This document shows positions 1 through 34,167 of a DNA stretch of 34,167 nucleotides, piece after piece. This stretch comes from Actinomycetota bacterium (GTDB taxonomy: Bacteria; Actinomycetota; Acidimicrobiia; Acidimicrobiales; JAHWLA01): NCBI GenBank assembly GCA_019347595.1, contig JAHWLA010000003.1, positions 1 to 34,167 on the forward strand. The letters run 5' to 3'. The notes under the pieces were generated by a model. The model searched no databases, was not told the origin of the DNA, and saw only the letters and a list, made by a program, of their open reading frames with translations. Position numbers and translations under genes: made by a program. How positions within the stretch are numbered: position 1 is the first letter of the stretch; every line of letters starts with the position of its first letter.

Positions 1-1036
1 CGATCATGTAGCCGGAGGTGGCCGCGCAGGTCACGACCGTGCCGCCCCGGGCGCACACGAACACCGAGGCGCCCATGGTCTGGCGGCCGGGGTGCTCGAA
101 GACGATGTGGGGGTCTTCACCGACGAGGGCGCGGACGTCCTTGCCCAGCCGCCGCCACTCCGACTCGTCCTGGGTGTGCTCGTCCTTCCAGAACCGGTAG
201 CCCTTCTCCTTGCGGTCGATCACGTGCTCGCAGCCGAGCTCGTTGAGCAGCTTGACCTTGTCGGGCGACGACACGATGCCGACGGGGATGCCGCCGCCGT
301 TGAGCACGTACTGCACGGCGTAGCCGCCGAGCCCGCCCGATGCCCCCCAGATGAGGACCACGTCGCCCTGCTTCATGGGGGCGCCGTTCTGGCTGACGAT
401 CATGCGGTAGCTGGTGGAGTTGGTGAGGGCGTTGACCGCCGCCTCCTCCCACGTCAGGTGGGCGGGCTTGGGCATGAGCTGGTTGGCCTTCACCAGGGTG
501 ACGTCCGCCAAGCCGCCGAAGTTGGTCTCGAAGCCCCAGATGCGCTGGTTGGCGGCGATCATGGAGTCGTCGTGGGCGGTGGGGTCCTGGTCGTCGACGT
601 GGTTGCAGTGGATGGTGACCCGGTCGCCCGGCTTCCAGTTGCGCACCGCCGAGCCCACCCGCAGCACCACGCCCGAGGCGTCGGAGCCGACCACGTGGTA
701 CGGCAGGTTGTGGCGGGCGCCCCACTGGCTCTCCTTGCCCAGCCGCTCCAGGAAGCCGAACGTCGGGAGCGGCTCGAAGATCGAGGTCCACACCGTGTTG
801 AAGTTGATGGCGCCGGCCATGACCGCCACGTACACCTCGTCGGGCGCCATCTCGGGGAGCGGCACCTGGTCGATGTGGAGCGACTTGCGGGGGTCCTTCT
901 CGTTCGAGGTCAGGCCCTCGAACATGCCGACGTCCTCCTTGCGGACGAAGGCGGCTCGGTAAGACTCGGGCAGGGGGAGCGCGGCGAGCTCGTCGCCGCT
1001 CGCGCCCCCCAGGATGGCGTCGCGGATCTCCTGCAT
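1..1036 (-). CDS. ccr: crotonyl-CoA carboxylase/reductase, N-terminal ~345 aa (3' end lies beyond the window edge)
   Basis: Own translation of the minus strand from ATG 1036..1034. It is absent from the ORF track because no stop lies in the window. Sequence blocks: MQEIRDAILGG..PLPESYRAAFVRKEDV..AINFNTVWTSIFEPLPTFGFLERLG..NQRIWGFETNFGGLADVTLVKANQLMPKP..LIWGASGGLGGYAVQ..GYRFWKDE..IVFEHPGRQT. I remember these blocks from Streptomyces Ccr. The listed + ORF 92..1060 is its antisense shadow. Confidence 0.85.
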   Translation of the reverse strand, partial: MQEIRDAILGGASGDELAALPLPESYRAAFVRKEDVGMFEGLTSNEKDPRKSLHIDQVPLPEMAPDEVYVAVMAGAINFNTVWTSIFEPLPTFGFLERLGKESQWGARHNLPYHVVGSDASGVVLRVGSAVRNWKPGDRVTIHCNHVDDQDPTAHDDSMIAANQRIWGFETNFGGLADVTLVKANQLMPKPAHLTWEEAAVNALTNSTSYRMIVSQNGAPMKQGDVVLIWGASGGLGGYAVQYVLNGGGIPVGIVSSPDKVKLLNELGCEHVIDRKEKGYRFWKDEHTQDESEWRRLGKDVRALVGEDPHIVFEHPGRQTMGASVFVCARGGTVVTCAATSGYMI

Positions 1037-1137
1037 GACGGGCAACGTACTTGCCGGTAACCGATTCGCTCCAGTGTGCCGGTAGCGGGCCCGCGTCCCT
1101 AGACTTGGCGCACGCTTACGAAGTGGGGAGGCTCACA

Positions 1138-2322
1138 ATGTCGGGTTCGGTGATCGTCGCAGGCGCTCGGACGCCCATCGGGAAGATGAGCGGGGCGCTG
1201 GCCGGGTTCAGCGGTGCGGATCTCGGCGGCTGCGCCATCAAGGCCGCGTTGGAGCGGGCCGGCGTCTCCCCCGAGGACGTCGACTACGTCTTCATGGGCC
1301 AGGTGCTCCAGGCGGGGCAGGGCCAGATCACCGCTCGCCAGGCCGCGGTCAAGGCAGGCATCCCCATGAGCGTGCCCGCCACCACCGTCAACAAGGTGTG
1401 CCTCTCCGGCCTCAACACCATCTTCCTGGCCGACCTGCTCATCAACAGCGGCCAGGCCGACATCGTGGTGGCGGGCGGCATGGAGTCGATGACCAACGCG
1501 CCCTACCTGCTGCCCGGCGCCCGGGCCGGCTACCGCATCGGCGACCAGAAGGTGGTCGACGCCATGATGCACGACGGGCTGTTCTGCGCCTTCGACGTGT
1601 GCGCCATGGGGGCGGGCACGGAGAAGTACACCAAGGGGGCAGGCACCATCTCCCGCGAGCAGCAGGACGCCTTCGCCGCCACCTCCCACGAGCGGGCGTC
1701 GGCGGCCATCAAGGAAGGCCGCTTCGCGGACGAGATCGAGCCCGTCGAGGTGCCCCAGCGGAAGGGTGACCCCGTGGTGATCGACACCGACGAGGGCGTG
1801 CGCCCCGGCACCACCACCGACTCGCTGGGCGGCCTCAAGCCCGCCTTCGCCCCCGACGGCACCATCACCGCGGGCAACGCCTCGCAGATCAGCGACGGCG
1901 GCGCCGCCGTGATCGTCATGTCGAAGGCTCGGGCCGAGTCGTTGGGCGTGCAGCCGCTGGGCGAGGTCGTCAGCTACGGCCAGGTGGCAGGCCCCGACCC
2001 GTCGCTGCTCACCCAGCCGTCGCGCTCGACCATGCAGGCGCTCGACCGAGCGGGCATGGCGGTGGGCGACGTCGACCTGTTCGAGTTCAACGAGGCCTTC
2101 GCCGCCGTGGGGCTGGCGTCGATGGCCGACCTCGGGATCGGCGAGGACGTCTGCAACGTCAACGGCGGCGCCATCTCTCTGGGCCACCCCATCGGCATGT
2201 CGGGAACCCGCCTGGCGCTGACGCTGCTGCACGAGCTCAAGCGGCGAGGCGGCGGCACCGGGGCCGCGGCCCTGTGCGGCGGCGGCGGCCAGGGCGACGC
2301 CCTCATCGTCCGCACCCTGTAG
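1138..2322 (+). CDS. acetyl-CoA C-acetyltransferase (thiolase II)
   Basis: ORF 1051..2322 with the start moved to ATG 1138 (GGGGAGG about 8 nt upstream). MSGSVIVAGARTPIGK is a canonical thiolase N-terminus. Motifs: VNKVCLSG (active-site Cys), NVNGGAISLGHPIGMSG, CGGGGQG. Confidence 0.9.
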   Translation: MSGSVIVAGARTPIGKMSGALAGFSGADLGGCAIKAALERAGVSPEDVDYVFMGQVLQAGQGQITARQAAVKAGIPMSVPATTVNKVCLSGLNTIFLADLLINSGQADIVVAGGMESMTNAPYLLPGARAGYRIGDQKVVDAMMHDGLFCAFDVCAMGAGTEKYTKGAGTISREQQDAFAATSHERASAAIKEGRFADEIEPVEVPQRKGDPVVIDTDEGVRPGTTTDSLGGLKPAFAPDGTITAGNASQISDGGAAVIVMSKARAESLGVQPLGEVVSYGQVAGPDPSLLTQPSRSTMQALDRAGMAVGDVDLFEFNEAFAAVGLASMADLGIGEDVCNVNGGAISLGHPIGMSGTRLALTLLHELKRRGGGTGAAALCGGGGQGDALIVRTL

Positions 2323-2330
2323 ACCCCGCG

Positions 2331-2375
2331 TCCCGAGCACATAGCCGGCGGATTTCGCCGGCTATGTGCTCGGGA
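2331..2375. repeat. perfect 20-bp-stem palindrome (family 1, copy A) between convergent genes; probable bidirectional hairpin terminator / REP-like element
   Basis: tcccgagcacatagccggcg-GATTT-cgccggctatgtgctcggga starts 9 nt after the thiolase stop. It has the same architecture as 25086..25122. Confidence 0.7.
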
Positions 2376-2392
2376 CTGGCAGTCGGTCAGCC

Positions 2393-2771
2393 TCAGTCGA
2401 AGGTGAGCTTCTGCTTCGTGTCCGCCTCGTAGTCGCCGGGCTCCTCGGCGGGCACGACCCGCTCGTACGCCTCCCGCACGGCGTCGATGTCGACCACCAG
2501 TTGGAACCGCGTGGAGGAAGTCGTTGCGGGTGTTGTCGAAGTCCTCGCGGGCCTGGGCGTCGGGGAACTTCCGGGCCAGCTCGAACAGGTTGCGCTTCTG
2601 GTCGATGGACGGGTCGAGCGACAGGGTGAGGAACCCGATGGCGTCGGCAGGCGTGAGCCCCGCGGCGCGAGCCGACTCGTCGGTCTGGTTGCCGCACGCG
2701 GGCAACGCCACCAGCAGTACCGCCGCCGCCACCCCGGCCGTCCATCGTCGCGTGCGCAGTCGCAGCCGCAT
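2393..2771 (-). pseudogene. small lipoprotein gene with an apparent 1-nt frameshift (or a sequencing error)
   Basis: ATG 2771 is preceded by AGGAGG. MRLRLRTRRWTAGVAAAVLLVALPAC is a signal peptide plus lipobox Cys. Third-position GC is high until about 2505-2514, then collapses in this frame. The shifted frame reads ..FQLVVDIDAVREAYERVVPAEEPGDYEADTKQKLTFD* and ends at TGA 2395..2393. The 2393..2771 span is 379 nt, not a multiple of 3. Confidence 0.55.
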
Positions 2772-2949
2772 CGCGCGTCCTCCTGTCGTCGGCGGCCACC
2801 CAGTGCGCCCGCCTACCCACCCGATCGGACTATGTCCCGGCCGGCCCGCGCAAATAGCCCTCGCCGGCAGGAGCCGCATGCCGCACCATGGAGCACCAGC
2901 AAGGACTCCAGAGCGCGCCGGTCCCGAGCTGTGCGCCGCCCGGGGTGTC

Positions 2950-2985
2950 GGGGCCTTCCCTCTCCGGGGGGACGGGGAAGGCCCC
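2950..2985 (-). terminator. GC-rich hairpin just downstream of the HD-hydrolase gene (no U tract)
   Basis: ggggccttccc (2950-2960) pairs perfectly with gggaaggcccc (2975-2985), giving an 11-bp stem. It lies 9 nt beyond the stop at 2994. Confidence 0.35.
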
Positions 2986-2993
2986 GCCCTTGC

Positions 2994-3596
2994 CTACTCG
3001 TCGGCCCTGTCGGGGCGAAGCATCCCGCCGGCGACGGCATCGGCCAGCAGCGCCTCGATGGCCGCCCCCAGCGCGGGCGACCCGTCGGCCACGTGGGCGT
3101 TGGCCTCCCGGGCCGCCCGGTGGGTGACGCCGTGGTCGACCCAGGCCCCGCCGCCCGCCGCATGGTTGAGCAGGACGGGCAGCAGCCGGTCGACGGCGGC
3201 GGCGAAGCGGGCCTCGGGCGTGTGCCGGGCCTCGAACTCCTCCCACGCCGCCCGCAGGTGGCCCGCCTGGTCGTCGGGCAGGAGGCCGAAGATGCGCTCG
3301 GCCGCCTGGGCCTCGGCCGCCTGCCTGCCCGCGCGGCCCTCGGTGTCGTAGACGAGGACGTCGCCCGCGTCGATCTCCACCAGGTCGTGGACGAGGACCA
3401 TGGTGAGCACCCGGGCCATGTCGACGGGCTCGGCGGCGTAGTCGGCCAGCACGACGACGGCCAGCGCGGCGTGCCACATGTGCTCGGCGTCGTTCTCGCC
3501 ACGGGAGCCGTCGGCCAGCGGGTTGTGGCGCACGACCTGCTTGATCCGGTCGACCTCGACCAGGAAGCGCAGCCGGCGGACCAGGCGGTCGTCCAC
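2994..3596 (-). CDS. HD-domain phosphohydrolase (YfbR-like 5'-nucleotidase family)
   Basis: 200-aa ORF with NDAEHMWH (His), LVHDLVEIDAGD (HD..D) and RFAAAVDRLLP, the layout of HD_3-type hydrolases. Confidence 0.75.
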   Translation of the reverse strand: MDDRLVRRLRFLVEVDRIKQVVRHNPLADGSRGENDAEHMWHAALAVVVLADYAAEPVDMARVLTMVLVHDLVEIDAGDVLVYDTEGRAGRQAAEAQAAERIFGLLPDDQAGHLRAAWEEFEARHTPEARFAAAVDRLLPVLLNHAAGGGAWVDHGVTHRAAREANAHVADGSPALGAAIEALLADAVAGGMLRPDRADE

Positions 3597-3598
3597 CG

Positions 3599-3802
3599 TC
3601 AGGCCAGCAGCGAGGCCAGCGCCCAGACGGCAGCCACCAGCCCCACGGCCGCCATGGTCACGCTGCGGGCCACCGGCGCCCGCTCGAGCTCGCCGTCGCG
3701 CCGGTGCTGGGGCGGGCGCACGAGGGCCAGGCCGTTGCCGACGAACATGGCCGCACCCAGGGCGAGCACGAGGGAGGGCAGGAGCTGGTCACCCAGGAAC
3801 AC
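3599..3802 (-). CDS. small two-TM membrane protein, unknown function
   Basis: ORF 3599..3892 trimmed to GTG 3802, which is preceded by GGTGGAGG. The product has two hydrophobic helices (LLPSLVLALGAAMFVGNGLAL and VTMAAVGLVAAVWALASLLA). Its stop lies 2 nt before the HD gene start. Confidence 0.45.
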   Translation of the reverse strand: MFLGDQLLPSLVLALGAAMFVGNGLALVRPPQHRRDGELERAPVARSVTMAAVGLVAAVWALASLLA

Positions 3803-4033
3803 GCCTCCACCTTGCCGGCCCGGCCCGCCGGACCAGAAAAACTCACGCTCCGTGGTATTTGTCCTCAAGCGGACGCCGCGCGGCACCGACAACCCTGGTG
3901 CGGAGTTCCCCAGCAGCCTCCGCAGCAGGCATGGCGAGGGCCGGGACTCCCTCCACCGCTTCGGTTTCCGCCGGGACGGACCCTGACCCGGCCTTCGCCC
4001 TGCCTTTCCGGCCGGGTGACGCAGGCGCAGCCC

Positions 4034-4405
4034 TCAGTGGAGCCGGTAGACCGCCGCTCGCACCGCCCGCACCAGCTCGTCCGGGTCGAACGGCTTGGTC
4101 ACGTAGCCGTCCGCACCGGCGGCGAAGGCCCGGCTCACGTCGACGTCGTCGGTCTTGCACGTGAGCATGACCACGGCGGCCGCGGGCGCCAGGTTGCGGG
4201 CCCGGCGCTGGGCCAGCACCTCGTGGCCCGACACGCCCGGCATCATGATGTCGAGCACCACGGCGTCGGGGCTGTCGTCGGCCAGGCGGTCCAGCGCGGC
4301 GGCGCCGTCGGCCGCCTGCTCGACCTCCATGCCCGCCAGCTCCAAGGAGAGGGCCGCGACATGGCGGGCGACAGGGTTGTCGTCGACCACCAGGACGCGG
4401 GGCAT
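4034..4405 (-). CDS. single-domain response regulator (CheY-like receiver)
   Basis: MPRVLVVDDN.., phospho-acceptor context AVVLDIMMPG, conserved YVTKPF. 123 aa with no output domain. Confidence 0.85.
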   Translation of the reverse strand: MPRVLVVDDNPVARHVAALSLELAGMEVEQAADGAAALDRLADDSPDAVVLDIMMPGVSGHEVLAQRRARNLAPAAAVVMLTCKTDDVDVSRAFAAGADGYVTKPFDPDELVRAVRAAVYRLH

Positions 4406-4503
4406 GCGCGTGTATCGGCACCGCGACCACGGAGGGTGAACGAGGAGCCCAAGGGGACATTTCTCCCGTCAATGCCCGCCCGTCGCAAACCGATGCTCAC
4501 ACT

Positions 4504-5226
4504 GTGGACCGCGACGCCCCCGCCCTGTCCGGCAGCCTGCTCGACTTCCGACCCAGCACGCTCCTGCACTTCCTGGGCCTGACGACCAAGACCGGCGCGC
4601 TGCGCGTCGCCACCGACGACCGCACGGTGGTGCTCTGGTTGCAGAACGGGCGCTTCGTCGGCGCGGGTGCCGGCGGCGACGACGACGTGGTGGAGGCGGT
4701 GGTGGCCGCCCTGCGGACGCCGACCGGCCGGTTCGGGTTCGAGGAGGGGGCCGTCCTGCCCGAGGCCGTGGCGACGGCGGCAGGCGGGGACCGGGGGGTG
4801 GTCGACGTGCTCGAAGAGGCGGCCGAGGCCGTCGCCGAGTGGGAGGACTGCGCCGAGGCCATCCCGTCGACCGCCATGGTGGTGACGCTGCGGCGCGGGG
4901 ACGGCGACCTGTCCCTGACGGCCGACGCCTGGTCGGTGGCGGTGGCGGTGGCGGCCGGGCACGTGACGCCTCCGGCGGTCGCCGCCCACCTCGACTGGCC
5001 CCCGCTGCGGGCGTGGCGAGCGGTCAAGGAGCTCGTCGACGCGGGCCGCGCCGGCCTGCTCCAGCCCGCCGCGCCGCCGCCCGCCGGCCCGCACGGGATG
5101 GCGGGGCCCGCGGCTGCCGTGCTCACCAGCACCGAGCGGCCGCTGTGGCCGGGTGGCGGCGTCGACAGCGGCGACTGGCGCGCCCCCTGGTACGCCGCCA
5201 CCACCGACACCACCGAACCTGCGTAG
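4504..5226 (+). CDS. DUF4388 (PATAN-like) domain protein
   Basis: GTG start. The N-terminus LSGSLLDFRPSTLLHFLGLTTKTGALRV..VLWLQNGRFV matches the DUF4388 signature (G.L..f.l.dlLq.l). The C-terminal half is low-complexity Ala/Pro. Confidence 0.6.
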   Translation: MDRDAPALSGSLLDFRPSTLLHFLGLTTKTGALRVATDDRTVVLWLQNGRFVGAGAGGDDDVVEAVVAALRTPTGRFGFEEGAVLPEAVATAAGGDRGVVDVLEEAAEAVAEWEDCAEAIPSTAMVVTLRRGDGDLSLTADAWSVAVAVAAGHVTPPAVAAHLDWPPLRAWRAVKELVDAGRAGLLQPAAPPPAGPHGMAGPAAAVLTSTERPLWPGGGVDSGDWRAPWYAATTDTTEPA

Positions 5227-5302
5227 GAAACGGCGCGCAAAGCAGCGCGATCCGTACGCAAGTTCGAGGGGGCGGGCGGCGGAGGGGGCATGATGTCGCC
5301 TC

Positions 5303-6775
5303 GTGACCGATGACGAGGGCGCAGCTCCCACGCGGCTGATCGCCCGGGCCGTTCTGGGAGGCGCGCTGGCGCTGGGGCTCGTCCTGCGGGCGTGGCTGTC
5401 GGTCACAGACGACGGCATGTACTGGCCCGACGAGGTGCACAAGACGTGGGAGCCCGCCCACCGGGTGGCCTTCGGCTACGGGTTCCAGGCGTGGGAGTTC
5501 GTGCGGGGGGCGAGCAACTGGGTGCTGGCCGGGGTGGTGGGCGGGTTGCTGTGGGCGCTGGCCGCCGTGGGACTCGACGACCCGCACCGCTACGTGATCG
5601 TGCTGCGGCTCCTGTTCTCGGCCGCCGCGCTGTCGTCCGCCTACGCCGCTGTCCGGCTGGCCGGCGCGTGGGGCGCGGGCCAGGTGGGGTCGGCCGTGGC
5701 CGGGGCGGTGACCGCGCTGGCCGCGCCGCTGCTGTACTTCTCGCACCGGGGCCTCACGGAGACGGCGTCGCTGGCGCCGGTCACGTTCGGGCTGTGGCTG
5801 ACGCTGCGGCCGGATGCCGGGCGACGCCGGTGGGTCGTGGTGGGGGCGTCGCTGCTGGGGCTGGCGGTGCTGTTCCGGGTGCACAACGCACTGTTCTGCG
5901 TGGTGGTGCTGGGCGTGCTGGCGGTGCGACGCGACTGGCCGCGGGTGGGGGTCGTCGCCGCCGTGCTGGCCGGGTGGGCCGCGCTGTTGGGGGTCGTCGA
6001 CTGGGTGACGTGGGGGGTGCCGTTCCACTCGGTGTGGGAGTACGGGCGGGTCACGTTCGTGGAGGGCGTGGCGGCCGGCTTCGGGGAGACGCCCGCCTGG
6101 TACTACCTGCGCTTCCTGTTCCACTCGATCGGTCCGGCCGTCGTGGTGCTGGCCGTGCTGGTGGCGGTGGGCGCGTGGCGGGCGCCGGGGCTGTTCGTGT
6201 GCGGCGCGTTGTTCGTGGGACTGCACTCGGTGGAGGGGCACAAGGAGGCCCGCTTCGTGCTGCCCGCGCTGCCCGCCCTGTTCGCCGTGGCGGGCGTGGG
6301 GCTCGGTGCGGTGTGGCGGTGGCGGCGGGCCGTCGGCGCCGTGGTGGCGCTGGCCGTGCTGGTGCCGGTGGTGTTCCAGGCGGTCACCATCAAGCGGCTG
6401 ACGATCCGGGACATCGGCCAGGACCACCTGTTCTTCGCCGGGTCGTCGGCGTACTTCCACAGCACGTCGACCAACCGGCTGCTGTTCGCCGCCCACCGGC
6501 AGGCCGACCTGTGCGGGCTGCGGGTGGCGTCGCTGGAGCGGGAGTGGACGGGCGGGTACACCTACCTGCACCGCGACGTGCCGGTCTACGACAAGTTCGC
6601 GGCGCCCGCCGAGTACGAGGGCCGGTACAACTACCTCATCGGCGAGTACACGGCGGGCGACCCCGGGATCGTGGCCGTCGACGGCGGGCTGGCGTTGCAG
6701 CGGGTAGGTGGCGCGTGCGCCCCGCCGGGGCCGGGCTACAGCGACCGGCTGGGCGACCCGCTGGCGGGCCGGTAG
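5303..6775 (+). CDS. polytopic GT-C glycosyltransferase, Alg9/PIG-B-like (GT22-type) mannosyltransferase family
   Basis: 490 aa and about 10 or more hydrophobic segments. The first loop, WPDEVHKTWEPAHRVAFGYGFQAWEF, resembles the HPDE..Q..E.AH..vFGyG..tWEw motif of Glyco_transf_22. Confidence 0.65.
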   Translation: MTDDEGAAPTRLIARAVLGGALALGLVLRAWLSVTDDGMYWPDEVHKTWEPAHRVAFGYGFQAWEFVRGASNWVLAGVVGGLLWALAAVGLDDPHRYVIVLRLLFSAAALSSAYAAVRLAGAWGAGQVGSAVAGAVTALAAPLLYFSHRGLTETASLAPVTFGLWLTLRPDAGRRRWVVVGASLLGLAVLFRVHNALFCVVVLGVLAVRRDWPRVGVVAAVLAGWAALLGVVDWVTWGVPFHSVWEYGRVTFVEGVAAGFGETPAWYYLRFLFHSIGPAVVVLAVLVAVGAWRAPGLFVCGALFVGLHSVEGHKEARFVLPALPALFAVAGVGLGAVWRWRRAVGAVVALAVLVPVVFQAVTIKRLTIRDIGQDHLFFAGSSAYFHSTSTNRLLFAAHRQADLCGLRVASLEREWTGGYTYLHRDVPVYDKFAAPAEYEGRYNYLIGEYTAGDPGIVAVDGGLALQRVGGACAPPGPGYSDRLGDPLAGR

Positions 6776-6781
6776 GCCGCC

Positions 6782-7528
6782 TCAGGCGGGAGGCGCGGAA
6801 TCGAGCTCGGGGACGGCCACAGTGCCATCGATCACGCCGCGAGCGACATCGGCCAGCCGGAGGCTGTGGTTGCGGGAGTAGCTGCGCAACGCAGTGAACG
6901 CCTCCTCCATGTCGAGTTCCCTGCGCTCGGCCACCATCCCCTTGGCCTGCTCGATGACGATGCGGCTGTTGAGGGCGTGGTTGAGTTGCTCGTTGAGGAC
7001 TTGCGCCTCGAGCGCGGCACGGTGCTGGAGCACGGCGATGGTGGCGACATCGGCCAGCGCCTGCGCGGCGTCGATGTCGGCTTGCCGCATCTCGCCGCGG
7101 TCGACATGGAACAGGTTGAGGGCGCCGATGACAGCACCTCGCAGGCGCATGGGCAGCGCCTGCACCGACTGGAAGCCGGCGCCTAGCGCCTCGGCCGCGA
7201 AGCGGGGCCAGCGCCCGCTCGCCGTGGAGAGGTCCTGGGCCACAACCGGCAGCCCCGTTCGGAAGGCATCGAGGCAGGGGCCTTCCTGCGCCTGGAGCTC
7301 GAACAGCTCCAGCACGCGCATGGCCTCGCTGGACGAGGCCATAACCCGCAGGCCGCCTTCAGGCGCCACCAGCATGAGCCCGGCGGCGCCGACGTCGAGC
7401 ACCTCGACGCAGCGGTCGGTGAGCAGCGTCAACAGCTCCACTACGTCGAAGTCGGCCACCAGGGTGTCGGCCAGGTCGACGAACGTCCTGGCGAGCATCG
7501 CTTCTCTGGGCATGGCCTCTCCTGTCAC
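6782..7528 (-). CDS. GAF + ANTAR domain RNA-binding regulator
   Basis: GAF part: ..GAAGLMLV..EGPCLDAFRTG..GALNLF. ANTAR part: LNHALNSRIVIEQAKGMVAERRELDMEEAFTALRSYSRNHSLRLADVAR. An alternative start is ATG 7513. Confidence 0.85.
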   Translation of the reverse strand: MTGEAMPREAMLARTFVDLADTLVADFDVVELLTLLTDRCVEVLDVGAAGLMLVAPEGGLRVMASSSEAMRVLELFELQAQEGPCLDAFRTGLPVVAQDLSTASGRWPRFAAEALGAGFQSVQALPMRLRGAVIGALNLFHVDRGEMRQADIDAAQALADVATIAVLQHRAALEAQVLNEQLNHALNSRIVIEQAKGMVAERRELDMEEAFTALRSYSRNHSLRLADVARGVIDGTVAVPELDSAPPA

Positions 7529-7628
7529 GTCGGCGTGCCCTGGGCACTCGGCCGCGGCCGGCCTGGCGCATCACCCTCCCGCGCCATGGTACGGGGACCG
7601 CCGCGAGCGAAGCGTCGCCGCCCCCGCG

Positions 7629-8354
7629 TCACGGCCTCGGGTCTTTCTCGCCGCTGTCCGCATCGAAGCGCAGCTTCCGGGACACCACGTCGGCGGCCAC
7701 CTCCGCCAGCTTGCGGTCGTTGCCGAAGGCGTAGGCCCGCAAGCGCACGAGGGCTTGGCCGACGCTGGTCTCCAGTTGGGCGGCGACCATGCCGGCCGCC
7801 TGGTGCACCACGTAGTGGAAGTCGGAGCCCGCCTCCAGCTCGCCGGCCAACCTCCCGGCCGGCGCACCTGCTTGCAGCACGAGCACGGCCTGGGCGGCGA
7901 CATCGGCCATGACCAAGGCGTCGGCATGCTGGTCGTCGGTGAGCTCCCCGGGACGTTCGCAGTAGAGGTTGAGCGCGCCGAGACGGGCCGCTCCCACCTG
8001 AAGGGGGAAGCCGAAGACAGCACGCGCTCCGGCCTCGACCGCAGGGCCGCTGAAGGCGGGCCATCGAGGCGTTCGGGGACGAGCCAGGTCGGGTTCGAGC
8101 ACCGGCCGGTCGTCCTGGTAGGCGTCGACGCACGGGCCCTCCCCGAGGTCGTACTGCAACTGCTCGATGAGGTCGCTCACGTCGTCGGTGGTGCACACCG
8201 AGCCGCGGGGCACGTCGCCGGCCATGAGCATGATGCCCGCGCCGGTCGTCCCCGTGGCCTCCGCGCACACCTCGCAGAGTCGCTTGGTCTCCGACCCCGA
8301 GGTGCCGCCGATACCGAGCAGGTCGAGGATCCGTAGCCGCCGTTCGCCCGCCAC
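7629..8354 (-). CDS. GAF + ANTAR domain RNA-binding regulator (paralogue of 6782..7528)
   Basis: ..GAGIMLMAG..EGPCVDAYQDD..LGALNLYCERPG.., then HYVVHQAAGMVAAQLETSVGQALVRLRAYAFGNDRKLAEVAADVV (ANTAR). Confidence 0.8.
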   Translation of the reverse strand: MAGERRLRILDLLGIGGTSGSETKRLCEVCAEATGTTGAGIMLMAGDVPRGSVCTTDDVSDLIEQLQYDLGEGPCVDAYQDDRPVLEPDLARPRTPRWPAFSGPAVEAGARAVFGFPLQVGAARLGALNLYCERPGELTDDQHADALVMADVAAQAVLVLQAGAPAGRLAGELEAGSDFHYVVHQAAGMVAAQLETSVGQALVRLRAYAFGNDRKLAEVAADVVSRKLRFDADSGEKDPRP

Positions 8355-8358
8355 TGCG

Positions 8359-8715
8359 TCACGGCCCCCCGCCGGCGGCCGCGCTCCGCTCGACGAGGTC
8401 CGCGGCGCCGCACAGACTGAGCACTCGCTGTGCGCACGGCGAGGGCGACCGCAGCACCACGGATCGAGACTGCAACCGGAGGATCGCTCGCGCTCGGAGG
8501 ATCACGCCGACGGTCGCCACGGCCATGAACTCCACCTCATGCAGCTCAACTACGACATCGGCCTCGCCTGTCGCCATGGCCCGAGCCATGGCGGCCGAGA
8601 ACACGTCGGCGTTGAAGGCGTCGTGCTCGCCCGACAGGCAGATGGTCGTCGGTCCCACCGTCGCGACCACGTCTCGGGACGAGATGGTCCCGCAAGAACC
8701 CCCGGTTCGTGCCAT
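8359..8715 (-). CDS. STAS-domain anti-sigma-factor antagonist-like protein
   Basis: 118 aa. ..ICLSGEHDAFNADVFSAAMARAMATGEADVVVELHEVEFMAVATVGVILRAR.. is typical SpoIIAA/STAS topology. It lies 4 nt upstream of the next ANTAR gene. Confidence 0.7.
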   Translation of the reverse strand: MARTGGSCGTISSRDVVATVGPTTICLSGEHDAFNADVFSAAMARAMATGEADVVVELHEVEFMAVATVGVILRARAILRLQSRSVVLRSPSPCAQRVLSLCGAADLVERSAAAGGGP

Positions 8716-8888
8716 TGAAATCCCCTTTGCAAGCGCCGTCGTTGCGCTACCGGGGTCCGGGGCATCGCTCCCGAGCCGGCCGAAGCCGGGCTCGACACGT
8801 CAGGGCTCTTGTCGTGTCACCCCTCAAGGTACACCCGATCACCGTCGGATGTACCGGGGAAGCGCACGGCGGGCGTGATCGAGGGGCG

Positions 8889-10253
8889 TCAGACCTTGGC
8901 CATGTTGGCGAACTTGGTGTAGTGGTCGAGGAAGGCGAGCTGGGTCACGCCCGTGGGACCGGAGCGGTGCTTCGACACGATGACCTCCGCCGTGCCCCGG
9001 TCGGGCGACTCGCTGTTGTAGACCTCGTCGCGGTACAGGAACATCACCACGTCGGCGTCCTGCTCCAGGGCGCCCGACTCCCGGAGGTCGGCGAGCTGGG
9101 GGCGCTTGTCGGCCCGCATCTCCAACTGGCGGGAGAGCTGGGAGAGCGCCACCACCGGCACCTGCAGCTCGCGGGCCAGGATCTTCAGCCCTCGGCTGAT
9201 CTCGGAGATCTCCACCTGGCGGTTCTCTGCGTTGGACCGCCCCGACATGAGCTGGAGGTAGTCGATGATGACGAGGCCGAGCCCCTCCCGACTCTTGAGC
9301 CGGCGGGCCTTGGCCCGGATGTCCATGACCGTGATCATGGGGTTGTCGTCGATGTAGATCGGAGCTTCGCCCAGCCGGCCGATGGCGTGGCTGATCTTGC
9401 CCCAGTCGGAGTCGTGCAGCCGCCCGTTGCGCATCCGCCCTGCCTCCACCCGGGCCTCGGCGCAGATGAGGCGCTGGGTGATCTCCAGGTGGCTCATCTC
9501 CAGCGAGAAGATGAGCGTGGGCACGCCGCCCTCCATCGCCGCGTTGGCGGCGATGTTGAGGGCGAAGGAGGTCTTGCCCATGGCAGGGCGGGCGCCCACG
9601 ATCACCAGGTTGGAGGGCTGGAGCCCGGACAGCCGGTCGTCGAGGTCGACGAAGCCGGTGGGCACGCCGGTGATCGTGTCGCCCCGGTCGTAGAGCGCCT
9701 CCAGGCGGTCGAGGCTGGCGGCCAGGAGGTCGCGCAGCGGCTTGGTGGTGTCGGTGACCCGCCGCTGGGCCACCTCGAACACCATCGACTCGGCCCGATC
9801 GACGGCGGCCGCCACGTCGTCGGGCACGTCGTAGCCCAGCTCGGCGATCTCGCCCGCCACCCCGATGAGCCGGCGCAGCAGGGCGTGCTCCTCCACGATG
9901 CGGGCGTAGCGGCCCGCGTTGGAGATGGCCGGGGTGTTGGCCTGAAGCGACATCAGGGTGGCCGAGCCGCCGATGTGGTCGAGCAGATCGGCCCGCCGCA
10001 GCTCGTCGGCCACGGTGACGGGGTCGACGGGCTCGCCCTGGCCGTAGAGCGAGGTGATGGCGTCGAACACATGGCCGTGGGCCGGCTTGTAGAAGTCGTC
10101 GGCCGAACAGATCTGGACGGCGTCGACGATGGCGTCACGCGACAGCAGCATGGCGCCGAGCAGGGACTCCTCGGCCTGGAGGTTGTGCGGGGGCACTCGC
10201 GGCTTGGAGGAGGAGGCCTGCCGCCGTCTGGCTTCTTCGATCGATTGCACCAT
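8889..10253 (-). CDS. dnaB: replicative DNA helicase DnaB (no intein)
   Basis: 454 aa. N-terminus PPHNLQAEESLLGAMLL, Walker A GARPAMGKTSFAL, IIDYLQLM, and ALSQLSR..E.R.DKRP.L.DLRESG. Confidence 0.95.
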   Translation of the reverse strand: MVQSIEEARRRQASSSKPRVPPHNLQAEESLLGAMLLSRDAIVDAVQICSADDFYKPAHGHVFDAITSLYGQGEPVDPVTVADELRRADLLDHIGGSATLMSLQANTPAISNAGRYARIVEEHALLRRLIGVAGEIAELGYDVPDDVAAAVDRAESMVFEVAQRRVTDTTKPLRDLLAASLDRLEALYDRGDTITGVPTGFVDLDDRLSGLQPSNLVIVGARPAMGKTSFALNIAANAAMEGGVPTLIFSLEMSHLEITQRLICAEARVEAGRMRNGRLHDSDWGKISHAIGRLGEAPIYIDDNPMITVMDIRAKARRLKSREGLGLVIIDYLQLMSGRSNAENRQVEISEISRGLKILARELQVPVVALSQLSRQLEMRADKRPQLADLRESGALEQDADVVMFLYRDEVYNSESPDRGTAEVIVSKHRSGPTGVTQLAFLDHYTKFANMAKV

Positions 10254-10282
10254 GGGTGATCCTCAGTAGACCCCGTCGGCCC

Positions 10283-10344
10283 TGTGGAGCATCAGGGGGG
10301 TCTTCTTGGGGGTTTCCCTGTGGAGGAGCCGGTTCTTGTCCACA
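10283..10344. promoter_or_regulatory. DnaA-box-like cluster upstream of dnaB
   Basis: A perfect TTGTCCACA lies at 10336-10344 (+). TGTGGAGGA (10319-10327) and TGTGGAGCA (10283-10291) read tCCTCCACA and tGCTCCACA on the other strand, each 7/9 to the consensus. CCCTGTGGAG is also a 10-bp direct repeat 36 bp apart. Confidence 0.4.
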
Positions 10345-10365
10345 CCCCCCAGTGTGACGAGGGGA

Positions 10366-10402
10366 TGCGACAAACAACGGGACCGTCCCGAAGGACGGTC
10401 CC
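10366..10402 (-). terminator. intrinsic terminator of the rpsF-ssb-rpsR-rplI operon
   Basis: On the minus strand: GGGACCGTCC-TTCG-GGACGGTCCC, a 10-bp perfect stem with a UUCG loop, followed by GTTGTTTGTCG. Confidence 0.55.
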
Positions 10403-10416
10403 GTTCGCACGTTCTG

Positions 10417-10458
10417 GTGTCGGAAGTGCGCACCGGGGTGCGCACTTGCGCAACGAGA
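10417..10458 (-). repeat. palindromic element, family 2 copy A, immediately after the rplI stop
   Basis: Plus strand: gtgtCGGAAGTGCGCAccggGGTGCGCACTTgcgcAACGAGA. The 10-bp stem is aagtgcgcac/gtgcgcactt. It shares 12+11+7 nt blocks with 12408..12451. Confidence 0.65.
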
Positions 10459-10466
10459 TCGAGGGG

Positions 10467-10913
10467 TTAGCTCGCCACGACCTCCACGGTGACGGGGAAC
10501 TGCACGTCGGGGTGCAGCTTCACCGGGACGTGGTGGGTGCCCAACGTCTTGATGGGCTCCTCCAGGTGCAGCTTGCGCCGGTCGAGCTCCACGCCCGCCT
10601 GCTCGGCCACCGCGGTGATCACGTCGGCCGCCGTCACCGACCCGAACAACTTGCCCTCGGCTCCGGCCCGGGCCGTGATGCGGATTGTCCTCGGCACCAG
10701 CGTACGGGCCACCACCTCGGCCGACTCGCGGTCCTTGGCGTCCTTCAGATCGCGGGACCGCCGCATGGCGTCGGCCTGGGCCTGCACCCCGGGGGTCGCC
10801 TTGATGGCCCGGCCCTTGGGGATCAGGAAGTTGCGGGCGAACCCGTCGGCCACATCGAGGATGTCGCCCTTCTTGCCGACGCCGTCGACGTCGGACCGCA
10901 GCACGATGCGCAT
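10467..10913 (-). CDS. rplI: 50S ribosomal protein L9
   Basis: [36 protein letters not shown].. The ATG at 10913 overlaps the rpsR stop (TGATG). Confidence 0.95.
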   Translation of the reverse strand: MRIVLRSDVDGVGKKGDILDVADGFARNFLIPKGRAIKATPGVQAQADAMRRSRDLKDAKDRESAEVVARTLVPRTIRITARAGAEGKLFGSVTAADVITAVAEQAGVELDRRKLHLEEPIKTLGTHHVPVKLHPDVQFPVTVEVVAS

Positions 10914-11434
10914 CACTCGACCTCCGTGTCCCCGCCGTCGCCGTTGCCGTCAGCGCCCGCACCGGCACCGGCGCCGGCACCCGCACCGACGGTCTCGACC
11001 ACCAGCTCGTCGCCGTCGTCGGTGCCGACCGCCTCGTCGTCGATCACGTCGACGTCGGTGCTGTCGGGCTCGACCTCGGCTGCCGCGTCACGCCGGTCGG
11101 GGCGCGGGCCCCGGTCGCCCCGGTCGCCGCGGCCGCCGCCCCGGCCCGAGCGCTCGGCCACCGTGCGCTGGAGGTAGGGAAGCAGGGCCAATTCCCGGCT
11201 CGTCTTGATGGCAACGGCCACGTCGCGCTGGTGCTGCGAGCAGTTGCCGGTGACCCGACGGGCCCGGATCTTGCCCCGGTCGCTCATGAACCGACGCAGG
11301 ACGTTGACGTCCTTGTAGTCGACCCAGTCGATCTTCTCCTTGCAGAAGATGCAGACCTTCTTCTTCCCGCCGCGGCGGCGGTCGTCCTTGGGGGCGCGCT
11401 TGGCGCCCCGGTCGCGATCGTTGCTCCGTGCCAC
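10913..11434 (-). CDS. rpsR: 30S ribosomal protein S18 with a long C-terminal extension
   Basis: The S18 core is [64 protein letters not shown]. It is followed by about 86 extra residues (an RG-rich stretch, then an acidic tail with (GA)6). GTG start. Confidence 0.9.
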
Positions 11435-11922
11435 TAGAAAGGCTCCTCGTCGTAGCCGTAGCCGCCCGCAGACGGCTGGGCGGCCCCGGCTGCCGCGGGC
11501 CGGCTCCCGCCGCCCTGGCCGCCACCTTGTCCAGCGCCGCCGCCCTCACCGGGCCCGCGGCGTTCGTTCTTGGTCACCGTCGCGGTCGCCCAGCGCAGGC
11601 TGGGGCCGATCTCGTCGGCGACCACTTCGATCTTCGAGCGCTTCTCGCCCTCCTGGGTCTCCCACGACCGCTGCTCGAGGCGGCCGGTCACGACGACCCG
11701 CGACCCGCGGCTGAGGGACTCGCTGACGTTCTCCGCCATCTCCCGCCAGCACACCACGTCGAAGAAGGAGACGGCTTCCTCCCACTCGCCCGACTGGCGG
11801 TTCTGCCACCGGCGGTTGACGGCGAGGCCGAAGGAGGCCGTCGCCTGCCCGCTGGGGGTGAACCGCAACTCGGGGTCGCGGGTGACGTTGCCGACCAGGG
11901 TGACGCTGTTTCCGTTGCTCAT
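11434..11922 (-). CDS. ssb: single-stranded DNA-binding protein
   Basis: The real start is ATG 11922, inside the 511-aa track ORF. Sequence [39 protein letters not shown].., a Gly-rich linker, and the acidic tip GYDEEPF. 162 aa. Confidence 0.95.
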
Positions 11923-11929
11923 AGCGTGC

Positions 11930-12304
11930 TCACGCTCCGTTCGCGGCGGCGTCCGCCACAGCGGGCGCCTCGGCTGCTGGTGAAGGGGCCGACGCCGACT
12001 GCGCGCGGGCGGCCACCGATTCCGGCAGGCGGATGACCTTGTGACGGACCACCTCGTCTGCGAGTGAGAGCATCCGCTCGAGCTCGGCCATGGCGGCGGG
12101 CTCGGCAGACGTCCGGAGGAGGAAGTAGTACCCCTCGGTGCGATGGTTGAGCTCGTAGGCCAAGCGCCGCTTCCCCCACGTCTCGACCCGGCTGGGCGTG
12201 GCGCCCTTGGAGTCGAGCAGCGAGGTCGCCCGCTCGACGATCCCTCGGATGACGTCCTCCTCGAGGCTCGGCTCGAGGATGACCATGACTTCGTAAGGCC
12301 GCAA
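11930..12304 (-). CDS. rpsF: 30S ribosomal protein S6
   Basis: MRPYEVMVILEPSLEE..VETWGKRRLAYELNHRTEGYYFLL.. TTG start preceded by GGGAGGTGAAGG. Confidence 0.95.
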   Translation of the reverse strand: MRPYEVMVILEPSLEEDVIRGIVERATSLLDSKGATPSRVETWGKRRLAYELNHRTEGYYFLLRTSAEPAAMAELERMLSLADEVVRHKVIRLPESVAARAQSASAPSPAAEAPAVADAAANGA

Positions 12305-12407
12305 CGGCCTTCACCTCCCTGTGGACCCGGCCTCTGGCTCGGGGCCCCCGACGGTCGGGGGCAGGGTGTTCGGTTGGAGAACCCGGCCATGGTACCGGTC
12401 GCCGTAC

Positions 12408-12451
12408 CGGTTACGGAAGTGCGCATCCCGGTGCGCACTTCCGTAACGAGA
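12408..12451 (-). repeat. palindromic element, family 2 copy B, after the DUF192 stop and upstream of rpsF
   Basis: Perfect 16-bp stem gttacggaagtgcgca (12410-12425) / tgcgcacttccgtaac (12432-12447) with loop tcccgg, followed by the same AACGAGA tail as copy A. Confidence 0.7.
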
Positions 12452-12467
12452 ACGGGAGGGGCGGGGG

Positions 12468-13064
12468 TCAGGCGCAGGCGCCGCCGACCCGGGCCACCGA
12501 GCCGGGCACCAGTCCCAGCACTTCGGCGTCCCCCCTGGGCACCTCGACGGCCACCCGGTACGGCCGCGACGGCGGCGGGTAGCTCGGGCAGTCGGGCGAG
12601 TCGGCGCACGGCTCCATGTCGTTCGCCGACACGAACCGCCCCTCGGCGTCGTAGTAGGCGATCGTCAACGGCATCGGCGTGTTGCGCATCCAGAACCCGC
12701 TGGTGGTGTCGTCCTCGAACAGGAACGCCATGCCCGCGTGTTCGCCGAGGTCGGTGACCTCCATGAGCCCCCGGGCGCGCTCGTCGCCGGTGTCGGCCAC
12801 CAGGACGCAGCTCACCTGCTCCCCGCCGCCGGGCGTCGCCACCCGCAGGGCGGCCTCGTCGACGCCGGCCAGCGCGCCGATCGCCAGCGTAGGGTCGGCG
12901 GGCCGGTTGGCGCCGACAGCCAGGAAGGCCAGGAACGTCAGCGCCAGCAGCACCCCCAACACCCACCACAGCACGCGCCGCCCTGTGTCGGTGGCGAAGA
13001 ACGAGACCGCGCGCCGCAGCGCCGGGGGCAACGACTCGGGGATGTCCGCAGTGCCGGTGGTCAC
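12468..13064 (-). CDS. DUF192 domain protein with N-terminal TM anchor
   Basis: TM segment VLWWVLGVLLALTFLAFLAV, then ..RARGLMEVTDLGEHAGMAFLFEDDTTSGFWMRNTPMPLTIAYYDAEGRFV..MEPC, a DUF192-like pattern. Confidence 0.65.
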   Translation of the reverse strand: MTTGTADIPESLPPALRRAVSFFATDTGRRVLWWVLGVLLALTFLAFLAVGANRPADPTLAIGALAGVDEAALRVATPGGGEQVSCVLVADTGDERARGLMEVTDLGEHAGMAFLFEDDTTSGFWMRNTPMPLTIAYYDAEGRFVSANDMEPCADSPDCPSYPPPSRPYRVAVEVPRGDAEVLGLVPGSVARVGGACA

Positions 13065-13068
13065 CCGG

Positions 13069-13941
<873 letters not shown>

Positions 13942-14024
13942 GGCGCTGGCCTCCTTCCCCGTCCAGCGCCCCTCGGCTGCCGGCGGTGACTCCAGTGTGA
14001 GCCCGCCGGGCTACCGTTCGCAAC

Positions 14025-14207
14025 ATGGAGCGGGTGTGCGAGAACTGCGCTCGGGAAGACGACGACCTGGTCCTCGTCAACCGCGTCTACGTGGTGCCCG
14101 AGCGCTGGGACACAGCGGGCTCGTCGACGACGGTGCCGGGCGGCGAGCTGTGGTGCTTCTCGTGCCGCTCCATGTACCCGCACGACGTGGTCGAGCCCGA
14201 GGGCTGA
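14025..14207 (+). CDS. small CxxC..CxxC zinc-ribbon-like protein (hypothetical)
   Basis: 60 aa: MERVCENCAREDDDLVLVNRVYVVPE...ELWCFSCRSMYPHD. It has two CxxC pairs and high third-position GC, sits in an otherwise empty gap, and is divergent from panB. Confidence 0.4.
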   Translation: MERVCENCAREDDDLVLVNRVYVVPERWDTAGSSTTVPGGELWCFSCRSMYPHDVVEPEG

Positions 14208-14238
14208 CCCCACCGTTCTGGTCCCCCGAACGCCGGGG

Positions 14239-16422
14239 TCAGGTGTCGGCGTCCTTCTTGGTGGTGGAGGTGGTGGGCGGCGGCTTGGTCGTGGTGGTGG
14301 TGCTCGACGTCGTGGTCGCGGCGCCGGCGGGCTTGGTGGTCGTCGTGGTGGTGGCCGCCTTGCCGCCCGGCGCCGTGGTGGTGGTCGGCGCCTGGTCGGG
14401 CACCGTGCTCGACGTGGTGGTGGTGGTCGTCGGGATGACCGCCCGGCTCGACGGCTTGAGGGTCTTGCCGCCGAAGCTCGTCACGTTGGGGAACGAGCCG
14501 GTGTCCATCCCGGCGGTCGCCTTCTCCATGAAGCGCTTGAAGATCGTCGTCGGGAACGAGCCGCCGTTGACCTTGCGGCCCCGCACGTTGAGCATCTTCC
14601 GGGAGTTGCCCTCGGGGTAGCCCATCCACACCGCCGCGGTGAGCTTGGGCGTGTAGCCGACGAACCAGGCGTCGCCGAAGTCGTCGGTGGTGCCGGTCTT
14701 GCCCGCCAGCGGCTTGCCGAACTGGGCGCCGGTCCCGCTGCCGCCCTCGACGACCTGGCGCAGGCAGTAGGTCACGATGTCGGCGTGGCGGCGCTCCAGC
14801 ACCTTGGTGCGCTCCGGCCGCGCCCGCTCCAGCACCCGCCCGTCGGCCGTGGTCACCTCGAGGATGACGGTGGGCGGCACCCGCTCGCCCCGGTTGGCGA
14901 ACGTGGTGTACGACGACGCCATCTCCAGCACCGACACCTCGGAGGTCCCGAGGGTGAGCGAGAGGCCCGGTTCGAGGTCGGACTCGACGCCCGCCTGGTG
15001 GGCCAGGTCGGCCACCTTCTGCGGGCCGACCACGTCGATGAGCTGCGCGTAGACGGTGTTGACCGAGCTCTTGGTGGCGTCGATGAGGTTGAGCGAGCCG
15101 CCGAAGTCCTGGTCCTCGTAGTTGCCGACCGGATAGTCGCGTCCCTGGTTGGCCTTGGGGAAGACGATCTCGGCGGGCGCAGGCAGCGACGACTGCACGC
15201 TGAAGCCCTGACGCACGGCCTCGGCCAGCACGAACGGCTTGAAGGTCGACCCCGGCTGGCGGCCCGACCCGCCGCCGTCGCTGCCGAGAGCCAGGTTCAC
15301 CTGCGATTGCGTCCAGTCCTTGCCGCCGACCATGGCCCGCACAAAGCCGTTGTCGTCGATGGCAACCAGGGCGCCTGCCGGGTCGTCCTTGCGGTTGAGG
15401 AAGCCGTACACGGCGTCGTAGGCGGCGGCCTGCATGTCGAGGTCGAGCGACGTCTTCACGCGGAGGCCGCCGCCCAGCACCGTCGCCTCGCCGTACTTGG
15501 CCACGAGCTGCCGGCGCACGTACTCCACGAAGTACTGCGTGCCCTTGTCGGGCAGGGCGAAGGTGGGCTCGGCCTCGTCCTTGGGGATCACATACGACTC
15601 CACCGGCATGGCGGCGACGGCCTCGCGCTCCTCGCGGGTGATGGAGCGCGCCCGCTCCATGGAGCGCAGGGTGCTGTCGCGGCGCCGGGCGGCCAGCTTG
15701 GGGTTCTTGAGCGCGTCGGCGCCGACGGGGGCGCGGATGAGGCCGGCCAGATAGGCCGCCTCCCGAAGGTCGAGGGCGCCCACGTCCTTGCCGAAGTAGG
15801 CGCGTGACGCGGCCTGCACGCCGTACGCCCCGCGGCCGAAGTAGATGGTGTTGAGGTAGCGCTCGAGGATGACCTGCTTGTCGAGCTTGCGTTCGACCTT
15901 GACGGCCAGCGCCGCCTCCTTCACTTTGCGGGCCAGGGTGCGGTCGCTGCCGAGGTAGACGTTCTTCACGTACTGCTGGGTGATCGTCGAACCGCCCTGG
16001 AGCGACGCGCTGCCGCGCAGGTCGGCGACGGTGGCCCGCAGCACGCCGAACGGGTCGAGGCCGCTGTGGTCGAAGAAGTTCTTGTCCTCCGTGGCCAGCA
16101 CGGCGTCGATCACCACGGGCGGCACGTCGGCCAGCTTGACGTTCACGCGGTTGGTGTCGCTGGTGAGCAGGGCCAGGCGGTCGCCGTCGGCGTCGGTGAG
16201 GAAGCTGGTCTGGGCCTGCATCTTCTCGGGGGGCAGCGGGACGCGCACGAGGAGGTAGCCCGCCCCGGCCAGCCCAGTGAAGACCAGGAGGCCGAGGAGG
16301 AACAGCAGTCGCCGGTAGCGCCAGACGAAGCTGCGGCGCTTGCCGGTGGGCTTGCGCGTGCGCGGCTTGCGCGGGGCGGGGCGGCGAGCTGCGTGACGCG
16401 GAGGGGGGCGTTTCGCAGGCAT
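14239..16422 (-). CDS. ponA: class A penicillin-binding protein (transglycosylase/transpeptidase) with Thr/Pro-rich C-terminal tail
   Basis: Real start is ATG 16422 (MPAKRPPPRH.., then a TM). GT51 motifs: ATEDKNFFDH, GGSTITQQYVKN, RKVKE. Transpeptidase motifs: STFKP, SVN, KTGTT. The extra 288 N-terminal aa of the track ORF are Arg/Gly/Pro junk. Confidence 0.92.
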   Translation of the reverse strand: MPAKRPPPRHAARRPAPRKPRTRKPTGKRRSFVWRYRRLLFLLGLLVFTGLAGAGYLLVRVPLPPEKMQAQTSFLTDADGDRLALLTSDTNRVNVKLADVPPVVIDAVLATEDKNFFDHSGLDPFGVLRATVADLRGSASLQGGSTITQQYVKNVYLGSDRTLARKVKEAALAVKVERKLDKQVILERYLNTIYFGRGAYGVQAASRAYFGKDVGALDLREAAYLAGLIRAPVGADALKNPKLAARRRDSTLRSMERARSITREEREAVAAMPVESYVIPKDEAEPTFALPDKGTQYFVEYVRRQLVAKYGEATVLGGGLRVKTSLDLDMQAAAYDAVYGFLNRKDDPAGALVAIDDNGFVRAMVGGKDWTQSQVNLALGSDGGGSGRQPGSTFKPFVLAEAVRQGFSVQSSLPAPAEIVFPKANQGRDYPVGNYEDQDFGGSLNLIDATKSSVNTVYAQLIDVVGPQKVADLAHQAGVESDLEPGLSLTLGTSEVSVLEMASSYTTFANRGERVPPTVILEVTTADGRVLERARPERTKVLERRHADIVTYCLRQVVEGGSGTGAQFGKPLAGKTGTTDDFGDAWFVGYTPKLTAAVWMGYPEGNSRKMLNVRGRKVNGGSFPTTIFKRFMEKATAGMDTGSFPNVTSFGGKTLKPSSRAVIPTTTTTTSSTVPDQAPTTTTAPGGKAATTTTTTKPAGAATTTSSTTTTTKPPPTTSTTKKDADT

Positions 16423-17279
16423 CAGAGGGAGTCGTTCGAGGGTACCGGCCGGCGGCGCCGGTAGGCGGCTTCTGCCGCCACGGCGAGGGCGCCCGCGGCG
16501 ACGACCCGGAGGGCGCCCGCGTCGTACGCGTCGAGCCGGGCCGGCCCGACCCAGTCCCACGTGCCGGGGAGCACGAGCAGCCAGACGGCCACGACCGCCG
16601 CGGGCAGGTGGCGCGCGCCGAGCGGCGCCGACTGCGGGCGGATGGCCGCCAGTGCCGCGACGGCGAGCGCCGCCGCGCTGACGACGACGCGGACGGCCGA
16701 CACCGGCCCGCCCGCGATGGCGGCGGCGGCCACCACTGCGCCGGGGAGGGCGAGGACGGCGACGCGGCCGCCGTGGCCGGGGGCGGCGGCGGCGAGGGCG
16801 GCGGCCGCGGCCACGAGGTAGGCGGCCGGTCGGGCCGACGGCACGGCCGTGAGGGCCACGGCCAGCAGCGCGAGCGAGACGGCGGGGCGGGGCGGCCACC
16901 ACGCCGTGGCAACGGCGGCTGCGCCCGCGACGAGGGCCACGGCCGTGCGGGCGTCGAGCTCGGTCGCCGCCGGGATGGCGACGAGCAGCGCGGGGGCGAG
17001 CAGCACGCCCGCTTCCGGGCGGACGGCGGCGGCGGCGACGGCGAGGGCGGCGGCGCCGAGGAGGGGGACGGCGGGGGTGCCGTCGGCGGGGACGAGGCTG
17101 GTGGCGGCGGGCAGGGCGGCCAGCAGGCCGAGGGAGACCAGGAGCCACTCGACCGACGTGTCGCGGGGCGGCCACAGGGCGGTGACGGCGGCGGCCGTGC
17201 CCGCGGCGGCGATGTGGGCCAGGTCGCCGGAGGCGACGGCCGCGACGACCCACGCCGCCGTCACCACCACCCCCACCAC
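16422..17279 (-). CDS. Ala-rich polytopic membrane protein, unknown function (start uncertain)
   Basis: The C-terminal ~285 aa of ORF 16422..17798 form repeated hydrophobic segments (VVGVVVTAAWVVAAVA.., LLVSLGLLAALPAA.., AVVAVWLLVLPGTW). The first in-frame GTG after the inverted-repeat element is 17279. The stop overlaps the ponA ATG (TGATG). Confidence 0.45.
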   Translation of the reverse strand: MVGVVVTAAWVVAAVASGDLAHIAAAGTAAAVTALWPPRDTSVEWLLVSLGLLAALPAATSLVPADGTPAVPLLGAAALAVAAAAVRPEAGVLLAPALLVAIPAATELDARTAVALVAGAAAVATAWWPPRPAVSLALLAVALTAVPSARPAAYLVAAAAALAAAAPGHGGRVAVLALPGAVVAAAAIAGGPVSAVRVVVSAAALAVAALAAIRPQSAPLGARHLPAAVVAVWLLVLPGTWDWVGPARLDAYDAGALRVVAAGALAVAAEAAYRRRRPVPSNDSL

Positions 17280-17285
17280 CCCCCA

Positions 17286-17479
17286 CCCGAATTGGGATGC
17301 AAAGCGGTCGCTGGAGCGACCGCTTTGCACACCGGTTCGAGCGTCGGTGTTCGCCTCCGCGTCGTCGAGTCCGAGGCGCGCCAGACGGACCGCCAGTCTG
17401 CGCACGCCGGTTCGGCGGGCGTCGGTGTTCCGGCCGCCGATACGCGCGTCCGGGCGACCACTTTGCATCCCAATTCGGG
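17286..17479. repeat. MITE-like / structured inverted-repeat element (194 bp, 26-bp terminal inverted repeats)
   Basis: cccgaattgggatgcaaagcggtcgc (17286-17311) against the reverse complement of gcgaccactttgcatcccaattcggg (17454-17479) matches 25/26. There is an internal perfect 14-bp hairpin at 17298-17329. Internal direct repeats CCGGTTCG..GCGTCGGTGTTC lie at about 17332-17354 and 17406-17430. The flanks are inverted C-run/G-run tracts (17262-17285, 17480-17497). Confidence 0.6.
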
Positions 17480-17545
17480 GGGTGGGGGTGGGGGTGGCGC
17501 GTGTGCGGCGTGTGCGGCGGCGACGGGGCGGGGGCGTGGGCTCGG

Positions 17546-18001
17546 TCATGCGGCCACCGCCAAGGCCACGGCGGCGAACGCCAGCGGCGGCCCGGCCCAT
17601 CGCACAGGGGTGCGGACCAGCCACGGGGCTACGACGTAGACCAACCCGGCACCCACCACGAGACCCACGAGGCGCAGGCCGGCGTTGCCGAGCGTCGTCG
17701 CCGCCGGGCCGCACGCCACCAGCCCCGCCGCCGCGCCGAACAGCACGGCCCGCCACCCCGCCGGGGCCACCACGACCAAGGCGAGCGTCGCCAGCCACAC
17801 CGACGCCCCCGACACCGGCGGCCCCAATGCCACGGCCGGCCCGAGCACCGCCTGGGCGCCCGCCACCGCGGCCAACGAGGAGCTACCCCACCGGGCCAAC
17901 AGGGCCACGGCCACACCGGCGGCGGCGGCGCCCGCCACGACGTCGCCCGTCACCACGCCGAGCAGCACGGCGAGCAGGAAGGCGTCGCCTGTCGAACTCA
18001 C
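17546..18001 (-). CDS. Ala-rich membrane protein, unknown function (start uncertain)
   Basis: ORF 17546..18115. The hydrophobic segments are FLLAVLLGVVTG, VWLATLALVVVAPAGW, LRLVGLVVGAGLVYVVAPWL and LAFAAVALAVAA. GTG 18001 is the first start that does not overlap the upstream DUF5318 gene. Confidence 0.4.
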   Translation of the reverse strand: MSSTGDAFLLAVLLGVVTGDVVAGAAAAGVAVALLARWGSSSLAAVAGAQAVLGPAVALGPPVSGASVWLATLALVVVAPAGWRAVLFGAAAGLVACGPAATTLGNAGLRLVGLVVGAGLVYVVAPWLVRTPVRWAGPPLAFAAVALAVAA

Positions 18002-18051
18002 GACCAGGGCGGCGGCTCCCGCGGCGGCGGCGAGGCGGAGCTGTTCGGCGG

Positions 18052-18459
18052 TCAGGCCCGCCGCCGGCCCGCCGTGTAGGCCCGCACCAGGTGGTTCCAC
18101 ATGCAGTCGGGGCACACCTCAACCACATAGCACGCCACCTGGCCCGCGCGGCGAGTCAGCCGTCCCAGCTCGGTGGCGTTGACGAACGTATGGCCGTGGG
18201 CGGGCAGGTGGGGGCCGAAGGCGTAGGAGACGTGGACCATGGTCGGCGTCTCGCAGATCGGGCAGTCCTCCTCGGCGGGGGCGCCGATGTTGCGGGCCGC
18301 CCGGAGCAGCTCGGGGTGGGCGTCGCACACGTCGAGGCGGGAGAGGCGCCCGCGTTTGAACTCCTTGACGATGGAGTTGCGGGCCAGCCGGTACTCGATC
18401 TGGCCGGGCACGGCGGCGCCTGCCTGCGTGCCTCGCAACGACTGGGGGCCGAACTGCAC
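18052..18459 (-). CDS. DUF5318-family protein (Rv0049-like)
   Basis: IEYRLARNSIVKEFKRGRLSRLDVCDAHPELLRAARNIG..CPICE..VHVSYAFG..ACYVVEVCPDCMWNHL. This is the Cys4 pattern and the position next to padR-ino1 that I remember for DUF5318. Confidence 0.7.
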   Translation of the reverse strand: MQFGPQSLRGTQAGAAVPGQIEYRLARNSIVKEFKRGRLSRLDVCDAHPELLRAARNIGAPAEEDCPICETPTMVHVSYAFGPHLPAHGHTFVNATELGRLTRRAGQVACYVVEVCPDCMWNHLVRAYTAGRRRA

Positions 18460-18517
18460 CGGTCCAGGGTACCGCCCGAGGGGTTGACGGTCACCGGCGC
18501 CGACATGTCATACTGGT

Positions 18518-18544
18518 CTCGATATATCGGACCGATACATCGAG
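18518..18544. promoter_or_regulatory. 27-bp AT-rich near-perfect palindrome, candidate PadR operator
   Basis: CTCGATATATCGG-A-CCGATACATCGAG has arms matching 12/13. It ends 6 nt before the padR TTG start. A TTGACG hexamer lies at 18484-18489. Confidence 0.5.
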
Positions 18545-18550
18545 GACGCC

Positions 18551-19153
18551 TTGCTCGAACTCGCCATCCTGGGCCTGCTGAAGGAACAGGAGCTGCACGG
18601 CTACGAACTGAAGAAGCGGCTGAGCGAGATGCTCGGGCCGTTCTCGTCGGTGTCGTTCGGCTCGCTGTATCCGTGCCTGGCCCGGCTGGAGGCGGCGGGC
18701 GCGGTCAAGGCGGTCGAGGCCCACGGCGATCCCGGCCCGGCCATCCCCTCCACGGGGGCGTTGACCGGCGAGCTGGCCGCCTTCCGGGCGCGGAGCCGGG
18801 CGGTGCGGGGCAGCCGGGGCAAGAAGGTCTACGGCATCACCGAGCGGGGCGAGGCCCTGTTCGAGGAGCTGCTGCTGGCCGAGTCGCAGTCGGGCGACGA
18901 CGACCGGGCCTTCAACCTGAAGCTGGCCTTCGCCCGCTACCTGCCGTCCGAGGCCCGGTTGGGGCTGCTCGAACGGCGGCGGGCCCACCTGGTGGAGCGG
19001 CTGGCCAAGGCCCGCGGCGCCATGCGGGCGCGGCGCGAGCGCCTCGACGCGTACTCGCAATCGCTCTTGGACCACGGCACGGAAACCACCGAGCGCGACA
19101 TCTCGTGGCTCGACGGACTCATCGAACTGGAAAAGCAGGAGGCTCCTGAATGA
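18551..19153 (+). CDS. PadR-family transcriptional regulator (Rv0047c-like)
   Basis: [51 protein letters not shown] is a winged-helix PadR N-domain, followed by a long C-terminal helical domain. The stop overlaps the ino1 ATG (ATGA). Confidence 0.85.
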
Positions 19154-20220
19154 GCAAGGTACGAGTGGCGATCGCGGGCGTTGGCAACTGCGCCAGCTCG
19201 CTGGTGCAGGGCGTCGAGTACTACCGCGACGCCGATCCCGACGAGCGGGTGCCCGGGCTCATGAACGTGGTGCTCGGCGGCTACCACGTCGGCGACGTCG
19301 AGTTCGTGGCCGCCTTCGACGTGGACGCCACCAAGGTCGGCCTCGACCTGGGCAAGGCCATCTACGCCGACATCAACAACACGATCCGCTTCGCCGACGT
19401 GCCCGACCTGGGCGTGACCGTGCAGCGGGGGCCGACCTTCGACGGCTTCGGCGAGTTCTACCGCCAGGTGGCCGAGGAATCGCCCGCCGAGCCGGTCGAC
19501 GTGGCTGCCGCGCTGCGCGAGTCCGGCGCCGACGTGCTGGTGTCGTACCTGCCGGTGGGGTCGGAGGAGGCGCAGAAGCACTACGCCCAGGCGTGCCTCG
19601 ACGCGGGCGTCGGGTTCGTCAATGCCATCCCCGTGTTCATCGCCTCCGACCCCGAGTGGGCGGCCAAGTTCGAGGTCGCGGGCGTGCCCATCGTGGGCGA
19701 CGACATCAAGAGCCAGGTGGGGGCGACGATCGTGCACCGCACCCTGGCCCGGTTGTTCGAGGACCGCGGCACCACCATCGACCACACCTACCAGCTCAAC
19801 TTCGGCGGGAACATGGACTTCATGAACATGCTGGAGCGCAAGCGGCTGAAGTCGAAGAAGATCTCCAAGACGCAGTCGGTCACGTCCCAGATCGACGCGG
19901 GCATCTCCGACCGTGACGTGCACATCGGGCCGTCGGACCACGTGCCGTGGCTGGAGGACCGCAAGTGGGCGTTCATCCGGCTGGAGGGGCGCAACTTCGG
20001 CGACGTGCCGCTGACAGTGGAGCTCAAGCTGGAGGTGCACGACTCGCCCAACTCGGCGGGCGTCATCATCGACGCCGTGCGCTGCGCCAAGATCGCCAAG
20101 GACCGGGGGCTCGGCGGGCCGGTCATGGGGGCGTCGGCCTACTTCATGAAGTCGCCGCCCGTGCAGTACCGCGACGAGGAAGCCCGCCAGATGGTGGAGG
20201 ACTTCGCCGACGGCAAGTAG
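19150..20220 (+). CDS. ino1: myo-inositol-1-phosphate synthase
   Basis: [37 protein letters not shown].., SYLPVGSE.., [12 protein letters not shown].., [11 protein letters not shown].., KSKKISKT. 356 aa, the typical actinobacterial Ino1 length. Confidence 0.95.
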
Positions 20221-20228
20221 CGGCGGTT

Positions 20229-20270
20229 GTGTCGCAGTAGTGCGCCCTATACGGCGCACTACTGCGATAC
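20229..20270. repeat. palindromic element, family 3 copy A
   Basis: gtgTCGCAGTAGTGCGCC-ctatac-GGCGCACTACTGCGAtac has a 15-bp perfect stem. It starts 9 nt after the ino1 stop. Confidence 0.65.
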
Positions 20271-20576
20271 AACTTTCGGTGATTTCGCAGAAGTCCGGGT
20301 GTACACACGGACTACTGCGAAATCAGCGGAGGTGGGCAGCGTGACGCCCAGTTGCAACGCGCTCTCGTCCTGCTCCACCGACAGGTGCGTGGCCGTCACC
20401 GTCACCTCCGCTACCCGAGCGACGATCAGCGACCGCGGCACCCGCACGTCGACTTCCTGGAGAGCCAGCACGTCGGCGTCCAACCCCGAGCACGCGCGGC
20501 CCAGGGCTCCCGCGTCGCCGCCGTTTCCGTGCTCGCTGTTGAAGGTGACGACTCGAAGTCCAACCGGCGGGGTCAC
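20259..20576 (-). pseudogene. relic of an endonuclease/exonuclease/phosphatase (EEP) family gene
   Basis: From GTG 20576: VTPPVGLRVVTFNSEHGNGGD..GLDADVLALQEVD is an EEP N-terminal motif. It jumps directly to ..IVARVAEVTVTATHLS..ALQL, a late EEP strand plus His motif. About 80 aa are recognisable where about 230-260 are expected. The reading frame then runs into the family 3 palindromes. Confidence 0.45.
20281..20324. repeat. palindromic element, family 3 copy B (44-nt near-perfect palindrome)
   Basis: GATTTCGCAGaAGTCCGgGTGTACACaCGGACTaCTGCGAAATC has only two symmetric mismatches. It shares the TCGCAGTAGT / ACTACTGCGA arms with copy A. Confidence 0.65.
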
Positions 20577-20596
20577 GGCTGCGGCAACATTCCCCA

Positions 20597-21334
20597 ATGC
20601 CCACCGACAACGCGGCCGCCTGGGACCGCCACTCTGCCGCCTACCAGGCGGGCGCCCAGTTGCCCACCGACGTAGCCCACTACGGGCCCGACATCGGCAC
20701 CGAGGCCGAGTTCCGCCTGCTCGGCGACCTGAAGGGCAAGCGCGTCCTCGAGCTGGGGTGCGGCGGCGCGCAGTGCTCCATCGCCTTCGCCAAGCAGGGC
20801 GCCACCGCCATCGGGATCGACGCATCGGCCGAGCAGCTCGCCTTCGCCAAGCGCCTCTGCGACCGGGAGGAGGTGCGGGTGGAGCTGCGCCACGGCGACC
20901 TCGCCGACCTCGCGTTCCTCCGGGCCGACTCCATCGACGTGGCCTTCAGCGCCTACGCCTTCGGGTTCGTCGAGGATCTCAACCGTGTGTTCCGCCAGGT
21001 GCATCGCGTCCTGAAGGTCGGAGCGCCGCTCGTCTTCAGCCTTCCCCATCCCGCCTACGACATGATCGACGACGACGCCGACCAGCCGCTCCTCGTGCGC
21101 CGGTCGTACTTCGACCACTCGCCCATCGACTACGAGTGGAACGGCATCCAGTTCACCGACTACCACCACACCGTCTCCGACCTCTACATGGGGTTGGTCC
21201 GAGCCAGCTACCGGGTCGACACCATCCTCGAGCCCGCCCCGACCCACACCGGGCCGCGCAGCCAGCACTGGCGGGAGACGTTCCGCTACGTGCCCCGCAC
21301 GCTGATCGTCCGGGCCCGCAAGGAAGGCAGCTAA
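20597..21334 (+). CDS. class I SAM-dependent methyltransferase
   Basis: VLELGCGGAQCSIAFAKQGA..GIDAS is motif I, and DVAFSAYAF..L..VFRQVHRVLKVGAPLVFS covers motifs II/III. Confidence 0.85.
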   Translation: MPTDNAAAWDRHSAAYQAGAQLPTDVAHYGPDIGTEAEFRLLGDLKGKRVLELGCGGAQCSIAFAKQGATAIGIDASAEQLAFAKRLCDREEVRVELRHGDLADLAFLRADSIDVAFSAYAFGFVEDLNRVFRQVHRVLKVGAPLVFSLPHPAYDMIDDDADQPLLVRRSYFDHSPIDYEWNGIQFTDYHHTVSDLYMGLVRASYRVDTILEPAPTHTGPRSQHWRETFRYVPRTLIVRARKEGS

Positions 21335-22305
21335 GCGCCGATCCCACCGCCGGCGCCGGCGACCCAGTCGGCGTAGGCGAACAGGGCGGGGACGCCGCCC
21401 GTGTGCAGGAACACCGTCCGGGTGTCGCGCTCGATGCGGCCCTGGCGACGAGCGGCGAGCAACCCGGCCATGGCCTTGCCCGTGTAGACGGGATCGAGCC
21501 GCAACGCCTCGGTGCGCGCCGCCAGGTCGACGGCGGCGCGCGCTTCCTCGGTCGGCACCGCGTACCCGGGCCCCACGGCGCCGGCGAACACCTGCGGCTC
21601 GCCCACGGGGTCGGGCAACCCGGCGTAGCGAGCGGCGGCGACGGCGGCGTGGGCCACGGCCTCCACCGTGTCGGGACGCGCCCCCACGTCGACGCCGAGG
21701 ATTTTGCCGTGGTCCCCGAAGCCGGCGGCCAAGCCGGCCTGCGTGCCGCCCGACCCGACGGCGACGACCACCACGTCGATGTCGGCCAACTGCGCCCGCA
21801 GTTCGGCCGCCGCCGCCACATACCCCTGCGCCCCCACCACCGAGGCCCCCCCGATGGGCATGGCGTAGGGCCGTCGCCCCTCGTCGCGCAGCCGGGCGGC
21901 GGCCGCCTCGATCGCCTCCTCCAAGGCGGCGTATCCCAACCGCCCCGCCCACACGATGTCCGGCGCCAGCACCAGGTCGAGCACGACGTTGCCTGCCGGC
22001 AGCGAGGGCCGGTCGCTCGACAGGACGATCGTGCACGCCAGGCCGAGCTTGTTGGCCGCCCCCGCCGTCATGCGCACGTGGTTGCTCTGGCGCCCGCCGC
22101 CGGTGACCAGGGCGTCGCAGCCCTGCGCCAGCGCGTCGGCGCACAGGTACTCCAGCTTGCGGGCCTTGTTGCCCCCGCCCGCCAGGCCGGTGCAGTCGTC
22201 GCGCTTGATCCAGAGGGCGTCGGCGTCCATGTCGAGCGCAGCGGCCAGCCGGGGCGCGGGCTCCAGCGGCGTGGGGAGGTGCGCCAGCGCAATCCGAGAG
22301 GCCAT
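21331..22305 (-). CDS. PLP-dependent ACC deaminase / D-cysteine desulfhydrase family protein
   Basis: The real start is ATG 22305 (MASRIALAHLPTPLEP..). IKRDDCTGLAGGGNKARKLEYL is the family signature with the PLP Lys. 324 aa. The upstream part of track ORF 21331..22926 is a shadow frame. Confidence 0.8.
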   Translation of the reverse strand: MASRIALAHLPTPLEPAPRLAAALDMDADALWIKRDDCTGLAGGGNKARKLEYLCADALAQGCDALVTGGGRQSNHVRMTAGAANKLGLACTIVLSSDRPSLPAGNVVLDLVLAPDIVWAGRLGYAALEEAIEAAAARLRDEGRRPYAMPIGGASVVGAQGYVAAAAELRAQLADIDVVVVAVGSGGTQAGLAAGFGDHGKILGVDVGARPDTVEAVAHAAVAAARYAGLPDPVGEPQVFAGAVGPGYAVPTEEARAAVDLAARTEALRLDPVYTGKAMAGLLAARRQGRIERDTRTVFLHTGGVPALFAYADWVAGAGGGIGA

Positions 22306-22330
22306 GGCGAGGACGCTACCGTCGCCTCCC

Positions 22331-23023
22331 ATGTCGCAGCGCCTGATCCTGTGGGACATCGACGGCACCCTGGTGCGGGCCGGGCAGGTGGCGGCGGACG
22401 TCTTCGCCACGGCCGTGGAGCACGCCGTGGGCCGCCATCCCGGTGAGCACGGCGTCCGCATGGGCGGCAAGACCGACCCGCAGATCGCCTTGGAGATCCT
22501 GGCCTCCATGGGGATCGAGACAGGCCACGACCACCTGCCGCTCGTGCTCGGGCGGTTGGAAGCCGAGCTGGCGGGCGCCATCGACCTCATGCGCGAGGTG
22601 GGGACGGTGCTGCCCGGCGTGGCCGAGGTGCTGGCCCGCCTGCACGACGACGACGACGTGACCCAGACCGTTCTCACGGGCAACACCGCCGCCAACGCGG
22701 CGACCAAGCTGGCCACCTTCGACCTCGACATCTGGCTCGACCTCGAGATCGGTGCGTTCGGCAGCGACAACGCCGACCGGCTGCAACTCGTACCGGTGGC
22801 GATGGAGCGGGCAGCCGCGCAGGGACACGGCCCCTTCGAGCCCGACCAGGTGTGGGTGATCGGCGACACCGTGCACGACCTGGCCTGCGCCCGCGCCGCC
22901 GGCGTCCGCTGCGCCCTCGTCCGCACCGGCGCCCGTCCCTACGACCTCGACGACGTGGACGCCGACGCCGTGCTCGACGACCTGTCCGACGTCGACTCAG
23001 TGGTGAAGCTGCTCACGACGTAG
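22331..23023 (+). CDS. HAD-superfamily hydrolase
   Basis: From ATG 22331: MSQRLILWDIDGTLV (DxDGT motif I), VLTGN (motif II), VIGDTVHD (motif IV). Confidence 0.8.
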   Translation: MSQRLILWDIDGTLVRAGQVAADVFATAVEHAVGRHPGEHGVRMGGKTDPQIALEILASMGIETGHDHLPLVLGRLEAELAGAIDLMREVGTVLPGVAEVLARLHDDDDVTQTVLTGNTAANAATKLATFDLDIWLDLEIGAFGSDNADRLQLVPVAMERAAAQGHGPFEPDQVWVIGDTVHDLACARAAGVRCALVRTGARPYDLDDVDADAVLDDLSDVDSVVKLLTT

Positions 23024-23782
23024 TCGCTGCAACAGCGGGATGGCCGCCACCTTGTCGTCGGTCAGGTCGTCAAAGTCGATGGCGGGCGTACGGCCACGAC
23101 CACGGCGGCGGCCCCGCGTCTCGATCACCTCGTCGGGGGTCACGACGACGTCGACGGCCATGTCGTGGTCGGTCACCGGGATGACGCCGGCGTCCCTCAC
23201 CTGCAACGGGTGCACCGTGGTGACCACGACCGTCTTCGGGCCGATGAGGCCGGCGGCGGCGGCCACCGCGAACTCCAGGTCGCTGAAGCCGCCGCCTTTG
23301 CCGAGGCGGGCGCCGTCCCGACCGACGGCCACGCACCCGGTCACCACCAGGTCGACGGGTTCGAGCTCGTCGACGTCGACCGTGCGGGCCGACTTCGACG
23401 CCCCCTTGATCGACGACGCGTGCCGCGGCGAGTCGGCCAGGTCGGCGGGGTCGAGGAGGAAGAAGGGCCGCTCCTCGGCCAAGCGGGGCACCGCCATGTA
23501 GAGCGTCTTGCCGTCCTCCAAGGCCCGCTGCCGGACGGGCCACTGGGGCGAGTCGGGGTTGGCCTTCACCGTGCGGGCCGCCTGCCACTCCGGGGTGGTG
23601 CGCAGCCGCTCCGCTGCCGCTTCCGCCCCGGTGAAGTTGGGGATGCGCCCTTCGGCGCCGGGGAAACGAGCGACCTTGGCGGCGCGCATCGCATCCCACA
23701 CCTCCCGGCGCAGCGCAGCCTTGGCGGCGAGAACCGCGGGGTCGCCGCCCGCGTCGTGGTCGTGGCGAGGCGGGCGAGGCAC
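22997..23782 (-). CDS. 5-formyltetrahydrofolate cyclo-ligase family protein
   Basis: AAKAALRREVWDAM.. N-terminus, VDLVVTGCVAV..G.RLGKGGGFSDLEF (the G.GkGyyD-like motif). The start is placed at GTG 23782. It overlaps the HAD gene's 3' end by 27 nt, in convergent orientation. Confidence 0.6.
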   Translation of the reverse strand: MPRPPRHDHDAGGDPAVLAAKAALRREVWDAMRAAKVARFPGAEGRIPNFTGAEAAAERLRTTPEWQAARTVKANPDSPQWPVRQRALEDGKTLYMAVPRLAEERPFFLLDPADLADSPRHASSIKGASKSARTVDVDELEPVDLVVTGCVAVGRDGARLGKGGGFSDLEFAVAAAAGLIGPKTVVVTTVHPLQVRDAGVIPVTDHDMAVDVVVTPDEVIETRGRRRGRGRTPAIDFDDLTDDKVAAIPLLQRLRREQLHH

Positions 23783-23794
23783 GATGGCGAGGTT

Positions 23795-24397
23795 ATGACT
23801 CCTGCGTTGGACGGCTTGGTGGGGGCGGTGGTGGCCGCGCTGGCGGGCGGCGGGAGCGAGCGCGCCATGTGCGAGGCCATGCGACCCGCCATGGAGGCGA
23901 TGCTGCACACGCCCGACCAGCCGATCCCGGCGTGGGCCTACGAGCCGTGGCAGGGCGAAGCGGTCGGCAACCTGCTCCACGCCGATCCCGAGGGACGCTT
24001 CCACGTGCTCGCCGTGGTGTTCCCGGAGGGGACGTCGAGCGGCGTGCACCACCACGGCTGCTGGGGCGTGATCGGCTACCTCAGGGGCGGCGACGAGGAG
24101 ACCCGCTACGCCGACGGCTCGCTGGACGAGGTGTCGCGCCACGTCTGGCGCCAAGGCGACGTGACCTACCTGCTGCCCGACGAGGGCGAAGGCTGGCACC
24201 GCGTGCGCAACCCGGGGCCGGGCGTCGGCGTAAGCGTGCACGTCCTGTGCCGCCTGCCCGCCGACCACCCGCATGCGTTCTGGGACCGCGCGGCCGGCGA
24301 GGTGGTGCCCTTCCCGTTCGTGGAGGTGGCGCCCGACCGCTGGCGGGCGACGCTCGAAGTGCCACGTTCGTGGTATGGCGATAGCATGACGGTATGA
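23795..24397 (+). CDS. cupin-fold, cysteine-dioxygenase-like protein
   Basis: From ATG 23795. ..FHVLAVVFPEGTSSGVHHHGCWGVIGYLRGGDEE..GDVTYL.....WHRVRN is a metal-binding His pattern of CDO-type cupins. Confidence 0.6.
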   Translation: MTPALDGLVGAVVAALAGGGSERAMCEAMRPAMEAMLHTPDQPIPAWAYEPWQGEAVGNLLHADPEGRFHVLAVVFPEGTSSGVHHHGCWGVIGYLRGGDEETRYADGSLDEVSRHVWRQGDVTYLLPDEGEGWHRVRNPGPGVGVSVHVLCRLPADHPHAFWDRAAGEVVPFPFVEVAPDRWRATLEVPRSWYGDSMTV

Positions 24398-24696
24398 GCG
24401 GAAAACAACGGCTGTCGGCGACCGTCGACCCCGAACTCCTCGTCGCCGCCCACAAGGCGGTCGCGGCGGGTCGCGCCGAGAACGTGAGCGCGTGGGTTAA
24501 CGAGGCCTTGGCACGCCAGGTCGCGCACGACCGTCGCATGGTTGCGCTGGCCGCGTTCATCGGCGACTTCGAGGCCGAGCACGGCGCCATCACCGAAGGC
24601 GAAATGGCGGCGGCAGCCCGGAAGGCCGCGTCGCGAGCCACCGTCGTGCGGCCGACCGGCAAGCCCGCCCGCCGCCCCCGGCGCACCTCGGCGTGA
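24394..24696 (+). CDS. vapB: type II antitoxin (ribbon-helix-helix, VapB-like)
   Basis: 100 aa. QRLSATVDPELLVAAHKAV..NVSAWVNEALARQV has an RHH-like N-terminus. The ATG overlaps the cupin stop (ATGA), and its own stop overlaps the vapC GTG. Confidence 0.7.
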   Translation: MSGKQRLSATVDPELLVAAHKAVAAGRAENVSAWVNEALARQVAHDRRMVALAAFIGDFEAEHGAITEGEMAAAARKAASRATVVRPTGKPARRPRRTSA

Positions 24697-25070
24697 CGCT
24701 TGTGCTCGATGCGGGCGCGCTGCTCGCCATTGAACGAGGCGACCGCGACGTCGTCGCCCTGCTCAAGCGCGGGCTGTTGGCGGGACGCTCCCCACGTACG
24801 CACGGGGGCGTGGTCGGCCAGGTATGGCGGGGCGGCAGCCGTCAAGCGCGTCTGGCGGCATTGCTCCCGGGCGTCGACGTCGTGCCGTTGGACGACGCGC
24901 TGGGGCGTCGGGCCGGCGTGCTACTGGCGCGATGTCGTACTGCGGACGTGGTCGACGCCGCCGTGGTGCTCCTGGCCGACGACGGCGACCTCGTCGTCAC
25001 CTCGGACGTGACCGACCTGCGTCCACTGGCCCAAGCCGCCGGGACCCACCTCGAGCTCGTCCCCGTCTGA
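24693..25070 (+). CDS. vapC: PIN-domain toxin VapC
   Basis: 125 aa. LVLDAGALLAIERGD (first acidic residue), ..VDAAVVLLA..GDLVVTSDVTDL (C-terminal acidic residue). There is a 4-nt GTGA overlap with the antitoxin. Confidence 0.8.
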   Translation: MTLVLDAGALLAIERGDRDVVALLKRGLLAGRSPRTHGGVVGQVWRGGSRQARLAALLPGVDVVPLDDALGRRAGVLLARCRTADVVDAAVVLLADDGDLVVTSDVTDLRPLAQAAGTHLELVPV

Positions 25071-25085
25071 GTTGCGCTCACTCTG

Positions 25086-25122
25086 GAGTACATAGGGTAC
25101 GGATTCCGTACCCTATGTACTC
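25086..25122. repeat. palindromic element, family 1 copy B, between convergent vapC and cca
   Basis: GAGTACATAGGGTACG-GATTC-CGTACCCTATGTACTC is followed by GGGAC. It has the same outer arm, centre and 3' flank as 2331..2375, with compensatory changes in both arms. Confidence 0.7.
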
Positions 25123-25128
25123 GGGACG

Positions 25129-26520
25129 TCAGGTGGTCGACGTGCGCTGGGCCCACCAAGCGTCGAGCCGGCGGTAGGCCTCCTCCTCGCCCAGCGGGCC
25201 TTCCTCCATGCGCGCCTCCAGCAGCATGGCCAAGGCCTCGCCCACCGCCCGGCCCGGCCGGATCCCCAGGTGGTCCATCACCTGCTTGCCGTCGAGGTCG
25301 GGCCGCAGCGCGTCGAGCGACTCCTGCTCCCGCAGCCGGGCGATGCGCTCCTCCAACTGGTCCATGCGGGTGGCCAGCTCGGCGGCACGACGCTTGTTCC
25401 TCGTGGTGCAGTCGCACCGCGTCAGCTCGTTCAGCCGGTCCAGCAACGGCCCCGCGTCCCGGGCGTACCGGCGGACGGCGGAGTCGGTCCACCCGCCGTC
25501 CCCCTCGCGATACCCGTGGAAGCGCAGGTGGAGCTCCACCAGCCGTGACACCGCCTCGATGTCGTCGGTGGAGTACCGCATCGCCTTCATGCGGTCCCGC
25601 GTCATGCGGGCGCCGACCACCTCGTGGTGGTGGAACGACACGCCCTCCGGCCCGATCGATCGGGTCTTGGGCTTGCCCACGTCGTGGAACAGCGCCGCCA
25701 GCCGCAGCCACCGGTCCGGTGTGGTGTTCTCGACCACGGCGATGGTGTGGGCCAGCACGTCCTTGTGCCGGTGGATCGGGTCCTGCTCCAGCCCCAGCGC
25801 CGACAGCTCGGGCAGGAACTCGTCGGCCAGCCCGGTGCGCACGAGGAACCACAATCCCGGCCCCGGGTGCTCGACCACCAGCAGCTTGTCGAACTCGTCG
25901 CGGATGCGCTCGGCCGACACGATCTCCAACCGCCCGTGCATCCGCTCCACGGCGCGCACCAGGTCGTCGTCTGGCGTCAGGCCGTACCCCGCCAGGAACC
26001 GGGCCGCCCGCAGCATGCGCAGCGGGTCGTCGGCGAACGACTCCTGGGGCGCCAGCGGCGTGCGCAGCCGGGCCGCGGCCAGGTCGGCGATGCCGCCGAA
26101 GGGGTCGACCAGCTCGAAATCGGGCAGCCGCAGCGCCATGGCGTTCACGGTGAAGTCGCGCCGCGAAAGGTCCGCCTCCACGGCCCCGGCGAACTCCACG
26201 GACGGCTTGCGGGAGTCGGGCTGGTAGGCCTCGGCCCGGTGCGTCGTGATCTCGCACCGCCGCCCCCGCCACAGGCAGCCGATGGTCCCGAACCGCTTGC
26301 CCTGCAACCACACCGCCTCGGCCTCGGGCGCCACCAACGCCTCGATCTCGTCGGGCCGCGCGTCGGTGGTGAAGTCGAGGTCGTCCTCCACTCGCACCCG
26401 GTCGAGCAGGACGTCGCGCACCACCCCGCCCACCAGGTACAGCCGCTTGCCCGCTCGCGCGAAGAGCTCGGCCAACTCGGCCGTCTGGTCGCGCAGCGGG
26501 GCAAAGCGTTCGGGGATCAC
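25129..26520 (-). CDS. cca: CCA-adding tRNA nucleotidyltransferase with HD domain
   Basis: LYLVGGVVRD, DLDFTT (catalytic DxD), RDFTVNAM, and HD part LFHDVGKP. 463 aa. Confidence 0.9.
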   Translation of the reverse strand: MIPERFAPLRDQTAELAELFARAGKRLYLVGGVVRDVLLDRVRVEDDLDFTTDARPDEIEALVAPEAEAVWLQGKRFGTIGCLWRGRRCEITTHRAEAYQPDSRKPSVEFAGAVEADLSRRDFTVNAMALRLPDFELVDPFGGIADLAAARLRTPLAPQESFADDPLRMLRAARFLAGYGLTPDDDLVRAVERMHGRLEIVSAERIRDEFDKLLVVEHPGPGLWFLVRTGLADEFLPELSALGLEQDPIHRHKDVLAHTIAVVENTTPDRWLRLAALFHDVGKPKTRSIGPEGVSFHHHEVVGARMTRDRMKAMRYSTDDIEAVSRLVELHLRFHGYREGDGGWTDSAVRRYARDAGPLLDRLNELTRCDCTTRNKRRAAELATRMDQLEERIARLREQESLDALRPDLDGKQVMDHLGIRPGRAVGEALAMLLEARMEEGPLGEEEAYRRLDAWWAQRTSTT

Positions 26521-26732
26521 AAACCGAGGCTATCGGTCGCCACCAGCGCCGAAGACGGGGATCGACCGGTCAGGACGGGCCATTGTCGTCAACGGTTCCT
26601 GCCCCATGCGGCAGCGCGCGCCTAGTCACAACGGACGGTTTCGTAAACCGCGCTCTATTCACTGACCGTGACCGGCCGATGCACTCGGCGTATCGCAGAC
26701 AGGTACGGGAGCGCGGAGGAGAACGCATCACC

Positions 26733-27371
26733 ATGAAGACGTCTCGCAAGATCCTGTTGTCGATGGGGTCTATCGGAGCAGCGGCGAGCATCGCCGGGCT
26801 CGGAACGTTCGCCACCTTCACCGACTCGGAGAGCGCCTCGCTCACCGTGGACTCGGGAACGGTGAACATCGCCCTCGGCGCCTCGGGCGCCGACAACCGG
26901 ATGAGCGTGGCCGCCGACGGCATGGTGCCGGGCGACACGGCCCAGCGGCGGGTCAAGCTCACAAACCCGACCGGCGCGGACCAGCAGAACCTGGCCTCGA
27001 TCGCGCTGACGACGGCAGCCACCACCAGCTCGCTGCTCGACACCGACGCCACCGACGGCCTGCAGATGAAGATCGAGAAGTGCGGCGGCCTGCTCGGCTG
27101 GCGGGAGTCGGCATCGGCGCCGTACACCTACACGTGCGACCAGCTCAGCGCCGGCGACAACGCCGGCACCCGCACCAGCGTGGTGGCCGAACGGGCCATC
27201 GTCGGCAGCGGCATCGCCATGTCGAACATGGCGGCGCTGACGGTCGGCAGCACCGACGACATGGTGGTCACCGTGCGCCTGCCTTCCAGCGCTGGGAACA
27301 GCTTCCAGGGGCTGAGCTCCACGGTGCAGTTCACCTTCACCGCCACGCAGCGGGCCGCCACCGCCCAGTAA
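26733..27371 (+). CDS. secreted TasA/camelysin-like protein with SipW-class signal peptide
   Basis: ATG 26733 follows GGAGGAG. N-terminus: MKTSRKILLSMGSIGAAASIAGLGTFATFTDSESASLTVDSGTVNI (compare Bacillus ..GTFAyFsD..a.f.sGtldl). ..PGDTAQRRVKLTN.G.. C-terminus GNSFQGLSSTVQFTFTATQ, the family's terminal N..QG....f.F.A.Q block. Confidence 0.7.
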   Translation: MKTSRKILLSMGSIGAAASIAGLGTFATFTDSESASLTVDSGTVNIALGASGADNRMSVAADGMVPGDTAQRRVKLTNPTGADQQNLASIALTTAATTSSLLDTDATDGLQMKIEKCGGLLGWRESASAPYTYTCDQLSAGDNAGTRTSVVAERAIVGSGIAMSNMAALTVGSTDDMVVTVRLPSSAGNSFQGLSSTVQFTFTATQRAATAQ

Positions 27372-27399
27372 CGGCACCCTGACCGCCCACACGGCAGCC

Positions 27400-27423
27400 G
27401 GGCTGCGCCTCCGGGCGCAGCCC
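27400..27423 (+). terminator. GC hairpin between the TasA-like gene and sipW (possible attenuator)
   Basis: gggctgcgcc-tccg-ggcgcagccc has a 10-bp perfect stem. It lies 29 nt after the stop and has no T tract. Confidence 0.3.
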
Positions 27424-27456
27424 GCCTGACGTTCCCAGGAGACACCGATCACAGCA

Positions 27457-28080
27457 ATGCGCACGATCCGAACCATCGCCACGACGACGAGCCGGCTCCT
27501 GGGGCCGGCCTTCGTCGCGCTCTCCCTCGTGGCGTTCGGCGTGCTCGCCGTCGGCCCTCGCACCGGCCGCTACCAGACGGCCACCGTGCTCACTGCCAGC
27601 ATGCGGCCCACCATGCCCGAGGGCTCGATGGTCGTGACCACGCCGGTCGACCCCGCCGACCTGCGCGTGGGCGACGTCATCACCTACCGGAGCCCCGTGG
27701 ACGACCGCCGCATCGTCACCCACCGGGTGGTGGAGATCCACCAGCCCGGCCCCACGCCGATCGTGCGCACCCAGGGCGACGCCAACAACGGCGCCGACCC
27801 GTGGACGGCCCGCCTCAAAGGCGGGGCGGTGTGGAAGGTCCGTGCCGCGGTCCCCAAGGTCGGCTACGCCACCGTCTGGCTGCGCGAGCCGCCGGTCCGC
27901 ACGCTGTTCGTCCTCTTCGTCCCGTTCGTCCTGGCGGCGTTGTGGCTCAAGGACATCTGGGCGGACGACGACGACACAACGGTGCCTCCGCGCTGCCCGC
28001 ACCGGGCCCAGAGCCTGCAGTGCGGCTTCGGCCGGCCGTGGCCGTGGCCGCCCTCCTGTCCCTCGGCGCCTTGGCGGTGA
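27457..28080 (+). CDS. sipW: signal peptidase I, SipW / ER-archaeal type (Ser-His)
   Basis: N-terminal TM, LTASMRPTMPEGS (catalytic Ser box), RIVTHRVVEI (His box), TQGDANNGADP (GDNN box), and a C-terminal TM LFVLFVPFVLAALWL. There is an unusual ~35-aa Pro/Cys/Trp-rich tail. Confidence 0.8.
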   Translation: MRTIRTIATTTSRLLGPAFVALSLVAFGVLAVGPRTGRYQTATVLTASMRPTMPEGSMVVTTPVDPADLRVGDVITYRSPVDDRRIVTHRVVEIHQPGPTPIVRTQGDANNGADPWTARLKGGAVWKVRAAVPKVGYATVWLREPPVRTLFVLFVPFVLAALWLKDIWADDDDTTVPPRCPHRAQSLQCGFGRPWPWPPSCPSAPWR

Positions 28081-28086
28081 GGCAGC

Positions 28087-28515
28087 GTGCGTGAGCGGCG
28101 CTTGCTCGTAGCGGTGGTGGTGACCGTGGTGCTGGCGACCAGCTCGGTCGCCTTCGGCGCGTTCACCAGCGCCCATACGGCGAGCACGACACTCGGCACC
28201 GACGTGCTCACTGCGCCGACCAGCCCGGCCACGGCCCACGGCCCGTGCACGGCGGTGGCGGCGTCGATCGTCGTGTCGTGGACGGCGACCGCCTCGACGT
28301 GGGCCGACGGCTACGAGATCCTCGAGTCCCCGGTGGCCGAAGGCCCGTTCACCCACGTGGCCGCCGTGGACGGGGTGGGCACTACGAACTACACCGTCAC
28401 CGGCCTGTCGTTCGGCACCACCTACCACTACGTGGTGAAGGCCAGGAAGGCGAACTGGCGAAGCAGCCCCACCGCTGTCGTGTCGCACACCACGCTCTCT
28501 GCGCTGTGCCTGTAA
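28087..28515 (+). CDS. small secreted FN3-like protein with SipW-class signal peptide
   Basis: GTG start 6 nt after the sipW stop. MRERRLLVAVVVTVVLATSSVAFGAFTSAHTASTTLG echoes the gene-1 signal. ..IVVSWTATASTWADGYEILES....FTHVAAV...TNYTVTGLSFGTTYHYVVKA is a fibronectin type III pattern. Confidence 0.6.
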   Translation: MRERRLLVAVVVTVVLATSSVAFGAFTSAHTASTTLGTDVLTAPTSPATAHGPCTAVAASIVVSWTATASTWADGYEILESPVAEGPFTHVAAVDGVGTTNYTVTGLSFGTTYHYVVKARKANWRSSPTAVVSHTTLSALCL

Positions 28516-28638
28516 CTAGCCCGATTGCGTTGACACAACCATCCTTTCGGGCCATGCAGTCAACCGCTGAGAGCGCCGAAACCTCTTGAAACGAATGCGC
28601 CGACCCACATCGGACGGAAGCCAGGAGAACGGCACACA

Positions 28639-29196
28639 ATGAACGCTCGCAGAGGATTCGCACTTTTCACCATGGCAGCGGCAGCCGTCGCCGTGGCGCC
28701 CGTGGCCCACGCCGCCCAGACCGCCGACACGACGCTGTCGGTCACCATCGACGCCGGGACGCTCTCGATCTCGGCCCCCATCAGCGCCTCGCTCGGGAAC
28801 GCATCGGCCGCCGTCGGCTCCACAGCCAGCGCCACCATCGGCACCGTGACGGTGTCGGACACCCGGGGCAGCCTGCTCGGCTGGTCGGTGACCGCCGCCA
28901 CCACCACCGCCGCGATGTCCACCGGCGGTGCCACACCCAAGACGATCGCCCTCACGAGCGCCGCGCCGCTGGCGTGGGCGACGGGCGCGGTGGCCGCCAG
29001 CGGCACCAGCCTGCTGGACGGCGTCAGCGCCGGGTCGGGCGGCTTCCTCAACAACACCACGCCGATCGCCGTCGCCGTCTCGGCGCTGGGGTCGGGCGGC
29101 GGCACCTACACCTACACTCCGACGGTGACGCTCACCGTGCCGCCCAACACCGAGGTCGGGACCTACAGCGTGGTCGTGACCCAGACGGTGGCCTGA
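28639..29196 (+). CDS. WxL-domain-like secreted surface protein
   Basis: AGGAGA RBS. Sec signal ..AVAPVAHA/AQ. TLSVTIDAGTLSISAP...IGTVTVSDTRGSLLGWSVTA...GTYSVVVTQTVA is the beta-rich pattern I remember for actinobacterial proteins annotated as WxL domain-containing. Confidence 0.55.
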   Translation: MNARRGFALFTMAAAAVAVAPVAHAAQTADTTLSVTIDAGTLSISAPISASLGNASAAVGSTASATIGTVTVSDTRGSLLGWSVTAATTTAAMSTGGATPKTIALTSAAPLAWATGAVAASGTSLLDGVSAGSGGFLNNTTPIAVAVSALGSGGGTYTYTPTVTLTVPPNTEVGTYSVVVTQTVA

Positions 29197-29204
29197 GCAC
29201 CTCG

Positions 29205-30212
29205 GTGCGCCTTCCCCGTCTGCTGGTCGCCTTCCTGACGCCGGCGCTCGTCTGCCTCACCGGGCTGACGGCGCCGGCGCCGGCGCGTGCGGCGGCCCAG
29301 AGCGGCGAGTTCTCGCTGCGCCCGGTGCGCCCGGCCGACGCCCCCGCCCGCGAGCGCTCCTACATCGTGCGCACGGTCGACGTCGGCAGCGTCTTCACCG
29401 ACCGGCTGGAGGCGGTGAACCTCACCGACGAGCCGCTCGAGCTGGACGTGGCCGCGGTCGACGCCACCGTCCTGGACGACGGCAGCTTTGCCCCGGGCAC
29501 GGCGGCGGCGGCGGAAGGCGCGTGGATCACCGTCACGCCCAGCCGCGTGCGGGTGCCCGCCAAGGGGACAGCCCCGGTGCAGGTGCGCATCACCGTCCCC
29601 GCCGACGCCGCCCTGGGCGACCACATCGCCGCCGTGGTGGCCCAGCGGGCCGACGGCGGGACGACACCGAGCGGGCAGCCCAACGTCGTGCTCCGGCAAC
29701 GGGTCGGCGTGCGCGTCTACCTGACGGTGCGCGGCGACGAGCCGCTGCAGCGCGCCTTCGAGGTCCGCGACCTGCGCTGGGTGGGCGCGCCGTCGGCCCG
29801 CGCCTTCGAGGTCGACATCGCCAACGTGGGCGGCCTCCTCGTCGAACCGGTGGGCACACTGACGATCGAGCGGGGCGGCCTCAGTGCGACGACCGAGCTG
29901 CCGGTACTCGGGACGGTGCCCGTGGGCGAGAGCCGCACGCTGCGGTTCTCGGCAGGCGACACCGAGCTCGAGCCCGGGGCCTACGAGGCCACGCTGACCC
30001 TGCGCGACATCAACGGCGGCCCCGAGCACCAGCGCACCGTGTCGTTCACGGTCGAGGGCGCCGCCGAGCTGGCGGGGCGGGCGTCGAGCGACAGCTCCTT
30101 CCCGTCGTGGCTGGGGGTGGTGGCCGGCGGTGCGCTGGCGGGCGTGGTCTTCGCCCTTTACCGGCGCCGCCGGAACGAAGCCGGAGCCGACGCCCAGCCG
30201 CCTGCCGCCTAG
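29205..30212 (+). CDS. DUF916/DUF3324-like cell-surface protein with C-terminal TM anchor
   Basis: GTG 29205, in frame within track ORF 28974..30212. Signal peptide ..TAPAPARAAAQ. FSLRPV......SYIVRTVDVGSVFTDRLEAVNLTDEPLEL.., AWITVTPSRVRVPAKGTAPVQVRITVP..A.LGDHIAAVV, VGVRVYLTV.G. C-terminal WLGVVAGGALAGVVFALYRRRR. Confidence 0.6.
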   Translation: MRLPRLLVAFLTPALVCLTGLTAPAPARAAAQSGEFSLRPVRPADAPARERSYIVRTVDVGSVFTDRLEAVNLTDEPLELDVAAVDATVLDDGSFAPGTAAAAEGAWITVTPSRVRVPAKGTAPVQVRITVPADAALGDHIAAVVAQRADGGTTPSGQPNVVLRQRVGVRVYLTVRGDEPLQRAFEVRDLRWVGAPSARAFEVDIANVGGLLVEPVGTLTIERGGLSATTELPVLGTVPVGESRTLRFSAGDTELEPGAYEATLTLRDINGGPEHQRTVSFTVEGAAELAGRASSDSSFPSWLGVVAGGALAGVVFALYRRRRNEAGADAQPPAA

Positions 30213-31294
30213 ACCGGCAGCAGCCCGGCCTGCTGGAGGGCGATGCGGAAGTCGTGGGGGTTCGACGCCGCCGCCATGGCGCTGCGCAGGTCGACCATGC
30301 CGTTCTTGAACAGGCCGAACAGGCTCTGGTCGAACGTCTGCATGCCGTAGTACTCGCCCTCGGCGATGACGTTCTCGATCGAATCGTTGAGCGCCTGGTT
30401 GGGGTCGACGATGCGGTCGAACACCCGGCCGGTCATGACCAGCACCTCGACGGAGGGCACCCGGCCCTTGCCGTCGGCCCGCTCCAGCAGCCGCTGGCTG
30501 ACGACGCCGCGCAACGACGAGGCCATCGACAGCCGGATCTGCTTCTGCTGATGGGGCGGGAAGAAGTCGACGATGCGGTTGACCGTCTCCACCGCGTTGG
30601 TGGTGTGGAGCGTCGACAGCACCAGGTGGCCGGTCTCGGCGGCGGCCAACGCCGCCCACACCGTCTCCGGGTCGCGCATCTCGCCGATGAAGATGACGTC
30701 GGGGTCCTGGCGCAGCACCCGCTTCATGGCCATGGAGTAGTCGCGGGTGTCGGTGCCGATTTCCCGCTGGTTGACGATGGCCTTCTTGTCCACGTGCAGG
30801 ACCTCGATGGGGTCCTCGATCGTCACCACGTTCACCGCTTGTGTCTCGTTGATGTGGTCGATCATGGCGGCGATCGTCGTGGTCTTGCCCGCGCCCGTCG
30901 GGCCGGTGACGAGCACCAGGCCGCGGGGCTCTTCGGCCAGCCGGCGCACCACCGAGGGCAGGCCCAGCGACTCGAAGCTGGGGATGCCGGGCAGCACCCG
31001 CCGGAACACCAGCCCTACCGAGCCGCGCTGGCGGAAGACGTTGACCCGGAACCGCCCCAGGCCCGACACGCTGAGCGCGAAGTCGGCCTCGGCCGTCGTC
31101 ACGAACTCGTCGGCCCGGTCCTTGGGCATGACCTGGAACGCCATGCGCTCGGTATCGGCCGGTGTGACGCGGTCGAACGGCGCGGCGATCAGGTGACCGT
31201 CCACGCGCACGTGCGGCGGGGAACCCGCCTTCACATGCAGGTCGGACCCCCGCTGCTCCACGGTGTACTGAAGCAGTTCGTTCAAGTCGAGCAC
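30209..31294 (-). CDS. pilT: PilT-type (twitching-motility) hexameric ATPase, orphan
   Basis: The start is trimmed to GTG 31294 (LDLNELLQYTVEQRGSDLHVKAGSPPHVRVDG). The longer start would overlap the divergent dehydrogenase. Walker A GPTGAGKTTT, Asp box TIEDPIE, Walker B VIFIGEMRD, His box LVLSTLHT. Confidence 0.85.
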   Translation of the reverse strand: MLDLNELLQYTVEQRGSDLHVKAGSPPHVRVDGHLIAAPFDRVTPADTERMAFQVMPKDRADEFVTTAEADFALSVSGLGRFRVNVFRQRGSVGLVFRRVLPGIPSFESLGLPSVVRRLAEEPRGLVLVTGPTGAGKTTTIAAMIDHINETQAVNVVTIEDPIEVLHVDKKAIVNQREIGTDTRDYSMAMKRVLRQDPDVIFIGEMRDPETVWAALAAAETGHLVLSTLHTTNAVETVNRIVDFFPPHQQKQIRLSMASSLRGVVSQRLLERADGKGRVPSVEVLVMTGRVFDRIVDPNQALNDSIENVIAEGEYYGMQTFDQSLFGLFKNGMVDLRSAMAAASNPHDFRIALQQAGLLPV

Positions 31295-31346
31295 TCGAAG
31301 CAATGTCGGCAAAGACGGGGGCGATCCTGAGCGGCGTGCAACACTC

Positions 31347-32621
31347 GTGCCCGTGACGAGGCCCACGAGGCGGGTGACGGTGATCGGCCAGGGCTACGTC
31401 GGCTTGCCCGTGGCGGTGCGGGCGGCCGAGGCCGGCTACTCCGTCGTCGGCTTCGACGTCGACGAGAGCCGGGTGAAGCGGCTGGCCGCCGGGCAGTCGT
31501 TCGTGGAGGACGTGCCGTCGGAGGCGTTGCAACCGCTCCTCGACTCGGGCGCCTACCAGGCGTCGGCCGATCCGGCCTCGCTGGACGGCTTCGACGTCGC
31601 TGTGATCACCGTCCCCACCCCGCTGCGGGAAGGCAACCCCGACCTCAGCTACATCGAGGCGGCCGCCGCCGCGCTGGCCCGTTACCTGCGGCCGGGCGCC
31701 ACCGTGGTCCTGGAGTCGACCACCTACCCGGGCACCACCGAGGAACTGGTCGGCCCCATCCTGGAGGACGGCTCGGGCCTCGTGCCCGGCGACGACTTCT
31801 CGCTCGGCTACAGCCCCGAACGGATCGACCCGGGCAACACTGTGTGGACGTTCACCACCACGCCGAAGGTCGTCTCCGGCATCGACGCCCGTTCGCTGGC
31901 CGCCGTGCAGGCCTTCTACGACACGCTGGTGGAGCGCACCGTTCCCGTCCGCTCCACCCGGGTGGCCGAGCTCACCAAGCTGCTGGAGAACACGTTCCGG
32001 CACGTCAACGTGGCCCTGGTCAACGAGCTGGCCATGTTCGCCAGCGACCTGGGCATCGACGTGTGGGAGGCCATCGACGCGGCGTCGACCAAGCCGTTCG
32101 GATTCATGCGCTTCACTCCGGGGCCGGGCGTGGGCGGCCACTGCCTGCCCATCGACCCCAGCTACCTGAGCTGGCGGGTGAAGCGGGCGCTGGGCCAGAG
32201 CTTCCGCTTCGTGGAACTGGCCAACGACGTGAACGACCACATGCCCGACTACGTGGTGCAGCGGGTGACGGTCGCGCTCAACCGGCGCAAGCTCGCCGTG
32301 AACGGCAGCCGGCTGCTGCTGCTGGGCCTGGCCTACAAGCGCAACACCGGCGATGCGCGGGAGTCGCCCGCCGTGGTGGTGGCCGAGCGGCTGGCGGCGC
32401 TGGGCGCCGAGGTGCGGGCCGCCGACCCCCACGTGGTGGAGGGACGGGTCAGCGAACGGGTGCGCCGAGTGGAGTGCACGGCCGAGGAAGTAGCCGCTGC
32501 CGACCTGGTGATCGTGCTCACCGACCACGACGACTTCGATTACGAACTGGTTGCGGGCGAGGCCGTGGGGGTACTGGACACCCGCCATCGGGCGGTCGGC
32601 GAGCGGGTCGAATATCTGTAA
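31347..32621 (+). CDS. nucleotide-sugar dehydrogenase (UDP-Glc/GDP-Man dehydrogenase family, UDP-N-acetyl-hexosamine type)
   Basis: VTVIGQGYVGLPVA (Rossmann), EST.YPGTT, catalytic-Cys block GPGVGGHCLPIDP, and AYKRNTGDARESPA. The start is either GTG 31347 or GTG 31374. Confidence 0.85.
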   Translation: MPVTRPTRRVTVIGQGYVGLPVAVRAAEAGYSVVGFDVDESRVKRLAAGQSFVEDVPSEALQPLLDSGAYQASADPASLDGFDVAVITVPTPLREGNPDLSYIEAAAAALARYLRPGATVVLESTTYPGTTEELVGPILEDGSGLVPGDDFSLGYSPERIDPGNTVWTFTTTPKVVSGIDARSLAAVQAFYDTLVERTVPVRSTRVAELTKLLENTFRHVNVALVNELAMFASDLGIDVWEAIDAASTKPFGFMRFTPGPGVGGHCLPIDPSYLSWRVKRALGQSFRFVELANDVNDHMPDYVVQRVTVALNRRKLAVNGSRLLLLGLAYKRNTGDARESPAVVVAERLAALGAEVRAADPHVVEGRVSERVRRVECTAEEVAAADLVIVLTDHDDFDYELVAGEAVGVLDTRHRAVGERVEYL

Positions 32622-32661
32622 ACAACCAACGGCAATATCCGATGGCGGCATCCCGTGGTAA

Positions 32662-32689
32662 TTGACTCCGGGGTGCCGGTGGGTAAGCA
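32662..32689 (+). promoter_or_regulatory. candidate sigma70-type promoter for the LPXTG gene
   Basis: TTGACT (32662-32667), 16 nt, TAAGCA (32684-32689), in an AT-richer intergenic stretch about 45 nt upstream of the ATG. Confidence 0.3.
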
Positions 32690-32732
32690 TTGCCACTTAC
32701 GGACTGAATTTGGCGGAAAGGAACCGGAGACG

Positions 32733-33296
32733 ATGGGACGACACCTGGTACGCGCCCTGGTAGCAGCACTGCTGCTGCTACCCGCGGGGGCAGCCGTGGC
32801 ACAGCAGGCGCCGGAGAACAGCAGCCGGTGCCCCCAGACCGAAGGTGCAGGCACATCCGGGCAGTACCCGCCCAACCGAGGCGCCCTGCAGCTCAGCCGC
32901 AGTGCCGCTCGACCGGGCCAGCCCGTCACAGCGAGGGGCTGCGGCTTCCGGCCCGCCTCGACCGTCAACGTCGACCTCGTCATGGGCTCGCAGGTCACGC
33001 GAGTCGGCACAGCGACGGTTGGCGCCGACGGTGGGTTCGAGCTGACGTTCAACGTCCCCGCCAACGCCCCCGTCGGCGACCACACAGTGGAGGCCACCGG
33101 TGTCGACCCGGCGGGCGACGTGCGAGTCCTGTCGGCCACGCTGCGGGTCATCGGCGGCGAGCAGGGCCGCGACCTGCCCCGCACCGGCTCCGACTCGACT
33201 GCCCCGCTGGTGACGGCGGGCGCCGGGCTCGTTCTCCTGGGCGGCGCGGCCGTCGTCGCGGCTCGGCGTCGTCGGGCTGCACGCGTCGAAGCCTGA
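32733..33296 (+). CDS. small LPXTG-type sortase-anchored surface protein
   Basis: ATG 32733 follows GGAG. Signal peptide LVAALLLLPAGAAVAQQ, an Ig-like beta-rich body, and C-terminal LPRTGSD + hydrophobic APLVTAGAGLVLLGGAAVVAA + RRRRAAR. Confidence 0.75.
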   Translation: MGRHLVRALVAALLLLPAGAAVAQQAPENSSRCPQTEGAGTSGQYPPNRGALQLSRSAARPGQPVTARGCGFRPASTVNVDLVMGSQVTRVGTATVGADGGFELTFNVPANAPVGDHTVEATGVDPAGDVRVLSATLRVIGGEQGRDLPRTGSDSTAPLVTAGAGLVLLGGAAVVAARRRRAARVEA

Positions 33297-33324
33297 TCCA
33301 CTCGTTTCCTTCCGCTCTCACGTG

Positions 33325-33355
33325 CGACTGCCGCTGACGATGTCAGCGGCAGTCG
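33325..33355 (+). terminator. strong perfect hairpin after the LPXTG gene
   Basis: cGACTGCCGCTGAC-gat-GTCAGCGGCAGTCg has a 14-bp stem. It lies 29 nt after the stop and 9 nt before the next ATG. No T tract. Confidence 0.45.
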
Positions 33356-33363
33356 TCGCGTAG

Positions 33364-34167
33364 ATGCACGGGTTCCTGGCGGCGGCGGCGGCCTTCGCGG
33401 CGGTGTCCGTGGTGGCGCTCGTGGCCGGGCGGCGGCTCTCGTCGTTGCCGGGGACGGTCGGCGTGGTGGTCGTGGCCGGCGCCGCCGTGGCCGGGGCGTT
33501 CCTGCCCGGTGCGGCGACGGGCATCGATTGGTTCGACGCCGTGCTGCGCATGGCCGCAGCGGCCGTGGTGACGGCCGTCGGCTCGCGTGCACCGGTCGTC
33601 CTGTTGGCAATCGCCGGCGTGCCGCTCACCGCCGCCGCGGGTGCCGGTCCGGGGGCGTGGCTTGCGGGCGGGGCCACCGGCGTGGCGGTGGCCATGGTGG
33701 CGGGCGACGCCGACGCCTGGGCGTTGCGGGCGGTCGTGGCCGCCGGGCTGGCGGTGGCGGCGTTCGACCTCGAACGACCGGCGGGAGCGACGGCGGTAGT
33801 GGCGTTCAGTGTGTTGGCCGTCGTCGTGGTCGTCGGCTTGGCCCGGCTGCCGCGGCGTGAACGGCGATGGGCGTGGGCGGGGTCGGCAGTGGTGGTGCTC
33901 GTCGTGGTGGTGGCTACGGCGGGCGGCGTCCTCGCCGCGCTGGCAGCACGAGACGACGTGGAGGCAGGCGTCGACGCCGCTCGGTTGGGCCTGATCGCGG
34001 CACGGCGGGGCGACACCGCAGTGGCGGCCGACGCGCTGGACCGCGCCGGTGCGTCGTTCGCCGACGGGCGGCGGCGCATGGAGGCGTGGTGGTCCCGCCC
34101 GGCGGCCGTGGTGCCCGTAGTGGCCCAGCACCGGCGGGCGCTGTCCACGCTGACGGAGACGGGCGCC
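33364..34167 (+). CDS. DUF4012-like membrane protein, N-terminal 268 aa (runs off window)
   Basis: Own translation from ATG 33364; it is not in the track because there is no stop. MHGFLAAAAAFAAVSVVALVAG.. has several TM helices. It continues ..AARDDVEAGVDAARLGLIAARRGDTAVAADALDRAGASFADGRRRMEAWWSRPAAVVPVVAQHRRAL. That helical L..a..al..gd...A motif followed by P.v.q is as I recall for DUF4012. The minus-strand track ORFs here are shadows. Confidence 0.55.
   Translation, partial: MHGFLAAAAAFAAVSVVALVAGRRLSSLPGTVGVVVVAGAAVAGAFLPGAATGIDWFDAVLRMAAAAVVTAVGSRAPVVLLAIAGVPLTAAAGAGPGAWLAGGATGVAVAMVAGDADAWALRAVVAAGLAVAAFDLERPAGATAVVAFSVLAVVVVVGLARLPRRERRWAWAGSAVVVLVVVVATAGGVLAALAARDDVEAGVDAARLGLIAARRGDTAVAADALDRAGASFADGRRRMEAWWSRPAAVVPVVAQHRRALSTLTETGA

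Follow-up and report, generated by a model that had tools for sequence, protein, structure and literature searches.

A five-gene surface locus of an Acidimicrobiales bacterium reads as two adjacent modules, a TasA-type fibre operon and a minimal WxL/WxLIP pair

The five co-directional genes at positions 26733-30212 of the window (the whole 34,167-nt stretch of DNA that was analysed, from a high-GC Acidimicrobiales bacterium) are best described, with a probability of roughly 0.7, as two separable surface modules that are adjacent in one Acidimicrobiales clade through local synteny; within the clade they may also be transcribed together or be functionally connected. Module A (g1-g2-g3) would be a TasA-type fibre operon and module B (g4-g5) a minimal WxL/WxLIP pair, its two genes 8 nt apart and preceded by a conserved 5' region of the pair's own. 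Family membership, the g5 fold, the operon anatomy and the independent occurrence of each module are directly established; the transcription units of modules A and B are presumed. An earlier sequence-only reading had named the same two modules, and its five family assignments are correct, as judged from family profiles, predicted fold and a PDB match. Its proposal of a single fused apparatus is not supported by the neighbourhood survey given below.

All five ORFs lie on the forward strand and contain the peptide strings that had been quoted for them (sequence check). The locus is composed as follows:

26521..26732, + strand: spacer between the divergent CCA-adding-enzyme gene and g1, with RBS GGAGGAG at ~26715-26721
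26733-27371, + strand: g1, TasA/camelysin-family protein, 212 aa, upstream RBS GGAGGAG
27395..27428, + strand: stem-loop after g1, GC-rich, with the 11-bp core GGGCUGCGCC..GGCGCAGCCC
27457..28094, + strand: g2, SipW-type (archaeal/ER-type) signal peptidase I; the in-frame ORF stops at 28080
28087-28515, + strand: g3, 142-aa secreted Fn3 protein
28516..28638, + strand: g3-g4 spacer, 123 nt, with conserved blocks and RBS AGGAGAA
28639-29196, + strand: g4, small WxL-like secreted protein, 185 aa
29205-30212, + strand: g5, WxLIP homolog, GTG start, 335 aa

As annotated, the g1-g2, g2-g3, g3-g4 and g4-g5 gaps are 85, 6, 123 and 8 nt, which agrees with the range of 6-123 nt given before, except that the 6-nt gap is probably an artefact of a frameshift in g2. 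The public gene call for g5 (P0001) is the identical 335-aa product. The spacers setting off the genes, previously called the AT-richest intergenic DNA, are indeed among the AT-richest 100-nt segments, but neither is the single richest (the segment starting at 28511 ranks fourth, that starting at 26681 about tenth). The spacer upstream of g1 has a GC content of about 0.59-0.66 and no sigma-70 consensus, and is presumed to serve as the promoter and 5' UTR of g1. A PilT-like gene (type IV pilus-family ATPase, 30209-31366) lies near the locus, convergent to g1-g5.

The g1 protein matches PF12389 (Peptidase_M73, 49.1 bits, cut-off 22.5) and TIGR04088 (cognate_SipW, 24.6 bits, cut-off 19) and carries a SipW-type leader (..GLGTFATFTDSESASLTVDSGTV..), confirming the TasA-like assignment; it is presumed to be the major fibre subunit. 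The stem-loop behind the gene has an MFE of -40 kcal/mol (z -2.96), and an equivalent hairpin of 13-17 bp, different in sequence, is found at the same position in the contigs L001, L002, L008 and L013. It probably terminates transcription in part or stabilises the mRNA, and would thereby maintain an excess of the major subunit.

The g2 protein matches TIGR02228 (sigpep_I_arch, 79.5 bits, cut-off 51.85), and 27 homologs (alignment A5) keep without exception the Ser of SMRP, the His of THRV and the Asp of GDAN, in line with its earlier placement among the archaeal/ER-type peptidases of the SipW kind. In close homologs the protein runs on in the frame of the ORF 27801-28094, so the window sipW has an apparent -1 frameshift near 27988-27992 (deduced from the P0100 and P0103 tails and a three-frame translation), which cuts off a conserved hydrophobic C-terminal tail, ..AVAVAALLSLGALAVRQRA, ending at 28094. 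An intact g2 would end there, sharing 8 nt with g3, an overlap also seen in L001.

The FN3 module of g3 is confirmed (fn3, 33 bits, cut-off 25), and two Cys residues are conserved in the protein, whose leader/first strand is TasA-like. Its leader, described earlier as a repeat of the special signal of g1, is not recognised by TIGR04088 (one of 18 g3 family members matches, with E 0.11), but it does align in register with the g1 leader (hhalign profile-profile, probability 66%, E 5.7e-5). The g3 protein is presumed to be a SipW substrate and an accessory (TapA-like) fibre component. A g3-like gene follows sipW in 22 of 80 metagenomic SipW loci, mostly overlapping it.

Archaeal AbpA polymerises by donor-strand exchange. 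The same mechanism is used by Bacillus TasA (PMC9674648), strand complementation is described for TapA (PMC10151520), and TasA homologs occur in Actinobacteriota (PMC9245690). By analogy with TasA and AbpA, mature g1 would polymerise extracellularly by donor-strand exchange once the Ser/His/Asp peptidase g2 had removed the special leader from g1 and probably from g3 as well. The g3 protein, with a g1-like first strand before its Fn3 domain, may be a minor, TapA-like component that starts or caps the fibre or serves as an adhesin, and the overlap of its gene with sipW suggests translational coupling. The arrangement resembles B. subtilis tapA-sipW-tasA (PMC9674648, PMC10151520) in three respects: the subunit belongs to the Peptidase_M73/TasA family and has a SipW-type leader, the operon includes a dedicated signal peptidase of the archaeal/ER type, and a further secreted protein, an accessory, bears a related leader. 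It differs in the order tasA-sipW-accessory, in the high-GC Acidimicrobiales host, in polymerisation being a prediction here, in the 142-aa Fn3 protein standing in the place of TapA, and in g2, which at 57 bits lies far below the Bacillus SipW equivalog model (190 bits) and has an additional hydrophobic tail at its C-terminus. The C. perfringens BsaA/SipW matrix system (PMC11580942) likewise combines a SipW-type peptidase and a TasA-like matrix protein. The type IV pilus-family ATPase gene near the locus (PilT-like) is a further point of likeness, but it runs in the convergent direction and lies just as well at the pair-only locus L003, and no evidence ties it to the system.

For the second module, single-sequence scores are below the gathering cut-offs (g4 against PF13731 WxL, 19.9 bits, cut-off 25; g5 against WxLIP_PGBD/DUF916, 16 bits, cut-off 27.3). 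The WxL and WxLIP calls stand nevertheless, borne out by the family profiles, by a predicted fold and by the E. faecium WxLIP whose structure has been solved. The g5 protein consists of a Sec signal, two Ig-like beta-sandwich domains (DUF916/PGBD and HBD-like), a C-terminal TM helix and an Arg-rich tail; PF06030 is matched by 20 of its 32 family members, and the family profile finds EfmWxLIP1 in the PDB (9i1y_A, E 5.8e-12), spanning both domains. In the AF2 model (pLDDT 88, helix at 301-328) the top Foldseek matches are 9i1y/9i25, with E about 1e-14, which upholds the DUF916-like, membrane-anchored protein proposed before. The g4 protein has an ordinary Sec signal (..VAHA|AQ), a proximal GW(S)V motif and a distal motif of which the degenerate form Y-x3-V-T-Q-T-V is left. 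WxL is matched by 19 of 23 family members, and no other Pfam family is matched consistently. The g4 family profile reaches 1171 clusters, PF13731 being matched by 41 of the 92 sampled representatives (best 3.4e-15), among them large proteins that carry the WxL domain C-terminally. Thus, at the family and structure level, g5 is confirmed as a full-length WxLIP and g4 as WxL-like.

That g4 and g5 are generic Ig-like/beta-sandwich surface proteins with chance Pfam matches is very unlikely. The sub-cut-off scores, the missing distal WxL motif and the fold search with the g4 model (pLDDT 84.8), which does not retrieve the solved WxL chain of 9i25, would fit such a reading; the EfmWxLIP1 match and the WxL matches of the g4 family speak against it, as does the conserved pairing of small WxL-like and WxLIP-like genes, the hallmark of the family (PMC10599100).

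In E. faecium, insertion of a WxLIP strand into WxL was predicted (PMC10599100) and is now solved. By analogy, g5, anchored in the membrane through its C-terminal helix, would capture g4 through an inserted beta-strand completing the g4 sandwich, and the complex would be displayed at the surface. A similar principle is seen in chaperone-usher systems, in which an incomplete beta-sandwich is completed by a partner strand: PapD-like chaperones are the next-best folds for the g5 model after WxLIP (E about 1e-9 to 1e-7), and the best matches of the g4 model, all weak (E 3e-3 or worse), are donor-strand pilins (CfaB, CsuA/B, Caf1) and archaeal cannulae. The resemblance is at the fold level, with 9-16% identity, and is not evidence of homology; moreover, there is no usher and no outer membrane here, and g5 is membrane-anchored.

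Linkage was surveyed in 80 metagenomic SipW loci, 30 of them informative (>=1.5 kb downstream); many contigs are short, and a species-genome scan gave just one locus. A g1-type gene adjoins the SipW gene in nearly all 80 loci, whereas g4/g5 are present in none of the informative 30, even at E<1; other SipW loci have a 400-aa accessory with a leader of the same kind and extra TasA paralogs. In L013, among others, g1-g2-g3 are found without the pair (64/58/45% identity), and in L013 FtsH-like and epimerase-like ORFs come next. Conversely, the g4-g5 pair occurs without g1-g3 in at least six contexts (L003/L004, L005, L006, L007, L089/L090, L092), the small WxL-like gene being directly followed by the WxLIP-like gene in L003, L006, L089 and L092 (gap of 4-10 nt in the last two); in L089 the pair (56/47% identity) comes directly after a TP_methylase gene. 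All five genes are found jointly in the window, L001, L002, L008 and L010, in one Acidimicrobiales clade and at one site, and sipW-WxL/DUF916 linkage was not found outside it in the loci surveyed. Since each unit occurs without the other in related genomes, they look like separate neighbours and not like parts of a single new machine.

The g3-g4 spacer contains the blocks ACTAG, TCGGGCCATGCAGTCAACC (28547-28565) and GCGCCGAAAC and the RBS AGGAGAA; the conserved motif occurs once in the whole window, and the spacer gave no Rfam match and no significant fold (z -1.16). It is presumed to be the pair's own promoter/5' UTR. The blocks are kept in the four five-gene contigs and in L003, a related Acidimicrobiales contig with the pair alone at the identical CCA-enzyme/PilT site. 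Together with the absence of linkage in the 30 loci, this points to one historical juxtaposition with conserved synteny. Several observations count against this reading: the five genes stay together in the clade over substantial divergence (57-71% identity, vs 85-93% for the flanks), no terminator is recognisable in the 123-nt spacer, the g4 model matches neither the solved WxL chain nor TasA in fold, and the g3 leader falls short of the curated SipW-signal model.

The first two of these, with the common strand and short gaps, would also suit one five-gene operon, in which a membrane-anchored WxLIP/WxL complex nucleates or tethers a SipW-matured TasA-like fibre. Mature g4, moreover, begins with a stretch (TLSVTIDAGTLSI) similar to the first strand of g1 (ASLTVDSGTVNI; hhalign probability 33%, N-terminal part alone). 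The g1 and g4 bodies, however, have no detectable homology by hhalign, and conserved adjacency adds no weight because the flanking genes are equally syntenic; with linkage confined to one site and the pair-only L003 retaining the same upstream sequence, such a composite apparatus is improbable. Separate structures expressed jointly for biofilm or adhesion, through transcription running on from g1-g3 or through a common regulator, are an unlikely alternative: the co-directional genes, the spacer lacking a terminator signal and the fast evolution of both sets of surface proteins agree with it, but g4 has a 5' region of its own that also serves L003, and the strong hairpin after g1 already partitions transcription.

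With the two separable modules preferred, the pair can be compared with the Csc clusters of Lactobacillales and Bacillales (PMC10599100, PMC1534035), in which a small secreted WxL-type gene likewise adjoins a WxLIP gene, and the WxLIP has, like g5, a signal peptide, DUF916/PGBD, a second Ig-like domain and a C-terminal TM helix; EfmWxLIP1 (9i1y, 9i25) is the closest likeness in profile and fold. Unlike these clusters, the locus has a single WxL gene, with neither a large WxL nor an adjacent small LPXTG gene, the distal Trp-x-Leu of g4 is replaced by an invariant Thr-Gln-Thr-Val at the protein's end, the NQIDKxxxYFDLK motif is reduced to ..RERSYIVRTV.., g5 has no match to the Pfam DUF3324/HBD model, and the host belongs to the Actinomycetota. 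The statement that WxL/DUF916 clusters had been studied only in Firmicutes holds for most of the searched open literature, which is almost only on Lactobacillales and Bacillales (PMC10599100, PMC9772566, PMC5817068), though not absolutely. The minimal, motif-degenerate pair in Actinomycetota is of modest novelty, as is the widespread actinobacterial tasA-sipW-fn3 operon.

The five co-directional open reading frames, with the peptide strings quoted in the sequence-only reading, are present on the + strand at 26733-30212. We refer to them as g1-g5: module A (g1-g2-g3) is a candidate fibre operon, and module B is the g4-g5 pair. The locus and its flanks comprise the following features.

25129-26520, divergent, upstream of g1: CCA-adding/poly(A)-polymerase-family gene
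26733-27371, +: g1, TasA/camelysin-like protein; ATG start, ribosome-binding site GGAGGAG upstream
27457-28080, +: g2, SipW-type peptidase, as read in frame
28087-28515, +: g3, Fn3 protein
28639-29196, +: g4, small WxL-like protein
29205-30212, +: g5, WxLIP homolog; GTG start, the public gene call being the identical 335-aa product (P0001)
30209-31366, -: PilT-like T2SSE ATPase, convergent, with a 4-nt overlap with the g5 stop
downstream, beyond the PilT-like gene: UDP-glucose/GDP-mannose dehydrogenase-family gene
32655-33296, +: LPXTG protein, secreted, 213 aa, with an LPRTG sortase motif (Gram_pos_anchor 21.2 bits)

The GC content is uniform along the locus (~0.70-0.74). The flanking DNA had been described as the AT-richest in the window, but the two larger spacers rank only 4th and about 10th for AT content when 100-nt windows are compared. 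The first-ranking 100-nt window of the contig starts at 32611 and overlaps the upstream spacer and the start of the LPXTG gene. Two small overlapping + strand ORFs are located at 24394-24696 (100 aa) and 24693-25070 (125 aa); neither has a Pfam match at E<=1e-3, and they resemble an antitoxin/toxin pair by arrangement only.

In other genomes each module is also found by itself, and the two occur together only in one clade, at one syntenic position. The relatives of g5 are found in Acidimicrobiales metagenome-assembled genomes. At loci L001 and L002 (g5 identity 57-60%) all five genes recur, flanked as in the window by the CCA-enzyme and PilT genes, and L010, a short contig, has the same five-gene composition. 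A scan of species genomes with a narrower g5-family alignment (A4) returned a single locus, L008, which is also composite; the linkage census rests on the metagenome scan and exact-protein look-ups, the species-genome scan being thin (one locus). At the same site in L003 (CCA enzyme 76%, PilT 91% identity) only g4-like and g5-like genes are present, and none of g1, g2 and g3. The pair also stands alone behind a TP_methylase gene in L089/L090 (g4 56%, g5 47% identity) and, with a TetR gene as its neighbor, in L006 and L092. In the case of L005 and of Streptomyces yanii L007 (UniRef name 'DUF916 domain-containing') the g5-like gene has another partner, which in L005 is a 390-aa WxL-like protein.

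The reverse search, with a SipW alignment against metagenomes, gave 80 loci. Genes similar to g1 and g2 are adjacent in almost all of them, and a g3-like gene comes next in about a quarter (22 loci). At least 1.5 kb of downstream sequence is available for 30 of these loci, at least 3 kb downstream for 21, and at least 3 kb upstream for 14. Not one of the 30 informative loci has a g4- or g5-family match, and relaxing the threshold to E<1 adds noise only. In L013, whose g1 is 64% identical to that of the window and so as close as g1 of the composite loci, g1-g2-g3 are followed by FtsH-like and epimerase-like ORFs, with no pair.

Within the clade, identity between the window and L001, L002 and L008 is 85-93% for the CCA-enzyme and PilT genes on the flanks and 57-71% for the surface genes. 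With flanks that are better conserved still, the adjacency kept in this clade carries no information beyond general synteny. The surface-protein genes evolve much faster than their neighbors. The PilT-like ATPase occupies the same position, with 90-93% identity, in L001, L002, L003 and L008, including the TasA-less L003; no other pilus genes adjoin it in the window. We rejected it as a member of the system, since the pair-only L003 has it just as well, with 91% identity.

The sequence-only reading had joined the five genes in one surface apparatus, with a DUF916/WxL complex tethering a SipW-matured TasA-like filament. Its family assignments hold, as described below, while the fusion into one apparatus is not supported by the linkage survey, in which the pair is missing from 30 of 30 informative SipW loci and is also found alone elsewhere. 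Lack of linkage in other genomes was a refuting condition named in that reading itself.

The assignment of g1 as a TasA-like protein with a SipW-type signal was borne out by two profiles above their cut-offs. PF12389 (Peptidase_M73) scores 49.1 bits (cut-off 22.5), with residues 9-209 aligned to profile positions 6-194 of 196, and the leader (residues 11-44) scores 24.6 bits (cut-off 19) against TIGR04088, the SipW-cognate signal. A PDB search with the single g1 sequence returned nothing usable. A GC-rich stem-loop without a U-tract is found directly 3' of g1, at 27395-27428 (-40 kcal/mol, z -2.96), within the 85 nt that separate g1 from g2. Equivalent hairpins are present in L001 (about 5238-5272), L002 (about 5236-5268), L008 and L013, at the same position and with different sequence, so the stem is maintained by different bases. 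A stem-loop after the first gene is usual where a major fibre subunit is made in excess.

The Ser-His (ER/archaeal-type) character of g2 was likewise upheld. The protein scores 79.5 bits against TIGR02228 (archaeal-type signal peptidase, cut-off 51.85) and 22.2 bits, slightly under the cut-off of 22.9, against Pfam Peptidase_S26. The residues S48 (SMRP), H89 (THRV) and D108 (GDAN) are invariant in 27 homologs, and all are present in the window protein. Against NF046067, the equivalog model of Bacillus SipW, it reaches 57.2 bits, below the cut-off of 190; judged by these scores, g2 shares its enzyme type with Bacillus SipW and falls outside the Bacillus orthologue group. Its C-terminus in the window differs from that of close homologs (~90% identity), which end with '...DDDTSVP..APA....ALLSLGAFT.RQRA'. 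After '..DDDDTTVPP' the window protein continues with the unrelated 'RCPHRAQSLQC...', and the homologous tail (..AVAVAALLSLGALAVRQRA) is found in the frame of the ORF at 27801-28094. The presence of the conserved hydrophobic tail in another frame points to an apparent -1 frameshift near 27988-27992, which may stem from misassembly or from a recent mutation that truly truncates the third hydrophobic segment. Both the catalytic domain and the second TM helix are upstream of the frameshift and unaffected. With the frame restored, g2 would run to 28094 and share 8 nt with g3, precisely the arrangement of L001, so that the 6-nt g2-g3 gap of the sequence-only reading is probably an artefact; such an overlap suggests translational coupling of g2 and g3.

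In the case of g3, the fn3 domain was recovered (33 bits, cut-off 25), but the special signal ascribed to the protein was not recognized by TIGR04088, which has no match in the window protein and matches only 1 of 18 family members (E 0.11). The g3 relatives from the 22 loci share a common leader, A-x-A-x-F-x4-S-x4-TVS-x-ATL, and hhalign aligns the g1 and g3 families with a probability of 66% (E 5.7e-5), leaders in register. A conserved Cys pair is also present in g3.

As single sequences both proteins of the pair are sub-threshold: g4 scores 19.9 bits against PF13731 (WxL, cut-off 25), and g5 scores 16 bits against PF06030 (WxLIP_PGBD/DUF916, cut-off 27.3). They were therefore tested at the family level, where the claim of a WxL-like body in g4 gained support. 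WxL is the only Pfam family consistently matched by the g4 relatives (19 of 23, all below threshold). The g4-family profile, searched against 1.84 billion representatives, matches 1171 clusters at E<=1e-3, almost all of metagenome proteins, and 41 of 92 sampled representatives match PF13731 (best E 3.4e-15). Many of the matched proteins are small (~180 aa), and large ones (450-1430 aa) are matched at the C-terminus, which is the architecture of small and large WxL proteins. P0357, a protein of 1428 aa from Candidatus Kerfeldbacteria, is among the matches.

WxL proteins are defined by two Trp-x-Leu motifs, the distal one being Yxxx(L/I/V)TWxLxxxP (PMC5817068). The proximal motif of the g4 family reads LLGW-x-V (LLGW(S)V in the window), with an invariant W and Val instead of Leu. 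The distal motif is in register and reads Y-SVV-V-T-Q-T-V, with an invariant Gln and without the trailing xxxP. From these profiles and motifs, g4 is classed as a divergent, motif-degenerate small WxL-type protein. Foldseek with the g4 model (pLDDT 84.8) gave nothing at E<=0.001, and the top 50 matches contained neither the WxL chain of 9i25 nor TasA; the weak matches (E 3e-3 to 0.3) are the chaperone-usher pilins CfaB, CsuA/B, FimA and Caf1 and archaeal cannulae, and glycosidase domains are also among the top 50. PDB searches with the single g4 sequence and with the family profile returned nothing usable. A common origin of the TasA-like g1 and the WxL-like g4 was considered and rejected, as the hhalign alignment covers the signal peptide and first strand only (probability 33%).

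PF06030 is matched by 20 of 32 g5 relatives (best E 9.4e-12), and the family profile aligns with E. faecium EfmWxLIP1 (9i1y_A) over both extracellular domains (positions 32-295 on residues 2-273, E 5.8e-12). The AlphaFold2 model (pLDDT 88) has two tandem Ig-like beta-sandwich domains, with strands over 36-283, and a C-terminal helix at 301-328. For this model Foldseek ranks 9i1y and 9i25 ('WxLIP ... bound to long WxL') first, with E about 1e-14. The family profile, the PF06030 matches, the model and the fold matches together identify g5 as a full-length WxLIP homolog, in agreement with its earlier description as DUF916-like with a C-terminal TM anchor. In respect to the conserved N-terminal WxLIP motif, NQIDKxxxYFDLK (PMC10599100), the aligned g5 segment is PADAPARERSYIVRTV, which retains the Pro, the spacing and the aromatic-hydrophobic core and has lost NQ and DK. 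After WxLIP, the next fold matches of the g5 model are the periplasmic chaperones of chaperone-usher systems YadV, CfaA, CupB2, SafB, Caf1M, FimC and CsuC; the word 'chaperone' is absent from the WxLIP paper (PMC10599100).

The spacer before g4 (28516-28638 in the window, 96-123 nt among the loci) contains the conserved blocks ACTAG(T), GAAAC, TCGGGCCATGSAGTCAACC and GTGCCGAAA, which are unique in the window. The motif is located at 28547-28565. The blocks recur in the corresponding region of L001 (6342-6437), L002, L008 and L010. They are also found in the pair-only L003 (about 6190-6349), so this 5' region belongs to the pair and not to the fibre operon. The blocks may represent an ECF-type promoter or a regulator site; a scan for consensus promoters and terminators over 26000-31500 found nothing. 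An RNA element in the spacer is unsupported, since its folding is no better than that of shuffles and an Rfam scan of 26300-30400 at E<=1 found no match. The g4-g5 gap is 8 nt in the window, L001 and L002, and 4-10 nt in L089 and L092. Between g3 and g4 nothing resembling a terminator was found, so read-through into the pair is possible. Taken together, the internal anatomy (the hairpin after g1, the g2/g3 overlap of the repaired gene and the separate 5' region of g4) supports separate units.

By analogy with known systems, the two modules can each be given a mechanism. In module A, g2 would cleave the special leaders, and g1 would polymerise into fibres through donor-strand exchange, as Bacillus TasA (PMC9674648) and archaeal AbpA (PMC9245690) do. 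The g3 protein, with its g1-like first strand, Fn3 domain and Cys pair, would be a TapA-like starter, a cap or an adhesin (PMC10151520). In module B, g5 would be anchored through its C-terminal helix and bind g4, completing the sandwich of g4 with an inserted strand. Strand insertion between WxLIP and WxL has been predicted for Enterococcus (PMC10599100), and the title of PDB entry 9i25 suggests binding of that kind. The likeness of the g5 model to usher-pathway chaperones, and the weak one of the g4 model to donor-strand pilins, fits strand insertion, with homology unproven.

A single composite fibre-anchoring apparatus is conceivable only as a clade-specific recruitment, and we consider it improbable even in that form. 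The TasA-like fibre of this clade would then have gained the WxLIP/WxL pair as its anchor or primer on the cell surface: g5, tethered to the membrane and resembling a chaperone, would present g4, whose N-terminal strand TLSVTIDAGTLSI would mimic the donor strand of g1 and enter the terminal g1 subunit, either the first or the last. Such a scheme, very unlikely in our judgement, would amount to chaperone-assisted donor-strand assembly in a monoderm cell and without an usher, and would link two surface systems so far treated as unrelated.

If the reading as two adjoining modules is right, the locus holds no new machine; it widens the range of two little-studied Gram-positive surface systems to high-GC Actinomycetota that are uncultured. 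A census has noted TasA homologs in Actinobacteriota (PMC9245690), and nearly all WxL clusters described are from Lactobacillales and Bacillales, Firmicutes accounting for >91% of the known WxL sequences (PMC9772566, PMC10599100). What is new here is a minimal, motif-degenerate actinobacterial WxL/WxLIP pair adjoining an actinobacterial tasA-sipW-fn3 operon. By its published definition, a WxL/Csc cluster combines, in the space of a few genes, one or more WxLIPs with two or more WxL proteins, small and large, and a small LPXTG protein is often present (Hassan et al. 2023; Siezen et al. 2006). In contrast, the g4-family HMM matches once in the whole window, and the nearby LPXTG gene is unlinked, being 2.4 kb from the locus with two unrelated genes in between, and not conserved; it was rejected as a CscD-like member because it was not found in the related loci L001-L003. 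The minimal pair consists of a single WxLIP and a single small WxL whose distal motif is degenerate. Together with the >1000 sequence clusters recruited by the g4 profile, it suggests that the core functional unit is a two-protein complex, with the 'WxL' motif itself dispensable. Given P0357 and the other matches of this profile, WxL-type domains may be distributed far more widely than the Firmicutes-centred literature says. The tasA-sipW-fn3 operon, common in soil Acidimicrobiia and relatives, provides biofilm-fibre candidates in abundant uncultured bacteria. Loci with both modules, with the pair alone and with the fibre operon alone, all at one syntenic site or close to it, offer clean material for interaction tests.

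The accessory slot of the SipW operons is variable. At many other actinobacterial SipW loci the Fn3 accessory is replaced by a ~400-aa two-repeat protein with a similar leader ('AFAGFNSA..GGP..'), followed by one or two extra TasA-like paralogs (a second or third copy). The accessory and TasA-paralog ORFs at two such loci are located as follows.

L027: 8440-9711 and 9297-10385
L064: 8353-9561, 9570-10205 and 10209-10772
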